A DNA stretch of 63,002 nucleotides, counting the filler, from Globobulimina sp. (taxonomy: Eukaryota), in NCBI GenBank assembly GCA_003354225.1. It is 37 parts of 37 records of this genome, joined end to end, with 100 filler letters (N's around TTAATTAATTAA, not from the genome) between each part and the next. Parts side by side here need not be neighbours in the genome. Positions count along the whole stretch, not along the records: positions 52,877 to 54,481 come from PIVH01014218.1; 36 more parts are not named here. One strand, written 5' to 3'. Below the pieces are notes generated by a model. The model had not been told where the DNA came from. It did not search any database and saw nothing but the letters and a program-made list of their open reading frames with translations. Of the stretch, positions 1 through 63,002 are shown in pieces (the first letter of the stretch is position 1; each line of letters opens with the position of its first letter). The translations under genes and the position numbers were made by a program.

Positions 1-21
1 CATTATTTGTTATTTATTTAG

Positions 22-575
22 GTGATTATCACAACGATTTTATTAACCCGGAAGCGGGACCTTTTGGGGACCAAATGAAATTTGTGGAAAATGACTTAAA
101 ATCGGCATATAATGACGCAAATATTAAATGGATCATTGTGAATGGACACCGACCGTATTATACGTCGGCACATTCATATCCGGTGCATTTGGATTGGCCG
201 CCGCAGACACCCTATTTTTTGAGAGCGGCCTTTGAGGAATTATTTTATAAATACAATGTGGATTTGTATATAAGTGGACATATACATTCATATGAAAGGA
301 TGTATCCAATTTATAGAGAAGCGATTACAACGAAGGATTTTATGCATCCATTGTCGACCATTTATTTGGTGGCTGGAATGGCTGGGAGTGTGGAGGGACA
401 TTCCTCGAGCGTAGCGTTGAAAAATTATACTGTTGTTTATAATAATCGGCAATTTGGTGTAACCAAACTTACTGTGGCTAATGATACACATTTATTGTGG
501 CAGTTTATTGAAGCTGAGAATAAATCGGTCGTTGATCAGGTATGGATTGGCAAAGGATATTGGACGCCTAAATAA
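22..575 (+). CDS. Purple acid phosphatase / calcineurin-like metallophosphoesterase, C-terminal exon
   Basis: WIIVNGHRPYY, VDLYISGHIHSYER, YLVAGMAG motifs. Exon follows the tttag acceptor at 21. Confidence 0.9.
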
Positions 576-729
576 TGATTACTTGATTAGTTTTTTTGCT
601 TTTTTGCATGTAAATTAATTTTTAGTTGACGTTGTACATAGCAACAATGCTTAATATGTGGATTATGACATCCGCACCAATATATAAACCAAATTGCATT
701 GATTCACTCTCTGCCGTCTGGCATATATC

Positions 730-805
730 CACTGCAGACACAACTATTGAGCTAATTTATTGCGGTGAAAAGTCGAACTCCGACTCAATAGTTGTGACTG
801 CAGTG
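730..805. mobile_element. MITE family A, copy 1 (CACTG...CAGTG termini, 22-bp TIR)
   Basis: cactgcagacacaactattgag ... ctcaatagttgtgactgcagtg (1 mismatch). Homologous copy at 18113-18221. Confidence 0.75.
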
Positions 806-915
806 ATTGTTGAAATCCGAAACGTGGCTTTGAATCTTCTTACAAACGGCACACAAAATTTCATCAAAAATAAGCAAATTACAATTATTAATTAGTATGT
901 ATCACTGTGACTGTT

Positions 916-1452
916 TCATGGATCGTTGACTGTTTGATTCTGATTAGTTTTGATATCATAAATAGTTTGAACATATTCCAAAATGACAGTATCCAACCAA
1001 AATCCACCAAATACATTTAAAAATGCAGAATGTGATCCAAATTTTGTCTCAACAAGAATGGCATTGGGACATGCTTTTTTTTCTGTAAATAACCATTTCC
1101 ATTCATCCAACGAGGCTGCGGTACAAATTGGGTCATCTCTAGAATTTATAATTAACGCCGGCGTTTGCGCATATTCACCGGTCTCCGTTGGATTGGTTTC
1201 CAGTAAAAATTCATTATACGATTTATAACCACTCAGAGCTCCAGAATATGTCTCAAAAAATTCCACCATACAGCTAGACTCGTTACATTTTGTAATCGCG
1301 TCTTTATTTTTCGCCATCAAAACTTTACTGTGGTTGCGAACAAATGTCTGTTTCAACAGAGACAAAATTAATTGTTGACTGAACCAACTTTGATTCGAAA
1401 ATATTTCTCCAATGTCATATCCAGGGCTTATTAGCACTGCGCATAGCATCAA
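916..1452 (-). CDS. Alpha/beta hydrolase (ABHD1-3/YheT-like), C-terminal part
   Basis: TPALIINSRDDPIC (catalytic Asp) and TKFGSHSAFL (catalytic His). Confidence 0.75.
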   Translation of the reverse strand: MMLCAVLISPGYDIGEIFSNQSWFSQQLILSLLKQTFVRNHSKVLMAKNKDAITKCNESSCMVEFFETYSGALSGYKSYNEFLLETNPTETGEYAQTPALIINSRDDPICTAASLDEWKWLFTEKKACPNAILVETKFGSHSAFLNVFGGFWLDTVILEYVQTIYDIKTNQNQTVNDP

Positions 1453-1607
1453 ATCATGGATTCTCTCCGCATCTCGATAGTCCTTCAGGTTAATACCACA
1501 AATAAATAATGCAATTTATATGTTACAGAAGGAGTACCTTAATAATAAGCTGCGACGTAGAGCGGTCGTGTTGCAATTTACATTGTGTACTAACACACAA
1601 CGCCAAG

Positions 1608-1707
1608 NNNNNNNNNNNNNNNNNNNNNNNNNNNNNNNNNNNNNNNNNNNNTTAATTAATTAANNNNNNNNNNNNNNNNNNNNNNNNNNNNNNNNNNNNN
1701 NNNNNNN
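1608..1707. other. Artificial contig linker N44-TTAATTAATTAA-N44 (first of 36; repeats about every 1.7 kb up to 61299-61398)
   Basis: Identical 100-nt spacer with stops in all six frames. The flanked segments shrink from 1607 to 1604 bp, as expected for length-sorted contigs. Confidence 0.99.
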
Positions 1708-1716
1708 ATTCCAAAA

Positions 1717-3060
1717 ATGAGCGTTTATCAAACAATATTTACAATTGTCAATGTATACGTTAATAACACAATGTTGTTTAATTCATATGCATTAAAAAGA
1801 GGTGGTTTATTTTCAGTGATTGTATTTGCAGCTATTTGTGTTTGGTTATGTTATTCTGGTAAATTAATGATAAATTTATTTGCAAAGCTACCACCGTCAT
1901 ACCGTAGCTTTACAGGCATTGCGTTATATTGTTGGGGATATTTTGCTTGTTTTATGATTGGAATCTGTATCGTTTTAGAAAATATGGGTCGATCCATTAT
2001 CTGTTTAATAACTATGTGGGATAATATACGCTATTTAATTAGATTTGATATATGGAATTATTCACAGGATAAAGAATATGATTTAAAAATAGATATCGCA
2101 ATGATAAGCAGTATTTTATTGTTAGTGCCAGCGGTTTGGATGATATATTTTAGTGATTTACTGTTTGACAGCATATTAGGATTTATATCAACTTCGCTAT
2201 TATCAGTCATTGTTGTTATTAATTTTATATTAAAATTGACGATGAATGATCAGGAGGACAATAACAATCAGATCGATATTAATTATTTTCCAGAGGATAT
2301 GTATGGTTTGGTGTTGTGTATTGGTATATTTATATCGAACTTAGCAGGACACGCCTGTTTACCAACAATATATTCACAAATGAAAGATCAAACAAAGTAC
2401 CCTTTTGCATTGAACTGTTCGTGGATTATTGTATTTATTATACAAATGGTTACTGGCATTGCGGGATATTGTACGTATGGCAACAGCACAACAAAAACAT
2501 TGATAACATTAAGGTATGCATCAACTAAATAATGTTTGTACATATATTCAGAAACACGATCGCGAAAAATATAAAATGGCGATGTTTCTATTTCTGAATG
2601 TTATGTACACTGAGAAATAATAGTTGTATGTTGTTATGTTATATGTTTAAGTATAATGGAGAGCTCATCATCCAGTGATTTGAATATATATTTATCGACT
2701 ATATTGGTGGTGTGTGTTATAATTAATTTATTTGTTCATGTCCCTATTGTTGTTGCAATTACATCTGAATTGCCGGAAAATACGTTGTTAATAACACATC
2801 CTTTAATCCGTAGGGCATTTCGAGCCATTTTGTTTGTTGTAATTGTGTATACAGCATGGTTATTATCGGAGAATATTGCATTGTTATCTGCCATTATGGG
2901 ATCTATATTAACTATGACTATATCTATGTTATGTCCATTGTTGATGAAAAGAGAGATATATCTCTATTATAAGCAACATAATAATATTATCATATTTATT
3001 ATTATTGTCTTATTTGCATCTTTCAGTAGTTTTATGCTTTATGTTTTGTTTAATGGATAA
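1717..3060 (+). CDS. Amino acid transporter (Aa_trans/AVT1-like), intron 2514-2651
   Basis: Multiple TM helices; SVYQTIFTIVNVYV, LAGHACLPTIYSQMKD, AGYCTYG. A GT-AG intron joins the two ORFs in frame. Confidence 0.85.
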
Positions 3061-3689
3061 ATAGTGATTAACCGTGATTTTTGTTATTTAGTTTTTGTGA
3101 TCGCTTTGTGTTTGGTTATTTTTATTAATTTAAATTTTTAAATTGTCTGTTTTCCTTTTCTATCGATTGCCGAGGTCAAAATTATAGTAAAAATTAACTT
3201 AAGAGGGTACAAGACCCTGGAACCCTTGGGAAAAACACTCTGCGACTGCGAGTGCAAAGATAAAAATAAAAAACTGAAAGTAAGTACTAACTCAAAAACT
3301 TCAAAATTGAATGGNNNNNNNNNNNNNNNNNNNNNNNNNNNNNNNNNNNNNNNNNNNNTTAATTAATTAANNNNNNNNNNNNNNNNNNNNNNNNNNNNNN
3401 NNNNNNNNNNNNNNTTGTTTGTACCATTCATCCAAATCGCTGCTATCTGCACTACACCACGTTTCATTAAGACTCCATAAGTCATCAGGGAAGGGATGAG
3501 CCGTTTACTCCATACATTAAGATCTACCGTAATACCAAAGAGACCTTAACTTCACAAACATCTGATGTTAATTAAACTGATTGAAATTTTTTGCAAAGCG
3601 AATGTTTGACCTTGCAAGAATGTTTTAGTTAGGCCCGTTTTCAAAATATTAAATCCATTTCTACTGTTTTGGTTGTGCTGTTTTTCAAC

Positions 3690-5021
3690 ATGCAAGAGAT
3701 AATGGAAGAGGTTGATTTGGATCAATTTGTGAGTCAACCAGTACCAGAAGACCCAGAAAAACTAAGGTTATCACTAATATTTAGTAAAGATTTAATAACA
3801 ACCTTGCAGCAGGATATTGCAGATCTACATCACAGACTACATATAGCCGACTCAGAGTATGACGGCACAAATGATATTGATGTAGAAGATGATATTGCCG
3901 CTGGGGTGCATGTGACCAATGCAACCTTAACGCGCATGGATGGGGATTTTAATGATAGTCATGAAATTGATAATGCAATGGATGATAATCTGTATGATGA
4001 TACTAATGCATATGCCCAAAATAAAAAGCAGAGTGTAAATTTATATGAGATGGAAGAGCAGGAAGACGAAGATGGAGATGATATGGATTATAAAGCGGAT
4101 GAAGCACTGAATAAGAAACAATCTCAGCATGAGAAGTTTTTTTCAACCTACAACATATTATCAAAACAAGTAAATACGCAAGAACAGCTAATAAAATCTA
4201 TGGGGAGCTATCAAGCCTTATTGCATTTATCTGATAATGCCATAACATTTAATAATATTGTCAGTGGCTTGCAAATACAATTAAAAACTGCAAAAGATTC
4301 ATTCAATATGGTACGCGATACATTGGATGTGTATGATGACGATGATGATGATATTGATAGTGATGCCGAGGGCGATGAGGATGACGATGACGAGGACCTA
4401 CAAGACTTAGAGAAGAATTTATTCATTACCAATGCCAAAGAAATATTGAAAGAATCGACCAAAATCGTACAGACCATTGATTATAGCATTGATGAATTGA
4501 ATGGTGCAAAGCACTTAATCCACCCCGACCAAAAGAAGATATTCTCACTGCAATCACGTATAAAAGAGTTAGAAGTGGCTTTGCCATTGCATAAAATCAA
4601 AAAATTAGCTATTTTGAATGAGTTACCTGCCTTTATTAAACACGAATTATCTGACGCAAAGGTGCGTGCTTTTACTGCTTTAATGCTTTTCACGCAAAAT
4701 CGCATCAATTATACAATATATAAAATATAAATATGTAGATTCAGAAACAAGCAGATGAAGCACGCGAATTGCAGAGATTGCGTGAATTGCGCGGACATAA
4801 AAAAAAAGCAACAAAAACTTTAGTAGATGATGACATCGGCGGTTTTGAAGAGAAGAAAGGAAAAGAGATTGAAAAGGAAGAGGATTTAAATGTGTCTAGA
4901 ATAGATTCATTTAATTCAAGCATGGATGGGGTGTCCACTTGTTTAGAAACGCTACAAAGCCGATTATATAACATTGGCGATACCATTGAAGGGATGGAGC
5001 AGGATTTGGACACAATGGATG
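3690..5021 (+). CDS. Acidic coiled-coil protein of unknown function, intron 4662-4738, 3' truncated
   Basis: Long D/E-rich ORF. aag|gtgcgt...atgtag|att joins it to the next ORF in frame. Confidence 0.7.
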
Positions 5022-5121
5022 NNNNNNNNNNNNNNNNNNNNNNNNNNNNNNNNNNNNNNNNNNNNTTAATTAATTAANNNNNNNNNNNNNNNNNNNNNNN
5101 NNNNNNNNNNNNNNNNNNNNN

Positions 5122-6727
5122 TTGTATTGGCAGTTGATATAAAAGAAGTAATTGCAAATATCAAGAATTTTGAAGATGTTATTAAAGAATATTCGATTTT
5201 TGAGGAAAATATTGAGGAGCAATTGTTTGCAATGGTGGTTGCCGAAAATCATATTGGGGTTGCCGAAATCATTGAAATTTTTATATGAGCAATTTTGTGT
5301 AAAGATTGAGAGAAATCATGAAAATTTTAAAGAATGGAGCAATTTGTTGCAGTTGTTTTTGGATATTATTTATTGGCGAAGGAAAATGAGAGTGAATTTG
5401 TATATTAATAAAAATACAGAAAAATTCAAAAAATTGGCAAAAGATGAAATTTTATCATTGGTCCAATCAGCAGAAACATCGTTAAATGGGGTTCGCGATA
5501 AAATGAAATTATGCAAAAGAAAATGTAATAAGTGTTTCTTTCTATGTTTGTTATGCAATAATCACGAAGATATCAAAGAAGATGAAGAGAAAGGAATTTT
5601 ATGGGATAAAACCCATTCGTGTTATCAAGAAAATCATAAATGTAAATTGTTATGTACTTATTGTATGAAAAACGATGGCATTCAAACCGAATGTGATTAC
5701 AATGCAGGTCATAGCAGTGAACATAACTGCGGCGTCAAGGATCATAGTATGTGCTTCTCTCAATGTATAATTGTGTATAAATATAATATATATAGCATGC
5801 GGTAAGACCTGTTCATCGAGTAAATATGGTGGATGTCAAGAAAAATGCAATTTAGAGTCTGGTCATGATAAAGAGGATGAGGAGAAAGCTGAGCATAGAT
5901 GCAATGCTGAGACGCATTATTGTAAGGTGGAATGCAGAGTGCCAGTTTGCCACAATCCGTGCAAAATGGCTTATAACGCCAAAGATCATCAGCATATTTG
6001 CATAAACTCATTGTGTCCGTATAAATGTCAAGTTAAGCGTATAATTTCCATTATTATTTATTATTTATTATTTTGCATATTTTGTGTGATGATTCAGGTC
6101 AAATGTTGGAGTGAAACACAAAGGAAAATAATTCCGTGCGGCAGAGATTGTTCGTGTGGTTCGCATGACCATCATTTAAACGTTACACCAGAAACAAATA
6201 TGGATGAATTGCATATTTGTGATCAAGAACATCGTTAAGTTTCATGATCAATGTTAATTCTTAAAATTTAATATTCATAAATATTATCCTTTTCTACAGC
6301 CTGCGGTTCTGAATGTAACGAACCTGGCAATTGTGCGGTGCAAATAACGCAAAAATTCACAACAAAAACATTAAGAATTGGGAATAACAAAGAGATTAAA
6401 TATCAGGCCCACGCCGAGGCTAACGCTAAAAAGAAAAGATGCTGTAAAACAATACAAATTGGCAAATTTAGACATGGTGGCGTTGAACATAGATGTTATT
6501 CGGATGAACAAAAAGATAAAACAGTTACACATATCTGATGAACTGCTGTCTATATGTCTTGTTATAAACAAATATATAATATTTAGCATACCTGTACTGA
6601 AACATGTGATTCCTGCGGTTATTATTGCAGCAGACCGCATGGACATTGGTCAACGTCGTCGTTGCATAATTGTCAACATGGCAATATGCGACATGCCATA
6701 TTTTATGCGCAAGATAAGAATGATGTG
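5122..6727 (+). CDS. Large protein fragment with Cys/His-rich Zn-binding repeats (HxC...CxxxC); introns 5747-5795, 6032-6097, 6234-6299, 6524-6586
   Basis: Four GT-AG introns restore one open frame (KDHTCGKTC, CPYKCQVKCW, EHPCGSEC, KTHTCTETCDSCGYYC). Confidence 0.75.
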
Positions 6728-7022
6728 NNNNNNNNNNNNNNNNNNNNNNNNNNNNNNNNNNNNNNNNNNNNTTAATTAATTAANNNNNNNNNNNNNNNNN
6801 NNNNNNNNNNNNNNNNNNNNNNNNNNNTGTAATATGATTTGCGAAGCAATTAATATATTTACTTCAGGTTTTTGTTGTTACTTTTTTTTGCATTGTTTAC
6901 AGATAATAATTGCGTGCACCTTTGCGAGAATTCGAGATTGTAACTTGTGCCTTTTCACAGTGTTATTTATTGTATCTGCACAGGATCGGCTTTATTTTTT
7001 TGTGACTATGCTAACTACACAG

Positions 7023-7777
7023 GATACGGCTTTATTACCTTCAGTACCTCGGTAGAAGCGGCTGCCGCGTGTCGCCACGGCCAATTGGAAGTGGATTCGC
7101 GCCGCACCCAAATCTCGTTGGCCACTCCATTGCGGAACAAGTCATTCGGAGATCGGGACCGTGAGCGTGGCGGCGATCGCCGTAGCAATACAGACACGGA
7201 CTATCGACATAGGAACCGGCGGTCGCGGAGTAGGTCGCGTTCGCGAGACCGAGACAAGAGGAGACACAGTGGGACGTATATGCACAAGCGAGGGGATAAT
7301 AAGCGGAGAGGAGAGAGGAATAACAGTCGATTTAATCGGAGTGAGCGACGTGGCGATCGACGTAGTAGTAACCGAGGACGGTTTGGTGCCAATCATAGGC
7401 ACAAAAGCAGTCGAGGTCTGGGCCGAGGCGGTGGATATGGACAGGGCGGGGTTGGTAGAGGAGGATATATGGCGCACGATACACGGCATAATGTGGCCAA
7501 TGTAAACGTAGCGCCTCCGACGCCAATGGTGTATGGTGGATTTAATTATGGATATGATACGTCGGCCTATGCTGCGGCATATAATCCGGCGGGTTATAAC
7601 CCGGCGAGTTACAATGTCGGTGTGGGTGCTGCGGCAAATACGAATGTGGCTGCTACGGTTAATGCGGCCGCGGCGAATGTGAATGTCGCAGGGAGTGGGA
7701 TGGTCCAACCGCAGTATAATGGCAATTTATATGCGCAGCAATATGCGGGTTATAATCCATATTTTGCAGGGAAATAG
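7023..7777 (+). CDS. RRM RNA-binding protein with RS/RG-rich and Y/A/N-rich tail, last exon
   Basis: RNP1-like GYGFITF, RSRSRSRSRDRD, GRGG repeats; ctaac branch site and cag acceptor at 7022. Confidence 0.8.
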
Positions 7778-8533
7778 AAGCTAGAAACAGAGTGTAATAG
7801 TATTTAAAAGTGTTGATTGGTTGATTGTTTTTAAATTGTTTTTAAATTTCGTATTTTACAAAATCGTTCTAAATAAGCATTTATTTAATATATTCCGCAT
7901 TCGTGGTAAAAAGTATCATTTATGTGCAGTATAGCTTTTTTGCGATAACTTTTGCGAATCTGGTTTGTATCAAAGAAGCCAGAACATGTAAAATATTTCC
8001 TTTTATATTTTTTTTAATTAATTTATAGAGCAAATCATTATGCGTTTGAAAAGTCCGTAAAAACAACGTAGTGAAGCTTTCTTATAGAACCTGAATAACG
8101 TTTGAAACAGGAATACGTTAGAAACTGTATACATTATCCTCGCACACACGGAAGATTATCCTGCATGATATAGACAGTAGGATCTATCTGTCAAAATAAT
8201 AGCAATTCAGTGATTACTAAATTTTCGACCATATGAAACATGTCAATAAAATCAAATAATATATGAGATAATGTTCATTTGCATGCAACAAAAAAAAGAA
8301 ATTAAATAGTTTGCCTTACGAACAATAGAAATATATACTGTCACAATTAACGATATCATTGTTCCTCAATTAGCCAATATTCTGGGTTTGCTTCGAAGCC
8401 ACAAAAACTTGAAATAAGATTAGCGAGATCTGTNNNNNNNNNNNNNNNNNNNNNNNNNNNNNNNNNNNNNNNNNNNNTTAATTAATTAANNNNNNNNNNN
8501 NNNNNNNNNNNNNNNNNNNNNNNNNNNNNNNNN

Positions 8534-10139
8534 GACAATCAAAACAAAATCCCGCATGAAACCGAGAATGAATTTTGGTATAGAATTGTTGAAGAAGGAT
8601 TTGCTATTTTTTGGGAACGATTTATGACAAAATTTGCAAACTTATCTGCAACTAAAATTGATTTAAGTGGTATTAAGATTGGTAATGCCGGATTGCATGC
8701 GGTTTGTGACTCTATTGAAGAATGTCAACATTTAACACATTTAATATTGAGGAGCAGTTTATCGTCAGATCGATGGTCAGATACCGAATATAAATGGCCA
8801 TTGAAATATTTATGCGATACATTATTGATAAATAATACATTGGAATATTTAGATTTAAGTAATTGTTGTATTGATGCAATTAAATTTGAGCCGATTGGTT
8901 ATCTCATTGAGAACTGTGTATGTTTGAATACATTAAATTTAAATGGTAATAATATTGGACAGCATATTTATAACAATACCTGTCCAGCCATAAAGGTATT
9001 GACATCATGTATATTAAAGTCTCATTCATTGGTAGCATTATATATAAATCATAATGAAATTGATGGTTTAGGCGCATATTTGATTGGTGAATGTTTACAA
9101 AATACGCAATGTACATTACAAGATGTTGATATTTCAAACAATCCGTTGGGAACAAATGGGAATGGATTTGTGCAGATTGCAAAAGCAATTCGAATTAACG
9201 AATGCTTAAAAACATTAAATATATCATATTGTATTCGGAATTATGATTATTCAGAATGTATGGAACCGGTTTTACATTCAGTAAAAGAAAATAAATATTT
9301 AACAAATCTGAATATTTCCGGGAATATTCTTTCTGAAAATGCAATGAAATATTTGTCATTAGCAATTCAAATTAATTCCAATATTCAATGTCTTAAAATG
9401 AAAGATATTGTGATTGATAATGAAGCATTTAATTCAGTATTAACTGCCATATCAAATAAAGAATATAGTTTTGTTGAGTTCAGTGTAGATATTCAGTCTG
9501 CAAATAATATGGAAATAGTACTAAACTCATTATCCAATCATTCAAATCTGAAATATTTATGTTTATCCAATATAAAACAAGAAAAATCAGATCCGTCGGA
9601 ATTAGATATTCAACAAACATTTTGTGGATTAGTTGTCTTTGATTTAAGCAAAACATGTCTATCATCAGAATGCATTCGTTCAATTATTGCAGTGTTGTAT
9701 GAAAATAATGAATGTTTAACAAGTTTAAATTTAGAATCATCAGAATTAGATGAAAATTGTTGGAATTCGTTAATAGAATTATGTAATAAATTGCCATTAA
9801 AACAATTAAATATTTCTAAATGTTCAGTAAATAATTGTGATATTTTAAAAGAGTTTTTTCAGTCAAAAGCAGTGATGGAGAGTTTAATTGATTTAAATAT
9901 GAGCAATATGGTATGGAACAACAATGAGCCTCTTATGATGTTTGAGATATTATTCCATGAATCACAATCTGTTGCAAATGACAGAGAATTTTGTTTAAAT
10001 TTAGCTGGTATATCACTTCATGAACATAATATTATGAATAACAAAGATTGTATGTGTCATTTATTTAATGTTTTATCACAAATTGGTGTACAAACATTGG
10101 TTTTGGATAATTTTATAATTGTAAACAATGAAATTAATA
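8534..10139 (+). CDS. RNI-like leucine-rich repeat protein (NLRC3/RanGAP-like), partial
   Basis: Repeated LxxLDLSxNxI(G) units, e.g. NNTLEYLDLSNCCI, TLQDVDISNNPLG. Confidence 0.88.
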
Positions 10140-10589
10140 NNNNNNNNNNNNNNNNNNNNNNNNNNNNNNNNNNNNNNNNNNNNTTAATTAATTAANNNNN
10201 NNNNNNNNNNNNNNNNNNNNNNNNNNNNNNNNNNNNNNNTCACCTTTTCCAAACACTTTTTATTTGCGCATTTTTGTGACAGTTTATGATGTAATGGACA
10301 ATTTATTCGTTAATTCACTTTCTTTGATTGCTTCAAATATCATTTTAAATTGAGAATAATCATAAGAATTCGGCAACAATTTGCTATTAATTTCAGTTTT
10401 ATTCCAATTCGTTAATTTTGCCTTTTTCCTCACTGGAATTCGATTAATTGAGTCTGTTTCATCGCGTTTTCTTTTTTTATGACTCGAAATCATTGTTATT
10501 AGTAAGTGTCAATGTTTGTTGCCGTTGACGCGAAAGGATTGATGTTGAGCTAGATTTTGCCAATTTTGCGTATTACTTTTTAAAACATC

Positions 10590-10726
10590 GAGCCTACGCA
10601 AGTTATAGTTGCATATGTTTCCTAAATAGTTGCATATGTTTCCTAATTATAGTTGCCTAAATAGTCACCATTTTCCGTTTTTGTCACTAAATAGTCACAT
10701 AGTGACTAATTAACTTGTGTAGGCTC
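10590..10726. mobile_element. MITE family B, copy 1 (GAGCC...GGCTC, 16-bp TIR, internal AAATAGTTGC/AAATAGTCAC subrepeats)
   Basis: gagcctacgcaagtta ... taacttgtgtaggctc. Homologous inverted copy at 44352-44451. Confidence 0.8.
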
Positions 10727-10945
10727 GAAAAACAAGCCATCTTAAGTGGATTTAAAGTTATCTCAATTTAAAGTGGATATATTGTATATGTATACTGTAT
10801 ACAAATAAATAAAGTAAGAAAGAAATTACAAACACACAGATTCAAAAGTAAAAGTATAAAAAAATAATAAAAAAAATTAAGAAAAACAAGTTAATAACAC
10901 AATACAAATTAATTAATAAATTAAAATAAATGCTATAATTAATTG

Positions 10946-11845
10946 TCATACCACACAAGAAGGCCATAACTGAGGCTTGTCAGTAAATGCATGTTTGATA
11001 AAATCTGACACTACAAATGCTGAATTATTATGAGACTGCAATACAATACAAATCCATTCCGGTAAATTCCATTCAAAAATAAAATAATCTTTCCATGTAT
11101 ATCTCAATCCGAACTGTAGAGTTTCAATATCGTCATAATAGAAAAGTGTCTTTGCGCTCGAATTAGTGTCATGTGGATCTTTTTGTTTTGTGTGCGTTGC
11201 GTTTGGAAACCATTTGTTTTTGATTGTGTACCAATATGGAAACAACTTATCATACATTAATATTGATTTTGTGATATAATCCCACGTATTCGCGTCATGC
11301 ATACTCATCATATGCCATTCCTTATAATTATTGATAAAATGCTTCAAATCAGCAAACAAATAAAAATTTCGAAAATGGAGATCTATTTTCAGTTTTATTG
11401 TATCATTGTATTCATCGTAGTCATTTAATAGCCATTTAACAAATGCTTGCAATGTATTATTTTCTTTTTTTACACTCAATAAATAGTTTTTGCAATGGAT
11501 ATGCGAGTTTAATTTTGGTTTGAATGGATGTTGGGATTCAGTACATTTCTCTAAATATCCACTTAGTAATCTCGTCAATGGATCTCTATAAACAAATATT
11601 TTTTTGTATGATGGATCACAATAATATGTTGCAACAAAATTCCTGCACTTATCACTGAAATTATTATGTGTTTGCATACTTTGGTTATTGTTGTAGTTAT
11701 AATTTAATACCGGAGATATTACATTTGTGTATTTGGCTGGAATTCTTTTTTGCAAATTGTGTAACATTGTCCATTTGAAAAAAGTTGAACCTGATTTTGC
11801 CGCAATCAAAACGATTAAATGTGACGACTCAAACACATGACCATC
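10946..11845 (-). CDS. Sulfotransferase family 2 (carbohydrate sulfotransferase-like), 5' truncated
   Basis: 5'-PSB AKSGSTFFK, 3'-PB FVYRDPLTRLLSGYLEK, DLHF. Confidence 0.85.
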   Translation of the reverse strand, partial: DGHVFESSHLIVLIAAKSGSTFFKWTMLHNLQKRIPAKYTNVISPVLNYNYNNNQSMQTHNNFSDKCRNFVATYYCDPSYKKIFVYRDPLTRLLSGYLEKCTESQHPFKPKLNSHIHCKNYLLSVKKENNTLQAFVKWLLNDYDEYNDTIKLKIDLHFRNFYLFADLKHFINNYKEWHMMSMHDANTWDYITKSILMYDKLFPYWYTIKNKWFPNATHTKQKDPHDTNSSAKTLFYYDDIETLQFGLRYTWKDYFIFEWNLPEWICIVLQSHNNSAFVVSDFIKHAFTDKPQLWPSCVV

Positions 11846-11945
11846 NNNNNNNNNNNNNNNNNNNNNNNNNNNNNNNNNNNNNNNNNNNNTTAATTAATTA
11901 ANNNNNNNNNNNNNNNNNNNNNNNNNNNNNNNNNNNNNNNNNNNN

Positions 11946-12503
11946 TTGATTCTGGAGAGTTAGTGAATAGAAATTTAAAGGAATTTACAAGCTCTTCAGA
12001 ATTTGATAAGTTACAAAATGAAACAAGGAAATACATTTTTGAGGTATATATATATGACATTTCATGGTTAAAATAGTCAGATTTAATTATATTTATATTT
12101 AAACAGTGTGCAATGGAAAGGATTTTTTAATGGTTTGTTTGAAAATAAATCGTATGCAATTTCGATGTATCGTAAGCACAATGAACGAATAATGAAAGTT
12201 ATTCCGCAGAAAGATTTATTAGTTATAAATATTAATAATGATCAAGATAATAAGCACGGATATAAAACAATTATGCATTTTTTGAATATTAAAGATAAGG
12301 ATTTAACACAAAAATATCAACAAAAAGCATTACCACATTTAAATAAAAGACAAAGACTTAAAAATTTAGTAGTTGTACATCAACAAAAAGCAGATAGATT
12401 TAATGCAATTTGTGCAACATTGGCATTGTTAACTGTTTCTATTTTGGGCTATGTTGGATACAATACATTTTATCAAAGTATTAATAAAACAAAAAGTAAA
12501 TGA
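11946..12503 (+). CDS. Sulfotransferase-4/P-loop-like protein, C-terminal part with TM anchor; intron 12044-12106
   Basis: YRKHNERIMKVIPQKDLLVINI...GYKTIMHFL...LPHLN pattern. Confidence 0.7.
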
Positions 12504-12822
12504 AGCATTTCATTTATTATTAAGTTGTAGCAACAATTAAATTTATTAATTTATTATTTCTAAAATTTTTAATTCCTAAAAGTTTTAATCCATCCTCGCA
12601 CTCAACACCTTAACCATGCACAGCTAGCACTGGTTAAATATTATAAAACTGATTGTTTTGTGAAAAATGAGAATCTAAGCTAATAATTGAATTACCACTA
12701 AACATACAATTATCAAATATAAAAAAAATAATATACGAAAAAGATTAAAAAAAAAATAAAAATAATTTTAAATACAACACAAAAAAGTAAAATTAAATGA
12801 AAAAATAATTCAAAATAACTCA

Positions 12823-13551
12823 TCAATAATTTATAACATGTTTGATTTTCTCATAGCGCGCCTCCCACATATGAACCTGTAGATGTTGCTCCAACTCCAG
12901 CCCTGTTTTCATAGTCTCCTGAAACGAGCCACTCATCGTCAAATCGTCAAAAGTATCAATATAATCCGCCGGATGCAGACTCGTTGCAATCACAATTCCA
13001 AAATCGATTTTAAATCCATTCCCTTTCTTTCTGGTCTTAATCTCAAACACATCTTTTTCTGACGCTGTCTCAAATAAATCAGCCAACAATGTCCTCAATA
13101 AACACATCTTTCCCTCCACCACATCTCCAAATTCGTCACTATTTGTCTCAATATTCACACTGAAAAATATTTTATACTTTTTCTGTTTCCCTCCCTTCCG
13201 CTTCTTACATAATGAAGTATCTTCTTCTCGTTTCCTGTCCTCATCAGAACTGTCAACCACTGTCTTCACCAATAACTGTCTCTGCCTTTCCACCACCAAT
13301 GTTTTATGTGCTTTTTCTAATTTACGCCTTTCTGCATCTGCCAATTGCTTCAACTTTTCCAATGCTTTCTGTTTTGTATATTTTATAGCATTTTCTTCGT
13401 CTTGTCGCTGTTTGCGCAATTTCGCATGTTCGTGTTCCATTTTTGAACGCAAATCGCGCAATTTTTGTATTTCATTATCTAAATCTATAACGTTTTTGAT
13501 TGATTGTATTTTTGGTATATGTATACAAACCGTGTTGTGTGGCAGCAGTTT
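12823..13551 (-). CDS. Hypothetical coiled-coil protein, C-terminal part
   Basis: 212-aa charged ORF whose frame appears to run toward the contig edge. Confidence 0.6.
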   Translation of the reverse strand, partial: KLLPHNTVCIHIPKIQSIKNVIDLDNEIQKLRDLRSKMEHEHAKLRKQRQDEENAIKYTKQKALEKLKQLADAERRKLEKAHKTLVVERQRQLLVKTVVDSSDEDRKREEDTSLCKKRKGGKQKKYKIFFSVNIETNSDEFGDVVEGKMCLLRTLLADLFETASEKDVFEIKTRKKGNGFKIDFGIVIATSLHPADYIDTFDDLTMSGSFQETMKTGLELEQHLQVHMWEARYEKIKHVINY

Positions 13552-13651
13552 NNNNNNNNNNNNNNNNNNNNNNNNNNNNNNNNNNNNNNNNNNNNTTAAT
13601 TAATTAANNNNNNNNNNNNNNNNNNNNNNNNNNNNNNNNNNNNNNNNNNNN

Positions 13652-14087
13652 AGTTGTGCTAAAATTGACGTTTGGACTTTGCTTCCAAACTCTGTCCGCG
13701 CCTATGTTCTTATTGGTCGCAAAACGGACAATTTCAAAATTTTGAAGTGACAGTTCTTTAGAAAAGTCCTCAAACCACTCTGGAAAGTTGTTTTGGTAAT
13801 GATAAGTTGAAAGGCGCCTGTGGTAGAGGACTGTGAACATGACCCAATTTTTGCAATTTTTGAAGTAAAAGTTGTGCTAAAATTGACGTTTGGACTTTGC
13901 TTCCAAACTCTGTCCGCGCCTATGTTCTTATTGGTCGCAAAACGGAAAATTTCAAAATTTTGAAGTGGCAGATTTTTAGAAAAGTCCTCAAACCACTCAG
14001 CAAAGTTGTTTTGGTGAAGATAAATTAAAATTCGAGTCTGGTAGAGGGCCGTGAACATGGTAGTAATTTTGACTAAATTATTGCAAA
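13652..14087. repeat. 218-bp tandem repeat (at least 2 diverged units, truncated by contig edge)
   Basis: agttgtgctaaaattgacgtttggactttg... starts at 13652 and again at 13870. Confidence 0.92.
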
Positions 14088-14226
14088 AACCGCTATGAAA
14101 ACGATGCTCTGACTCTGTTTTTAGGTCTATATTTTATTCCTGTGAGTGGAATCGATGTGATTTTACCTGTTTTATTTGAGTTTTATGTTTTTAGATCATA
14201 AAAGTACACAATAATGTGAGATTTGT

Positions 14227-15051
14227 TCAATAAAGTGATTTATAGGAATATGGTTGCTTTATACTGTTTTTAGTTAATAAGAGGTGCAGAAATGAAGTCC
14301 CTGGGTTTGGCTTTTTATTGTCCCCTGCTAGAAGTTTACAGAAAGGGGTTAATTTGTGTGTAATTTGAATTATTGGAATAAAAAATGTGAAGAATTGCCA
14401 AGATGACATATTACAGTGTAATAGGCTGGCTCTGTTATAGAGATACAGCAAGCTAGTCTAACTTCCGGTTCCGCCGGATGCTAAAAAGACAGGAAGTAGC
14501 AGGAACTGGAATGTGAGTTCTCTCACGTCCGATTTTTTGGCCATGTTCTGGTATATAAGAAATTTTGTGACCACTTCAGTCGTTAAAATGTAGTCTCAGT
14601 AAAACTGTCATTAAATCTCGATCTTTTTCCAAGTCCCTTTTGCAATGAATACCATTAATGTAGCTATTGAGACCGCATTTCTGCACCTTTATTGTTGAAG
14701 AGAATTAAATTCTGGATAGATTGCCCCCAATTGCAGTTAAATTGTGCCAGTTTTTCCTAGTTTTTGTGCAGGTGCTGATGAAGTGAGCATAACTGGACCA
14801 TCAGTTGCAAGTTTAATTTTCTTTGTGGTGCTTCACAGCCAACCATACATTGGTCAGGAAAGGAAGATGCGACCAGTTATCAATTTCTGGCTCAGGAGAT
14901 GAGCTCGGTGTAGAGACAGTAGTGTGGGCCATTTCACTTTTGGGGTTAATTCATTGTTTTCTCCCCCGTTTTTCATGAATCTATATTCATTCATTTTCAC
15001 TCTCAATTTATAATTGTCTGTATATGTATTATGGTTGGCTGCCATTTGCAA
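14227..15051 (-). pseudogene. Possible decayed ORF (275 codons, 8 internal stops)
   Basis: ORFs 14854-15051 and 14227-14451 share one frame, and the region between has few stops. No family recognised. Confidence 0.25.
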
Positions 15052-15357
15052 ATTTTGATGGTCAACTCTGTTCGACGGGATAATGGAGTGCTTTCAAAAG
15101 ACCAAAAAAGCCAGCCCACCACTACTATAGCACTATTGTATTTTTAATTTTTTTATTGTACCATTGTATGACATGTAAGCCATGTGTCATCTATGCTAAC
15201 GACCAGGGCCGAGCAAACATCGGCCGGGACGACTCTTATTGTTTTTCTGTTAACAGTNNNNNNNNNNNNNNNNNNNNNNNNNNNNNNNNNNNNNNNNNNN
15301 NTTAATTAATTAANNNNNNNNNNNNNNNNNNNNNNNNNNNNNNNNNNNNNNNNNNNN

Positions 15358-15525
15358 ATAATAACCAAATGGGAATGTTGCTGTTTCCACTGTTGCATAA
15401 CCACATGCTCCACCACTTGGATTTCCACCATAATACATTGATTTGCCGGATATTTGCGATTCTAAATATGTTACACTCCAACATGTGTTTACCAGTAATG
15501 ATATTATTGTAAAAATGGACGACAT
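15358..15525 (-). CDS. Secreted expansin-like/DPBB protein, N-terminus
   Basis: Signal peptide followed by GKSMYYGGNPSGGACGY. Confidence 0.7.
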
Positions 15526-15728
15526 GGTTGCTCTTTGAAATATATACTACAGAAAAGTTTCAGATGGCACTCAAAAAAATATATCTTCAAAACACTAAGA
15601 AATGAATTCAATGAAAAATGGTTTGTGCTTTCCCTATCAAAAGAATTATTAATTAATGAGGAAATCATTTAAATAATGCTGTGTTTTACAGAAACCCAAC
15701 GCACAAAAAAAAGATACAATGACAAAAT

Positions 15729-16329
15729 TCAGATTTCTTGCATATTTTCTGAGAGCCAATTTAGTATTTCAGCTATTCCGATATTTTGAGTTGCGACACA
15801 TTCAAATACTTTATATTTGCATTTTAATTTCGTTAGTTCGAGCTTTTGAGATAGTTTATCAATTTGTAATGCATCTGCTAAATCTTGCTTATTTGCTACA
15901 ACTGCCATTATTGAATATTTCAATTCTATCTCATGCATTAAATAATGTATTTCGTCTTTCACCAGTTCTAATCGTCTGGTATCTGCTGCATCGACAACAA
16001 AAATGAGTCCTTGTGTTCCTGCGTAGTACTGTCGCCATAATGGCCGCAATTTGTCCTGGCCGCCCACATCCCACACACTAAAATGCATGTTATCCTTTAT
16101 TAGCGACTCCACTGTGAATCCAATCGTAGGGACCGTAGCTTTCTTTTTTCCAGACAGAAATTGATGCAAAATTGCTGAGTATTTAATAATTTCTAAACAT
16201 GTATACATCAACACATTACCGTATTTTTTAACTGGTTTTCCCCGCTGAATCCAGACCCAATAAAAGTATTCTAAATTCTTTTCGTGAATTAAAGAATTTA
16301 CCTCTTATTTTTGTCAAGAAACTTCCCAT
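15729..16329 (-). CDS. ARF-family small GTPase, intron 16175-16232
   Basis: MG myristoylation start, GLDSAGKT, PTIGF, WDVGGQ, ANKQD. Confidence 0.95.
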
Positions 16330-16682
16330 TTTAATTCTTAGCTATCAAAGTAGAAGTTTTCTTTACAAATGCTTCCTTTGGTTAGTTGCCTCTACAAAAG
16401 CTTTGGTTAAGAATCATGGAGTAATATGTTTATGGGATGGTGTTTTTTTTGGTTTAATGGCTGATATAATTCAATGGACTCTGACAGGCGGTCAGCTTAT
16501 ACATTTTGACCTGTAAATGTAAAATTTATAAGGAATCTTGCATCATTTGTATAAAGAAAATTTCTACTTTGATAATATATATATGACCACTGCGTCCAGT
16601 ATTCATAAATAGCTCTGAATATATACAACAAAAGAAACTCTTTTCACAGAAACAGTACTATTCTAGTAGGATAAAACTAACA

Positions 16683-16713
<31 letters not shown>

Positions 16714-17063
16714 CTAAAACCACTACAGAAAGATGCGCACAACTTGCTCCGAGTTGGGAAGAATAGGTCTGGATATGATGTCGGAGGCTGTTCATTTGCA
16801 TCGAATGAAAAAGTAAGTGCTTTATTGGAAGAAATTGACTTCAAAATAAATACATCAATTTGCCCTGAATTGACTTTGGCCAACTAAGTGATTTTCGAGA
16901 CCGTTACATTTCATGTCTCCAATGTCTACACTTGTCTTTTAGATTGGCGATCCTAAATATGATNNNNNNNNNNNNNNNNNNNNNNNNNNNNNNNNNNNNN
17001 NNNNNNNTTAATTAATTAANNNNNNNNNNNNNNNNNNNNNNNNNNNNNNNNNNNNNNNNNNNN

Positions 17064-17160
17064 TTCCTTAATCTCTTTAAATAGCCACGGTTTTATCAGA
17101 GCGCCCCTTCCAATCATAATAGTGTCACATTTGGCGGACTCCATTCGTTGATCTTCACAT
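17064..17160 (-). CDS. DUS3L: tRNA-dihydrouridine synthase 3-like fragment
   Basis: DTIMIGRGALIKPWLFKEIKE is characteristic of DUS3. Confidence 0.75.
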
Positions 17161-17457
17161 ATTTGCCTCAATCGCCACATTTTGTAGCATTGGAAGGAAA
17201 CACTGAAAAAGTCATGCAAATATTGAAAATAATCGAATATTATATTAAATGCAAGACAGTCGTTTTTTAATTTATTAGAACAGCAACAACTAACAATTCA
17301 GACATTTGATAAAATCAAACGAAAGTCCAGAGGCAAAATAGTTTCCTTGTTTGCGTTCAAGGAATATAGAATGACGTCGCTTTTGCTGTGTCTCATGTCC
17401 TTTGCAATTTGGTTTGTTTATTCCACCATATATCAGATAACACAAATTCGGATGCAG

Positions 17458-18022
17458 ACTCTGGGGTTCTATACTGGAACAAATCAGTTTGAATGAGAAC
17501 TTTGCAGTGGAATCGATTGTGACAACCTGTGACATTGTGGCTACTTTGCTCACGTTGATATTTATGAATTTCATGGAGAGGAAAAGAATTTTAATGTTTG
17601 GCTTTGCTCTTAGCACATTGTTATGTTTTATTGTTATGATTATATCGGCAGCGCCCAGCAAAGCTGGTAATTTACTTGGAATCGCATGTATATTCCTTGC
17701 GAATATGTCGGTGGATATATGTTACTATGTTTTGCAGATTTATATGTTGGAATATTATGCCACTGTGGTTCGAACCACCTCATTAGGATTTATATTTTAT
17801 GGAATTGGCTCTGTTTCCTCAATCTTATCGTTTACTGTGTCAATGGCTGTTGGCCCATCATGGATATTGTTAATGTTTTATTGTTTGTGCGGAGTGGTTG
17901 GTTTCCAATGTTGCAGATTGTTGGACACTGAAACTAAAAATAAACCATTGGAAGATCATATAATAAAGACACATCAAAAGAATCTAACATCAAAAGTACA
18001 TTATGATTATGTCGCGTTGTAG
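17458..18022 (+). CDS. MFS transporter (SLC22/sugar porter-like), C-terminal half
   Basis: About 6 TM helices; FMERKRIL and YMLEYYATVVRTTSLG motifs. Confidence 0.8.
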
Positions 18023-18112
18023 ATCGTCGTCAGTATACACCCTGTTTTATCAGATAATTGATATATATATACTTTCATACATAATTTTGTGTTTTCTATG
18101 ATAGAAACCAAG

Positions 18113-18221
18113 CACTGCAGTCACAGCTATTGAGCTAATTTTAATTTTTGGTGATCGGATTTTAACTTTTGGAGTTAATCGCTCGCCACAATAAATTAGC
18201 TCAATAGTTGTGTCTGCAGTA
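18113..18221. mobile_element. MITE family A, copy 2 (inverted relative to copy 1)
   Basis: cactgcagtcacagctattgagctaattt ... aaattagctcaatagttgtgtctgcagta. Over 30 bp are identical to 731 onward on the opposite strand. Confidence 0.75.
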
Positions 18222-18400
18222 TCATATATTCATTGCTCACCAATATCTGGATATTAATATGTATGGTGCGATGTCCCTTCCTTTTCACCACCGAAATCTC
18301 ATATCGATCACTCGCGACACGTACAGTCTGCTATGCAGTGCACCGCCTCCTGGATGGCATGCTTTCTATTTAATTATATAATGCCCAATATCACCTGCAT

Positions 18401-18434
18401 AAAAGCAGTGCTCTACCAATTGAGCCACGTGACA
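18401..18434 (-). pseudogene. tRNA 5'-half remnant (A box and D arm only)
   Basis: TGTCACG TG GCTC AATTGGTA GAGC. No T arm found downstream. Confidence 0.45.
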
Positions 18435-18499
18435 TTTATGCCAACTTAAGTAGTTTAATAAATTTGTGTAAAAAAACAAACCGAAAACGTTGACAGAAA

Positions 18500-18669
18500 A
18501 TGAACATTGCTGTCAGGAAAAGACGATCCCAATTATTAGTAAGTGGATACGTCAGAAAATGTAGCACTCCATACATCCATACAGATATTATTAGCATTAT
18601 TCATGCGTTCCATTATTATACGTTATTGCTATTACATTCTATTGGTAGCAACGAATATGGACAACAAGG
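18500..18669 (+). CDS. RCC1-repeat-like protein, N-terminus
   Basis: LLVSGYVR...DIISII header followed by HSIGSNEYGQQG (RCC1 GxNxxGQ). Confidence 0.65.
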
Positions 18670-18769
18670 NNNNNNNNNNNNNNNNNNNNNNNNNNNNNNN
18701 NNNNNNNNNNNNNTTAATTAATTAANNNNNNNNNNNNNNNNNNNNNNNNNNNNNNNNNNNNNNNNNNNN

Positions 18770-20132
18770 CCACTATTTCGCGTTTCAATGTGGCTGACCA
18801 ATATATATATACGCCACTACCCGACGCACCGCCGGATGTATCACATTCATGTGTCACTAATAAATGCTCACTGAATGGTCCATCATATGGACAATATTGA
18901 TACCATTTTGTACAATCTGCTTTATCCGCAGGATGACTAATAATATTAAACGAGTGTGGTGGCGCTAAACTATCATCATAACCAACATCAAAATAACCGC
19001 CTACAGACGGATCACTTGATAATTGAATCCATGCAATATCCCAATCCCATGGTTCTGTACTCTGCCACGCGGTAAATACTACAGCCGTCGACCAATCATA
19101 ACCACCCGATGAAGGACACCCAGATACTGCATTTTTATAGAATTTCCAACCCGAATACCACGCACCACCACCATACACACAATGTGCCGCTGTAATGGCC
19201 CAACGACTAAATATTATACGCATATTCGCATATCATCACAATGAATATATGATACTTAACGGCGATATCATAGTGGCAGTACATCGATATGTACCACCGG
19301 TTGGTTTATCAAAATTTAAATACAATACACCGGAATATGGAAAACTTGTACTTGATACTTGATTACGATCATCAGATCCAATAACGTCTAATCTACGGCG
19401 TTCTACATCATGTTCAACATCCGGTGGACCATCGGGCTTATTACTGTGAGTCGGCCTGTTTTTACAAAAGAAATCTAATTCGTCCGGATCCAATTCCTCA
19501 TCATATTCAACACCACAGTCATCGCCAGTTATTACCTTTCCTTCTTGCATACAATCTTCATATCTATCATGGCCTGGCGGGTCTTGCGCAGCTTTGGGTA
19601 ATGTAAATACGCCGTTTTGCGCCGAGATACCTCGAAATCTTCTTTTTCGGCCTCGTTTGCCCGCGGCAGCGCGTTCATTTGCAGGCGGATCACAATCCCA
19701 ATCACAATATTCGTCATAATCACCACCACAGGATTCGTCATTTAATTGTCGACAATTTAATCCCTTTGGTAAATCTTTTTGAAATAAGCCATCTTTAATA
19801 CGGCAACATCTTCGCGCGGCGCATTCGTCTTCGTTGGGTCTTCTTGCTCTCTCGCCAGGAGCAGCTGCACCGAAATTATTTGCTTCATAAGGAGGAGGTT
19901 GGTATGGTTGGGCACCTCCGGCTGGATAAGGATATGCACCACCATAGGAACCAATGCTCGATGCGATTTGTTGGACGTAACCACCAGCAATAAGGCCCAA
20001 TAATAAACATACAGTGGCCACACTGACTATTTTTAATTTATTATATTTATTTGATGAGTCATTATACCCATAACCATATAACCTTGGTTTTAATCCTTGC
20101 GATTCACAATCTGTCATCTCTTGATCTGACAT
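18770..20132 (-). CDS. Membrane-anchored trypsin-like serine protease (glutamyl endopeptidase/Mpr-like, S1B); intron 19207-19260; 3' truncated
   Basis: VIGSDDR, CTATMISP|RWAITAAHC, DIAWIQL, CDTSGGASGSGVY catalytic triad; N-terminal TM and Cys-rich stalk. Confidence 0.88.
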
Positions 20133-21400
20133 CCTCTTCACTTTCAGGTCAATATACTTGTTAGCGACTGTGGTAAAAAGATGAGAAAGGTAAACTACAA
20201 AAACTTTTAACAAAAAAAAAACAATTACTAGTATCATTCATTGAGCAATGATCTGGCCTTTTACATTTAGATGAGTTTAACAATGAGTTCTTTCATTTTG
20301 TCGTCGGTGATTCCGTGATCAGGGTCAGTTTGACAGAAATGTTCATTGAATCCAGGTATGCTTTTTGCTTTGCTANNNNNNNNNNNNNNNNNNNNNNNNN
20401 NNNNNNNNNNNNNNNNNNNTTAATTAATTAANNNNNNNNNNNNNNNNNNNNNNNNNNNNNNNNNNNNNNNNNNNNTGTTAGAAGTTAGACGCTTACAGAG
20501 ACAGTTAGAAGATAAAAGAAGGTAGAAGACAAGACACATTTTAGGAAGGATGAGGAGAAAGAAAGAAAGAAAGAGATTGGAACAGATGGTGCCGTCTATC
20601 TTATACACACACACAACACTTCATGATGATGACAGCCACCAAAATAACATGCTAATCACAAGCAAAGCAGTCCATAACGGTGGGGGCATAGGCAGGCGGG
20701 AGAGATGATTCAAATGATTCAAGAGAAAGTATGATTCATCGGCAAAAGCCGAAAGATTCAACATTGTGAAATTCGGAAGTTACATCATGACTGAGACAAC
20801 TTGATTAGGCAAAACTAACTTAAATCAAACCAACAATGCAACATGAATAAAATACGATGCACTGAAATGCAACATGCACTTCGAATTTCATCTTGCATAT
20901 TGCGAAATTTTCGCATAATTCAACTTCTGAGAAACTTGCATCAATGTTGGATATGGCCAGGATCAAGCGTGCATCAGCTCTTTTCAAGCGTGCATCAGCT
21001 AGCATCATTTAAAGAAGCGAGTTGGAAACAAGTTGCATACATAGCTACCCCGACGCAAGGAGTTAAATGGCGCAGAAGTCATACTAAAGTCTATTCATAA
21101 ATGATAGACCCTGGAGGTTTTTTGCGGTTTTCTATTTTTCATCGTGCTCGGATCAAAAAAGTTTCTGTACAAAAGTTGTTCACCACACTGAGACCTATCT
21201 TGGACTGAAGTTAGTTTTTTTAATTTAGAAAATGGGTACCTATTTTGCTGAAACATTAAAAAAACGGGTTTTCGTAAGTTACTCAAAAGTGAAACCTGAG
21301 TACAGCAATCGATTCCTCTCGTCAAGGCGATCATTTGTGATGTCTCGAAATTTTTTTCAAAAATTCATCCCAGAGGAGCTACGGTCGATTTTATGTGCCT

Positions 21401-22081
21401 GGGTAGAGCCAGAAATGACCAAAAAGGCCAAAAAACGGTTTTTGTGGAACATTTGGGTATAAAAGTGTCCAAAACGGCTTAAAATTTCGCGCATACATAG
21501 CAACTTTTGATTGCGGATCGAATGCCGTAAACTAGAAATTCGCCCCATTCTCCGTTGCTGAGATATTGGGTCTCGAAGCGAAAATGGCCATAATTTGGCA
21601 CTTTGCCAAATATATAACTTTTATGCTAAAAAGTACTTCACCGGGGTAATTTTTGCCGTAGAATTCATTTTCGATACTCTCAAGATCCGTTGGACACACT
21701 AAAATGCATAAACGAAGGACCCGATATATGATACCACTATGCAGTCCGCTTACACACGATGATGCAACGTTTATGCTTTTTAGTGAGTCCAACGGACCTT
21801 GAAAGTATCAAAAATGAATTCTACGACAGAAAGTACCCCGGGGAAGTACTTTTTAGCATAAGATTTTTTTATTTGGCAAAGTGCCAAATTTTGGCCATTT
21901 TCGCTTCGAGATCCCATATCTCAGCAACGGAGAATGCGGCGAATTTCTAGTTTGCGCCATTCGATCCGCAATCAAAAGTTGCTATAATCGTGTGGACTTT
22001 TAAGCCGTTTTGGGCACTTTCTGACCCAAATGTACCAGAAAAACCGTTTTTTGGCCTTTTTGGCCATTTTTGGCTCTACCC
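21401..22081. repeat. Long foldback inverted repeat (314-bp arms 21401-21714 and 21768-22081, 53-nt spacer), truncated by contig end
   Basis: Arms are reverse complements with scattered substitutions (roughly 85-90% identity by eye). Confidence 0.92.
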
Positions 22082-22181
22082 NNNNNNNNNNNNNNNNNNN
22101 NNNNNNNNNNNNNNNNNNNNNNNNNTTAATTAATTAANNNNNNNNNNNNNNNNNNNNNNNNNNNNNNNNNNNNNNNNNNNN

Positions 22182-23674
22182 TGTCGTTGTTTCACCTTTA
22201 TTGTCCATTGGGTTTCTACATGTTGCTGAAATTTATATCAAATACAAACATTAATGAAATAAATTATTTGATTAGAAATTTGTCGTTTAACGGCGTCAAT
22301 AAATGGCAGCTAAAATTTGATGAAATGTTCATTGGGATTTACAATAAAATTATCGGTCAGAATATGTCGAAAATAAACATAAAACATGCAAGTATTTCGT
22401 GCAAACGAGGTGGTGTAAGCATGCGCACAATTAACCAAATCCAAAGCGCGGCCTATATTTCTTCTAACACAAATACAGGAAATGTGTTGTCTTTATTATT
22501 AGATTCAGATTTGATTCGGTATACAAATAAATATGCTTTGAATATCTTGGAATTAGCCATCAACGATTTTAATAGCAAAGTCTTACGACAATTTCAAATC
22601 CATTCCAGCGACAATTTAAAATATAAACAGTCGGATTTAATTGACCGTATTGACAAATCATTACTAAGCGAATTATATCAGATCTATAACGACCGCGGTA
22701 GAGCTATATTGAAAGCCGTATCAAACTGGAAATGTGACTCTTGGCTCAAAGTCAATCCATCGGTTGGTTTTGGTGTCGACTTTGATAACATTGAGTTTCA
22801 ATTATTGATGAAAAGGCGGTTAAATATGCCTATTATAAATAAGAAATCGCAATGTTTGCTATGTACAGCCGAGTTAGATATATTTGGCGACCATGGCTTA
22901 AATTGTGCATTTGGACACGGCAGACATGGCCGACACAATGCGATTGCAAAACAGGTCATGACTGTGTGTGAAGGAGCGGGCTTTAAATGTGAATTGGAGC
23001 TAAATGGATTGATCCAAAACACTTCAAAGAGACCTGCGGACATTATGGTATATGGTTTATTTCCTGACCGAGACTGTGCCATTGATGTGGGAATAACAAA
23101 TAATATCTGCGAATTGGATACAAGAAATAGAACAGAAAAATTAAAGAAGTGTGCAGAAAACAGATTAGTTTGTGCTGATTTGTATCATGCCACCAAAACA
23201 AGAAAATATCTAAGTTATAAATACAAACCATTGGTGTTTGAATCTATGGGTGGTATGAACTACGAAAGCAGAAAAATATTAAATTATATCATTGATCTGA
23301 AGTGTCAGAACAAGAAATTAGATCAGGATCAGCAGAAATGTTACGTTTATCGAAAGTTATTGGCAAAATTGCAAAAAGAAAACGCGATTGCGATACTTGA
23401 ACATTATGCGCCCCACTTTTACTTTAATGATTATCAATAGTTCCTTCATTGTTTTATGAACTTAGTTGTGTATTTATTCACTGTTTTGTTGTTGTGTGAA
23501 CGTAAGTACTTTTGTTTTATTTTTGTTTTTGTTGTTAGTTCTTTTTTTGGGTTTGCCTTTTTGAGACTGTTATATGACAAATATTTTGTGATATTGTTGT
23601 GTGACAATCCATTGGATTATTTATTAAGTTGTTGTCCGAGCACGTATTTTTGTGCCGTTTCGAGTGAAAAAAAA
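22182..23674 (+). mobile_element. Non-LTR retrotransposon 3' end with restriction-like endonuclease (CRE-clade-like); ORF to 23440, T-rich 3' UTR, A8 tail
   Basis: GGVSMR post-RT motif, CCHC knuckle CLLC...DIFGDHGLNC, RHNAI, KRPADI...IDVGI, KTRKY, PLVFESMGG. Confidence 0.88.
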
Positions 23675-24229
23675 TAATTTGTTCCTCGTATTGCTGTATC
23701 TATACATTGCATATAACAATGGAATGTGCTCTTTTTTATCCATATTATTGCGGTCGAGCTCCTCTTTCGTGTGCAACTCATAGATATNNNNNNNNNNNNN
23801 NNNNNNNNNNNNNNNNNNNNNNNNNNNNNNNTTAATTAATTAANNNNNNNNNNNNNNNNNNNNNNNNNNNNNNNNNNNNNNNNNNNNATCATCGATAAAA
23901 ATGTTCTAAATTTACATTTAATCAAAAATAAAAATTTAAACATTGGTCACAAATTATTGAGAAAACATAAAAGGATTTCGTTAACAATTCGACATATTTA
24001 TACCTCAAAGCTTTTAAAAACTATTGATAACACAATTGACTTCTTGCAGGCAACTTCTTCATGATCTATTGCAGGCACATTAAGTAATTGCTATCTTGCC
24101 TGCTTGCTCTCATAAAATGTTTTCACTGTTTTTCACCACTTTCCCTTTTCCACTTAACTGAAACACAATTAACACATAGCAACCAACACATTCGCTCCTC
24201 TGTGTGACATAAAACCTTCATCACATAAC

Positions 24230-25119
24230 ATGGCATCAAATGGTATGATTAGATACCTTATCCAAACACCTATGACACTTATTTGTTAATGCAAAATCTA
24301 TGCCACTTAGAAATTACCGTTGGAGTGCAGATCAGTGGTAAATGTGTGAGCATATCAGTACCACCTGATTGTTATGTGCGTGATTTAGAACAAAGAATAC
24401 ATGATCGAGAAGGAATAAATATGGGTTCAGGGTCTGAATGTCCGCAATGTCGTGCCGTTAGTTTAGTGTGTCAAGGAAAGCAATTAGAACGTTTTCGTAA
24501 AATATCTGATTATAATATACGTCATGGATCCATGCTGTGTATTGCCTTCAAGGCATTGGGTGGTGGATTGGCATCCGTATGGTATGAGAATGGCGCAATG
24601 CAAGTTGGTGGTCCTCGTCAAAGACAAACGTATTCAAAACAAATTGCGGAATTTTCCATAGCAACATTTCATGTGTCATGCAAATCGGACAAAATTGGAA
24701 ATCAAAATATGATGGGACTTGTATTGTATTTATGTGATAATAAACAGTTATTTTATTTGAATGGTATGAAATGTAGATCTGGATATGTTTTATTGGTTAA
24801 CTCAGACAAGTTAAGTAATATTAGTGGTGGCACAATGCACAGCAAAGCATTTAAATATTTTGTTGGCAAAGATTTAGGTAATATGAATATTGTTGGTGGT
24901 GGATTTTCGATTCAAAATGGAAGCCCTGTGTTTAGATCAGGAACATTTAATGTATCAACTACAAAATTTCACGACGGAAACAAAGAAATGCATAATATGG
25001 AAAAACAGTGTATTACCGCTGCTATAAATAATTGGAAGAAGGGAACGCAAAATACAAATGTATCACAGTTATATGCAAATGGCAATGGTGCCTGTAAAAA
25101 TCAACATGGTTTTTATTGA
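24230..25119 (+). CDS. Ubiquitin-like domain (C-terminal GG) fused to an uncharacterised ~185-aa domain; intron 24243-24310
   Basis: LVCQGKQLERFRKISDYNIRHGSMLCIAFKALGG aligns without gaps to the ubiquitin C-terminal region. Confidence 0.85.
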
Positions 25120-25593
25120 TTAAAGGTCAGCCATTAAATCAATATAATATAAGGATTTAATGTGCTGCATATATTCAAATTTGTTTTAATTTTAACACGT
25201 CGAGACACTTTTTTTTTAAAACGTTAACATGTGGCGCCACATCTTTGAGACAAAACGATAAAATCAGATTGGTTTCTTCATAATTATGTGAGTAATCAAA
25301 AAAAAAAAAGAGCACCATTTGCACATGGCAACATAATTGTTTTTTGTGTCGCGATTGTAGTGATTTAAACGATGAGAAAACAAAGCATATATTACGATTT
25401 TCGAAAGGGTTTACCTATTTGGATTCTGAATAATTGTAGAAATTGGAATAATTATTGAAATCTTGAAAAACTGTGGTATTTTGTATTTTAAGTNNNNNNN
25501 NNNNNNNNNNNNNNNNNNNNNNNNNNNNNNNNNNNNNTTAATTAATTAANNNNNNNNNNNNNNNNNNNNNNNNNNNNNNNNNNNNNNNNNNNN

Positions 25594-26038
25594 ATGGCAC
25601 AGGATGTAATGAGGCATTCTTCAATAAATTTACTAAATATTTCGTAAATATCATTGGTGCATTTAATAAGACTGCAATATGTTTGTTCCAACTTGCAATT
25701 GATTCTAATATCTCTTCCTCTGATTTATGCGCAATCCCTTCTTTAGTGACTAAAAAACCGGCATTATTAATTAATAAATTCAATTTACAATTTTTAGTGT
25801 TACACCAAGCAATGATTCGTGTACAAGCATTAATTGTTTCTAATTGATTGCTTAAATCACATTCAATAATGTAGGATTGCAATGGATTATATTTTTTTGT
25901 TATATTTTGCATTTTATTTTTTCGTCTAGCAATCAAACAAACATTCCAACCTAATGATAATAGCTTGTCTGCAATCGATGCACCAATCCCAGAGGAGGCG
26001 CCTGTTACAACTGCTGTTGGAATAGAATCACTGCTCAT
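25594..26038 (-). CDS. Short-chain dehydrogenase/reductase, N-terminal part
   Basis: AVVTGASSGIG, CDLS, LINNAG. Confidence 0.92.
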
Positions 26039-26090
26039 TTCCTCCTCAAAACTCAAAATACTAAGAATCTTACTAAAAAGTTTTTCAACG

Positions 26091-26972
26091 ATGCTTTGTT
26101 TGAGACAAGTATCAACTACCTCAGGTAACCTATATTTTAACAACATCATAACATACACATAACCAATAAATAGGCTTTGCGATGATTTTATTGGATTTGG
26201 ATAACACATTAATTCCTACGAAAATGGAGATTATATTGAAAGCCCGACTTGGAATAGATTTATATTCATCATTTTCGCGACCATTGATGAATAAATTGGA
26301 GAACGCAGTCATATCTGCAATTGAGAAAATAAAAGAATGTTATCGACAAAAATCTGAACAGATCGCAATTTGTGTAGTATCCAACGCGAATGATGCTTGG
26401 ATCCATGCAATTCTTGAGAATGATAATTGCGATGAAGCTAAATTACCAATTTTAGGTACGTTTCAGATACAAATCCATTCAGCACTTTACCTAAAAACAC
26501 GTGCATGATCACAAACGTTCTTATAACAGGGGCATATTTAAAAGATAATGATGTGGAATTATTATCAGCGCGTTCTGCGTCATATGCATTTTTAAAGGAG
26601 AAAATTGGTAAACGTCAAGCACGCAAAATGCTTCAAACGATCAATTCTGGTGATTATCACAACGAAAATCGCTGGATTTTGAAATATTTATCATTTGCTT
26701 CAGCCATTTTAAAATATAAAAAGATGTTCAATAAATCCTGTGCTCACGTAATATCGTTTGGAGACGGCAGAGATGAGAAAAAAGCAATAAATGAGATTGC
26801 CAAAGACTATAATATTGAATGTGCCCATTTTGAGTTGGTTGAGAATCCAACCATTCAACAATTAGAAGATCAATGGAAATATATTGGTGCTGCGTTTGAT
26901 ACATTAATTGATACGGAAAATGAAAATAAAACATCTCATGTGTATCGACATAATATCAGTGAATTATTTTAA
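26091..26972 (+). CDS. HAD-superfamily hydrolase; introns 26125-26173 and 26456-26529
   Basis: LLDLDNTLIPT (motif I), VVSNANDAW (II), K (III), ISFGDGRDEK (IV). Confidence 0.85.
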
Positions 26973-27299
26973 TCTGATAATAATCGATATTTTTCGGGCG
27001 AAGTTAAGCAGTTAAAAGCAATCAATGAGTGCTTTCAACTCTGGATCAGTTTGGTTCAAATCCGTTTGTTTTGACTGTATGCACTCTTATGTTGTTTACA
27101 TGTTTTGTTTATGTTAATTCTGACATTCTAGACGATGTTGCCAAATATTCCAAGAATAAGGATGCTGCAATGACTAGATTTTCCAAGGTATTTATGATTN
27201 NNNNNNNNNNNNNNNNNNNNNNNNNNNNNNNNNNNNNNNNNNNTTAATTAATTAANNNNNNNNNNNNNNNNNNNNNNNNNNNNNNNNNNNNNNNNNNNN

Positions 27300-28142
27300 T
27301 CCCAATATCTATTTAAAAATGGTCAATATATTGAAGCCATAAATATTTTGAATGAAAAGGGATTGCAAAAATCACCAGAAACGTTATCCTTTTATTCCGA
27401 GTTAATGAATATGGTTTTATTGCAAATTAACAATTCAGAAACAATTTTTATCACAAAATGCCAGGCAATCGATATATTTTCAAAATGTAAAAACATATTA
27501 CATTCAATTGTTAATTGGTTGAATAAAATACAAAATGAAAATAAAAACGCATTTAAAGAATTATTAGATTTATTCCATTTATTATTTATAAAACACAAAT
27601 GTTTCGAAACAGAATTGTTAATATTATACAATAAACAATGTTTGTCATTATTGTCATATTGCGATTGGATACGATGTGATGTGTTATTTAATGATGTCGG
27701 TCATTCATATAAAACACTCGAAAAATATCAAAATGCCTTCATTTATTATAACCACTTTATAGATATTTGTGATAACATTGACGACCCAAATGATGACATT
27801 GATTATTCAGATTTAAATCACTTAAATAATGTCTCCATACCACATAAAAATATACCAAATAAACATATTTATAATGAAAAACATAGGGAAGAAGTCCGTG
27901 ACTGGGTGTTGGAGATGTTAGCTACGCAAGAAATTAATCCTACATTATCTGATGCAAATGCATCGCAATCACAACCAATTAGCAAATGCATAATAACTGG
28001 AATGCCATTGTTTGAAGGACAACACAACATTGTCGAATGTAGATCGTGCCACCAAACATCTGAGAAATCATCATGGAATTTGTATGTTGATCATTTTAAA
28101 ACATGTCCGTGGTGCATGCAAAATCAAGCTCCAATTTATTGA
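27300..28142 (+). CDS. IFT172: Intraflagellar transport protein 172, C-terminus
   Basis: AFIYYNHFIDI, REEVRDWVL, CIITGMP, CRSC...WNLYV...CPWC. Confidence 0.85.
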   Translation, partial: SQYLFKNGQYIEAINILNEKGLQKSPETLSFYSELMNMVLLQINNSETIFITKCQAIDIFSKCKNILHSIVNWLNKIQNENKNAFKELLDLFHLLFIKHKCFETELLILYNKQCLSLLSYCDWIRCDVLFNDVGHSYKTLEKYQNAFIYYNHFIDICDNIDDPNDDIDYSDLNHLNNVSIPHKNIPNKHIYNEKHREEVRDWVLEMLATQEINPTLSDANASQSQPISKCIITGMPLFEGQHNIVECRSCHQTSEKSSWNLYVDHFKTCPWCMQNQAPIY

Positions 28143-28312
28143 CTTTGTTACAAGACGTACTTTTCTTTTTTATTATTGCGTATTTAAAGATGGTCAATGA
28201 CTAATCGCCTGAGCTATTTTATATACTAATACAATAAATATTATCTGCTAAAACATGTTGGTCTTTCTTTAGTTGGCTGATTTTAATCTAACTTATTTAA
28301 GCTGGTTTTAAG

Positions 28313-28642
28313 CTAACTGAGAATTTTACGTCCAAAGTACGAAGGAAAAATACAGCACAAACGATATTATCACGTGAAATTGTAAAACAATTTGCAAACC
28401 GACGTTCTGATTGGGAGGGAAGCAAACAAGTTGGCTTTCATGTTTCATTCATTTTATTTTCACAATTTTTTTATGATGCTTATTTTCCATATTTTATGTT
28501 CCATTTAGCATCTCTGGTATTTTGTGGGTATACCATATCTTTTTTATTTATGGGTCTGCATGAAACAGTGCATCACACTGCCTTCAAAACACCAATATAT
28601 AATAATATTATTGCATATAGATTTTTCCAATTTAGAACCTAG
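28313..28642 (+). pseudogene. Fatty-acid desaturase (MocD-like) N-terminal fragment, truncated after His box 1
   Basis: Uncalled frame reads ILSREIVKQFANRRSDWEG...FLFMGLHETVHHTAFKT, then TAG at 28640-28642 inside cctaggacctagg. Confidence 0.7.
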
Positions 28643-29052
28643 GACCTAGGGTACAATTGTAATTACGTAATTTACCAACACTCCCTAAAGCTCACAACGA
28701 TGTAAATAGCTGAACTGAAAATGCAATGATGATCAACGTTCACAATTGAAACAATTTTTAACAACAAATGCTTTTAATTAAATGTCACTTTGTTTTAATC
28801 TTCATTTAAATTTTACAAATTATTATTCGGGTCTCATCACATCCAGGATACATTGCAAGTATTTCTTCATCTTTATCAAAATAATTTGAATTAAATAATA
28901 ATGGTNNNNNNNNNNNNNNNNNNNNNNNNNNNNNNNNNNNNNNNNNNNNTTAATTAATTAANNNNNNNNNNNNNNNNNNNNNNNNNNNNNNNNNNNNNNN
29001 NNNNNCTAGGTCCTAGGTCCAAATTTATATTGCGCAATATAAGAACAACCCC

Positions 29053-29265
29053 TAACTTTTTTGGCTTAGTTTCATTTCAACGATTAGAAAAGTTTTTGGT
29101 TATATATTTTTTAGCTAGAGTGGTTTTGAACCTAGCATTCGAAGTTGACCTAGGTCATCGAATACTAGGTCAACTTCGAATACTAGGTTGAAAACTACTC
29201 TAGCTATCCCAAAAACTTTGCTAATCGTTGAAATGAAACGAAACGAAACTAAGCCAAAAAAGTTA
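29053..29265. mobile_element. MITE family C, near-complete palindrome bounded by TA
   Basis: taacttttttggcttagtttcatttcaacgattag ... ctaatcgttgaaatgaaac(gaaac)2taagccaaaaaagtta; inner arms ttcgaagttgacctag / ctaggtcaacttcgaa. Confidence 0.85.
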
Positions 29266-30611
29266 ATTGTGCAAGTTCCGCTTGTGTTGGTTATAATTTG
29301 TGCGACCAGTTATGCCCAAGCTGATCCATCAATCATTATCGATGGCTGTAGCATAGTTGGCAAATGGGATGAATATGGATCAAATGTAGCGCAATTTCGA
29401 TCCATACCATACGTCCAACCACCTCTCAACGAATTACGATGGGCGCCGCCGATAAGAATATCAAATTACAGCAATACACCAAATATATGCAACACGAATG
29501 GCAAAACTATAAACGCAACATATCACCATTCCCGATGCTGGCAACCATGGCATCCCTCAGGTTCCTGGCCTCCACAATCTGAGAATTGTGTCCATTTGGA
29601 TATATATTCTCCCTCTTTCAACACAAGCAACTTATTGCCGGTAATGGTCTATTATCACGGTGGCAGTTCAATTTGTGGCGGGAATTTCCAATATGATTTC
29701 ACTAATTTTTCTATCTCGCAGCAAATGGTTGTAGTTGTACCAAATTATAGATTGGCTTTACTGGGATTTCTTAGCTTTGAAGCATTGACACAAAGCTCCA
29801 ATACACAACCTCGTTCATCCGGCAATTATGGCTTAATGGACACGCAAAAAGCATTGGAATGGGTGAAACAATATATTTCACGGTTTGGTGGCGACGCAAA
29901 TGATGTGACAATCAGTGGGCAATCGACTGGTGGCACGGTGGTACTCTCTATGTTGGCCATGCCAGCGGCAAAGGGGTTGTTTAAGCGTGCAATCTCAATG
30001 AGCGGCTCTGTGAATATATCCATGGACTTAGCGACTGCAGAAAAGCAAGGCCAAGCCATTGTAGATGCGCTTAATTGTAGTAATTCAACGAACAGTGCGA
30101 TGGTTGTATCCTGTATGAGGTCTATTTCTGCAGTCAATATAACCAGTGCATACCCACAGACATGGATGGACGCAGACGACCACAATTTTGGACTCCCTGC
30201 GAGCAAGCAAGGGTTTGGCGAAGTGGGTTTAATGATTGTTGACGGATATTTAGTGACACAGTCTGTGTTTGAGGCATTGCAGAATGGACTCGTCGACGTA
30301 CCGCTACTTATTGGCAATACTCAGTATGAAGCTGATTTTTCTCCGTTCGTAGATGTTACTAACTTAACCACAGAAGCGCAATTTGCTGCGTTTTTAAACA
30401 AACAGTTTGTTGAATGGGGTCCAAATGTATGTATATAATGTTAATATATTATAAATTGTACTGTTATTAATATATAATTTAATATAAGTTTGGCGAGAAT
30501 TTATGGAAAAGATATTATAATGAAGAATATAGTTTGGGTGGATCGCAATTGACATACAATGCAATTTCAACGGATAGCACAGGCTTTTGCGGCACAAAGT
30601 ATTTCGCGGAG
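29233..30611 (+). CDS. Secreted type-B carboxylesterase (COesterase), 3' truncated; intron from 30427
   Basis: FRSIPY, SENCVHLDIY, YHGGS, NYRL, GNYGLMD, GQSTGG nucleophile elbow. Confidence 0.93.
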
Positions 30612-30849
30612 NNNNNNNNNNNNNNNNNNNNNNNNNNNNNNNNNNNNNNNNNNNNTTAATTAATTAANNNNNNNNNNNNNNNNNNNNNNNNNNNNNNNNN
30701 NNNNNNNNNNNATTTCTTCCAAAACAGGAGAGAGTGAAATGGATATTACATACATCAATGGCATTATGTAGGACATTATTATTATACCACTCAAAGAAAG
30801 AAAGAAAAACTTTTTAATACAAATTCGCGGAGTTAAAAAATTCATTTAA

Positions 30850-32150
30850 ACGGAGACAAAAACAAAAACAAAAAAAATAGACAAAATTTGCTCTCAAAAC
30901 ACCACAAATCTCACATAAAATACATGATATATATACCAAATTTATCCAACATATTCATGTTTCATTCCGCATCCTCTTAATACCCAATACCCAACAAATC
31001 AAATTATTTTATTATGTTCCAAACAAATTATTATTTATATTCTCAAATTATTCCATAGTTAACTCCGATAATTTGAACTTAAATCCGATAAATCGCTCTT
31101 TCACCACACTCCAAAATAAATAAATATCGACGCGCTATAATTTAACATTTGATTTATTACCAAATTACGCCCAAATCACTCTCAATCTCAATGTCCAATC
31201 ATTCTCAATCTCACCTATTTATATTATATTACTTCGAATAAAAAATATAAAAAAAAAAACAAAAAAGAGAATAAATATAATGATAAATACCTTGATATCC
31301 CCGAAAATAATTAAATTGATTGATTAATAAATATAATGGCAATAATTCGAAATTGAATAAAATAATGTATTAATAAAATTATTTACGCATATTCGGATAA
31401 TAATTATTTAAAAATGTGCAGCATTTCAGGATTTAATCAAAAAATAACACGACGGATCCCCAAATCGAAAGGGTCCGAAGGGACGACAATGTAACCCTTG
31501 CAGCGGGCGCTTCTGTTACCCATCAAAACCATGCAACGAGCAACAATGAAACCAACTGACCCAATGGACATTGGTACGATTTCAATCCACAAAGCCGAAC
31601 GCCTCAATAACGTGCATACGCAGTGAGTGACCGAAGAACGGTGTCAGTGGATACGCAACGAGGCAATGCAACGATGTTTCATAATGTACAACGCCATGGT
31701 ATCAATGGCCAGGCTGTGCTCAAACGTTACATAATATGACGAGAACAGTTTTGTTATTTTTAATCTTCATCTACGAAATATTTACGGATACAATACCCGA
31801 CGTCGTACGAATCCAATGCCCGAAACGCCATCGCCGTCGCCATCGCATCTATTTATTACTTCAAATAAAAAAAACAAACAAAAAAATAAAAGAAAACAGT
31901 GAGAACAGAATAGAAAATACCTTGATATATATTGGACGATCACCATTATTCGTTTGCGAAAATGCGTAATCATAAAAAATCGCCATGCATCGGATACGGC
32001 AATTCATCACCATCGAATCGTATAAATTGAATTAATCGAATAATCTCCATCGCCATGAACGTCGTTACGATATCAATCATGATCGATTGAAATTGGACTA
32101 TGTCAAACATCGATTGGTTACCAATTCAATCAATGAATGATCGGATTCAA
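30850..32150 (-). ncRNA. Candidate spliced non-coding or small-ORF transcript (introns 31849-31920 and 31215-31290); boundaries approximate
   Basis: Two intron-like T-rich GT-AG segments separate CpG-rich blocks that have no long ORF in any frame. Confidence 0.35.
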
Positions 32151-32416
32151 GACTTAAAGTCAAGAACCCATGATCGTCGAGACCAAGGACAGAAGAGAAG
32201 AGTTTTCAAGTTTGATGAAAGTTGAAGTAAAGACTTTAAAATAAAAAGAACTTCAGACTTTCCTGAAAAAGGGAGTAATGTGGTATATTGACATATGATA
32301 CCCCCCTATAACTGAANNNNNNNNNNNNNNNNNNNNNNNNNNNNNNNNNNNNNNNNNNNNTTAATTAATTAANNNNNNNNNNNNNNNNNNNNNNNNNNNN
32401 NNNNNNNNNNNNNNNN

Positions 32417-34021
32417 TTTCAAAAGATTAAAAGTTGGTTTGAATTCCCTCTCATTAGTATAGAATGTCAGGAACGCTTTCTTATCTTTTTCTTTTACTTC
32501 CACATAGTCAGCAGGCTCAGGCCAAACTGAATTGTAGTTAAACATATCTTTATCAGAAGCCCAATGAAACGGGAAAAACTACAAAAAAGCTATGGCTTTT
32601 CTGCAGCATTTGTGTCTCTGTTCTTGACATACCTTTTTTTCTACAGAAAGACCCCACATTTGTGGTAAATTTCGCAAAGCAGTCCGAAACCAATTGTATG
32701 TATCCAAACAAATACAATTTCTACCTGCTCTGAATCGTAAAACACGTAAATCTCTAGTTATAATATCTTCGGGTTTGTGCCCTATAATCGAAAAAAGGCG
32801 TTTGGTGCTTTCAATAAAAGTACAAAGTAAATACCAGCATGAAGCAGTTCTTGCATAAAGAACAAAAAATCATAGCCACCGCCAAAATGGCTGTAGATAT
32901 AAGAATTTGCATTTGCTACAGTAAAGAAAGCCCATCTGACAAAATCCTTAACCGAATCTTCTCCTGCAAAGTAGTGTTCCCTGAAAAACACATTATATGT
33001 TTTTGCATCATTGGTTTTTCTATACCTTTTACCACAACATGCGGCAACAATTTGACTCCATTCCGTGAGACAAATATCACAAACTCTAATACAATAAACT
33101 AGAATAGGTATATGAATATTCGAAATTTTGTCAATGCGGGATTCTATGTCAGCAAACAGGTAACTAAATAGAGACAAAACGGAAATACAAATTTATTTTT
33201 TCTTGCAGTATGTACATTTGTTTTGTTCTCCTTTTCTTTCTTTGCGCTTTTCGTTGCACAAAACATAAATGGTCTTCTCGCGGAACAAGGTAGAGACATG
33301 TTTTACAAAATTTATAGCCACAATAATGCCAATTAAGTTTTGACCTTGCCATCGTTTTCCCTATAGACATGTTTTTAAAGATCTTTTGCATTATCTATTT
33401 CGCTTACCACAACTCAAACAACGCGCCTCAACATTGCAGCTGAAATTTGAAATATGGACATCAAAGCAGTAGGCATTTTTAAACCAGCGATTGCACCTAC
33501 AAAGCAAAGCAATAGTGTCTATCAAAAATAAAGTTTAAAAGTGACGCAGACTCTTTGCAATATTTTGTTCTTGCTGTGTAATTAGAGTAGCGCTGTAGGC
33601 AACCTTCCGTGTGGCATATATGACATATTTGTTTCTCTTGTGAACATTTATGATTTTTTCGTTTTGCGACAGTCAAGCATTTACCACAAAATCGATGGGG
33701 CGAAAATGCTAGTTTTGGATTAGAAACAAAGTAACCTAAAAGCAAGACAGGAATGGTTCCATAATTATTGAGAAGAAAAAACATACAATGGTCATGGCTT
33801 ATCAATAAACGAACTATTTGTTTTTCGTTCTGATGTGGTGTTGTCCCATTGAAAATAGTTTTAGTTTGTTTTAAGTCTGCCATATCTAATGAGTGAACTA
33901 GCAAAGAATATTGAAATTTTGATGTTAACCATTTCTGAATAGCATTAAAAATTTCATCCGTTTTTTCCAGGGCGCATCCATAGGAGCGTTTTGTTGACTT
34001 ATAAATCTGTTTGACATGCTG
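32417..34021 (-). CDS. Polinton/Maverick-type protein-primed DNA polymerase B (N-terminal Cys/His region and 3'-5' exonuclease), 7 introns, truncated at both ends
   Basis: Spliced frame gives HYCGYKFCKTC...DHLCFVQ, exoI YLFADIES, exoII SHFGGGYDFLF, CLDTYNWFRTALRNLPQMWGL, EKKFFPFHW. Confidence 0.88.
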
Positions 34022-34244
34022 NNNNNNNNNNNNNNNNNNNNNNNNNNNNNNNNNNNNNNNNNNNNTTAATTAATTAANNNNNNNNNNNNNNNNNNNNNNN
34101 NNNNNNNNNNNNNNNNNNNNNCATATAAAATATAATTCAATTATAAAAAAAAAACAATTTTAACTAGTTAATTATTTATTGATTTGACAATAGTTTTCAG
34201 TGAAAACTTGAAGTCGGTTCGGTTCTGTCTGTCTTGATCAAACG

Positions 34245-34601
34245 ATGAGTAAAATGGAGTGTCAACCAACACGTAAACAAGTAGCAGTGGGAGATATGGT
34301 GTACTTAGCATATGATCGTGAAGGAATGGTCCGATTTAAAGGCAAAACAAGATTTGGTTTGGGAGAATGGTATGGAATTGAATTACGAACAGATCATCAA
34401 ACCAGACATAATGGGTTAATACTCGGCAAACGATATTTTAGATGCCCACGAAATAAAGGATTGTTTATTCGAAAACAAATTATCATTGGTGTTATGGATA
34501 AAAAAACTGCTCAACAAAAAATTACTGTGTTTAAAATGGGAGGAACTCATAATATAAAAAATAACAAAATTCGTAGAAAATATAATCAAAAACTATATTA
34601 G
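34245..34601 (+). CDS. Small CAP-Gly domain protein
   Basis: GMVRFKGKTRFGLGEWYGIEL...HNG...GKRYFRCPRNKGLFIR. Confidence 0.9.
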   Translation: MSKMECQPTRKQVAVGDMVYLAYDREGMVRFKGKTRFGLGEWYGIELRTDHQTRHNGLILGKRYFRCPRNKGLFIRKQIIIGVMDKKTAQQKITVFKMGGTHNIKNNKIRRKYNQKLY

Positions 34602-34986
34602 TTTTGATACAAAATAATAACAAAAAACGTTTAGATAAGTAACAGAATAAACAGATTGTATTAATAGCAGTAAAGTATATAACTGATATGGGTTACATTA
34701 AATTTATAAGATTTACATTCTTTTTTTCAAATTTTACTTTTTTTACCTTCAATTTACTTTTAATAATTTACAAGTTGTTAACTTCTTTTTTCTCTTTATT
34801 TATTTTTTTTGTTTATTGTATTTCTGTGTGTCTTTATTCCATAATAAGTTAGTTTAACGAAACAAACCGTTGCTGATAGCGGCCCTTAGAAATAAAGATT
34901 TATTTGTTGTTTTTCCATCTTACTCATCCTACCTTAGTGACCACCATCCTTGTTATATAAACAACATCAAACATCCCAATCCTATC

Positions 34987-35511
34987 ATGTCCCGCATATT
35001 CTCGTTAATTTTAGCTTCAATCTTATTAAATTCGTTAAAAGCCCAACCATGCGCAGATCCCAATATGGTGTATAAAACGTGTGGTTCACCATGCCCTAAA
35101 ACCTGCATTGATCTCAATCCGCATTGTCCCCAGCAATGCATTGCTGGCTGTTTCTGTACGTATCGCCTTGTATTGTATTTCGTATATCATATTTGCAATA
35201 AAAAAAACAAATAAAAAGGTACTGGAAGTACTAACATTTTAGCACTGGATGGTACGTGTGTTACCAGGGCTGGCTGCTCGGCCATGGATAATACGCCCGA
35301 TGAGTGCGGCCACTGTGTTAGTAATTGTAATGGTGTATGCGATGGTGACTATACATCGTGTAATGGCTGCCATGTGTATGCGACCTGTATAGGTGGCGTG
35401 TTAAATGATAATCGGCCGTGTGCTCCCAATAATCCTAATCCATCTTTAATGTGGAATGATGAAATAAAAGCTTGCGATTATTCATCTTCATGTGAAATTG
35501 ATCCATGTTAA
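34987..35511 (+). CDS. Secreted TIL (trypsin inhibitor-like) plus chitin-binding type-2-like Cys-rich protein; intron 35156-35218
   Basis: Signal peptide; CGSPCPKTC...[27 protein letters not shown]...RPC...[11 protein letters not shown]. Confidence 0.8.
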
Positions 35512-36042
35512 TGACTTTAATTATGTTTACTGTTAATTGTGTTTATTGTTTTAACTTAATTTGAAATTAAATGTTTTCTTTATATTTCTATTAATTTTAT
35601 TTTCTATTTTCTATTTGAAATTAAATGTTTTCTATTAATTTTAATTTATACTTTCAATTTAATTTTAAATTTATAAATGTAAGACTTTCAAATAGCACGG
35701 CGAATTTTAGTGTTTTAGTAATCTCGNNNNNNNNNNNNNNNNNNNNNNNNNNNNNNNNNNNNNNNNNNNNTTAATTAATTAANNNNNNNNNNNNNNNNNN
35801 NNNNNNNNNNNNNNNNNNNNNNNNNNGAATATTACATTCATTCGCCCATAGGCTATAAACAGGCAGTGTTTCAAAAACGAAATGTTTTGAATTCAAACTG
35901 TAATTTTAAAAACAATGTGTTTCAAACAGGTCCTATTCTAAAGTAATAAGAATAATAATTATAACAAACCCAGAACAAATTCAAGACAAAGCTATAGCAA
36001 AGTAAGCAAAAGGTTTCTTGTACAAAAAGTATAATTGAAAAA

Positions 36043-37431
36043 ATGTGGGATAAATTAATGGATACAAATATAAAAACTTTGAATTTACGTATAAAAGTTT
36101 TAACCAACCAACTCATGTCTGCCACATTATCACAAAACGATTTCTCTTTTAAATTCATTCCATATTTGCCTCAAGATGCAGGATACAAAACAGACACACA
36201 TTTATCCTCCGACTTAATGCGATCATCACATTTAACTCAACTAAATGAGACTAATGATGTGCAACGAGCAGAATTACTTGAAATTATGAATGCTGATTTG
36301 TCAAATTTATTAAAAATGCAATTTCAAGACTTCATCAACAATATCTCCCGCAATGACATTCAAAAACACATTAGTACCTTCTTGCAATTTAGTCGTCGGC
36401 CAACGGATAATCTACATTTACAATCAAACGATAACAAAGGCGGTGAAGGTGCCCTTGATATGTTTGGCATTGACGAATTATCCCAGTCTATCAGACACAA
36501 AATCTTTTTAATAATTTATCGCTTAACAGACTCAAAACAATTCTGTGCAACCCATAGCAAGGCAGAATATGCCGAGGTATTATACGAAAAATGGATCTTT
36601 GACATTCCTCGCATATTTGACTTTTGTTCCATTTATTCTTTCTCCAATGCAGTGTGCACCAAACAAGCCATCTCATTCATCTTTGAGATCCAACCAAAAT
36701 ATGACATCGACCTCAAACACGCCATACACTTAGTTACGTATTCACATATTCATCAATTACACATTGTGACTCTCATTCTGTTGACAGATGAAACAAAAAC
36801 TGGACGAAATCTGTTTGTTTTATCACTCAATGGATCCGGATTTGACACGCTCCAAAAAGAAGGGCCAAAAGGCACCGATGGCCAACACATTATTAAACAT
36901 CAAAAATGATATCAATTTGATGAAGGAAATACTGATAAATTGGTATTGTATGTTGCAAAGTTACGATGGCTGTGTTGTTATGTGCGTGGAGGAGAATATA
37001 TTGCCATTTATGGCGGTGATAATCGATTGCACTTTGCCGATAATGCAAGAACAATTGAATCAGTTTCAAAATAAAATTACGTTTAATAAGGATGCGAATC
37101 ATGCAAACAATCCGTCCCTTGTCATTGCCACGAGATTATGTTTATTAATATCTCATGCTATTATTGGCAAACAATATAAATTATTATATGATGATATGAA
37201 TGGATTGAACTTGAATAATAATATCGATTTTGAATTATTGCAGTGCCAAGCTTTGAAATTATGTGAGTTTCTCAATGAAATGACAAATATCTGCGGCTTT
37301 GAGCAGTACGTCCGGTTGCATGTGGCGGCGAGGTGTTTTATTGAAGTCGGCAGTTATTCTCGCAAATTATTTGGCACTGTCGATGATTTATGCAAATTGG
37401 TAAACTATTTACTGTCCAAAAATATCATCAG
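36043..37431 (+). CDS. ASCC2: Activating signal cointegrator 1 complex subunit 2-like, N-terminal part; intron 36733-36787
   Basis: FIPYLP, ISTFLQFSRRPTD, LYEKWIFDIPRIFDFCSIY, IFEIQPKYDIDL. Confidence 0.7.
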
Positions 37432-37531
37432 NNNNNNNNNNNNNNNNNNNNNNNNNNNNNNNNNNNNNNNNNNNNTTAATTAATTAANNNNNNNNNNNNN
37501 NNNNNNNNNNNNNNNNNNNNNNNNNNNNNNN

Positions 37532-38898
37532 GTTAGTTTCTTTATTTGTTGCAACGGCGTTATCCATCCATTAGAATACGGTGGATTGTGTTCGCTGTAA
37601 TCACCAATGTAACATTGTATATTATCGATACATGGCCCAACTAAACCAATTGTTATATTCGTATTTAATGTGAGTGGTAATATATTCCTTCTATTTTCCA
37701 ACAATACAATACTTCCAACAGCCATTTCATAGTTGCTTCCAATATGTTTATTGTACGTTTCATTCACTGTTAATTTCTCAAACACATTAATTGGCGCATC
37801 CATTAAACCCAATTTAAACCAGGCTTTTAAAACTCGTTTAACAGCTCTTTCTAAATAAAATTCAGGCAATGTTTCATTCAAAACACCATGGATCACAATT
37901 ACCATTCCAATCATTACCAGCCTCAATAAAATTTCTGGTAAATTTTTGCCTGAATAAATCTGTGGTGTTGCACCGCAATCTGAACATATAAATCCATCCC
38001 ATTTCCATTCTTCCCTTGCAATATTTTGCAATAATTCCTCATTCCCACATGCTGGGATTCCATTAATTTCGTTGTAACTGCACATAAATGATGCAACGCC
38101 TTGACAGTTGACACAAGATAAAATTTGCAAAATATAAAATACAAAAATATATACATTACCTGCATCAGCACACGATTTAAACGCTGGTTGGAAGGTTAAA
38201 TACCAATCATTATAAGCTACAATGGCATCAAATGAAGCTCTGTTTTGTGGAATGTTATCGGGTCCACTATGAACATCCAAATGTTTGCATGTTGCAGCTA
38301 TTTGATAATAATCTGTGGCATTAATATTAAATTGCATTTCATGTACAACATGTTTTACATATTCTGCAGTCAAAAATGGATCCTCACCATACGATTCTTG
38401 ACATCTTCCCCATCGCGGATCTCTGCATATATTTACATTCGGTCCCCAACACACAAGACCTTGGCCATGGCCATCATCGTATAATGGATTGTTAGCTGCT
38501 TCGTTATATCCTGCACGCACTTCATCAGAGGTTGCTCTCCCAAGATATTGGAAAAACTGTCGGTTAAATGACTGTGCCAAAGTCACAGCTTGCGGAAATT
38601 GTGTGGTTGGATGCGTATTTCGAGATGGTTGGTCTTTCCATGTTGCGCCGTGAATACAGCCTTGATTTACCTGTAATGGCGGTATTGCTAATCTTAACAC
38701 ACCGCCTTGGTTCGAATTTGTTAAATTATTTTTTTCAGCCAATGTCAACCGTGGATATAAATCATTTATTCGTTCTGGAATTGATAAGGATGGATTGCAA
38801 TATGGATACGTATTGAATGGGCTATCTTGACATGACGATAAATATTGACACAATGCAACAGTTGCCAGCAATATTACAAACCAAAAAGACTTCGACAT
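37532..38898 (-). CDS. Glycoside hydrolase family 3 beta-xylosidase-like; intron 38100-38159; 3' truncated
   Basis: TQFPQ, WGPNVNICRDPRWGRCQESYGEDP, KH, MCSYN, SDCGA nucleophile. Confidence 0.93.
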
Positions 38899-38967
38899 GA
38901 CAAAGCTGCTCAGTCTACAGTTAGTAGAAAAACGTTTTTTTTTTATATATTTATATTTAACTTTGCC

Positions 38968-39136
38968 ATGGCTTCTTCTCTATATATGAGTAGCTTTGGC
39001 ATATTGCTGATAACTGTTGCATTGTGTCAATATTCGCCGTCATGTCAAGATAGCCCATTCAATACATATCCATATTGTAATCCATCCTTATCAATTTCAG
39101 AACGAATAAATGATTTATATCCACGGTTAACATTGG
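38968..39136 (+). CDS. Second GH3 paralogue, N-terminus, head-to-head with the first
   Basis: VALCQYSPSCQDSPFNTYPYCNPSLSISERINDLYPRLTL, near-identical to the minus-strand gene. Confidence 0.8.
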
Positions 39137-39237
39137 NNNNNNNNNNNNNNNNNNNNNNNNNNNNNNNNNNNNNNNNNNNNTTAATTAATTAANNNNNNNN
39201 NNNNNNNNNNNNNNNNNNNNNNNNNNNNNNNNNNNNG

Positions 39238-39276
39238 TGACTCGGGTAGGATTCAAACCTACATCGTTGCGCATTA
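39238..39276 (-). pseudogene. tRNA 3'-half remnant (T arm and acceptor strand)
   Basis: GTAGG TTTGAAT CCTAC CCGAGTCA. No matching 5' half upstream. Confidence 0.5.
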
Positions 39277-40153
39277 TTGCTAGCATTGATTTTATTTTTA
39301 AAATCGTGATTATGTTAACAAATTCCGCTATGGTTTAAAGAGCGTTGAAGAAGCATTTTGTTGGTTGGTAACCACCATAGTAAAGAAAGCAAGCTTTCTG
39401 AGGCGACCGTAATCGCAGACGCAATCTCTATCAGATTGAGATACCGAGTCATTGTCTTGTTGTTGTTGTTTTTATTGCTGATTATAATCATATATTTAAT
39501 GATGTTTTTTAAACAGTTACAAATTTATGGGATTGGTTTAATACCTTCAAAATGTAAAAGAATTTGTGCTGATGTCGGTGAATAAGGTAATAATAATACA
39601 AACAGTTCAATTCAAATATAAACATAATTAAAAAGATGTTATTGTTTATGTTATTTCATCTTCTATTGGTGGTGAACGCGTCTTCCTCAGCTGTGTAAAA
39701 TTTAAATTTATTACAAATCTTTTTTTATTGTATAGAATAAATTAACTTTTATCTTTACAGATATTATTTAGTTCTGTAATTTTTAATACTTATTTCTCAA
39801 ACATTCAATTGTAAGTAACTGCTCCCATAAACTTACAGATCAATTTCAACAGCATATAAATGCGATAATCTGTGCTATTACATGTTTCTTTAATTGTTCA
39901 TGGTCATTCTTTGTGATTTCCACGTAATATAGATTATCGATCACCACAAGCTCACAACACAAGAAAGCGTTGTTGGACAGAAAAAAGGTACTTAATCAAT
40001 CTAAACCAGCTGGTTTGTGATGCGGAGTGTATAGCAATTGCGATGCGGAGAAACGATTAATTAAATTATACACAAACATACCAATAACATTACAATGGAT
40101 TTTATAATTTTAATTGCAGCAAAATAGATTGTAATTATTATTATATATATTTA

Positions 40154-40841
40154 TTATATCGATCCATATTTCCTACGGAAATAACAATCGACCATTACAA
40201 CAGTAAATACAAATACAATAAATGCAGACAATAAATGAATATATATCATAGAATTTGCTGTCATCATTTTAACAGCATTTCCATCGACAAAATACACCAT
40301 ATCCTCTACTAACACCTCATCATTATCCGTCTGAATAATATTTGGACAATTATCTGATAGCGAATTGTTAATATTATTCTCGCAAAATAGAGGTAATACA
40401 TTGCATTTTGCTCCATTCAAACAAACAAATGACAATCCATAACATCCAGTTCCTTTACAATTAATAGTACATTGTGAATGTTTTCTGCATATAACTTTGG
40501 CCCCAAATCCACTCATTTCACCAAATGAATTCACATCCATTGTATTAATACCTTTACTATCGATCACAGCTTCACTGATTGAATAATAACCAAACCCATT
40601 GATTATATTTGAAGATATAACACATTTATGAGCAGCATACATTCCGTGCGAATTCAGTATCTTTCCAGTTATCTTTGATTGAGAACATCCACCATTACCA
40701 GTGCAATATATATTATTTGTGGCAAACAATTTTGATTTTGCACAGGATTTCCCACCATCGCAATAAATACTATCTCCTGAATTAATAACACTTTGATAAC
40801 AAGCAGCAGAACCATCGCATATTGTATTTTTATTGCTTTTC
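40154..40841 (-). CDS. Cys/Gly-rich repeat surface protein with C-terminal TM, 5' truncated
   Basis: Repeated CxGxxxC units, a hydrophobic C-terminal helix and a basic tail. Confidence 0.7.
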
Positions 40842-41419
40842 NNNNNNNNNNNNNNNNNNNNNNNNNNNNNNNNNNNNNNNNNNNNTTAATTAATTAANNN
40901 NNNNNNNNNNNNNNNNNNNNNNNNNNNNNNNNNNNNNNNNNTTAAACAAAATAATGATAGAAATTATTATACATAATGCCATCGCAATTGCTAACCAATA
41001 AAAATTGACCACGAATTTCATCTTTGTCGTTGGTTTGTAAAGTGTTTTTAACAAAGAGAACTGAAGTATGATGATTTCAAAAAAATGTTTTGGTTAAAGT
41101 GAAAACTTTACTCTCTATATCTATCTGAGTCTGGAATCGGATCTCAGACCAGATATAGATTGAATTTTGCCTCACTACGATCTGTTGCAACTTGCAAGCG
41201 ATGATTAATATTTATTGAACCAATTCTGGTGTTTTACATAGTGTACGAATGTGCGATATTCACTGTTTTAAACATTCATTAATGATAAGTTGCGTAACAA
41301 CGTAATTGTCGAAGGGGGGTACACCAACAATAAACGCTGCATGAACTTAATAACAAAACAAACCTAAATTAAAAACAAATTCCACAAACAAAACAGCAAA
41401 AAAAAAAGAAAACACAATG

Positions 41420-42184
41420 TTAAATGTTTATAATAATTCCATCATGGGCCCCGACAATATGTGCGTGTAAATCCATTAGATTTTTAAATATCCGATCACA
41501 TAAAACACATTGTTCATTATCGTGCCTTTGTACATGTTTATTATGTGCAGATCGATCAGAAAACGCTTTCAAACAAATGTGGCATTGATAGGGTTTTTCA
41601 CCAAAATGAATTCTTTGGTGTATACGTAGCCGCGTATTATCAGCATACCATTTACAACAAATCGGACATTGTTTTTTGCCATGATTTATATCCGTATATT
41701 TATTATGCATATTATTCAAATGTTTGTATAAATATTTCCTTTTTGCAAATATTTTACCACAAAATTTGCATTTAAAAACCAACGGTATGTCACGGTGTGT
41801 ATTCTCATGCTTTTGCAGCAGTTTTATGCTTGAAAATTGTGCCTTGCATGTAATGCATTTGAATTTATACCAATGATAATCGCGGATGTGCCGATATAAT
41901 TGCTTGCGACTCGCAAATTGCAACAAACATTTGCGACAATGTTCGTGTTTGTTGTTTTTATTATGGTTGTTATGGATGTTGTTGTCATGTATTGTGATGT
42001 TAGTGGTTGATGTTATGGATAATAATGAGGAGGAGGATGATGATGTAATTGATTCGGAATCAAATTGTGATGGATCGCCCCTAAGGGACTGTTTTGAGCA
42101 CATTTGTGATGTGCATGGTTTATAACTATGCGATGTGTTGATGTGTTGCGAATGTGCGTGGTGTAAAAATGGATGGCTTGCCAT
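41420..42184 (-). CDS. C2H2 zinc-finger protein (6 fingers)
   Basis: CxxC...HxxxH repeats with an HFGEKPYQC linker. Confidence 0.93.
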   Translation of the reverse strand: MASHPFLHHAHSQHINTSHSYKPCTSQMCSKQSLRGDPSQFDSESITSSSSSSLLSITSTTNITIHDNNIHNNHNKNNKHEHCRKCLLQFASRKQLYRHIRDYHWYKFKCITCKAQFSSIKLLQKHENTHRDIPLVFKCKFCGKIFAKRKYLYKHLNNMHNKYTDINHGKKQCPICCKWYADNTRLRIHQRIHFGEKPYQCHICLKAFSDRSAHNKHVQRHDNEQCVLCDRIFKNLMDLHAHIVGAHDGIIINI

Positions 42185-43393
42185 TGCGAATGATGCGGGA
42201 TTGCCATGTGAAATGCGATTATTGTTTGGTGTGTTTGATGCTGAATTGGTTGCTTGTTTATGTTTATGTTTGTAGGGTTGAGTGTAGGTTTGGTTTTGTA
42301 TTAATTCATTAAATGAATTACATTGTATGTTTGCATTTTGGGTGTAGGAGGTACCCGCATTTCTGGTGGTTGGCTTGCACTTTAAAGTTGCATGATGGGT
42401 TTAGTGGAAGATACGAAAAATGTAAAGTGAAGAAGAGGTTTTCTATTTTTAGCACTTGTTTTTGCGTCATATTTTTTCGTATAAATTCATAGAATTATTG
42501 TGATTATTTGTGATTATTATGAAAAGTTCATAATTGATCGACCATANNNNNNNNNNNNNNNNNNNNNNNNNNNNNNNNNNNNNNNNNNNNTTAATTAATT
42601 AANNNNNNNNNNNNNNNNNNNNNNNNNNNNNNNNNNNNNNNNNNNNGATGTAGTGAGTTTATGGAACAGTTTTTAGAAGTGCGGAAACGCAAAGCGGATA
42701 ATATATACAGCTCCGCAAAATGATTTTTCGAGTTAGCTTTAATAAAATAATTAAATAAAACAATCGCAAACAAAAAACAAACACTCTTGCTTTACTCTTT
42801 CTGTTGGCGTTGGCGTGGTTGTGTTTGTAGCAGTTGCTTTTCATCATTCTCTGTCTTCTGCTGCTGCTATGACTACGCTGTGACTACGCCTGCTTCTGTC
42901 CCTTTTGTGTGTGTTTGTTGTTGGTGAGACAGTTTCGCTTTTGTTCTTTGTCCTTTTGCCGTTGGTGACACAGTTCCTTTTGCGTTGGTAAGTATAACAT
43001 TGTGTTGAATCGTGGTGTTAGCACCAAATTGCGGAACCGATGTTGCCACCATGGATTTATTTTTTTTGCCCCACACTGCTGTTTCACAAGTAAGAAAACT
43101 CCACAATTCTGTTCCACAAAAAATGAGCCTTAAATTGAGTGGATTGGATTGAATTGAATTGGTTGGATTGAGAGGATAGATTGGATAAAAAAAATAGAAT
43201 TGGATGATAAAAATGCAAATGCCATACAATATGGCTCTCCGATAAGTACTGATTTTTTTTGCTGTTTGAAAAGGTTTTTTTGTTTTTTACTGATCTTATC
43301 AAACACCTCACCAATCGTCGCTATGCCGGTGTCTCATATCGTAATATATTAAAAAAAATAACTCGGTTCATAGACCAAAGCGAAATTTCAAAG

Positions 43394-43469
43394 TATCGCT
43401 TAGCTCAAGAAGAGCACTGGAATGAATGTATATATCCAGTAGATTCAGGTTCAAATCCTGAGGCGATCC
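43394..43469 (+). tRNA. tRNA-like cloverleaf, probably a tRNA-Phe(GAA)-derived pseudogene
   Basis: TATCGCT/GGCGATC acceptor, GCTC/GAGC D stem, CTGGA/TCCAG anticodon stem, TCAGG-TTCAAAT-CCTGA T arm. D loop lacks GG; anticodon loop is 13 nt. Confidence 0.6.
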
Positions 43470-43509
43470 CAATTAAAGGCAAACGAAAAGATAAATGGAA
43501 AAATGTATT

Positions 43510-44251
43510 TGGTGGTAATAAGTATGCAATCATTGTAATAAGCAACCACCAAATACAAACAAAGAAAGAATATGATTTGGATTGGATTCATTGGATTGGA
43601 ATTAATATGATTAATTAAATTAAATTAAATATTAATTAGAAATTTAAAATAGAATAGATTGGATTGAATAAGATAAATGGATTAGATTGAATTGGATGGG
43701 GAATTGTATGACCATCACCACCCTCACAAACAACAGAAATGACAAACATATTTTAATTTTTGTTTTTGTTGTTGATCTGACAATTGACTGTCAGATCTTA
43801 TCCTTGCACAAACACAATATCTTTAATTGATTTCTTAGTGTTTTGAAGAAAAAAAAAACACAATATCCTTTTCTTTTTATATCAGTTAAATAAAAATGTG
43901 CTGTTGTATCAATAATCAATAATCAATTAAAATATGTTTGTCATTTCTGTTGTTTGTGAGGGTGGTGATGGTCATACAATTCACCATCATCAAACATTTA
44001 ATTTTCATCAAATCCATCCAAATCTATTTTTTCTTTATTCTCTCCTCTCAAATCTCAATATATCCAATTCAATCCAATTCAATCTAATCCATTTATCTTA
44101 TTCAATCCAATCTATTCTATTCTAAATTTCTAATTAATATTTAATTTAATTTAATTTAATCATATTAATTCCAATCCAATCCAAATCATATTCTTTCTTT
44201 GTTTGTATTTGGTGGTTGCTTATTACAATGATTGCATACTTATTACCACCA
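43510..44251. repeat. Long imperfect inverted repeat (arms about 43510-43758 and 43925-44251) with GGATT/GAATT microrepeats and internal hairpins
   Basis: Arms are reverse complements apart from indels, including an ~85-bp extra block in the right arm. Confidence 0.9.
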
Positions 44252-44351
44252 NNNNNNNNNNNNNNNNNNNNNNNNNNNNNNNNNNNNNNNNNNNNTTAAT
44301 TAATTAANNNNNNNNNNNNNNNNNNNNNNNNNNNNNNNNNNNNNNNNNNNN

Positions 44352-44451
44352 GTGACTATTTCAATACAGAAACGGAAAATTGTGACTATTTAGGCAACTA
44401 TTTAGGAAACATATGCAACTATTTAGGTGACTATTTAACTTGTGTAGGCTC
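44352..44451. mobile_element. MITE family B, copy 2 (truncated by contig start)
   Basis: Ends taacttgtgtaggctc; its reverse complement matches 10590 onward, including the subrepeats. Confidence 0.8.
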
Positions 44452-44687
44452 CATGAAAATGTTTAAAAAAACTCAGATTTATGGATTTGATAAAGATGTT
44501 ACAAATGTAACGTCACGAAATATTGAATTGGTTTCTGTAACAAATGTTGTGCATGAACATCACCATATGTTACTAACATCATCAATTTACTAAATTATGA
44601 TAATATTAATCTACTTAAATAATAAATTAGGGGACTGTTTTGTCAGCAAGTGCATTAAAAGTAAGTCAGATGTATTAAAATTTAGAG

Positions 44688-45578
44688 CTAGAGCCAAGCT
44701 GCAATATCTTTGTTAAATGCATCCGCTTGTTCAAGCATCACCCAATGTTCTGCATTCTTATATTGTTTATACACACAATCTTCCCGTTCCATCAATACTT
44801 TTTTCCATTTTTTTGTGTGCCATGGCTGTAAAATCCAGTTTCCCGCAGCAAAAAATGTTGGACAATTTGGGACAGTCGTTCTCAACACCTCCGGTTTACA
44901 CACTTTAAGATAATATAAATATAAATACAAATAATTCATCCCAACATGTATTGTTTTTTTGCCACTACGTTTCTCTTCCTCCGCTGCTGGAACCTCAACA
45001 TATTTGGTAAAGCCTCTCATCAACCAATCGCCAAAAAAAGTGGGTAATAAGAAACAAAATACATTAAACAATTGATAGGCCACCATCGCAATAAATGCTA
45101 CGTTTTCATTTGGTACCGCATCACCAACATCAATGATAACTGCTTTACTCACCAAATGTCCATCATGTTTCATAATTAATTGTCCAATGATGCTGCCCCA
45201 ATCATGCACCATCAAAATAACTCCTTCTTTTTGCCATTTTGGATATTTGCTTTGCAAAATATGTTCAATTTGATTTGCAATCGCTTTGGAAACATTTTGT
45301 GGTGGATAGCCCCACGGATTTTGAATATTATGTTTATCATAATTGGGCAGTCTGATATTTATGCATAAATGTTGACGTTGGAAATATTCAATTTGTTTTT
45401 TCCACATTGAACTCGTGTCTGGCCAGCCATGAATAAAAACAATTGGTTTTCCTTTGGCATTGCCGGTGATGGAATAACCAATGACTGGGAGTGCTGGATA
45501 CCGCAGTTTATGGATAAAAAATGATGCAAGTAATCCAAATATGATTGCTGCGATACACAAAAGAATAAATGTAAGCAT
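44688..45578 (-). CDS. Epoxide hydrolase-like alpha/beta hydrolase with N-terminal TM
   Basis: FIHGWPD, VHDWGS nucleophile, AEHWVMLEQ. Confidence 0.9.
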   Translation of the reverse strand: MLTFILLCIAAIIFGLLASFFIHKLRYPALPVIGYSITGNAKGKPIVFIHGWPDTSSMWKKQIEYFQRQHLCINIRLPNYDKHNIQNPWGYPPQNVSKAIANQIEHILQSKYPKWQKEGVILMVHDWGSIIGQLIMKHDGHLVSKAVIIDVGDAVPNENVAFIAMVAYQLFNVFCFLLPTFFGDWLMRGFTKYVEVPAAEEEKRSGKKTIHVGMNYLYLYLYYLKVCKPEVLRTTVPNCPTFFAAGNWILQPWHTKKWKKVLMEREDCVYKQYKNAEHWVMLEQADAFNKDIAAWL

Positions 45579-46056
45579 TTAAACTAAGGGTTTTTGGAGT
45601 GTGGCAGTTTTTGTAGTAATAAAAAAATGATTAAATGATGGCGATGTGTCACAATTTTAGCGAATTAATTGTATAAAACATGCTAAATTTATAACACTAG
45701 TACTCATAATTCGCATGTGTTTCAGCTGCATGTATTTGATAAATGTGTTTCAGATTAAAAGATCTACAGAATCTACTAATAATACTGAAAAATACTGTCA
45801 ATCCACAGTCAGAGTTTACCATATATTGCATATAACTGCTAAGTCTGTGACAGTATCATAAAATTGTATATTATCAATGTCGTATATATTTTCTCTGCGA
45901 CCAACACATCATTTACGTATGTAACCGATTCAATTGATCATGTTCTACAGATCTATNNNNNNNNNNNNNNNNNNNNNNNNNNNNNNNNNNNNNNNNNNNN
46001 TTAATTAATTAANNNNNNNNNNNNNNNNNNNNNNNNNNNNNNNNNNNNNNNNNNNN

Positions 46057-47298
46057 TATATCATCTTCTTTTGTATCACTTGATATTGATAATAAATCAG
46101 TCGATTCGGTGCTATCTGGCCATTCCATTCCATCCAATGAATCAATTCTATCATTATTTGTCACTGTGGCTGTTGATAAAGAATGTCCTTCAATGTCAAT
46201 GTCAGTTATTTCAATATCAAATGTTTGCGATGACGGCAATGAGATTGTTTGCATTGTATCATGCGGATTTATTTTTGATTGCATTTTTTCTGACACGACA
46301 GGCACACTGCCGCTATTAAATGCTAATATACATACTCCGACCACTGTCGTTAATATGGCTACGGAAAACATTAAACCATTTAATATTGACATATTATAAA
46401 ATTCTTGAAAATATAAACCCCCTAAAACTGTACCCATCAGAATCAATACAACCTGATTTATAGGCACCACATAAACTGCATGAAAATGTGACAGACCTCT
46501 TTGACGAAAGAATTCCAGCAATATGTTACTAATCAGCACACAGAGTAATGTAAAATAAGAGTACCAATTCCCATATTCAGCTTCGACATTAGCAATGAAG
46601 GCAGTGAACGATTTTATAAATAAAAATGATAACGCACCAAAATAGCCAACGAAAAAACAATAAGATATTAATAAAAATGAGGATTCATGCTTTAATTCTT
46701 GCACATTTTTTCTTTCATAAATTTGAACCATTACATAAATAATGACAATCCATACTGAAAATATTACAAAAAATAAAAAGAAATCAGCGTCAGCCCATCT
46801 TACTTTCAACTCATCCATGGTCCATTCGGAGTTAGTTTGTGGACCAAATATCACCGCTAACACAGAGCCAATAACAACTGTAAAAATACCAAATATGTCT
46901 CCTTTAGAAAACGGTTCATCTAAAACTTTGGTAGCAAGCACACTGTTTATTATTTTGATGGTTGCAAAGACAGTGATTTATGCATTATATGACAGAGTGA
47001 CATACGTGTTTGCAACTAAAGTGATAGCAGAAAGAGGCAAAACTAACGATTGTGGAGCATAAAAAAGGGAAACTGCATTTAATCCGCCACCAATTAAATA
47101 TATAGCAAATCCAATAAGCCATATTTTTGAATTTATTAAACGTTTTTTTGCATTCTCTTTTTTATCTTTGTTGTAATTATTCAGTCCATTATGACCTTTC
47201 TTTTGAATGATATAACCGATTGCATTAAATATTGATGCTGCAATAGCAAGTGTTGCACCTATCGTATTGTATGTCGTTGCACCCGACATCAGTGACAT
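46057..47298 (-). CDS. NIPA-family magnesium transporter; intron 46943-47005
   Basis: GYIIQKKGH, WLIGFAIY, FYAPQSLVLPLSAITLVAN, VVPINQV, GGLYFQEF. Confidence 0.9.
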
Positions 47299-47761
47299 GA
47301 CTCGAACAAAGATTATCTATGGGAATATCTGGTATACAGTGGGGTAAATAATTAGTGAGTAAATCTAATGGTTAAAATGAAGTATAATGTAAATAAACCC
47401 TCACATAAGCACTAAAACATAGACACAAAAACAACCAAACAAAAGCATGTGAAAATGCACAACAAATATAGTCAGATGAAATATCAATAAAAAACAAAAC
47501 AAGTCAATAAATATCATAGAATTGAAGCTCTTCTTTTTTTGAGTGTATCTTTTATCTTTTTTTTATCTCTCAAATCGAAATATTTATTATAAATATCTGG
47601 CCGATATTTTTTAATTTCTTTCCATCCATCACTGGCAATTGATTCTCGTGCCAATAATTGTNNNNNNNNNNNNNNNNNNNNNNNNNNNNNNNNNNNNNNN
47701 NNNNNTTAATTAATTAANNNNNNNNNNNNNNNNNNNNNNNNNNNNNNNNNNNNNNNNNNNN

Positions 47762-48156
47762 GGTGGTCGTTCACGTCGTTCCAAAACGTCCCTTTGTGTG
47801 GCAATTTCACGTAGAAAAAATCGCAGCTGTCGCAGACGATCAGACACTTCCTCTACTTCATCAACCTCTGCTTCTAGTAATGCATTAAGTTCCTTTGATC
47901 CTGCTTCATAATCATGTGTAACACAATACTGACTCATATTATCATTTGCAGTTTGTAGTTTAGTCAGTTTCTCAGTCAGTTTCTCAACTTTATTGTCTAC
48001 TATTTGATCGATATCAGCCAGTTGTTCAACAGTATAACCGCGATATCGATTTCTATGCATTAAAATGTCTGGAATGCCATCTAGTGCTTTTGTGAGTTCC
48101 TTTTTGGCGCGTGTTCGTACTCCTTTAAATGTACCAATTGCAGCTGCAGTTGCCAT
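47762..48156 (-). mobile_element. Possible LTR retrotransposon (BEL/Pao-like) gag N-terminus
   Basis: Intronless helical N-terminus (KGVRTRAKKELTK...) preceded by a long repetitive leader. No diagnostic domain lies within the contig. Confidence 0.4.
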
Positions 48157-48289
48157 TATTTAAAATTGAATTATTATACAAATAAACAATAAATAAATCT
48201 AAATCACTATCAAAAGGTACCGTACTTTTCTATAAAATCGTAAATCACTATATTTTGCACCTTTTTACTTCCTTCAAAATGGCATATAT

Positions 48290-48495
48290 CATCAGTTTGT
48301 CATCAATTTTGCTAATATTTCGACGTCAGTTTGCTAATAGTCTCCCATAGTTTGTTATTCTCTCTCCACTTCTCTCACTTCAGTTTGTTTAACCTTCAAT
48401 CCCTTCAGTTTGTTTCCTTCAGTTTGTTAGTCCTTCGATCGATTTGTTGCTTCCTCTGATCGATTTATCGTTATACTCCGACGTCAGTTTGTCTT
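48290..48495. repeat. Cluster of short CAGTTTG(T) direct repeats in the leader of the gag-like ORF
   Basis: tcagtttg occurs at least 6 times within about 200 bp. Confidence 0.7.
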
Positions 48496-49466
48496 ATTCC
48501 TTTCTCGATTTATCTACTCCTCCTTTCTCGATTTATCTTACTCCTTTCCAATTTTTATCGTTCTCCTATTCCAATTATCGTTGTCCGTTTCTGTGCATTG
48601 GACTGCACTCGTTTCCGTTAATATTATCGTTTCCTTTGGTTTTGAGGCAGTTCCAGTTGCACTCCAAAACCTCCTTTTTCTTTTCCAGTTTTGTACTTCG
48701 TCTCCTTCGATTCAGACAGTATTTGATGTATTCTGGCTGAAAATATCGTTTGTTAACATCAAATTGTACTCAAAGGGTAACCATATAAATACGTGAAGCC
48801 ATGGCGTAGATTAAATAATATAAACTAAATAATAAAGTACGTTTTTGAACTAAAAGTTAAGTGCAGAAGGCTAAGATTTCTATGGCTTCCGATTTATTTT
48901 ACTAAACTAATAACTTATCTCCTTTTGTAGTAAAGTGAAGTGTGGTGAGCAAAACTTTATTCCAAATATCCAAAGGTACCAAAAAAACAACTCCAAAATA
49001 TTCGTATAGTTAATATAAAAAGTCCAACAATTGCCGGCGCTCACCCTCGGCTCAGAACACAAAGTACAAGGTAAACAAAATGCATCACAGAACGACATTA
49101 AAGGGAAAATATCAAAATATTAATATAAACCAATCACATAATGTCGATTCCTTTGCCATTGATCTAAAAGCAGTTTGATTAGTTAACACAAATCACATGA
49201 CACAATTTACCGACAGTAAAGGGGCCGTATTCCTACATAAAAATATTAAACATTTGAATTGGCGCCGAAAGATAAGCATGACCTATGTCAAATATACCTA
49301 CAGTAATCCTAATATAACAAAAATTACATAATTGACGCACAAACGCAAAAATAACTATAAATACAANNNNNNNNNNNNNNNNNNNNNNNNNNNNNNNNNN
49401 NNNNNNNNNNTTAATTAATTAANNNNNNNNNNNNNNNNNNNNNNNNNNNNNNNNNNNNNNNNNNNN

Positions 49467-50414
49467 GGACATTTTGATATTTGGAGATGCCGCTGAGCGA
49501 CGACGTTTTTTTGTGCAGACTCTTGACGTTTTTGCTGTATTTACGAATGCGAATCGTTAAGGTTTTGTTCTTCTCCTTTTCGGCGTTCAATTGTTGCAGT
49601 AATTGCTGCGAATACGCACTCAACTCTGCCTTCTGAGAGGTGATTACGTTGATTTGGTTGGAGAGGATCAGGTTTTTGTCGCGGCGCGAACGGGCCGCCA
49701 ATTTATAAAATTCCAAGTCTTGCCACACGCTCTGTTGGTCGTGGCGTTGCCGTTGGAGCTGGCCGCGCAAATTCATATTCTCGTCGGCCAAGTTGTTGAT
49801 TTGCTCGCTGTGGAGACACAAAATGCAGGCTAACGCATTTCCGCTTTGCTCAGTTTCAAACTGAAACTGTTTTTGCATTTTGCAAATGATATCAGCTCAG
49901 TTTCAAACTGCAAAAATACCGCATATGAGTGCAAGGATAAAACCTAGACAAACGTTAATTTTGCATTCTTGGCCTTTTCCAGCACCAAATCGCGATCTTG
50001 ATTGGTCAGCATATCGCCCAACTGCGCCATACTGAGCTGTAACTGTCGCATTTGTTCCATCAATGTGTTCTTTTCATGCTCCACAAACGCGAGCGGTGAG
50101 CGTGTCGGCGACGGCGACGGCGATTTGTGTAAATGTGACGCAGTGGGTTTGGCTCTGTCGACGCCCAGATTGGCTGCGTTGGCCTCGCTGCCGCCGGTTA
50201 GGAGAGAGGTGCTGAACGCAAATGCGGTTTGGACGCCATTTGGTTGATTGGCAATTTTCGCTTCCTCTGCTTCGGGAATTCCCTCCACATTGCTCCACGA
50301 ATTGGAGCGGTGGTTCCGATGCAAGGAATGCCGTTTTGTGGTGAGGTTTGGTAATAAGCTTTTTTTCTTGTGGCCGTAGGAAAAGGATAAGGATTTTTTG
50401 AAGTGTTTGGGCAT
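49467..50414 (-). CDS. Coiled-coil protein; intron 49808-49953; 3' truncated
   Basis: ac|gtttgt...ccacag|c joins AKLT to EQINNLADEN in frame. Confidence 0.7.
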
Positions 50415-51171
50415 GGAAAGGTCGCTGATTTTTTGTTTGTGTTCGTGGTGGAAGTGCTCTGTATAGATTTTTTTGTGCGTTGTTTCCGTGGTTGAATATG
50501 AGAGAGAAAATCGTTGCTGTTTGATTTGTATGTTATAAGTAGGTACATTTGTATTATATGAAAGACAAAGTTGGAATGTAGTGTACTTTAATTTTTTTGT
50601 GCATATTTGTACGAATATGGTCTATATATAAATATATTATATATATCTCAAGTTAGTTAGTCCAATGCGACGCGATTGTTTTGCTCGCGTGCTGAAAATA
50701 AAAAGTTTTTTTAGTGAGTGTAGTCAAAGCGTACGCTTGACCCCAAAGATGAAGTGTGTTTGCAGCACAATCCAGCAAAGAGACAAAAAACTAGTCATAA
50801 CAAACACGAAAGGTCGGCAGTGGAGATATATTGTATCATGGAATTAATTGTGCACGAAGATGTTTGCAAATTTTATACCATAAATCCCGCTATCAATACC
50901 AAATTAAAACAAACAAAAACATTAAAATTAAAAACTCCGCTATAAAACAGATATCACGACCTATAAAAGTAAAGCACAATGAAATCTGATGAGAATACAT
51001 GCAAAGGTCACTTAATATTAATGTTGAAAAAATTATCGCAATATAATGACAAGACGCAGACTATGCGGAAANNNNNNNNNNNNNNNNNNNNNNNNNNNNN
51101 NNNNNNNNNNNNNNNTTAATTAATTAANNNNNNNNNNNNNNNNNNNNNNNNNNNNNNNNNNNNNNNNNNNN

Positions 51172-52776
51172 TAAATATACGTAACAGCATCCTTTATCCA
51201 TACAGGAATCTGGAACGACCTCAAGCAATTCACCGCAAATTATGGAGACTGTAAAAGATGGAGAAAGCAGTCATAAGCACACACAAAATGATACCAATAC
51301 TGTTCAGACAAAACCAATCATTGCAGAGCCGGATGACATTAATGCGAATCCACCGCCACAGCCACAGCCACAGCCACAGCCACGTGATCCAGATTTAGTG
51401 CCTGCGGCCGGACTGCATATAGAAAATGTTGACACTGAACAAAATATACAAATAGGACACTCGTTGGAGCTCGAAGACGAAGCATTGCATGAATTGTTTG
51501 ATGAGGAAGATGTTGAGGAAGAGAATAAATCGGAGGTACAACACCATTTATATGATATCGCTGAAACTGTACATTGGAACAACACTCGTTTTACCAAAAA
51601 ATGTCAATTGTGTGACATTAATTTTGTCGACTTTCAATGGAGATTTTTTAATTTAGAACATAACAAATATAGTCATACGTTGCCAGTACATCGCTATAAA
51701 TCTGATAAAATTCGGCGAGATATCGGCAGTGCTCGAACCAAGTTCATATTATATTTTATCTGGGACATTTTGTGTAAGTTTGAGAGTGCCACCAAGATCC
51801 CCTCCGATGATGGAAATAGTAATCGGAACAACCAAAGCAAAAAAGAAAGAAATCAACAGCTCAAAAAGTTGACTGCCATGTATTCCTGGTGTGAGTTTTT
51901 GAAAAAGTTATTCAAAAATGACATTGAATCCAGTTATCAGTTTATTTATTTATTGACGCATACACACAAACGAATGTGGTGCAGATATTTATTGGAATGC
52001 AAGAATGTTTTGGTGAGGGAGTGTTTAGTGGATGTCATGATATTTGCGGTGAAATGTCTAATTACTATCGAACGGCCGTTGTATTACTTAAAGGAGCAGG
52101 ACCATGATGAGGATAAAGAAGAGGATGACCATAAATACGGCGAGGATGAGATGATTGAAATACATAGAAACAAAAAAGATGAATTTGTAGCGTGGTTCCA
52201 GTCCGCTTCCGTCATTGTTCATTTATTGGATGAAATGTGCCGTAATATATTGCTAGCGACCAATTATTGGCGGCGTTTTAATGAATTTTGGTTATTTTTC
52301 AAGTTATTTGCAGAGTTAGGCAACGAAGAGAAACAGTTGTTGTTGGATAGGCATTTAATTATGGAATGTTATCGCTTTTATAATAATAAAAAACCGTACG
52401 AGTATGGCTTGAAACAGTTGGTTAAGGAAGAAAATGATGGTTTGGAGGATGATTTGGACGCCGCTGATTATTTGTTACCGTACAAAGTCAGATATGATCG
52501 GCGTAAAATGGGCTCAGCCGACTGTGAGCCTGATGTATCTTTTATGATTCATATGTTGTCGTTGATAATCTGTTCGTGCTGTCCTCCAAACTTAAAAGGC
52601 ATAAATCGAATCAATAAGTTGACGGATGTGATATTGCCATACAATACGATGGAATTGTCGGTGTGTTGTAAGTTAAATGAGTTTAATGTGTTATCCATTA
52701 ATGATAAGAGATTATTAAATGATGCAAAAATATGGATGAAATTTTTAGAAGATAATCAAAATACAAATTGTTTGTC
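51172..52776 (+). CDS. USP9/24/34-like ubiquitin-specific protease, C-terminal helical region
   Basis: YLLECKNVLVRECL and WRRFNEFWLFFKLFAELGNEEKQLLL resemble this family. The catalytic domain is not in the contig. Confidence 0.6.
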
Positions 52777-52876
52777 NNNNNNNNNNNNNNNNNNNNNNNN
52801 NNNNNNNNNNNNNNNNNNNNTTAATTAATTAANNNNNNNNNNNNNNNNNNNNNNNNNNNNNNNNNNNNNNNNNNNN

Positions 52877-53291
52877 GATATTCATTTGTTAATTGCTCAA
52901 TCGATTTATCACTAAGCTCGGTTTCGTATTCAATATTCTCAACAACTTCGCTAATATCAATTTTATTATCAACCATTAGCTGCGTATTGAAGCAATCCAA
53001 CAGATGCGTAAGTGCTTCATGAGCATCCTCTTGGTCAAATAACCGTTCCGAAAAATTATGTCTAAAAAGCTTTACAAAACTCGTTAATTTAATTTTACGG
53101 ACGTCATCTTGTTTTATTTTGCTAATTACTGCTACAATAATCCGATAATTTTGTAATAATGTTTTGCTATCAACTTGTGTATTTACTATCATCGCATTAA
53201 AATCATCACATGCTAACACTAATTGCAATAACGAATTTAGGAAACATGTATTGCCCAGATTGATTAAGCCAACTTTACGAAAAAACTCCAT
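52877..53291 (-). CDS. Compact ubiquitin carboxyl-terminal hydrolase (peptidase C19), N-terminus
   Basis: Cys box GLINLGNTCFLNSLLQ starts at residue 8; QEDAHEAL. Confidence 0.92.
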
Positions 53292-53439
53292 TTAAATGTA
53301 TAATATATTTATTATTTTATTTATTTAAATAAATTTTGATTTTTTTCACGCAATTATGAATATACTTTATGAATATACTACAGCAAATGCTCTCTACTAT
53401 ATTATTTTCAGAAAAAATTTTAATATAGTAACGCGATAA

Positions 53440-53498
53440 ACTTTACCGACCCTCTCCCCCGAGAACCCTGGCGGGGGAGGGGGATAGGCGGAAAAAGT
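53440..53498. promoter_or_regulatory. GC-rich hairpin in an AT-rich divergent intergenic region
   Basis: ccctctcccccg-agaaccctgg-cgggggaggggg stem, extended by ccg/cgg and acttt/aaagt. Confidence 0.7.
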
Positions 53499-53590
53499 AA
53501 AAATATACAAAAGATTTAAAAAAATTTTAGTGAAAAATGCATATTTTAGTAGGCTTTTTTATGTTTGGCATAATAACAAATATAAATTTT

Positions 53591-53790
53591 GAAAAAGAAT
53601 ATTCTTTTTTGAAAAAGAATATTTATTTATAGCAAATAAATACTATTTTCGTGAAAAAGAATATTTATTTATGCCAAAACGGATAAAAAGAATATTTATT
53701 TACGATAAAACGAATAAAAGAATATTTATTTACACCAAAACGGATAAAAAGAATATTTATTTACACCAAAACGGATAAAAAGAATATTTT
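53591..53790 (+). repeat. Iteron-like tandem array, ~31-bp unit aaaaagaatatttatttacaccaaaacggat
   Basis: Core AAAAGAATATT occurs 7 times; four near-complete units are contiguous. Confidence 0.92.
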
Positions 53791-53839
53791 TTTTTTAAAT
53801 ACAATAAGAAAATAAAAATATTAACCTAATATATATAAG

Positions 53840-54481
53840 ATGGCTCACTGTGACGTCTGTAATCATGCATATTTCTCACTCCAGGCACTTAAAAAGCATA
53901 AAACTACTAAAAAACATAAGAAAAATGCCGCAAAAACAACTCGAACAACTATAAAAGAAATTAAAATATTAAGGGATACAGTGGATACAAAACCGGATAC
54001 AGTGGATACAAAAAATAAATTACCGGATACAAAACCGGACACAACGGATACAAAACCGGATACAAAACCGGATACAAAACCGGACACAACGGATACAAAC
54101 CGGATACATTATGACACAAAAGAAATATATGGTTATTGTAGATTTTGTAATGCCGAATTTAAACAGCGTACATCATTATCACGCCATGAAAAACATCGTT
54201 GCCCATTACGAAATGAGCAAAATGAGCATATTCATGACTCTAAACAATATTTGGAGATAATCAAATTGCTAAAGGAACAGCTTCATCGATATGAAGAGCG
54301 ATTAACTGAAAAGGATGAATACATCAAAGAGTTAAACAAACAACTCGCTGAGAAGCCAACACATATAACAAATAACACGGCAAATATAACACAGCAATAT
54401 AACCTATATCCAAACAGGGATGAGCAATATGAATCAACTGATTTTCGATTTATTGATATGTTTAATGTGAAACGATTAAAT
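53840..54481 (+). CDS. Giant-virus-like C2H2 zinc-finger protein with DTKP repeats, coiled coil and N-rich segment; 3' truncated
   Basis: CDVC...HKTTKKH, (DTKP)n, CRFC...SLSRHEKHRC, EKDEYIKEL, HITNNTANI; tatatata just before the ATG. Confidence 0.75.
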
Positions 54482-54934
54482 NNNNNNNNNNNNNNNNNNN
54501 NNNNNNNNNNNNNNNNNNNNNNNNNTTAATTAATTAANNNNNNNNNNNNNNNNNNNNNNNNNNNNNNNNNNNNNNNNNNNNACGGGTTTGATGTATTTAT
54601 CATAATTTGGTCGCAATAAATTCTCATAAAACCGTAATGCAGTTTGCTTTAAGCCATCCTTTTGTTGGTCTAATGTTGAAAAATACAATTTAAAATCGAG
54701 CAAGCCATCTCTATGCGGATTTCGACGTAAACGGCGTTGCGATGACATTGAATAATTTGTTTTAACTCTCTAAGTATAAAAAACTTCTCCGCCATCTTTA
54801 AATATTAATGGTGTTGCACTGTCAACATAACAGGTGATATATCATAAGCTAGTTTTCAATGGAATCAGTCTTATTGTATCATAATTTCCAGAAAAATTCA
54901 GAAACTTCTTCTTAAATCAAATACAAATAAAAAC

Positions 54935-56186
54935 ATGAACATTTGCCAACTGCGTCATTCATATCCATTCATCAAACATTACGGACGCACTCTGTGCACT
55001 AAGATCCATCCGAGCAGATCTAACGTATCCAACACCGTCATAAAGCAACCAATTGCAAATAAGGCCTCACACGGACCGAGACACAAAGCACTAAGCCATC
55101 CACAGAGATTCCCAAACAATTACCACCTGACTCAAGAACAGAAAAATTTAATCATTGCCCAATTCATAACCAAAAGCAACAACGAAAATGTATTATACTC
55201 CGAGTCCGAGGACAAAGACACCACAAATGCATATATCTCGAACCTAATCATCGAAATGGTTTATACCACTTTCTGTGAAACTGGACAAGGCATTGCTTTG
55301 TATGACACTCAATTTAATATGAAATGGAAAAAGTTCATCGTGCGCAAGTTCGCCAAAATACTGCCAGATGAACAATTTGCTGAATTCATTCGAAAACTAA
55401 GCATTTTGCCAGCACATTTATCAAATTATACGCAGAGAGTCAGATATTTCATCTTATTCGAATACGATCGAATATCATTCAAAAAACCAGTGTATATATT
55501 CCCGGCAGACTCTTTTATGACTTCTTTCAATGAACATTCCAAACACAATGAGTTCAACAACGCATTCAACAAATTGTATGATGGCAGACGAAAAAGCAAA
55601 ATGCAGCAATACAAACCGCAGGAATTATTCCATAGAATCTCATATTTATTTGAAAAATCCAAATATAAAAACGGTTTATATTTGCATGAAATGGCCGATG
55701 TCTTCGAGTACGAACATCAAAGCATTTTATCTCTACCTACAAATAAACAGAATATTAATTCTGCACATAAAGGCGTTGAATATTTGGCATTGAGCACATA
55801 TTTTGAATCATATTACCAATCTACGCACTGTTTCAAACACAAAACATCATTGAAAACATTGCTGGAGAATGCGGGCTGTTTATATGTAGACAATGCGCAT
55901 ATTTCGCGTGTGATGATACTGCCCAATACTTTGCAGGGAAGATTTCAAAACGCACTGTTGACCATTTTGAAAAATGACGATTATTTGCATACTTTCAACT
56001 TTGTCAAAACCAAATTGAGGGAAAATTATCCAGATTTATACAAACAACTCAACTATGAAAGACAAACGGACATTACTTTTACGCGTACCATGTTGCAAAG
56101 GTTTGGCGCACTGATCAGCATTTATAGGGTTCCGACCATCAACAGATACGATGATCGAGAGGGCGGCGACCATCAACGGAGGAAAT
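54935..56186 (+). CDS. Hypothetical protein, possible mitochondrial presequence; 3' truncated
   Basis: Open frame of over 400 aa with a basic, acid-free N-terminus. Confidence 0.7.
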
Positions 56187-56545
56187 NNNNNNNNNNNNNN
56201 NNNNNNNNNNNNNNNNNNNNNNNNNNNNNNTTAATTAATTAANNNNNNNNNNNNNNNNNNNNNNNNNNNNNNNNNNNNNNNNNNNNCAAATTACACATCT
56301 CTATTATAAAAGGAAATGTTTGGGTTAGCAACAATAGAAACTGTCGATATGTTTGTAACATAATATGTTTTTTACCCTTTTAATTTAAAGTTTAAGTGCA
56401 TTTCAGATTCATCCGTGCAAGGATATAAATGATGTGCATTATTAATTTTTTTCAACATTTATGAAGCCAGAAGAAGTTTTTCGACCAAAGATAAAATACG
56501 TCTTTTTGTAAGAAACACAGATAAATTACTAATACAACCCTTAAA

Positions 56546-57163
56546 ATGAGGTTATTAACTCACAACATGCTACATAGCGCGCATAAACGAGGAGTGCAAA
56601 AAGGATATCCATTAAATTTAGAAATAGAAAAAACTGAAATAATTAAACAAGAAATTAATGAAATGTTTTTAAAAGAACGTTTACCAAAATTAGATTGGAA
56701 TTGTTTTGTTATCGGGTGTAAATCTGTTGGAATTAATGATATTCCATTACAATGTACGAATGAGTTGTTAAATGACAAGGATTTTTTGACAAAATGTCAT
56801 TATGCTTTATTGGAAATACATGTAATTGATGGACATTTAATTTGTCCTGAATCAAAAAGGAAATTTCCGATAATAGACGGAATTCCAAACATGTTATTAC
56901 GAGAGGATGAATTACCAAACATAAACGAAGAGGATTTACGAATTATTGATAAAAATGAATGCAAAACAGATGCTAATATCGCAACAAACAACAATCCGTA
57001 TTTAGATCCTTTATTAATGCAAGGTTTACAGCAATTTTTGCCACAACAAAATAAAGAATTTATGGCGCCGCATAAAATTGATCCAAATACAAACATACCA
57101 AACAATGATAATAATAATAATGACAATGATAATAATGACAGTGAAAATGTTACCAAACATTAG
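56546..57163 (+). CDS. TRMT112: Methyltransferase activator Trm112 with C-terminal extension
   Basis: MRLLTHNML, GYPL, LPKLDW, GHLICPESKRKFPIIDGIPNMLLREDE. Confidence 0.95.
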   Translation: MRLLTHNMLHSAHKRGVQKGYPLNLEIEKTEIIKQEINEMFLKERLPKLDWNCFVIGCKSVGINDIPLQCTNELLNDKDFLTKCHYALLEIHVIDGHLICPESKRKFPIIDGIPNMLLREDELPNINEEDLRIIDKNECKTDANIATNNNPYLDPLLMQGLQQFLPQQNKEFMAPHKIDPNTNIPNNDNNNNDNDNNDSENVTKH

Positions 57164-57212
57164 ATTTTGTGTTGATTGTAATTATAAGATTTGCAAAAAA
57201 ATGAAAAACGAA

Positions 57213-57548
57213 TTAAATTTTGTATGCTTTGGTTTGATATTTTGGATCTGCGTTTCGAATTTTTTCAAGTTTGTGTGGTTCCTTTACAGCTCGTTTGAAT
57301 ACAGTCGGTGTTTCCTGTTTTAATTCTAGATTTTGCCAATGTTCTCTGTACCAAACACCCAATGATTTCATTTCCCATCTTCGACAATATTGGCTCTTAT
57401 AATATGGTACCAAACGTTTTGCTTTTGTAACATATCGTCCTTTGAGTTGAAAAAATTGATTTTTTTTTATGTTTCTCTTTTTTGCTGATTGGTGTATTCG
57501 TTTTGTTTTAAATGCAATGGGTCCACGCAACACTGATCCATCATGCAT
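57213..57548 (-). CDS. Small, very basic protein (last exon); function unknown
   Basis: 111-aa K/R-rich ORF after a tatag acceptor, convergent with TRMT112. Confidence 0.5.
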   Translation of the reverse strand: MHDGSVLRGPIAFKTKRIHQSAKKRNIKKNQFFQLKGRYVTKAKRLVPYYKSQYCRRWEMKSLGVWYREHWQNLELKQETPTVFKRAVKEPHKLEKIRNADPKYQTKAYKI

Positions 57549-57990
57549 AAACTATACAGTATGTTGAAATTATCAGAATTTTCATCAACAATCAACATAA
57601 TAAACATAAGCATACAATAAATCTGTCTCTAGCTCCTTGATTATTTTTCAATCTGTGTTTCTCCCCTTCCCTACGAAATCTATGAAATCGCTTTTGATGT
57701 AACACCAACTCCGTCTTACTATTCCAATTACTACACCAATGCCTTATTGGTACAGTGGAATTTCGCAACATATTAGCGATCTATTAGCAGTAGTACTGAG
57801 TCACTAGTAAAGTCTATTAAAATTACACTCCAAAATCACAATCTTTGTTTTTGACAAATATGAAATATATATTATGAAACAATTGTAGTANNNNNNNNNN
57901 NNNNNNNNNNNNNNNNNNNNNNNNNNNNNNNNNNTTAATTAATTAANNNNNNNNNNNNNNNNNNNNNNNNNNNNNNNNNNNNNNNNNNNN

Positions 57991-59340
57991 AAGCCAGGCA
58001 AGCCAGAGAGCGACGGTACAAACCCGCCCATTGTGGACGTGGTAATTGCCAAACAAGCGAGGCATATGAACTTAGACTTAAATCGGTCATCAATGAGAGA
58101 GGAAGATCCTGAATTACCTGCGGAAGAACCAAAATTAATGGATAGAGCCTCCAAAGTGATAACTTGTGAGCATATACACGAAATTGTTGATGATCATAAA
58201 GAGTTGGAATGTGTGCCAAAAATGTCTCGATCCAGAGGCTCTGCCAAAGCACCACTGAGTAAATACGAAATTGGGCTGAATTCGCAAAATAGAAATAAAA
58301 AGAGACATAAAAATAACAGTCGAAATAATAATAATCAACACACAAGTTTTGATTATAGCAATCAACAAAAAACGCAAATGAATAATAATAGTAATAATCC
58401 ACAACAAAATGTGTATAACCAATATCCGCAATATTCCACTAAACCAAAACAAGCATACTCCCAACCACAGCAATGTGTAAATTATAATTATCAACAAAAT
58501 CCGACCATATCCTCCGCGAATAACACTGCCATACAAAATCAGACCATACCTTATTTATCCTCTGTACCTATGGCAAACAGTGTGGCCTCCGGCATGCAAA
58601 CCGCACCGCCATTGTCCCGATCGACCACCGCCCCGTCACGGGCTAATAACACACAATTAAAACAATTAGAAAACACTGTGGAGCAGTTACGCTCTCATTT
58701 TGTGCAGTTATTGCAACATTTGCCATTAACCACCTCTCAGCAACAACAATTCAACTCTGGCCACCTCATATCCAATATGCTAGCATCAAATCCAAACACC
58801 TCCAATGCCGCCACCTCGCCAAATTATAACCAATTCCCCGCCAATACGGCGCCAACCATCGCCAGCAACACCACCAACGCATCCTATTCAACGCCAAATA
58901 TCGGACTAACGAATGTGTCTGCAAATAATTTATTAAATACCAATGGCGCAAACATTGTGATTCAAAAAAATGTAAACCCGCCGTCCAATATGTTGTTCTC
59001 ACCCACCAACCAACAAAATACTATGATAACCTCACCAAATAATATGAGTATGACTCCGTTATATCAGCAGCAACCACAGCGATCTCAACCGAATATGTCA
59101 AATTACACCTTCTCAATGTCAAACACAACCGGATTGTCATCCATTCCATTGACCAATACCACTGCCAGTAACTCATTGCAGTATACGGCGCAGGTCCCAG
59201 CATACAATACCACCCCAACTGGGAACAATGCCTATTTGTTGCAAAGAAATAGCATGGCACTGGCAAATAATGGATTTAATTACGCATATCCAAATACACC
59301 ACAATCATCCAACGCTTTCAATTTAAATATGCATCAATAA
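57991..59340 (+). CDS. Protein C-terminus with long N/Q/S/T-rich low-complexity region
   Basis: Frame is open from the contig start to TAA at 59340. Confidence 0.75.
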   Translation, partial: KPGKPESDGTNPPIVDVVIAKQARHMNLDLNRSSMREEDPELPAEEPKLMDRASKVITCEHIHEIVDDHKELECVPKMSRSRGSAKAPLSKYEIGLNSQNRNKKRHKNNSRNNNNQHTSFDYSNQQKTQMNNNSNNPQQNVYNQYPQYSTKPKQAYSQPQQCVNYNYQQNPTISSANNTAIQNQTIPYLSSVPMANSVASGMQTAPPLSRSTTAPSRANNTQLKQLENTVEQLRSHFVQLLQHLPLTTSQQQQFNSGHLISNMLASNPNTSNAATSPNYNQFPANTAPTIASNTTNASYSTPNIGLTNVSANNLLNTNGANIVIQKNVNPPSNMLFSPTNQQNTMITSPNNMSMTPLYQQQPQRSQPNMSNYTFSMSNTTGLSSIPLTNTTASNSLQYTAQVPAYNTTPTGNNAYLLQRNSMALANNGFNYAYPNTPQSSNAFNLNMHQ

Positions 59341-60088
59341 AAAACAACTTATTATATATACCCTAAAAACTATAACTTCATAATTTTTATTGTTTTAAAA
59401 TCAAAAAAAAAAGTTAAATTAGTGTGCTTTTATTAAAATTTTTTTTGTCGTTATTTTTGATTCTGTTACAAAGTAAACAGAATGAAAAGCAATTGCAAGG
59501 ATAATATTTATTTTTTTTTGTGTTCCTTGCTTTGTTTTCTATGTTTTTCTTTATTTTGTCAATTATTATTTTAATTTGATAGTATGAAATTCCTNNNNNN
59601 NNNNNNNNNNNNNNNNNNNNNNNNNNNNNNNNNNNNNNTTAATTAATTAANNNNNNNNNNNNNNNNNNNNNNNNNNNNNNNNNNNNNNNNNNNNACAAAG
59701 AGAAACAATATACGGTCATATGACAACGCTATACTGTCAGATAGAAACAATATAAGGTCAAATGGGAACAGTATTTGTGGACTTGTACATATAACTTTTT
59801 ACAACAATTTAAATCTAATTCATTGATTTCTTGGCTAATGAAATGTTTAATATGATTAAGAGGAAGAAATTGTAACATTGAGATTAAATCATTGAGGCAT
59901 AATGCTGTAAACTGTCATTATAAAAAGAGAGATTGTTGTGTATGGCTCTTGAACTTAAATTTTGTTTTGCAAACTTTCGATACCATATTAGTACTATCAC
60001 ATTTCAATTTAAGTTAATATCTTTTGAGAGGTCATTAACAACCAAACAAAAAACAAACATTAGAACAAAACAATATAAAACAACAAAA

Positions 60089-61298
60089 TCATTGCTTATT
60101 TATATGAGACAATTTCTTATATTCAGCAGGTAATAAAGTCACGGTCCTAAACCAACTTTGAATCATCAATTTATCCTCAAACACTTCATACACTCTATAC
60201 TTCTCATTGCCATATAAAACCACATCCCCTTTCTTATAACGGCCCTCTTTCTCTTTCCTCCCTTTCTCGACCTCAACACTTTTCACTTTCTTCTTCTTCT
60301 TCTTCTCGACCACACCGCCCGGTTGTTGCAAATATATCATATGCTTCACATCGCCATATTTCATGGTCGGAGCCGATAAATTCGACTTATACGACGCATG
60401 CGACACAATCGCAGATAGTTCAGATTTATCCGTGCAATCACTTGCCACCGCAATCGAACCACTAGACATCGTATGATCCGATTCGCCATAAATCTCTCTC
60501 TCATCCATATGCAACACCATATCCTCAATGCTGGCCTCGCCATTTTTATATCCATATTTCGGTCCTTGCGGTACATTCCTCATCGCTTTCTCCACAGTCA
60601 GCCGTTGACCGGGAGGCAACGACTGCACTCTCATATATTCCGCACCAAATTCCGCCAACACCAACCTACAGAAATTCGTACAATGTTTGGCATTCCGCAC
60701 ATGCGATGGGTAAAAATGTTCCAATGCAGTTTTGATGCTCATCGCACATTTCTTCTCCTTACAATCGATTAAATATCCCCTCGCCTTAACATATATGTTA
60801 ATACGTACAAAAAATATAAATCATAGAATGATATACACCCAAACCTTAAAACTTTGATCCAATTCAATGACTCGTTCACGAATACGGACATATCCAATCT
60901 CAAAACCCCGCTCCGTCGCGATCTGCATTGCGAGTTTTATCCCGCCGTCCAACACAGAGTCATACTGTTTAGTTTTGCGTAATAAAAAGGCGACGTAGGT
61001 GGTGTCCGCGGGTGCGGTGGGAATGCACCACCAATTGGTGTAGCCCTCCTGTATGGCCTTCAAATAGCGGTCCAATAAGATCTGCATAGGTTCATTCTGC
61101 AAGGCTGCATTATGCACATTCAGTATTTGCGCATTTAAGTGTTGCTGTAATTGCATCCCGCCTTGATATTGAGAGGAATGACTGTGTGGTTTGAAGGAAT
61201 GCGACAATAATCCGGCAACCGCGCCAGGTCGAGGCGGTGATTTGAGTGTTTGGGGCGGTTTTGTGGGGGCTTTGCGTGTATTGGTGGCCTTTTGCGAA
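60089..61298 (-). CDS. Hypothetical protein; intron 60785-60844; 5' truncated
   Basis: aag|gtttgg...ttaag|gcg joins the two ORFs in frame (QSFK|ARGYLID). Confidence 0.7.
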
Positions 61299-61671
61299 NN
61301 NNNNNNNNNNNNNNNNNNNNNNNNNNNNNNNNNNNNNNNNNNTTAATTAATTAANNNNNNNNNNNNNNNNNNNNNNNNNNNNNNNNNNNNNNNNNNNNCG
61401 TTTGTTTAAATTGCTGTAATGACCCATTATTATATTAAATTAATTTATCATTCTATCATCTTACACCTTGCACCTTTTTATAATCACAAATTATAACGTA
61501 GAATTTATTGAAAAGTATGATAGTAATTGCAATTTGTAATATTCCGGTGAATATACACAATATGCAAGCTACGACCAGATCAACATCTAATGTCATTGGA
61601 ACACGAAATATAAAATATTACTATTTACAACTAAGTTTGAAAAAACACTTAAAACAGTTAACTTCAGAACA

Positions 61672-62502
61672 ATGGCTGCTAATACTGATGCTTTCGGGAT
61701 CAACATTAAAATCAATGAAGTTGAAATAATTACATTAGAAACGTTATGTAATTCATCAACGTTTGTGAGTGATTTGAAAAAAATAATATCCAAAGAAAGG
61801 AATGTATCAAATTGGCAAACCATTGACTTACAGTGTAATGGTTTTACGATGGATAACAACCAAACATTATCTGAATATGATGTAATCTGTGAGAAACATT
61901 TGATATTTTTTCAAATTTCAGACATCAAACCGTTCGAAATTCAGATCGAAGGAGAAACATCGCCAATCCTTGAAAATAAACCAGCAAACAAACAATATAT
62001 AGATATCGATAATGATTATAATAAAACGGAACAACACAAAGTGACTCGAATTACGTTGATATGTGTTTCAATCTTCTTTGTTTGTTCAATTATTAGTCAT
62101 TCCATAGGTTTATATGCATATTCTACATTAAAAAATACATTAAATGAGTCGGATGATGCTGCAGCTGGCATTGATCTGGTAATTGGAGGATTATCACTTG
62201 ATTTGTCGATTTGTGTATTATTTTTATGTTGGTTTTGTTGTTTACAATGTGATGAGAATAGAGAGATGGAACAAGGAGACGCAGTGTGTTGTTGTTTATT
62301 GGTCATAGCATTGATACTGGCAACAATGTTTTCAAGTATGTTCCTATTCGGAGGTGAATTGGACGCGCAACTGAATATAGATAATGATTCGTTTGAAGAG
62401 ACATGGAATCGATTAAAACCACTCTGTTATTTCAGTTATTCATGGATATTGTCCCAATGGCTAGCTGTTTGTTGTCTGGTTGGTACAATTCTACCTCCGT
62501 AG
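61672..62502 (+). CDS. Ubiquitin-like domain plus multi-TM Cys-rich membrane protein
   Basis: VSDLKKIIS...LQCNGFTMDNNQTLSEYDV followed by 3-4 hydrophobic helices. Confidence 0.75.
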   Translation: MAANTDAFGINIKINEVEIITLETLCNSSTFVSDLKKIISKERNVSNWQTIDLQCNGFTMDNNQTLSEYDVICEKHLIFFQISDIKPFEIQIEGETSPILENKPANKQYIDIDNDYNKTEQHKVTRITLICVSIFFVCSIISHSIGLYAYSTLKNTLNESDDAAAGIDLVIGGLSLDLSICVLFLCWFCCLQCDENREMEQGDAVCCCLLVIALILATMFSSMFLFGGELDAQLNIDNDSFEETWNRLKPLCYFSYSWILSQWLAVCCLVGTILPP

Positions 62503-63002
62503 CTAATGAAACTTGGCAGCTGTTGGTTTGCTGTTTATCAATTTTTTTCTTGACTGAATGTATGAATTTAAAACCTGTAGAATGTTTAACTTGCTTGAAA
62601 ACGGCAAACTGTTTTCAGCTTTTTTTTGACTGTACTTTCAGCAGAAACATAATCGAAACACCACACAAACATTTTATTTTTTAAGGTTTCATTCCTATTT
62701 CAAACTTTCAAAGTCAATCTATAACTAAGTAAGAAGCCACAAAATGGGTTCATTAAATTCAATATTACCACACTGTTGCGACCCGCCATCAAATCTTATC
62801 AAAAATGATACCGACTGTGATGTACTACAAAACAGAATACATATAAACAGAAACCGTGTACAAATCGAAAACCAAAATGAAAAACTAATTCGCCAATTAA
62901 CCAACACAGTGAAGGATCAAAAGGTCGAGATTACAACTTTAAAAAATCAGTTAATTGCATTGAAATTATATTATTAAAATGACACAATGCATGACACAAT
63001 AC

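Follow-up and report, generated by a model that had tools for sequence, protein, structure and literature searches.

Polinton/Maverick polymerase genes are normally uninterrupted, so a candidate gene of this kind that carries seven introns raises two questions: whether the introns are real, and what kind of element, in which organism, would carry such a gene. In the published accounts of vertebrate, nematode and protist elements, the core genes are described as uninterrupted (PMC8097293; 10.1101/2022.07.12.499685; PMC10120064), and the methods text of a large protist survey considers prokaryotic gene finders suitable because Polinton-like elements "do not contain introns" (PMC10120064). An uninterrupted core gene is a usual Polinton property rather than a formal criterion, and the gene described here, with its seven introns, departs from it. 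The gene was noticed in a window, i.e., the whole stretch of DNA that was analysed (63,002 nt, Globobulimina sp., assembly GCA_003354225.1), which comprises 37 contigs of about 1.6 kb each with N spacers between them. It spans one entire contig on the minus strand (Table 1).

A spliced reading frame spans the contig

The original prediction held that the removal of seven GT-AG introns of 45–55 nt yields a single stop-free frame across the contig, and both parts of this claim were confirmed. The ends are GT and AG in all seven introns. Their excision leaves 1248 nt, or 416 codons, with no stop in frame 0 and with both ends open. The two other frames of the spliced sequence contain 18 and 33 stops, and each frame of the unspliced minus strand contains 18–32. 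Introns 1 and 5 contain no stops and have lengths divisible by three, so the frame alone demands only five of the seven introns.

We compared the strand with 200 first-order Markov imitations of it. GT-AG introns of 40–60 nt were unable to span 187 of these, the remaining 13 needed at least 12 such introns, and none (0/200) was spanned using seven or fewer. As a test, the frame is weak, because 0–7 such introns also suffice to span 10 of the 72 strands that the other 36 contigs provide; some of the intron paths spanning those contigs (e.g., that of contig 1) are probably spurious.

Table 1. Features of the polymerase gene fragment, in window positions
Feature	Positions	Strand	Remarks
Whole contig, internal pPolB fragment	32417..34021	-	End of N-terminal domain, Cys/His zinc-finger-like region, exonuclease domain until just before Exo III
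Exon 1, 235 nt, codons 1-78	33787..34021	-	Homologous to C-terminal half of the family's N-terminal domain; conserved H78
Intron 1, 51 nt, phase 1, GTATGT...TTTTAG	33736..33786	-	In frame, stop-free; basis, splice signals and no insert in P0006 only
Exon 2, 184 nt	33552..33735	-	Cys/His region, first part
Intron 2, 55 nt, phase 2, GTCTGC...TTGTAG	33497..33551	-	Weak donor
Exon 3, 89 nt	33408..33496	-	C2H2-like finger (CxxC...H); zf-C2H2_jaz E 0.092, weak
Intron 3, 47 nt, phase 1, GTAAGC...CTATAG	33361..33407	-	
Exon 4, 145 nt	33216..33360	-	Final Cys/His modules
Intron 4, 52 nt, phase 2, GTACAT...ATTTAG	33164..33215	-	Sole solution at that slot
Exon 5, 138 nt	33026..33163	-	Contains Exo I
Intron 5, 45 nt, phase 2, GTATAG...TTTCAG	32981..33025	-	In frame, stop-free; P0006 and P0004 without insert
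Exon 6, 146 nt	32835..32980	-	Contains Exo II
Intron 6, 53 nt, phase 1, GTATTT...TTATAG	32782..32834	-	
Exon 7, 149 nt	32633..32781	-	
Intron 7, 54 nt, phase 0, GTATGT...TTGTAG	32579..32632	-	Similarity of P0001 and X1 copies ends at border
Exon 8, 162 nt	32417..32578	-	Leaves contig ~8 residues ahead of the family's Exo III motif
Cys/His-rich region, residues 95-202, 16 Cys and 6 His	33263..33688	-	Spans introns 2 and 3
Exo I motif ADIES, residues 222-226 (D223, E225)	33139..33153	-	
Exo II motif HFGGGYDF, residues 295-302 (D301)	32866..32889	-	
LDTYNWF...LRNLPQMWGL...KFFPFHW block	32561..32707	-	Spans intron 7; family consensus DS..F....L...F.L..KKGFFP

Homology at the intron positions

As far as sequence comparison can judge, it is homology, and not the frame, that gives the decisive support for the seven introns. 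P0006 (1079 aa), the nearest intronless relative, and 17 other relatives are collinear with the spliced product. Lengths agree with P0006 at junctions 1, 2, 3, 5 and 6, and differ by 1–2 residues at junctions 4 and 7 or immediately ahead of them. Matches to the spliced product were found at 28 of 57 retrieved loci; at 17 of these a single match extends over all seven junctions, in one uninterrupted frame.

Individual borders were examined against relatives and against diverged copies from the sequencing run X1, described below. At the site of intron 1, some more distant relatives have an insert of 7–17 aa. For intron 2, an alternative of 49 nt was rejected, as it would disrupt a CxxC pair conserved in 17/17 aligned relatives. 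A diverged X1 copy matches positions 33550–33663, and its similarity ends at the 3' border of exon 2; at exon 5, the match of a diverged X1 copy is confined to 33023–33147. P0001, P0003 and the X1 copy lose similarity upstream of the intron 5 border, which was counted as support for that intron. At the position of intron 6, P0001 has an unrelated stretch of 19 residues, which would correspond, in our reading, to a 57-nt intron retained in frame.

With their GT...AG ends, and with a frame that upon their removal is restored and collinear with intronless homologues, the introns can be assigned provisionally to the U2-type spliceosomal class. The +3 bases of donors 1–7 are A, C, A, A, A, A and A, and the acceptor is TAG in six of the seven. 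When searched with blastn-short against the whole window, the introns returned only matches to themselves and matches of 11–17 nt (E ≥ 0.03). An introner origin was rejected, as the seven introns resemble neither each other nor the other 36 contigs in the 63 kb searched.

Evidence for a Polinton-type polymerase

The motifs and the Cys/His-rich region that had been read from the contig were all located in the spliced product, with LDTYNWF at residues 338–344, LRNLPQMWGL at 348–357 and KFFPFHW at 362–368. The spliced model aligned with P0006 in one block of 382 residues (166.8 bits; residues 32–413 against 404–788 of P0006), and P0006 itself matches the Pfam family DNA_pol_B_2 (PF03175) with 2.8e-24. 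The exon 5–6 piece alone, searched against 1.84 billion proteins, retrieved P0004 (6.6e-7) and P0006 (9.1e-5). The profile used for the metagenome scan was built from four full-length proteins. We scanned 20 ORFs in the flanks of seven related loci: rve or Pox_A32 scored above threshold in four (L003, L004, L015 and L021), and the flank of L009 had a sub-threshold match. The relatives adjoin rve-chromo integrases and A32-type packaging ATPases, and are therefore Polinton/Maverick elements. The proposed pPolB identity was thus borne out: the comparisons support the gene as a probable protein-primed family-B polymerase of the Polinton/Maverick kind, the link to DNA_pol_B_2 being transitive via P0006.

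When six single-exon or ORF pieces were compared directly with Pfam, no polymerase family was matched; the Pfam model begins near Exo II, and the exons are short. A word-indexed protein search with the exon 5–6 piece against longer proteins gave no match. In the IMG/VR viral contigs, P0006 gave only a zinc-finger match, and the family alignment gave 169 pattern matches with no relative among them. A weak lead came from the Protein Atlas, where the polymerase piece fell to a cluster in which 32% of the members carry DNA_pol_B_2 (score 0.87). The family profile matched phi29 DNA polymerase with 4.6e-5 and, weakly, VSR endonuclease (E about 0.01).

The relatives carry Exo III, Pol A (DxxSLYP), Pol B (KxxxNSxYG), Pol C (YxDTDS), KxY, and the TPR1 and TPR2 inserts. 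Pfam found no domain ahead of the zinc modules in the N-terminal 400–500 residues of eight relatives; our impression is that this region holds a putative OTU/papain-like Cys...His domain. The 1605-nt contig contains polymerase sequence only, with no terminal repeat. The integrase, ATPase, protease and capsid families, which the original prediction proposed to look for, were absent from 39 long ORFs examined on the remaining 36 contigs.

Conservation and divergence of the protein

The protein keeps 35 of 52 strongly conserved columns, including 22/22 Cys/His residues and the acidic residues of Exo I and Exo II. In the Exo I D-x-E motif, D223 and E225 occupy columns that are invariant in 18/18 relatives. 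In the Exo II motif, N-x(2-3)-F/Y-D, D301 is likewise kept (18/18 relatives), and the Asn of 17/18 relatives is Phe, as it is in P0001 and P0003. The 17 of 52 conserved columns that are changed include this Asn and, in the exonuclease domain, several that hold Gly or Phe. Where their sequences extend, P0001 and P0003 have the same replacements (HFGGGY in both; LDTYNWF and QMWGL in P0001). In the tree, the polymerase gene sits on the longest end branch, 2.32 compared with a median of 1.16. The changed columns and the long branch may reflect a change of function just as well as a mobile lineage.

Diverged copies of the gene

Run X1, with 1.7 million contigs, the longest of 98 kb, looks like a mixed sample. 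It contained 16 matching contig pieces, eight of them less than 90% identical; no matching pieces were found in runs X2 and X3. Among the eight matches listed, three diverged pieces match within exons and depart near exon borders. At one place, three contigs differ from the window sequence, giving at least four versions there when the window's own is counted. The identical pieces have a low depth of 2.2–5.6. P0001 is 76–80% identical in exons 6 and 7, and unrelated between and beyond them. Of the 34 differences listed, 24 fall at codon position 3 (p = 1e-5), and 23 are synonymous while 11 are not. Several copies thus appear to be kept under purifying selection. Some of the diverged X1 copies could be orthologous genes of a related second species in the sample.

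Host assignment

An ARF-like housekeeping gene on another contig of the window shares 98% identity with a Globobulimina turgida protein, and the reference transcriptome contains 98% and 89% versions of the ARF-like protein. The polymerase contig has a GC content of 0.348 and a trinucleotide distance of 0.056, both within the range of the other 36 contigs (distance 0.020–0.068), and in codon usage it comes 10th among 20 contigs (r = 0.867). Host introns elsewhere in the window are 54–60 nt long, similar in size to those of the polymerase gene. The suggestion that the contig came from a different organism found no support in these typical values, and the contig looks like part of the genome of a Globobulimina-like foraminifer. 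The suggestion had been drawn from the donors: there is no T at +3 in the seven donors, and GTT donors are real in the host (2/3 checked), but against the 8 of 19 donors first counted in the other contigs the difference gives a Fisher p of 0.062. In each of three host genes checked, one intron was seen, compared with seven in the 1248 coding nt of the polymerase gene. A host hydrolase, used as a Protein Atlas query, fell into bacterial clusters only.

Possible origins of the gene

We favour, with a probability of roughly 0.45, an endogenous, long-resident Polinton polymerase lineage that depends on host splicing in a Globobulimina-like foraminifer, and that forms a small family with shared exon borders and seven host-sized introns. 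In such a lineage, RNA polymerase II would transcribe the gene within the nucleus, the host spliceosome would excise all seven introns, and the product would be a polymerase with intact N-terminal Cys/His zinc modules and intact 3'-5' exonuclease catalytic residues. Since Polintons are mobilised as DNA, the daughters of a copy that has gained introns would inherit them, and the shared exon structure would therefore be best explained by a long-resident endogenous lineage that now needs host splicing. Counted against this explanation are the 17/52 changed columns, the longest branch, the higher intron density, the lack of GTT donors, the absence of other Polinton genes from the contig and from the 39 long ORFs, the chance that some X1 copies are orthologues of a second species, and a frame that does not require introns 1 and 5. 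A tentative extension is that a Polinton lineage remains mobile in Foraminifera, and that host-type introns densely split its core replication gene, and perhaps every gene it has. Because the contig is only 1.6 kb long, a mobile Polinton and a domesticated gene family are inseparable here. Domestication would mean that the host captured a pPolB gene, which gained introns, was duplicated, lost mobility and took on a host role using the zinc modules, perhaps with an altered exonuclease. We consider this somewhat less likely, since at least four versions at one X1 place and the low identity of half of the 16 pieces represent a multi-copy spread more usual for a transposon family, and since the retention of the catalytic acids of Exo I and Exo II and of all zinc ligands is expected of a working element polymerase. 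It would nevertheless fit the dense introns (7 in 1248 nt), the host-like codon usage and GC (0.35, compared with 0.37–0.51 in the 17 junction-spanning loci and 0.30–0.59 in all 57), the purifying selection between copies, the long branch, and the lineage-specific replacements at near-invariant exonuclease positions, which are common to P0001 and P0003 where these are covered. Precedents are described for the bacterial-origin NirK genes of Globobulimina, with 2–3 canonical introns (PMC6783311), and for the host genes Gin-1 and Gin-2, derived from Ginger1 transposases, with 6–8 introns (PMC2836005).

The remaining explanations place the contig in another genome or deny that the gene works. If its source was a different eukaryote present in the sample, such as prey, a symbiont or a small animal, with intron-bearing Polintons or their derivatives, and it was binned by chance, then the missing +3 T (0/7, compared with GTT in host genes), an intron density exceeding that of the host genes checked, and the mixed appearance of X1 would be accounted for; the first feature-based Atlas match, a mostly eukaryotic cluster in which nematodes are commonest (score 0.90), is a lead only. 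The nematode-type acceptor consensus is TTTCAG. Six of the seven acceptors are TAG, unlike this consensus, introns of 45–55 nt are near the host's 54–60 nt, and within the 37 contigs this one does not stand out in GC, trinucleotide profile or codon usage, which makes a foreign source improbable. Least credible is a decaying Polinton fragment in which frame-breaking insertions mimic introns. Insertions in decayed vertebrate Mavericks are reported to have been called 'introns' by gene-prediction software (PMC8097293), and two of the seven proposed introns are unnecessary for the frame. Decay would hardly produce inserts that are all GT-AG and 45–55 nt long, between exons that join without stops or change of length relative to the relatives; it is also opposed by the Markov imitations, none of which could be spanned by seven or fewer such introns, by the concentration of copy differences at third codon positions, and by the recurrence of the same borders in diverged copies.

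Significance of a proposed intron-bearing lineage

With seven introns across 1.25 kb of coding sequence, and several copies apparently under purifying selection, the gene suggests that the intronless assumption can fail. Intron-bearing Polinton lineages would be missed, or would resemble debris, in surveys using prokaryotic gene finders. Within the literature searched, judged by titles and abstracts, we found no paper on Polinton-type elements in Foraminifera, a group whose nuclear genomes are barely known, and within that literature this gene would be the first pointer to such elements there. If the lineage is mobile, its replication would be tied to the nucleus, as its own polymerase could not be made without the host spliceosome, and it would be the small-element counterpart of intron-rich mirusviruses. 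If it is domesticated, it would be a rare case of a host retaining a protein-primed polymerase.

Comparison with known systems

The closest comparison is with the pPolB2 class, which carries a VSR-type endonuclease insert and is described from mollusc and marine-nematode Polintons (Jeong et al., bioRxiv 10.1101/2023.08.22.554363). The gene resembles it in the order of N-terminal extension, Exo I, Exo II and DS..F/KKGFFP block, in relatives that adjoin rve-chromo integrase and A32 ATPase genes, and in the weak VSR match of the family profile. It differs in its seven introns, in the Exo II replacement of Asn by Phe, and in 16 further changed conserved positions. This comparison covers the part on the contig, and the VSR insert and the polymerase motif region would fall beyond the contig end. 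Intron-bearing nematode Polintons had been put forward as a precedent; this does not agree with Widen et al. (10.1101/2022.07.12.499685), in whose account nematode core genes are intronless and Maverick introns are confined to cargo genes.

Maverick-Polinton-like proviruses of dinoflagellates are reported to harbour introners (Gozashti et al., PMC11957031). They are similar in being Polinton-like with spliceosomal-type introns gained in a host genome, but their introns are copies of transposon-like introner families, whereas those described here are mutually dissimilar and much denser. Mirusviruses are described as intron-rich and predicted to replicate in protist nuclei, with one terminase gene that contains 20 introns and a genome-wide density that reaches 0.62 introns/kb for a single isolate (PMC12768974). 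They share canonical GT-AG introns in core genes, read as dependence on the nuclear spliceosome, but belong to an unrelated phylum with free virus genomes, whereas the present case is a genomic contig with seven introns in 1.6 kb of one gene. Globobulimina NirK (Woehle et al., PMC6783311) comes from the same genus as the closest ARF-like match and is likewise presented as a foreign gene that gained introns after arrival; it differs in being a bacterial metabolic gene, with fewer introns and no mobile element.

Phi29 DNA polymerase (PDB 1XHX, 2EX3), the only polymerase of solved structure matched by the family profile, shares the catalytic acids of Exo I and Exo II. It is about 15% identical, has neither the Cys/His region nor the long N-terminal extension, and is encoded by an intronless phage gene. 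In a fold model of P0006, a relative and not the window protein, which is of modest quality (mean pLDDT 61.6 for the model), the top nine PDB matches were all phi29 polymerase (1.8e-5 to 1.3e-4).

Intron structure of the polymerase gene

The finding occupies one whole contig (32417-34021) of the 37 in the 63,002-nt window, each 1604-1607 nt long and set apart by N spacers. On its minus strand, all seven introns of the original prediction have GT at the 5' end and AG at the 3' end; introns 1 to 7 measure 51, 55, 47, 52, 45, 53 and 54 nt and have phases 1, 2, 1, 2, 2, 1 and 0. Their removal leaves 1248 nt (416 codons) with no stop in frame 0 and with 18 and 33 stops in the two other frames; unspliced, the strand holds 18-32 stops per frame. 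The spliced product carries every polymerase motif that had been quoted (residues 222-226, 295-302, 338-344, 348-357 and 362-368), and the Cys/His-rich region was borne out by 16 Cys and 6 His within residues 95-202. The observation of a seven-intron gene is confirmed. The introns are not copies of one another or of other sequence within the window, in which no Rfam family reached its gathering score.

The reading frame by itself needs five introns only, since introns 1 and 5 keep the frame and contain no stop. We simulated 200 Markov versions of the target strand and allowed GT-AG introns of 40-60 nt; 187 of these imitations could not be spanned, and the other 13 needed at least 12 introns. 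Among the other 36 contigs, 10 of 72 strands were spannable with 0-7 such "introns", part of these paths looking spurious, and a cruder link search met chance GT-AG links everywhere. Because the frame test is not strong and chance paths occur in other contigs, the intron case rests on homology.

Identity and relatives of the polymerase

A Pfam scan of single exons gave no polymerase family, and a word-indexed protein search gave no match. When the 109-aa read-through of exon 5, intron 5 and exon 6 was compared exhaustively by HMMER with 1.84 billion proteins, seven matches resulted, including P0001 (6.7e-20), P0003, P0004 (6.6e-7), P0006 (9.1e-5) and P0007; P0002 and P0005, also among the seven, are repeat proteins and were discarded as noise. 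The spliced model aligned with residues 404-788 of P0006, the nearest intronless relative (1079 aa), in a single block (166.8 bits); against P0004 the model scored 95.9 bits. P0006 matches Pfam DNA_pol_B_2 at 2.8e-24, and P0004 and P0007 lie slightly under the cut-off. The full-length relatives P0010-P0012 (1352-1434 aa) reach 8e-43 to 5e-52, and their consensus carries Exo I to III, Pol A to C, and KxY. Phi29 DNA polymerase was matched in the PDB by a profile of four full-length proteins (alignment A2; 4.6e-5) and formed the nine best PDB matches of the AlphaFold model of P0006 (mean pLDDT 61.6; exonuclease part 80-90).

The metagenome scan returned 56 loci, and the spliced model matches 28 of 57 loci compared. 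At 17 of these 28 loci a single tblastn match runs through every one of the seven junction positions; the genes are therefore uninterrupted there. Scanning 20 ORFs beside the polymerase at seven loci revealed that the flanking genes of the relatives are the Polinton/Maverick gene set (see table). The reverse transcriptase with a weak GIY-YIG match at locus L002 would represent a Penelope-like architecture. An IMG/VR search found no relative, and no integrase, ATPase or capsid family turned up among 39 long ORFs from the 36 remaining contigs. On sequence comparison, the P0006 alignment, the match of P0006 to DNA_pol_B_2 and the Polinton genes beside relatives confirm the predicted identification of the target gene as a Polinton-type pPolB.

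Features located in the window and beside the polymerase of metagenome relatives
Feature	Location	Strand	Description
Host intron	16175-16232	-	58 nt, GTTAAA...CAG, ARF-like gene; fixed by transcript-derived P0013, 98% identical
Host intron	19207-19260	-	54 nt, GTTAAG...TAG; joins two ORFs of trypsin-like gene
Host intron	38100-38159	-	60 nt, GTAATG...AAG; in frame, stop-free, inside long GH3 ORF
Diverged X1 piece	32481-32585		Exon 8; unlike window near border 32578
Diverged X1 piece	33023-33147		Exon 5; unlike window near border 33026
Diverged X1 piece	33550-33663		Exon 2; unlike window near border 33552
L002 flank	L002:5511-7142		Reverse transcriptase with weak GIY-YIG match, directly downstream of intact 1364-aa pPolB ORF (metagenome contig)
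L003 flank			Pox_A32 ATPase and rve-chromo integrase
L004 flank			rve-chromo integrase
L009 flank			A32 match, sub-threshold
L015 flank			A32 ATPase
L019 flank			dUTPase
L021 flank			rve integrase

When the spliced model was aligned with 18 relatives, its length equalled that of P0006 at junctions 1, 2, 3, 5 and 6; at junction 4, which lies in a length-variable region, the difference was one residue, and immediately before junction 7 it was one or two. A 49-nt alternative for intron 2 would disrupt a CxxC pair kept in 17/17 aligned relatives. Intron 1 is the least secure of the seven, since the frame does without it and four distant relatives carry 7-17-residue inserts there. Diverged copies lend the structure independent support. 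P0001, a 153-aa protein encoded on a 1618-nt contig, shares 76-80% identity with exons 6 and 7 but is unrelated to the target between these exons and past the end of exon 7; its 19 extra residues are read as a putative 57-nt in-frame intron at the intron 6 position.

The target keeps 35 of the 52 columns with at least 85% agreement among relatives. Kept are 22/22 Cys/His of the zinc region, D223 and E225 of Exo I and D301 of Exo II; changed are the Exo II Asn (to Phe), G323D, K325R, S340T, F343W, F355W, G362K, F368W, G379S, E397A, W401F and six N-terminal columns, four of which are gaps because the contig begins inside the domain. Where covered, replacements are common to the target and P0001/P0003 (HFGGGY in both; LDTYNWF and QMWGL in P0001). 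A maximum-likelihood tree of 19 sequences and 332 columns joined the target with P0004 (85/84) and then, weakly, with P0006 (72/84); the target is the longest end branch (2.32 vs. a median of 1.16), and the program warns that such a long-branch join may be false.

Before the zinc modules, members of the polymerase family share a conserved N-terminal domain, with a Cys motif (consensus N.D..CLARAI in P0010-P0012 and L003-L021) and a near-invariant His, H78 of the target, in exon 1 (33787-34021). Pfam assigned no family to this domain in eight relatives; a putative papain/OTU-like protease or terminal-protein role is our guess. Between Exo III and Pol A (positions 789-851), the A2 profile weakly matched a VSR endonuclease (E ~0.01), and the corresponding part of the target gene lies beyond the contig end. 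Molluscs and a marine nematode are reported to have a pPolB2 class that bears VSR, with which the match in relatives agrees.

Host genes and diverged copies

The ARF-like gene at 15732-16148, on another contig, best matches two Globobulimina turgida entries in EukProt (98% and 89% identity); its identity is 71-72% with Bolivina argentea and 61% with Rosalina. From these matches, the window looks to come from a protist, namely a rotaliid foraminifer similar to Globobulimina. The three checked host introns are similar in size to the target's seven; for the trypsin-like and GH3 introns, placement presumes characteristic family motifs. The GH3 intron illustrates that long ORFs in the assembly can hide introns. 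Most eukaryotes rarely use GTT donors, which may be characteristic of the host foraminifer. A complete 296-aa alpha/beta hydrolase ORF (44691-45578, minus strand), whose nearest protein Atlas clusters listed are all bacterial (scores 0.96-0.97), may have been acquired from bacteria or may sit on a bacterial contig that entered the bin.

Sequencing run X1 contains 70% of the target contig's sampled words. Sixteen of its contig pieces matched the target, six at ≥99% identity and eight at <90%; the details cover eight of the 16, three of them diverged. Codon position 3 of the proposed frame holds 24 of the 34 differences listed (binomial p = 1e-5), and, judged singly, 23 are synonymous and 11 nonsynonymous. 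Together with similarity confined to exons, these excesses show that the exons truly code for protein and are under purifying selection, and that the introns are free to diverge. Three X1 contigs are unlike the window at one place, and with the window's own form the sample has at least four versions there. Part of these versions could be a second related species, not paralogues. One reference transcriptome of the host genus holds the 98% (P0013) and 89% (P0014) versions of the ARF-like protein; Globobulimina samples may thus hold two related genomes or recent paralogues, which affects how the diverged copies are read.

Origin of the intron-bearing gene

The original prediction had raised a different organism as a possibility, from the lack of T at donor position +3. 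The host does have GTT donors, and the target has none (0/7). With the counts first used, the contrast has p = 0.062, and we treat the missing GTT donors as an oddity, not as evidence of a foreign contig. The target contig (GC 0.348) fits the rest of the window in trinucleotide profile (distance 0.056, inside the 0.020-0.068 range of the other contigs) and in codon usage (r = 0.867 against the pooled other contigs, rank 10/20), against the claim of a separate source. A contig from another organism is improbable. A dead copy with chance "introns" is very unlikely.

We give the highest probability, about 0.45, to an endogenous Polinton lineage that would have resided for long in a foraminiferal nuclear genome and whose polymerase gene would have gained host-type introns; splicing, expression and the element's other genes are predicted. 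Since the element moves as DNA, daughter copies would receive the introns. A domesticated polymerase gene family is somewhat less likely: it accounts for the intron density and for the changes in the exonuclease about as well as the resident Polinton lineage, whereas the several diverged copies fit it less well.

In the literature, incompletely covered, no paper was found on Polintons in Foraminifera or on a Polinton polymerase dense in introns. Intact vertebrate Mavericks are described as having ORFs without introns, in agreement, according to that paper, with Kapitonov and Jurka 2006 (PMC8097293); the core genes of nematode Mavericks are called intronless, with introns in cargo genes only (10.1101/2022.07.12.499685); and endogenous viruses are without introns according to a survey across protists (PMC10120064). 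Introners can occur in dinoflagellate Maverick-Polinton-like proviruses (PMC11957031), the few intron-bearing viral-region transcripts of Cymbomonas are taken as host genes or incipient domestication (PMC10675990), and the many spliceosomal introns of mirusviruses are taken to signal nuclear replication (PMC12768974). In Globobulimina itself, NirK genes of bacterial origin are described with 2-3 canonical introns (PMC6783311).

Follow-up and report, generated by a model that had tools for sequence, protein, structure and literature searches.

Does a 1.6-kb contig in the assembly of the protist Globobulimina sp. (GCA_003354225.1) hold DNA of a giant virus, and what could its arrangement, a zinc-finger gene behind a long, repeat-bearing leader, tell about such genes? 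The stretch of DNA that we analyzed (the window; 63,002 nucleotides) consists of 37 unrelated contigs, 1604 to 1607 bp each, joined by artificial spacers of the form N...TTAATTAATTAA...N. Positions 52877 to 54481 are exactly one whole contig of ~1.6 kb (PIVH01014218.1), piece 32 of the window (hereafter contig 32; GC content, 0.292). Two genes that diverge in transcription are present with their 5′ parts, a USP deubiquitinase gene (− strand) and a zinc-finger protein gene (+ strand), and both open reading frames (ORFs) are open to the contig ends. Everything that the original prediction described here (the ORFs, the hairpin, the repeats, and the motif before the ATG) was found in the sequence, although calling the genes intronless goes beyond what two incomplete ORFs can show.

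The zinc-finger ORF (P0002) begins at 53840 and is still open where the contig ends (54481). It comprises the following features:

53840..54481, + strand: dual zinc-finger protein gene, first 214 codons, assigned to a MIGE-type superfamily (translation, hhalign, family HMM, and atlas).
53849..53917, + strand: finger 1, C-x2-C-x12-H-x5-H (C4/C7/H20/H26), seen in the sequence, with columns invariant in alignment A1.
53974..54108, + strand: tandem DNA repeats (12-, 21-, and 45-nt units, AAACCGGATACA-type; repeat families D2 and D4) encoding a DTKP linker.
54137..54202, + strand: finger 2, C-x2-C-x12-H-x4-C, seen in the sequence.
54230..54355, + strand: probable coiled-coil helix (residues ~131 to 172), then an N-rich ITNNTANIT stretch (weak Pfam matches).

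Alignments A1 and A4 show no variation at the finger 2 residues C100, C103, H116, and C121. The Pfam matches in the helical part are of the coiled-coil type, weak, and located at residues ~125 to 190 of P0002; in a relative of this protein, the aligned part is modeled as a single long helix (residues 93 to 128).

To identify relatives of P0002, the protein was compared by phmmer with 1.84 billion representative proteins at a threshold of E ≤ 1e-3. Nine matches were obtained. The five that cover finger 2 and the helix are all metagenomic and share the architecture; two named eukaryotes (a grass and a lobster) and the unnamed P0006 match finger 1 only, and the named bacterial P0008 matches the helix region only (residues 146 to 201). 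Thus, no named eukaryote with the two-finger-plus-helix architecture was found by phmmer among the 1.84 billion representatives. A word-indexed search with P0002 at near lengths also returned no match. A metagenome scan yielded 110 relatives, and lake and marine metagenomes are rich in relatives of the zinc-finger family. When aligned by hhalign to 49 family ORFs, P0002 matched with a probability of 95.1% (E of 3.4e-8); the alignment is colinear, joining residues 3 to 213 to columns 17 to 186 at 21% identity. With the family HMM, P0002 reached 31.7 bits, and none of the other ORF pieces of the window (99 in total) scored, so that no second copy of the gene was found there with this HMM. By these profile comparisons, the zinc-finger ORF of contig 32 is distantly homologous to a large gene family of giant viruses. 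Members of this family have two fingers plus a variable linker, as well as a long helix, an N-rich stretch, and a domain at the C terminus. The fingers of the family match C2H2 fingers of the classical DNA-binding type, e.g., those of PRDM9 and CTCF.

The genomic context of the relatives points to giant viruses. Imitervirales-type genes were present within 10 kb on each of the seven long relative-bearing contigs examined (68 to 377 kb). Genes on these contigs include MutS, Rpb2/Rpb5, asparagine synthase, and topoisomerase II as well as the NCLDV major capsid, P8 minor capsid, poly(A) polymerase, and DVNP genes. The sole IMG/VR relative of P0002, L159, is located on a 140-kb contig beside Rpb1 and RFC genes. 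All eight relatives with readable context (seven metagenome contigs and L159) are therefore found among giant-virus genes.

Upstream of the zinc-finger ORF, the contig contains a long leader with the following features:

53292..53839, no strand assigned: 548-nt AT-rich region between the divergent genes, the zinc-finger gene leader and putative control region (sequence).
53354..53379, + strand: exact 13-nt tandem duplication (TTATGAATATACT twice; repeat family D18), 63 to 88 nt upstream of the USP ATG.
53450..53483, no strand assigned: GC-rich hairpin with arms CCCTCTCCCCCG and CGGGGGAGGGGG and a 10-nt loop (fold).
53587..53653, + strand: degenerate repeat copies (TRF period of 21, 4.1 copies).
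53592-53609, + strand: perfect 18-nt palindrome AAAAAGAATATTCTTTTT (inverted repeat I17; sequence).
53654..53793, + strand: array of a 31-nt unit, 4.5 copies (AAAAAGAATATTTATTTACACCAAAACGGAT; TRF score of 224, 90% matches).
53830..53837, + strand: TATATATA, ending 2 nt before the zinc-finger ATG (sequence).

The hairpin has a stem of ~12 bp; the 71-nt fold that includes it has a predicted energy of −16.4 kcal/mol (z of −3.29), and 1 of 200 shuffled sequences folded as well. The spacing of the 31-nt array corresponds to approximately three helical turns. The core AAAGAATATTT occurs six times, at spacings of 42, 31, 30, 31, and 31 nt, and is constant among the repeat units, while their 3′ halves vary; for a 16-mer core, five matches were counted versus 0.06 expected.

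Searches for known signals in the region gave little. The 548-nt leader contains no tRNA, and its three Rfam matches are all far below gathering scores; terminator-like sites were not found, and sigma-70-like sites are at chance level. The mimivirus-type early promoter motif is AAAATTGA; it is absent from 53292-53839. Of 66 family ORFs, 8 have ATATATA no more than 30 nt from the ATG; the count for other giant-virus ORFs is 101 of 538, so that the TATATATA preceding the ATG is not a specific feature of the family. The word CGGATA occurs seven times in the linker repeats and three times in the leader. Sharing of the word AACGGATA between leader and linker was not significant (P of about 0.066), nor was the sharing of 7-mers between own leader and own linker at 53 family loci (0.0985 versus 0.0883; p of 0.13).

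Long leaders are a feature of the family as a whole: the gaps before family ORFs have a median length of 335 nt (n = 49) compared to 68 nt for other gaps (n = 469). In the large family, the leader word TGGACA/TGTCCA is enriched 11-fold and is present in at least two copies in 49 of 53 leaders. The L159 leader contains the word GAACAC seven times, while it occurs only once elsewhere in 16 kb. In contig 32, the repeated word has a GAATAT core, and 10 of the 107 GAATAT occurrences in the whole window fall within the 548-nt leader. Each of the three lineages (contig 32, L159, and the large family) thus has its own repeated leader word. The leader of contig 32, with the GC hairpin and phased 31-nt repeats, is not homologous to that of the large family, and an nhmmer model of 53 family leaders did not match contig 32 at E ≤ 10.

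The repeats and the hairpin may not be docking sites for a protein and may have no function at all: the former would be AT-rich repeats generated by slippage, and the latter a GC palindrome that arose by chance within a long promoter. Tandem repeats form readily in AT-rich intergenic DNA. The hairpin has no second copy elsewhere in the window, and its pattern had 0 matches in IMG/VR; moreover, the searches found no close relative of contig 32 that would allow comparison of conservation. However, slippage alone poorly fits repeat units that vary in their 3′ halves but keep a constant core regularly every 30 to 31 nt, nor does it account for one copy being a perfect 18-nt palindrome or for the occurrence of own repeated leader words in two other family lineages. 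We regard the absence of function as possible but rather unlikely, and consider docking sites for a protein the more plausible reading.

A published class of elements offers the closest parallel. MIGE are described as multicopy elements, found in relatives of Mimiviridae, that consist of a single ORF with zinc-finger motifs behind noncoding DNA (bioRxiv 10.1101/299784; PMC4669402). Like MIGE so described, contig 32 has a single zinc-finger ORF (with two fingers) preceded by a 548-nt noncoding leader. We infer from the published description that the large giant-virus family corresponds to MIGE. Compared to this family, contig 32 differs in having an unrelated leader, with 31-nt tandem repeats and a GC hairpin, and a much longer, repetitive linker between the fingers. 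The contig 32 zinc-finger element would be a new variant of the MIGE type. The original prediction had placed it among MIGE-type multicopy zinc-finger genes with a structured leader; homology to the family and the long family leaders support this, but the leader of contig 32 itself is unlike the family leader. As to copy number, Logan contigs of run X1 include two loose ends that share 38 and 45 nt with the zinc-finger gene and then diverge, one of them continuing into another C-x2-C start. These diverging ends suggest paralogous copies in the same sample.

The second gene of contig 32 is that of the USP deubiquitinase. Its ORF starts with an ATG at 53291 and is open to the contig end at 52877:

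52877..53291, − strand: USP/UCH (peptidase C19) deubiquitinase gene, N-terminal 138 codons (translation; Pfam PF00443).
53232..53270, − strand: Cys box GLINLGNTCFLNS, residues 8 to 20, containing the catalytic Cys (sequence).

Residues 7 to 107 match positions 1 to 108 of the 254-position Pfam UCH profile (PF00443; E of 3.6e-15); the His box, with the catalytic His and Asp/Asn, would lie beyond the part present. The Cys box, with the catalytic cysteine in the N-x-G-N-T-C motif typical of USPs, begins at residue 8, as had been predicted, and its columns are invariant in the USP alignment with P0003. The protein had also been called a "minimal" USP. While a C19 Cys box does lie near the N terminus, the overall size cannot be read from an ORF that the contig end cuts after residue 138.

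At least 483 relatives of this USP are present in IMG/VR, many of them on contigs named GVMAG. The ORFs of giant-virus USPs were compact in 80 of 80 cases examined (median of 347 amino acids), with the Cys-box N at a median residue of 16.5, compared to residue 11 in contig 32. The general claim that giant viruses encode compact USPs with a Cys box close to the N terminus is thus well founded. Like the compact USPs encoded by metagenome-assembled giant-virus genomes in IMG/VR, the contig 32 protein has its Cys box within the first ~20 residues and no N-terminal extension, and it is 28 to 35% identical to them over residues ~8 to 119. Unlike the IMG/VR proteins, it comprises 138 residues, and its similarity to them is not clearly above that to cellular USP12/46: for the fragment, the best viral USP gave a score of 38.6 bits, compared to 30.9 bits for human USP46. 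In its sequence, the contig 32 USP resembles the compact giant-virus type, with cellular USP12/46 scoring only slightly worse. Conserved adjacency of USP and zinc-finger genes was not seen, a family gene being located within 8 kb at 3 of 80 USP loci; at one locus, L137, another gene separates the two.

Alternatively, both genes could be ordinary nuclear genes. In this AT-rich protist, a USP of cellular type and a transcription factor of the C2H2 class would then have a divergent promoter in common, and their viral likeness would stem from similar composition or from a gene transferred long ago that has become fixed in the host. The GC3 of the two ORFs (0.27 to 0.28) equals that of host contigs (0.29 ± 0.07); since it is inside the host range, composition gives no sign of foreign origin. 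The USP is nearly as close to cellular USP46/USP12 as to the best viral USP. When the 43 largest ORFs in the window were compared at E ≤ 1e-5, none of the NCLDV hallmark genes MCP, PolB, A32, and VLTF3 was detected, and no hallmark gene was found on contig 32. C2H2 arrays occur in the host too, e.g., at 41423-42400. Furthermore, the best matches of a host esterase are EukProt entries at 56 to 60% identity; because the lineage is this poorly sampled, databases could be missing cellular orthologues.

Several direct searches of viral sequences were likewise negative. By tblastn, P0001 and P0002 had no match at 1e-3 in 680 kb of metagenomic giant-virus loci; the 99 ORF pieces of the window, compared with all fetched viral loci, gave, besides the USP, generic matches only (phosphatase and ubiquitin). 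When P0001, P0002, P0003, P0007, and P0009 were each used alone to scan IMG/VR, no relative was retrieved.

Against a nuclear origin stand the lack of any named eukaryote with the two-finger-plus-helix architecture among 1.84 billion representatives, the location of all eight relatives with readable context among giant-virus genes, the 95% hhalign probability to the viral family, and the Cys box at residue 8 without an N-terminal extension, as in viral USPs. In addition, the language-model look-alikes (atlas) of both proteins are clusters labeled Viruses/Nucleocytoviricota, with top scores of 0.96, which rest on features open to influence from AT-rich amino acid composition. Overall, we consider nuclear genes an unlikely explanation. 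Because the closest traceable relatives of both genes are in giant-virus genomes (less strongly so for the USP), we read contig 32 as probable giant-virus-derived (Imitervirales-like) DNA, with a probability of roughly 60%, whichever its source: a virus infecting the protist, an integrated relic of a virus, or a virus present in the sample as a bystander. The original prediction of an NCLDV infecting, or endogenized in, this protist is supported inasmuch as relatives are located on giant-virus contigs, but the host-virus pairing does not follow, as infection, integration, and a bystander are indistinguishable on a contig this short.

A giant virus whose host is some other organism in the sample, either a contaminant or co-cultured prey, is also an unlikely source; the DNA would then tell nothing about this protist. 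In favor of such a source, the runs containing contig 32 derive from one sample with >1.6 million Logan contigs, depth on the contig is ~3 to 4 with patchy coverage (23 of 30 bins covered in X1, 4 of 30 in X2, and none in X3), and relatives of the family are abundant in lake and marine metagenomes. Against it, a composition equal to that of host contigs fits, if weakly, a virus adapted to this host or resident in its genome. No RNA runs containing contig 32 were listed.

For DNA of giant-virus origin, the arrangement of contig 32 suggests a mechanism. The 548-nt intergenic region would be the control region of the zinc-finger gene. The phased 31-nt repeats, the palindrome, and the GC hairpin would most plausibly serve as a set of sites at which a dimeric, sequence-specific DNA-binding protein docks. 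As a hypothesis only, the most likely candidate for this protein would be the zinc-finger protein itself, in which case the arrangement would act as an initiator or repressor gene beside its own iterons. Binding of the protein to the repeats, its dimerization, and a role in regulation or replication are what we infer from this layout. In iteron-type plasmid replicons, an initiator gene lies beside phased direct repeats. By analogy, the direct repeats of contig 32 lie in AT-rich surroundings, are spaced at whole helical turns, with a palindrome nearby, and are located immediately upstream of the gene of a putative sequence-specific DNA-binding protein. Unlike the initiators of iteron plasmids, the zinc-finger protein has no homology to Rep proteins.

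The C-terminal domain of the giant-virus family may be relevant to such a function. The domain was modeled at a pLDDT of 91; the contig 32 ORF is cut after ~35 residues of it. The best structural match of the model is to ASFV PrimPol residues 371 to 547 (Z of 6.6, rmsd of 4.4, 138 aligned), which would liken it to the collar of NCLDV primase-helicases (D5N-like), and the top eight matches include the SaPI5 primase-helicase, vaccinia D5, and PriRep1. With Z below 8, the likeness to a D5N/PrimPol collar is only a lead. Foldseek returned no match in the PDB at E ≤ 0.001 for either model, and no Pfam family was assigned to the domain in 48 members. The full scenario, in which an unknown Imitervirales-like virus or viral relic linked to a poorly sampled protist lineage carries a new MIGE subfamily whose zinc-finger protein, as a dimer, uses the phased 31-nt iterons of its own leader as docking sites, and whose relatives have a D5N/PrimPol-collar-like domain, is speculative and, taken as a whole, improbable.

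With so short a fragment and evidence of an indirect kind, we see contig 32 as a moderate lead and not as a discovery. Protist assemblies that contain giant-virus DNA are a main source of new host-virus links. The lineage to which such a link, if confirmed here, would apply has its closest sequenced relatives at only 56 to 60% identity for a conserved esterase. The zinc-finger gene is of wider interest because MIGE elements are known but unexplained, and the repeated leader words in three lineages, together with a folded C-terminal domain, provide a concrete and testable idea of what MIGE do. If the full scenario above were true, MIGEs would be initiator-plus-iteron modules, either origin-like or self-regulating selfish units, and not transposons.

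The finding at 52877–54481 is exactly piece 32 of the window (GC content 0.292), which spans 63,002 bases and comprises 37 contigs of 1604–1607 bp each, ordered by size with N-runs around the linker TTAATTAATTAA between them. Since the pieces are concatenated, neighboring ones have no physical linkage to contig 32, and adjacency across pieces is meaningless. The features of contig 32 are as follows.

Features of contig 32 (positions in the window)
ATG at 53291, open to the contig end, − strand: USP (peptidase C19) ORF, 138 codons
Within the USP ORF: Pfam UCH match, profile positions 1–108 of 254, E = 3.6e-15
Residues 8–20 of the USP ORF: Cys box GLINLGNTCFLNS
53354–53379: exact 13-nt tandem duplication, 63 to 88 nt upstream of the USP start (absent from the original prediction)
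53450–53483: hairpin, −16.4 kcal/mol, z −3.29, 1 of 200 shuffles as good
53592–53609: perfect 18-nt palindrome (absent from the original prediction)
53654–53793: repeat array, 31-nt unit × 4.5, 90% matches
Ending 2 nt ahead of the zinc-finger ATG: TATATATA
From 53840, open to the contig end, + strand: zinc-finger ORF, 214 codons
Within the zinc-finger ORF: finger 1, C4/C7/H20/H26; finger 2, C100/C103/H116/C121
53974–54108: DTKP-type linker between the fingers, encoded by DNA tandem repeats
Downstream of finger 2: probable coiled coil, then an ITNNTANIT stretch

All features described in the original prediction are present in the contig. With each ORF truncated at a contig end, its readings of the USP as minimal and of the genes as intronless are not supported.

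The largest ORFs of other pieces are ordinary eukaryotic ones (Arf, CAP-Gly, Trm112, NIPA, carboxylesterase, GH3, an amino-acid transporter, a C2H2 array, and a DUF3517 protein), and no NCLDV hallmark family matched at E ≤ 1e-5 among the 43 window ORFs scanned. Database matches to the host carboxylesterase peak at 60 and 56% identity in EukProt entries and at 54% in an ENA protein, which marks the source as a poorly sampled eukaryote, in keeping with a protist. The DUF3517 region, a domain known from large cellular USP9X/USP34-type proteins, is encoded by the adjoining contig (51185–52774); it is unrelated to the contig 32 USP and its neighbor via concatenation only. Another contig (8534–10138) is spanned by a 535-codon open frame with no Pfam match and a GC3 of 0.19, the lowest among ORFs of similar size.

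A word-indexed search with the zinc-finger ORF fragment (P0002) gave no match at near lengths. Exhaustive phmmer search against 1.84 billion representatives returned nine matches at E ≤ 1e-3. The best, from a grass, and one from a lobster match finger 1 only, repeated several times; the match to P0006 (116 residues) is likewise confined to finger 1, and that to a bacterial protein (P0008) to the helix region. Finger 2 and the helix are covered by five metagenomic proteins (P0005, P0007, P0009, P0011, and P0012). In all five, finger 1 is followed by a variable, often repetitive linker, then by finger 2 (C-x2-C-x12-H-x4-C), the helix, and an ITNN-type stretch. Members of the P0007 cluster originate from ocean samples of small size fraction and from ENA contigs of up to 103 kb, and P0012 from a 350-kb contig.

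A metagenome scan with P0012 yielded 110 relatives. Seventy-eight loci were kept, including 67 complete ORFs of 213 to 498 amino acids (median 314). When 103 flanking ORFs from seven loci (contigs of 68 to 377 kb) were scanned, Imitervirales-type genes were found in all seven: MutS, Rpb2, Rpb5, asparagine synthase, thymidylate synthase, topoisomerase II, PCNA, NCLDV major capsid, P8 minor capsid, mimivirus-type poly(A) polymerase, and DVNP. Coding density in the family loci is ~0.9, and GC content is 25 to 34%. Among the other products of zinc-finger-bearing giant-virus contigs are a DVNP-family protein and an HTH-containing DDE_3 transposase (L025:7905–8411 and L037:1744–2757).

Against the family HMM, P0002 reached 31.7 bits, spread over two colinear stretches, and was the only scorer among 99 window ORF pieces. 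Profile comparison aligned its residues 3–213 with family columns 17–186 (probability 95.1%, E = 3.4e-8, 21% identity), so the cut C terminus reaches the start of the family C-terminal domain. An IMG/VR scan with P0002, P0005, and P0011 found one relative, on the 140-kb contig L159: a 310-amino acid ORF that shares this architecture, has a repetitive linker, and adjoins Rpb1, RFC subunits, a subtilase, and a kinase. For P0002, all Atlas look-alikes (language-model neighbor clusters; 9 rows, 30 matches) are labeled Viruses at 98 to 100%, most commonly Nucleocytoviricota, and the highest score is 0.96. A tblastn search with P0002 against 680 kb of metagenomic loci found nothing at 1e-3, which counts against a close relationship.

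MIGE, a multicopy giant-virus element, is described as a single zinc-finger ORF behind noncoding DNA (bioRxiv 10.1101/299784); PgV has twelve copies and CeV six (PMC4669402). The metagenomic family fits this description, with long leaders and some loci carrying two copies. The median gap ahead of family ORFs is 335 nt (n = 49) versus 68 nt for 469 other gaps. Family leaders have a consensus in common, whose TGGACA...TGTCCA palindrome occurs two or more times in 49 of the 53 leaders (11-fold enriched). With P0005, tblastn found two places within a few kilobases in L032/L033, L025, and L041, consistent with a multicopy element. From this fit to the description of the PgV and CeV elements, we infer that the metagenomic family would be MIGE.

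Contig 32, too, has the single zinc-finger ORF and long leader of the published description. Its leader gave no nhmmer match to the family leader at E ≤ 10 and is not homologous to it. Two Logan contigs of sequencing run X1 share 38 and 45 nt with the zinc-finger gene and then diverge, one running on into another C-x2-C ORF start; this suggests paralogs in the same sample. We place the zinc-finger gene in the giant-virus MIGE-type superfamily, where it is a divergent variant whose leader carries repeats of its own.

The USP supports the viral reading only modestly. At longer lengths, a word-indexed search returned a single match, P0003 (386 amino acids, 36% identity, 87-kb contig), and an IMG/VR scan with the P0001 (USP fragment)/P0003 alignment gave at least 483 relatives, many on contigs named GVMAG. 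Among these, the ORF is compact in all 80 loci kept (median 347 amino acids); the Cys-box N lies at a median residue of 16.5, no later than residue 15 in 14 of the 80, and at residue 11 in contig 32. Viral UCH clusters fill four of the five best Atlas rows (top score 0.96), the fifth being a eukaryote cluster (0.89). In phmmer, the best viral USP scored 38.6 bits versus 30.9 for human USP46. The gene discriminates weakly between viral and cellular origin, and it is compatible with a viral one.

We put the probability that contig 32 is giant-virus-derived at roughly 60%. Giant-virus fragments are common in protist assemblies, and a virus belonging to another organism in the sample is a possibility. 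The runs, Logan contigs of one sample at a depth of ~3 to 4, cover contig 32 in 23 of 30 bins (X1) and 4 of 30 (X2). Both contig ends fall within the two ORFs, so no host-virus junction is visible. A host gene pair is unlikely. The GC3 values of the two ORFs (0.28 and 0.27) fall inside the range of Pfam-matched host ORFs (0.29 ± 0.07), so composition does not separate contig 32 from the host. The interpretation in the original prediction is partly supported; no pairing of host and virus is established.

The C-terminal domain of the family, cut off in contig 32, is predicted to fold confidently (pLDDT 91.3, pTM 0.86; L008:10391–10894 with 47 homologs, alignment A5). The model best matches the region between primase and helicase of ASFV PrimPol (Z 6.6, rmsd 4.4, 138 aligned), followed by SaPI5 primase-helicase (Z 5.0), vaccinia D5 (Z 4.3 and 3.9), and PriRep1 (Z 3.9), all Z values (3.9 to 6.6) being below the level for trusting a shared fold. 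Foldseek found nothing at E ≤ 0.001, and Pfam no family. A replication-linked role may be taken as a lead, not a result.

Each of three lineages has its own repeated leader word. The contig 32 leader has GAATAT-core units spaced 30 to 31 nt and one perfect palindrome; the array core AAAGAATATTT occurs six times (spacings 42, 31, 30, 31, and 31), its 16-mer core gives 5 matches versus 0.06 expected, and 10 of the 107 GAATAT occurrences in the window lie in the 548-nt spacer. The same core occurs in the duplication upstream of the USP. The L159 leader (L159:7657–7976) has GAACAC seven times, with one occurrence elsewhere in 16 kb, and the large family has TGGACA/TGTCCA. The seven L159 leader copies, GAACAC(TTTT), form two clusters, and the DNA of the L159 interfinger linker has a different word, AACAACC, in 7 to 9 copies. 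In contig 32, 3 copies of CGGATA lie in the leader and 7 in the linker (19 on the window + strand). An 8-mer common to leader and linker was not significant (P about 0.066), and a crude test of own-versus-cross leader/linker word sharing over 53 family loci was negative (p = 0.13).

The family fingers resemble classical DNA-binding C2H2 fingers (PRDM9, CTCF, and Aart), and finger 2 is followed by a long helix. From the finger type, the helix, and the lineage-own leader words, we infer that the zinc-finger protein, probably as a dimer, may dock on the phased repeats in the leader of its gene. Such an arrangement would be analogous to an initiator or autorepressor gene beside its iterons. This testable idea on what the zinc-finger elements may do is the most valuable part of the finding.
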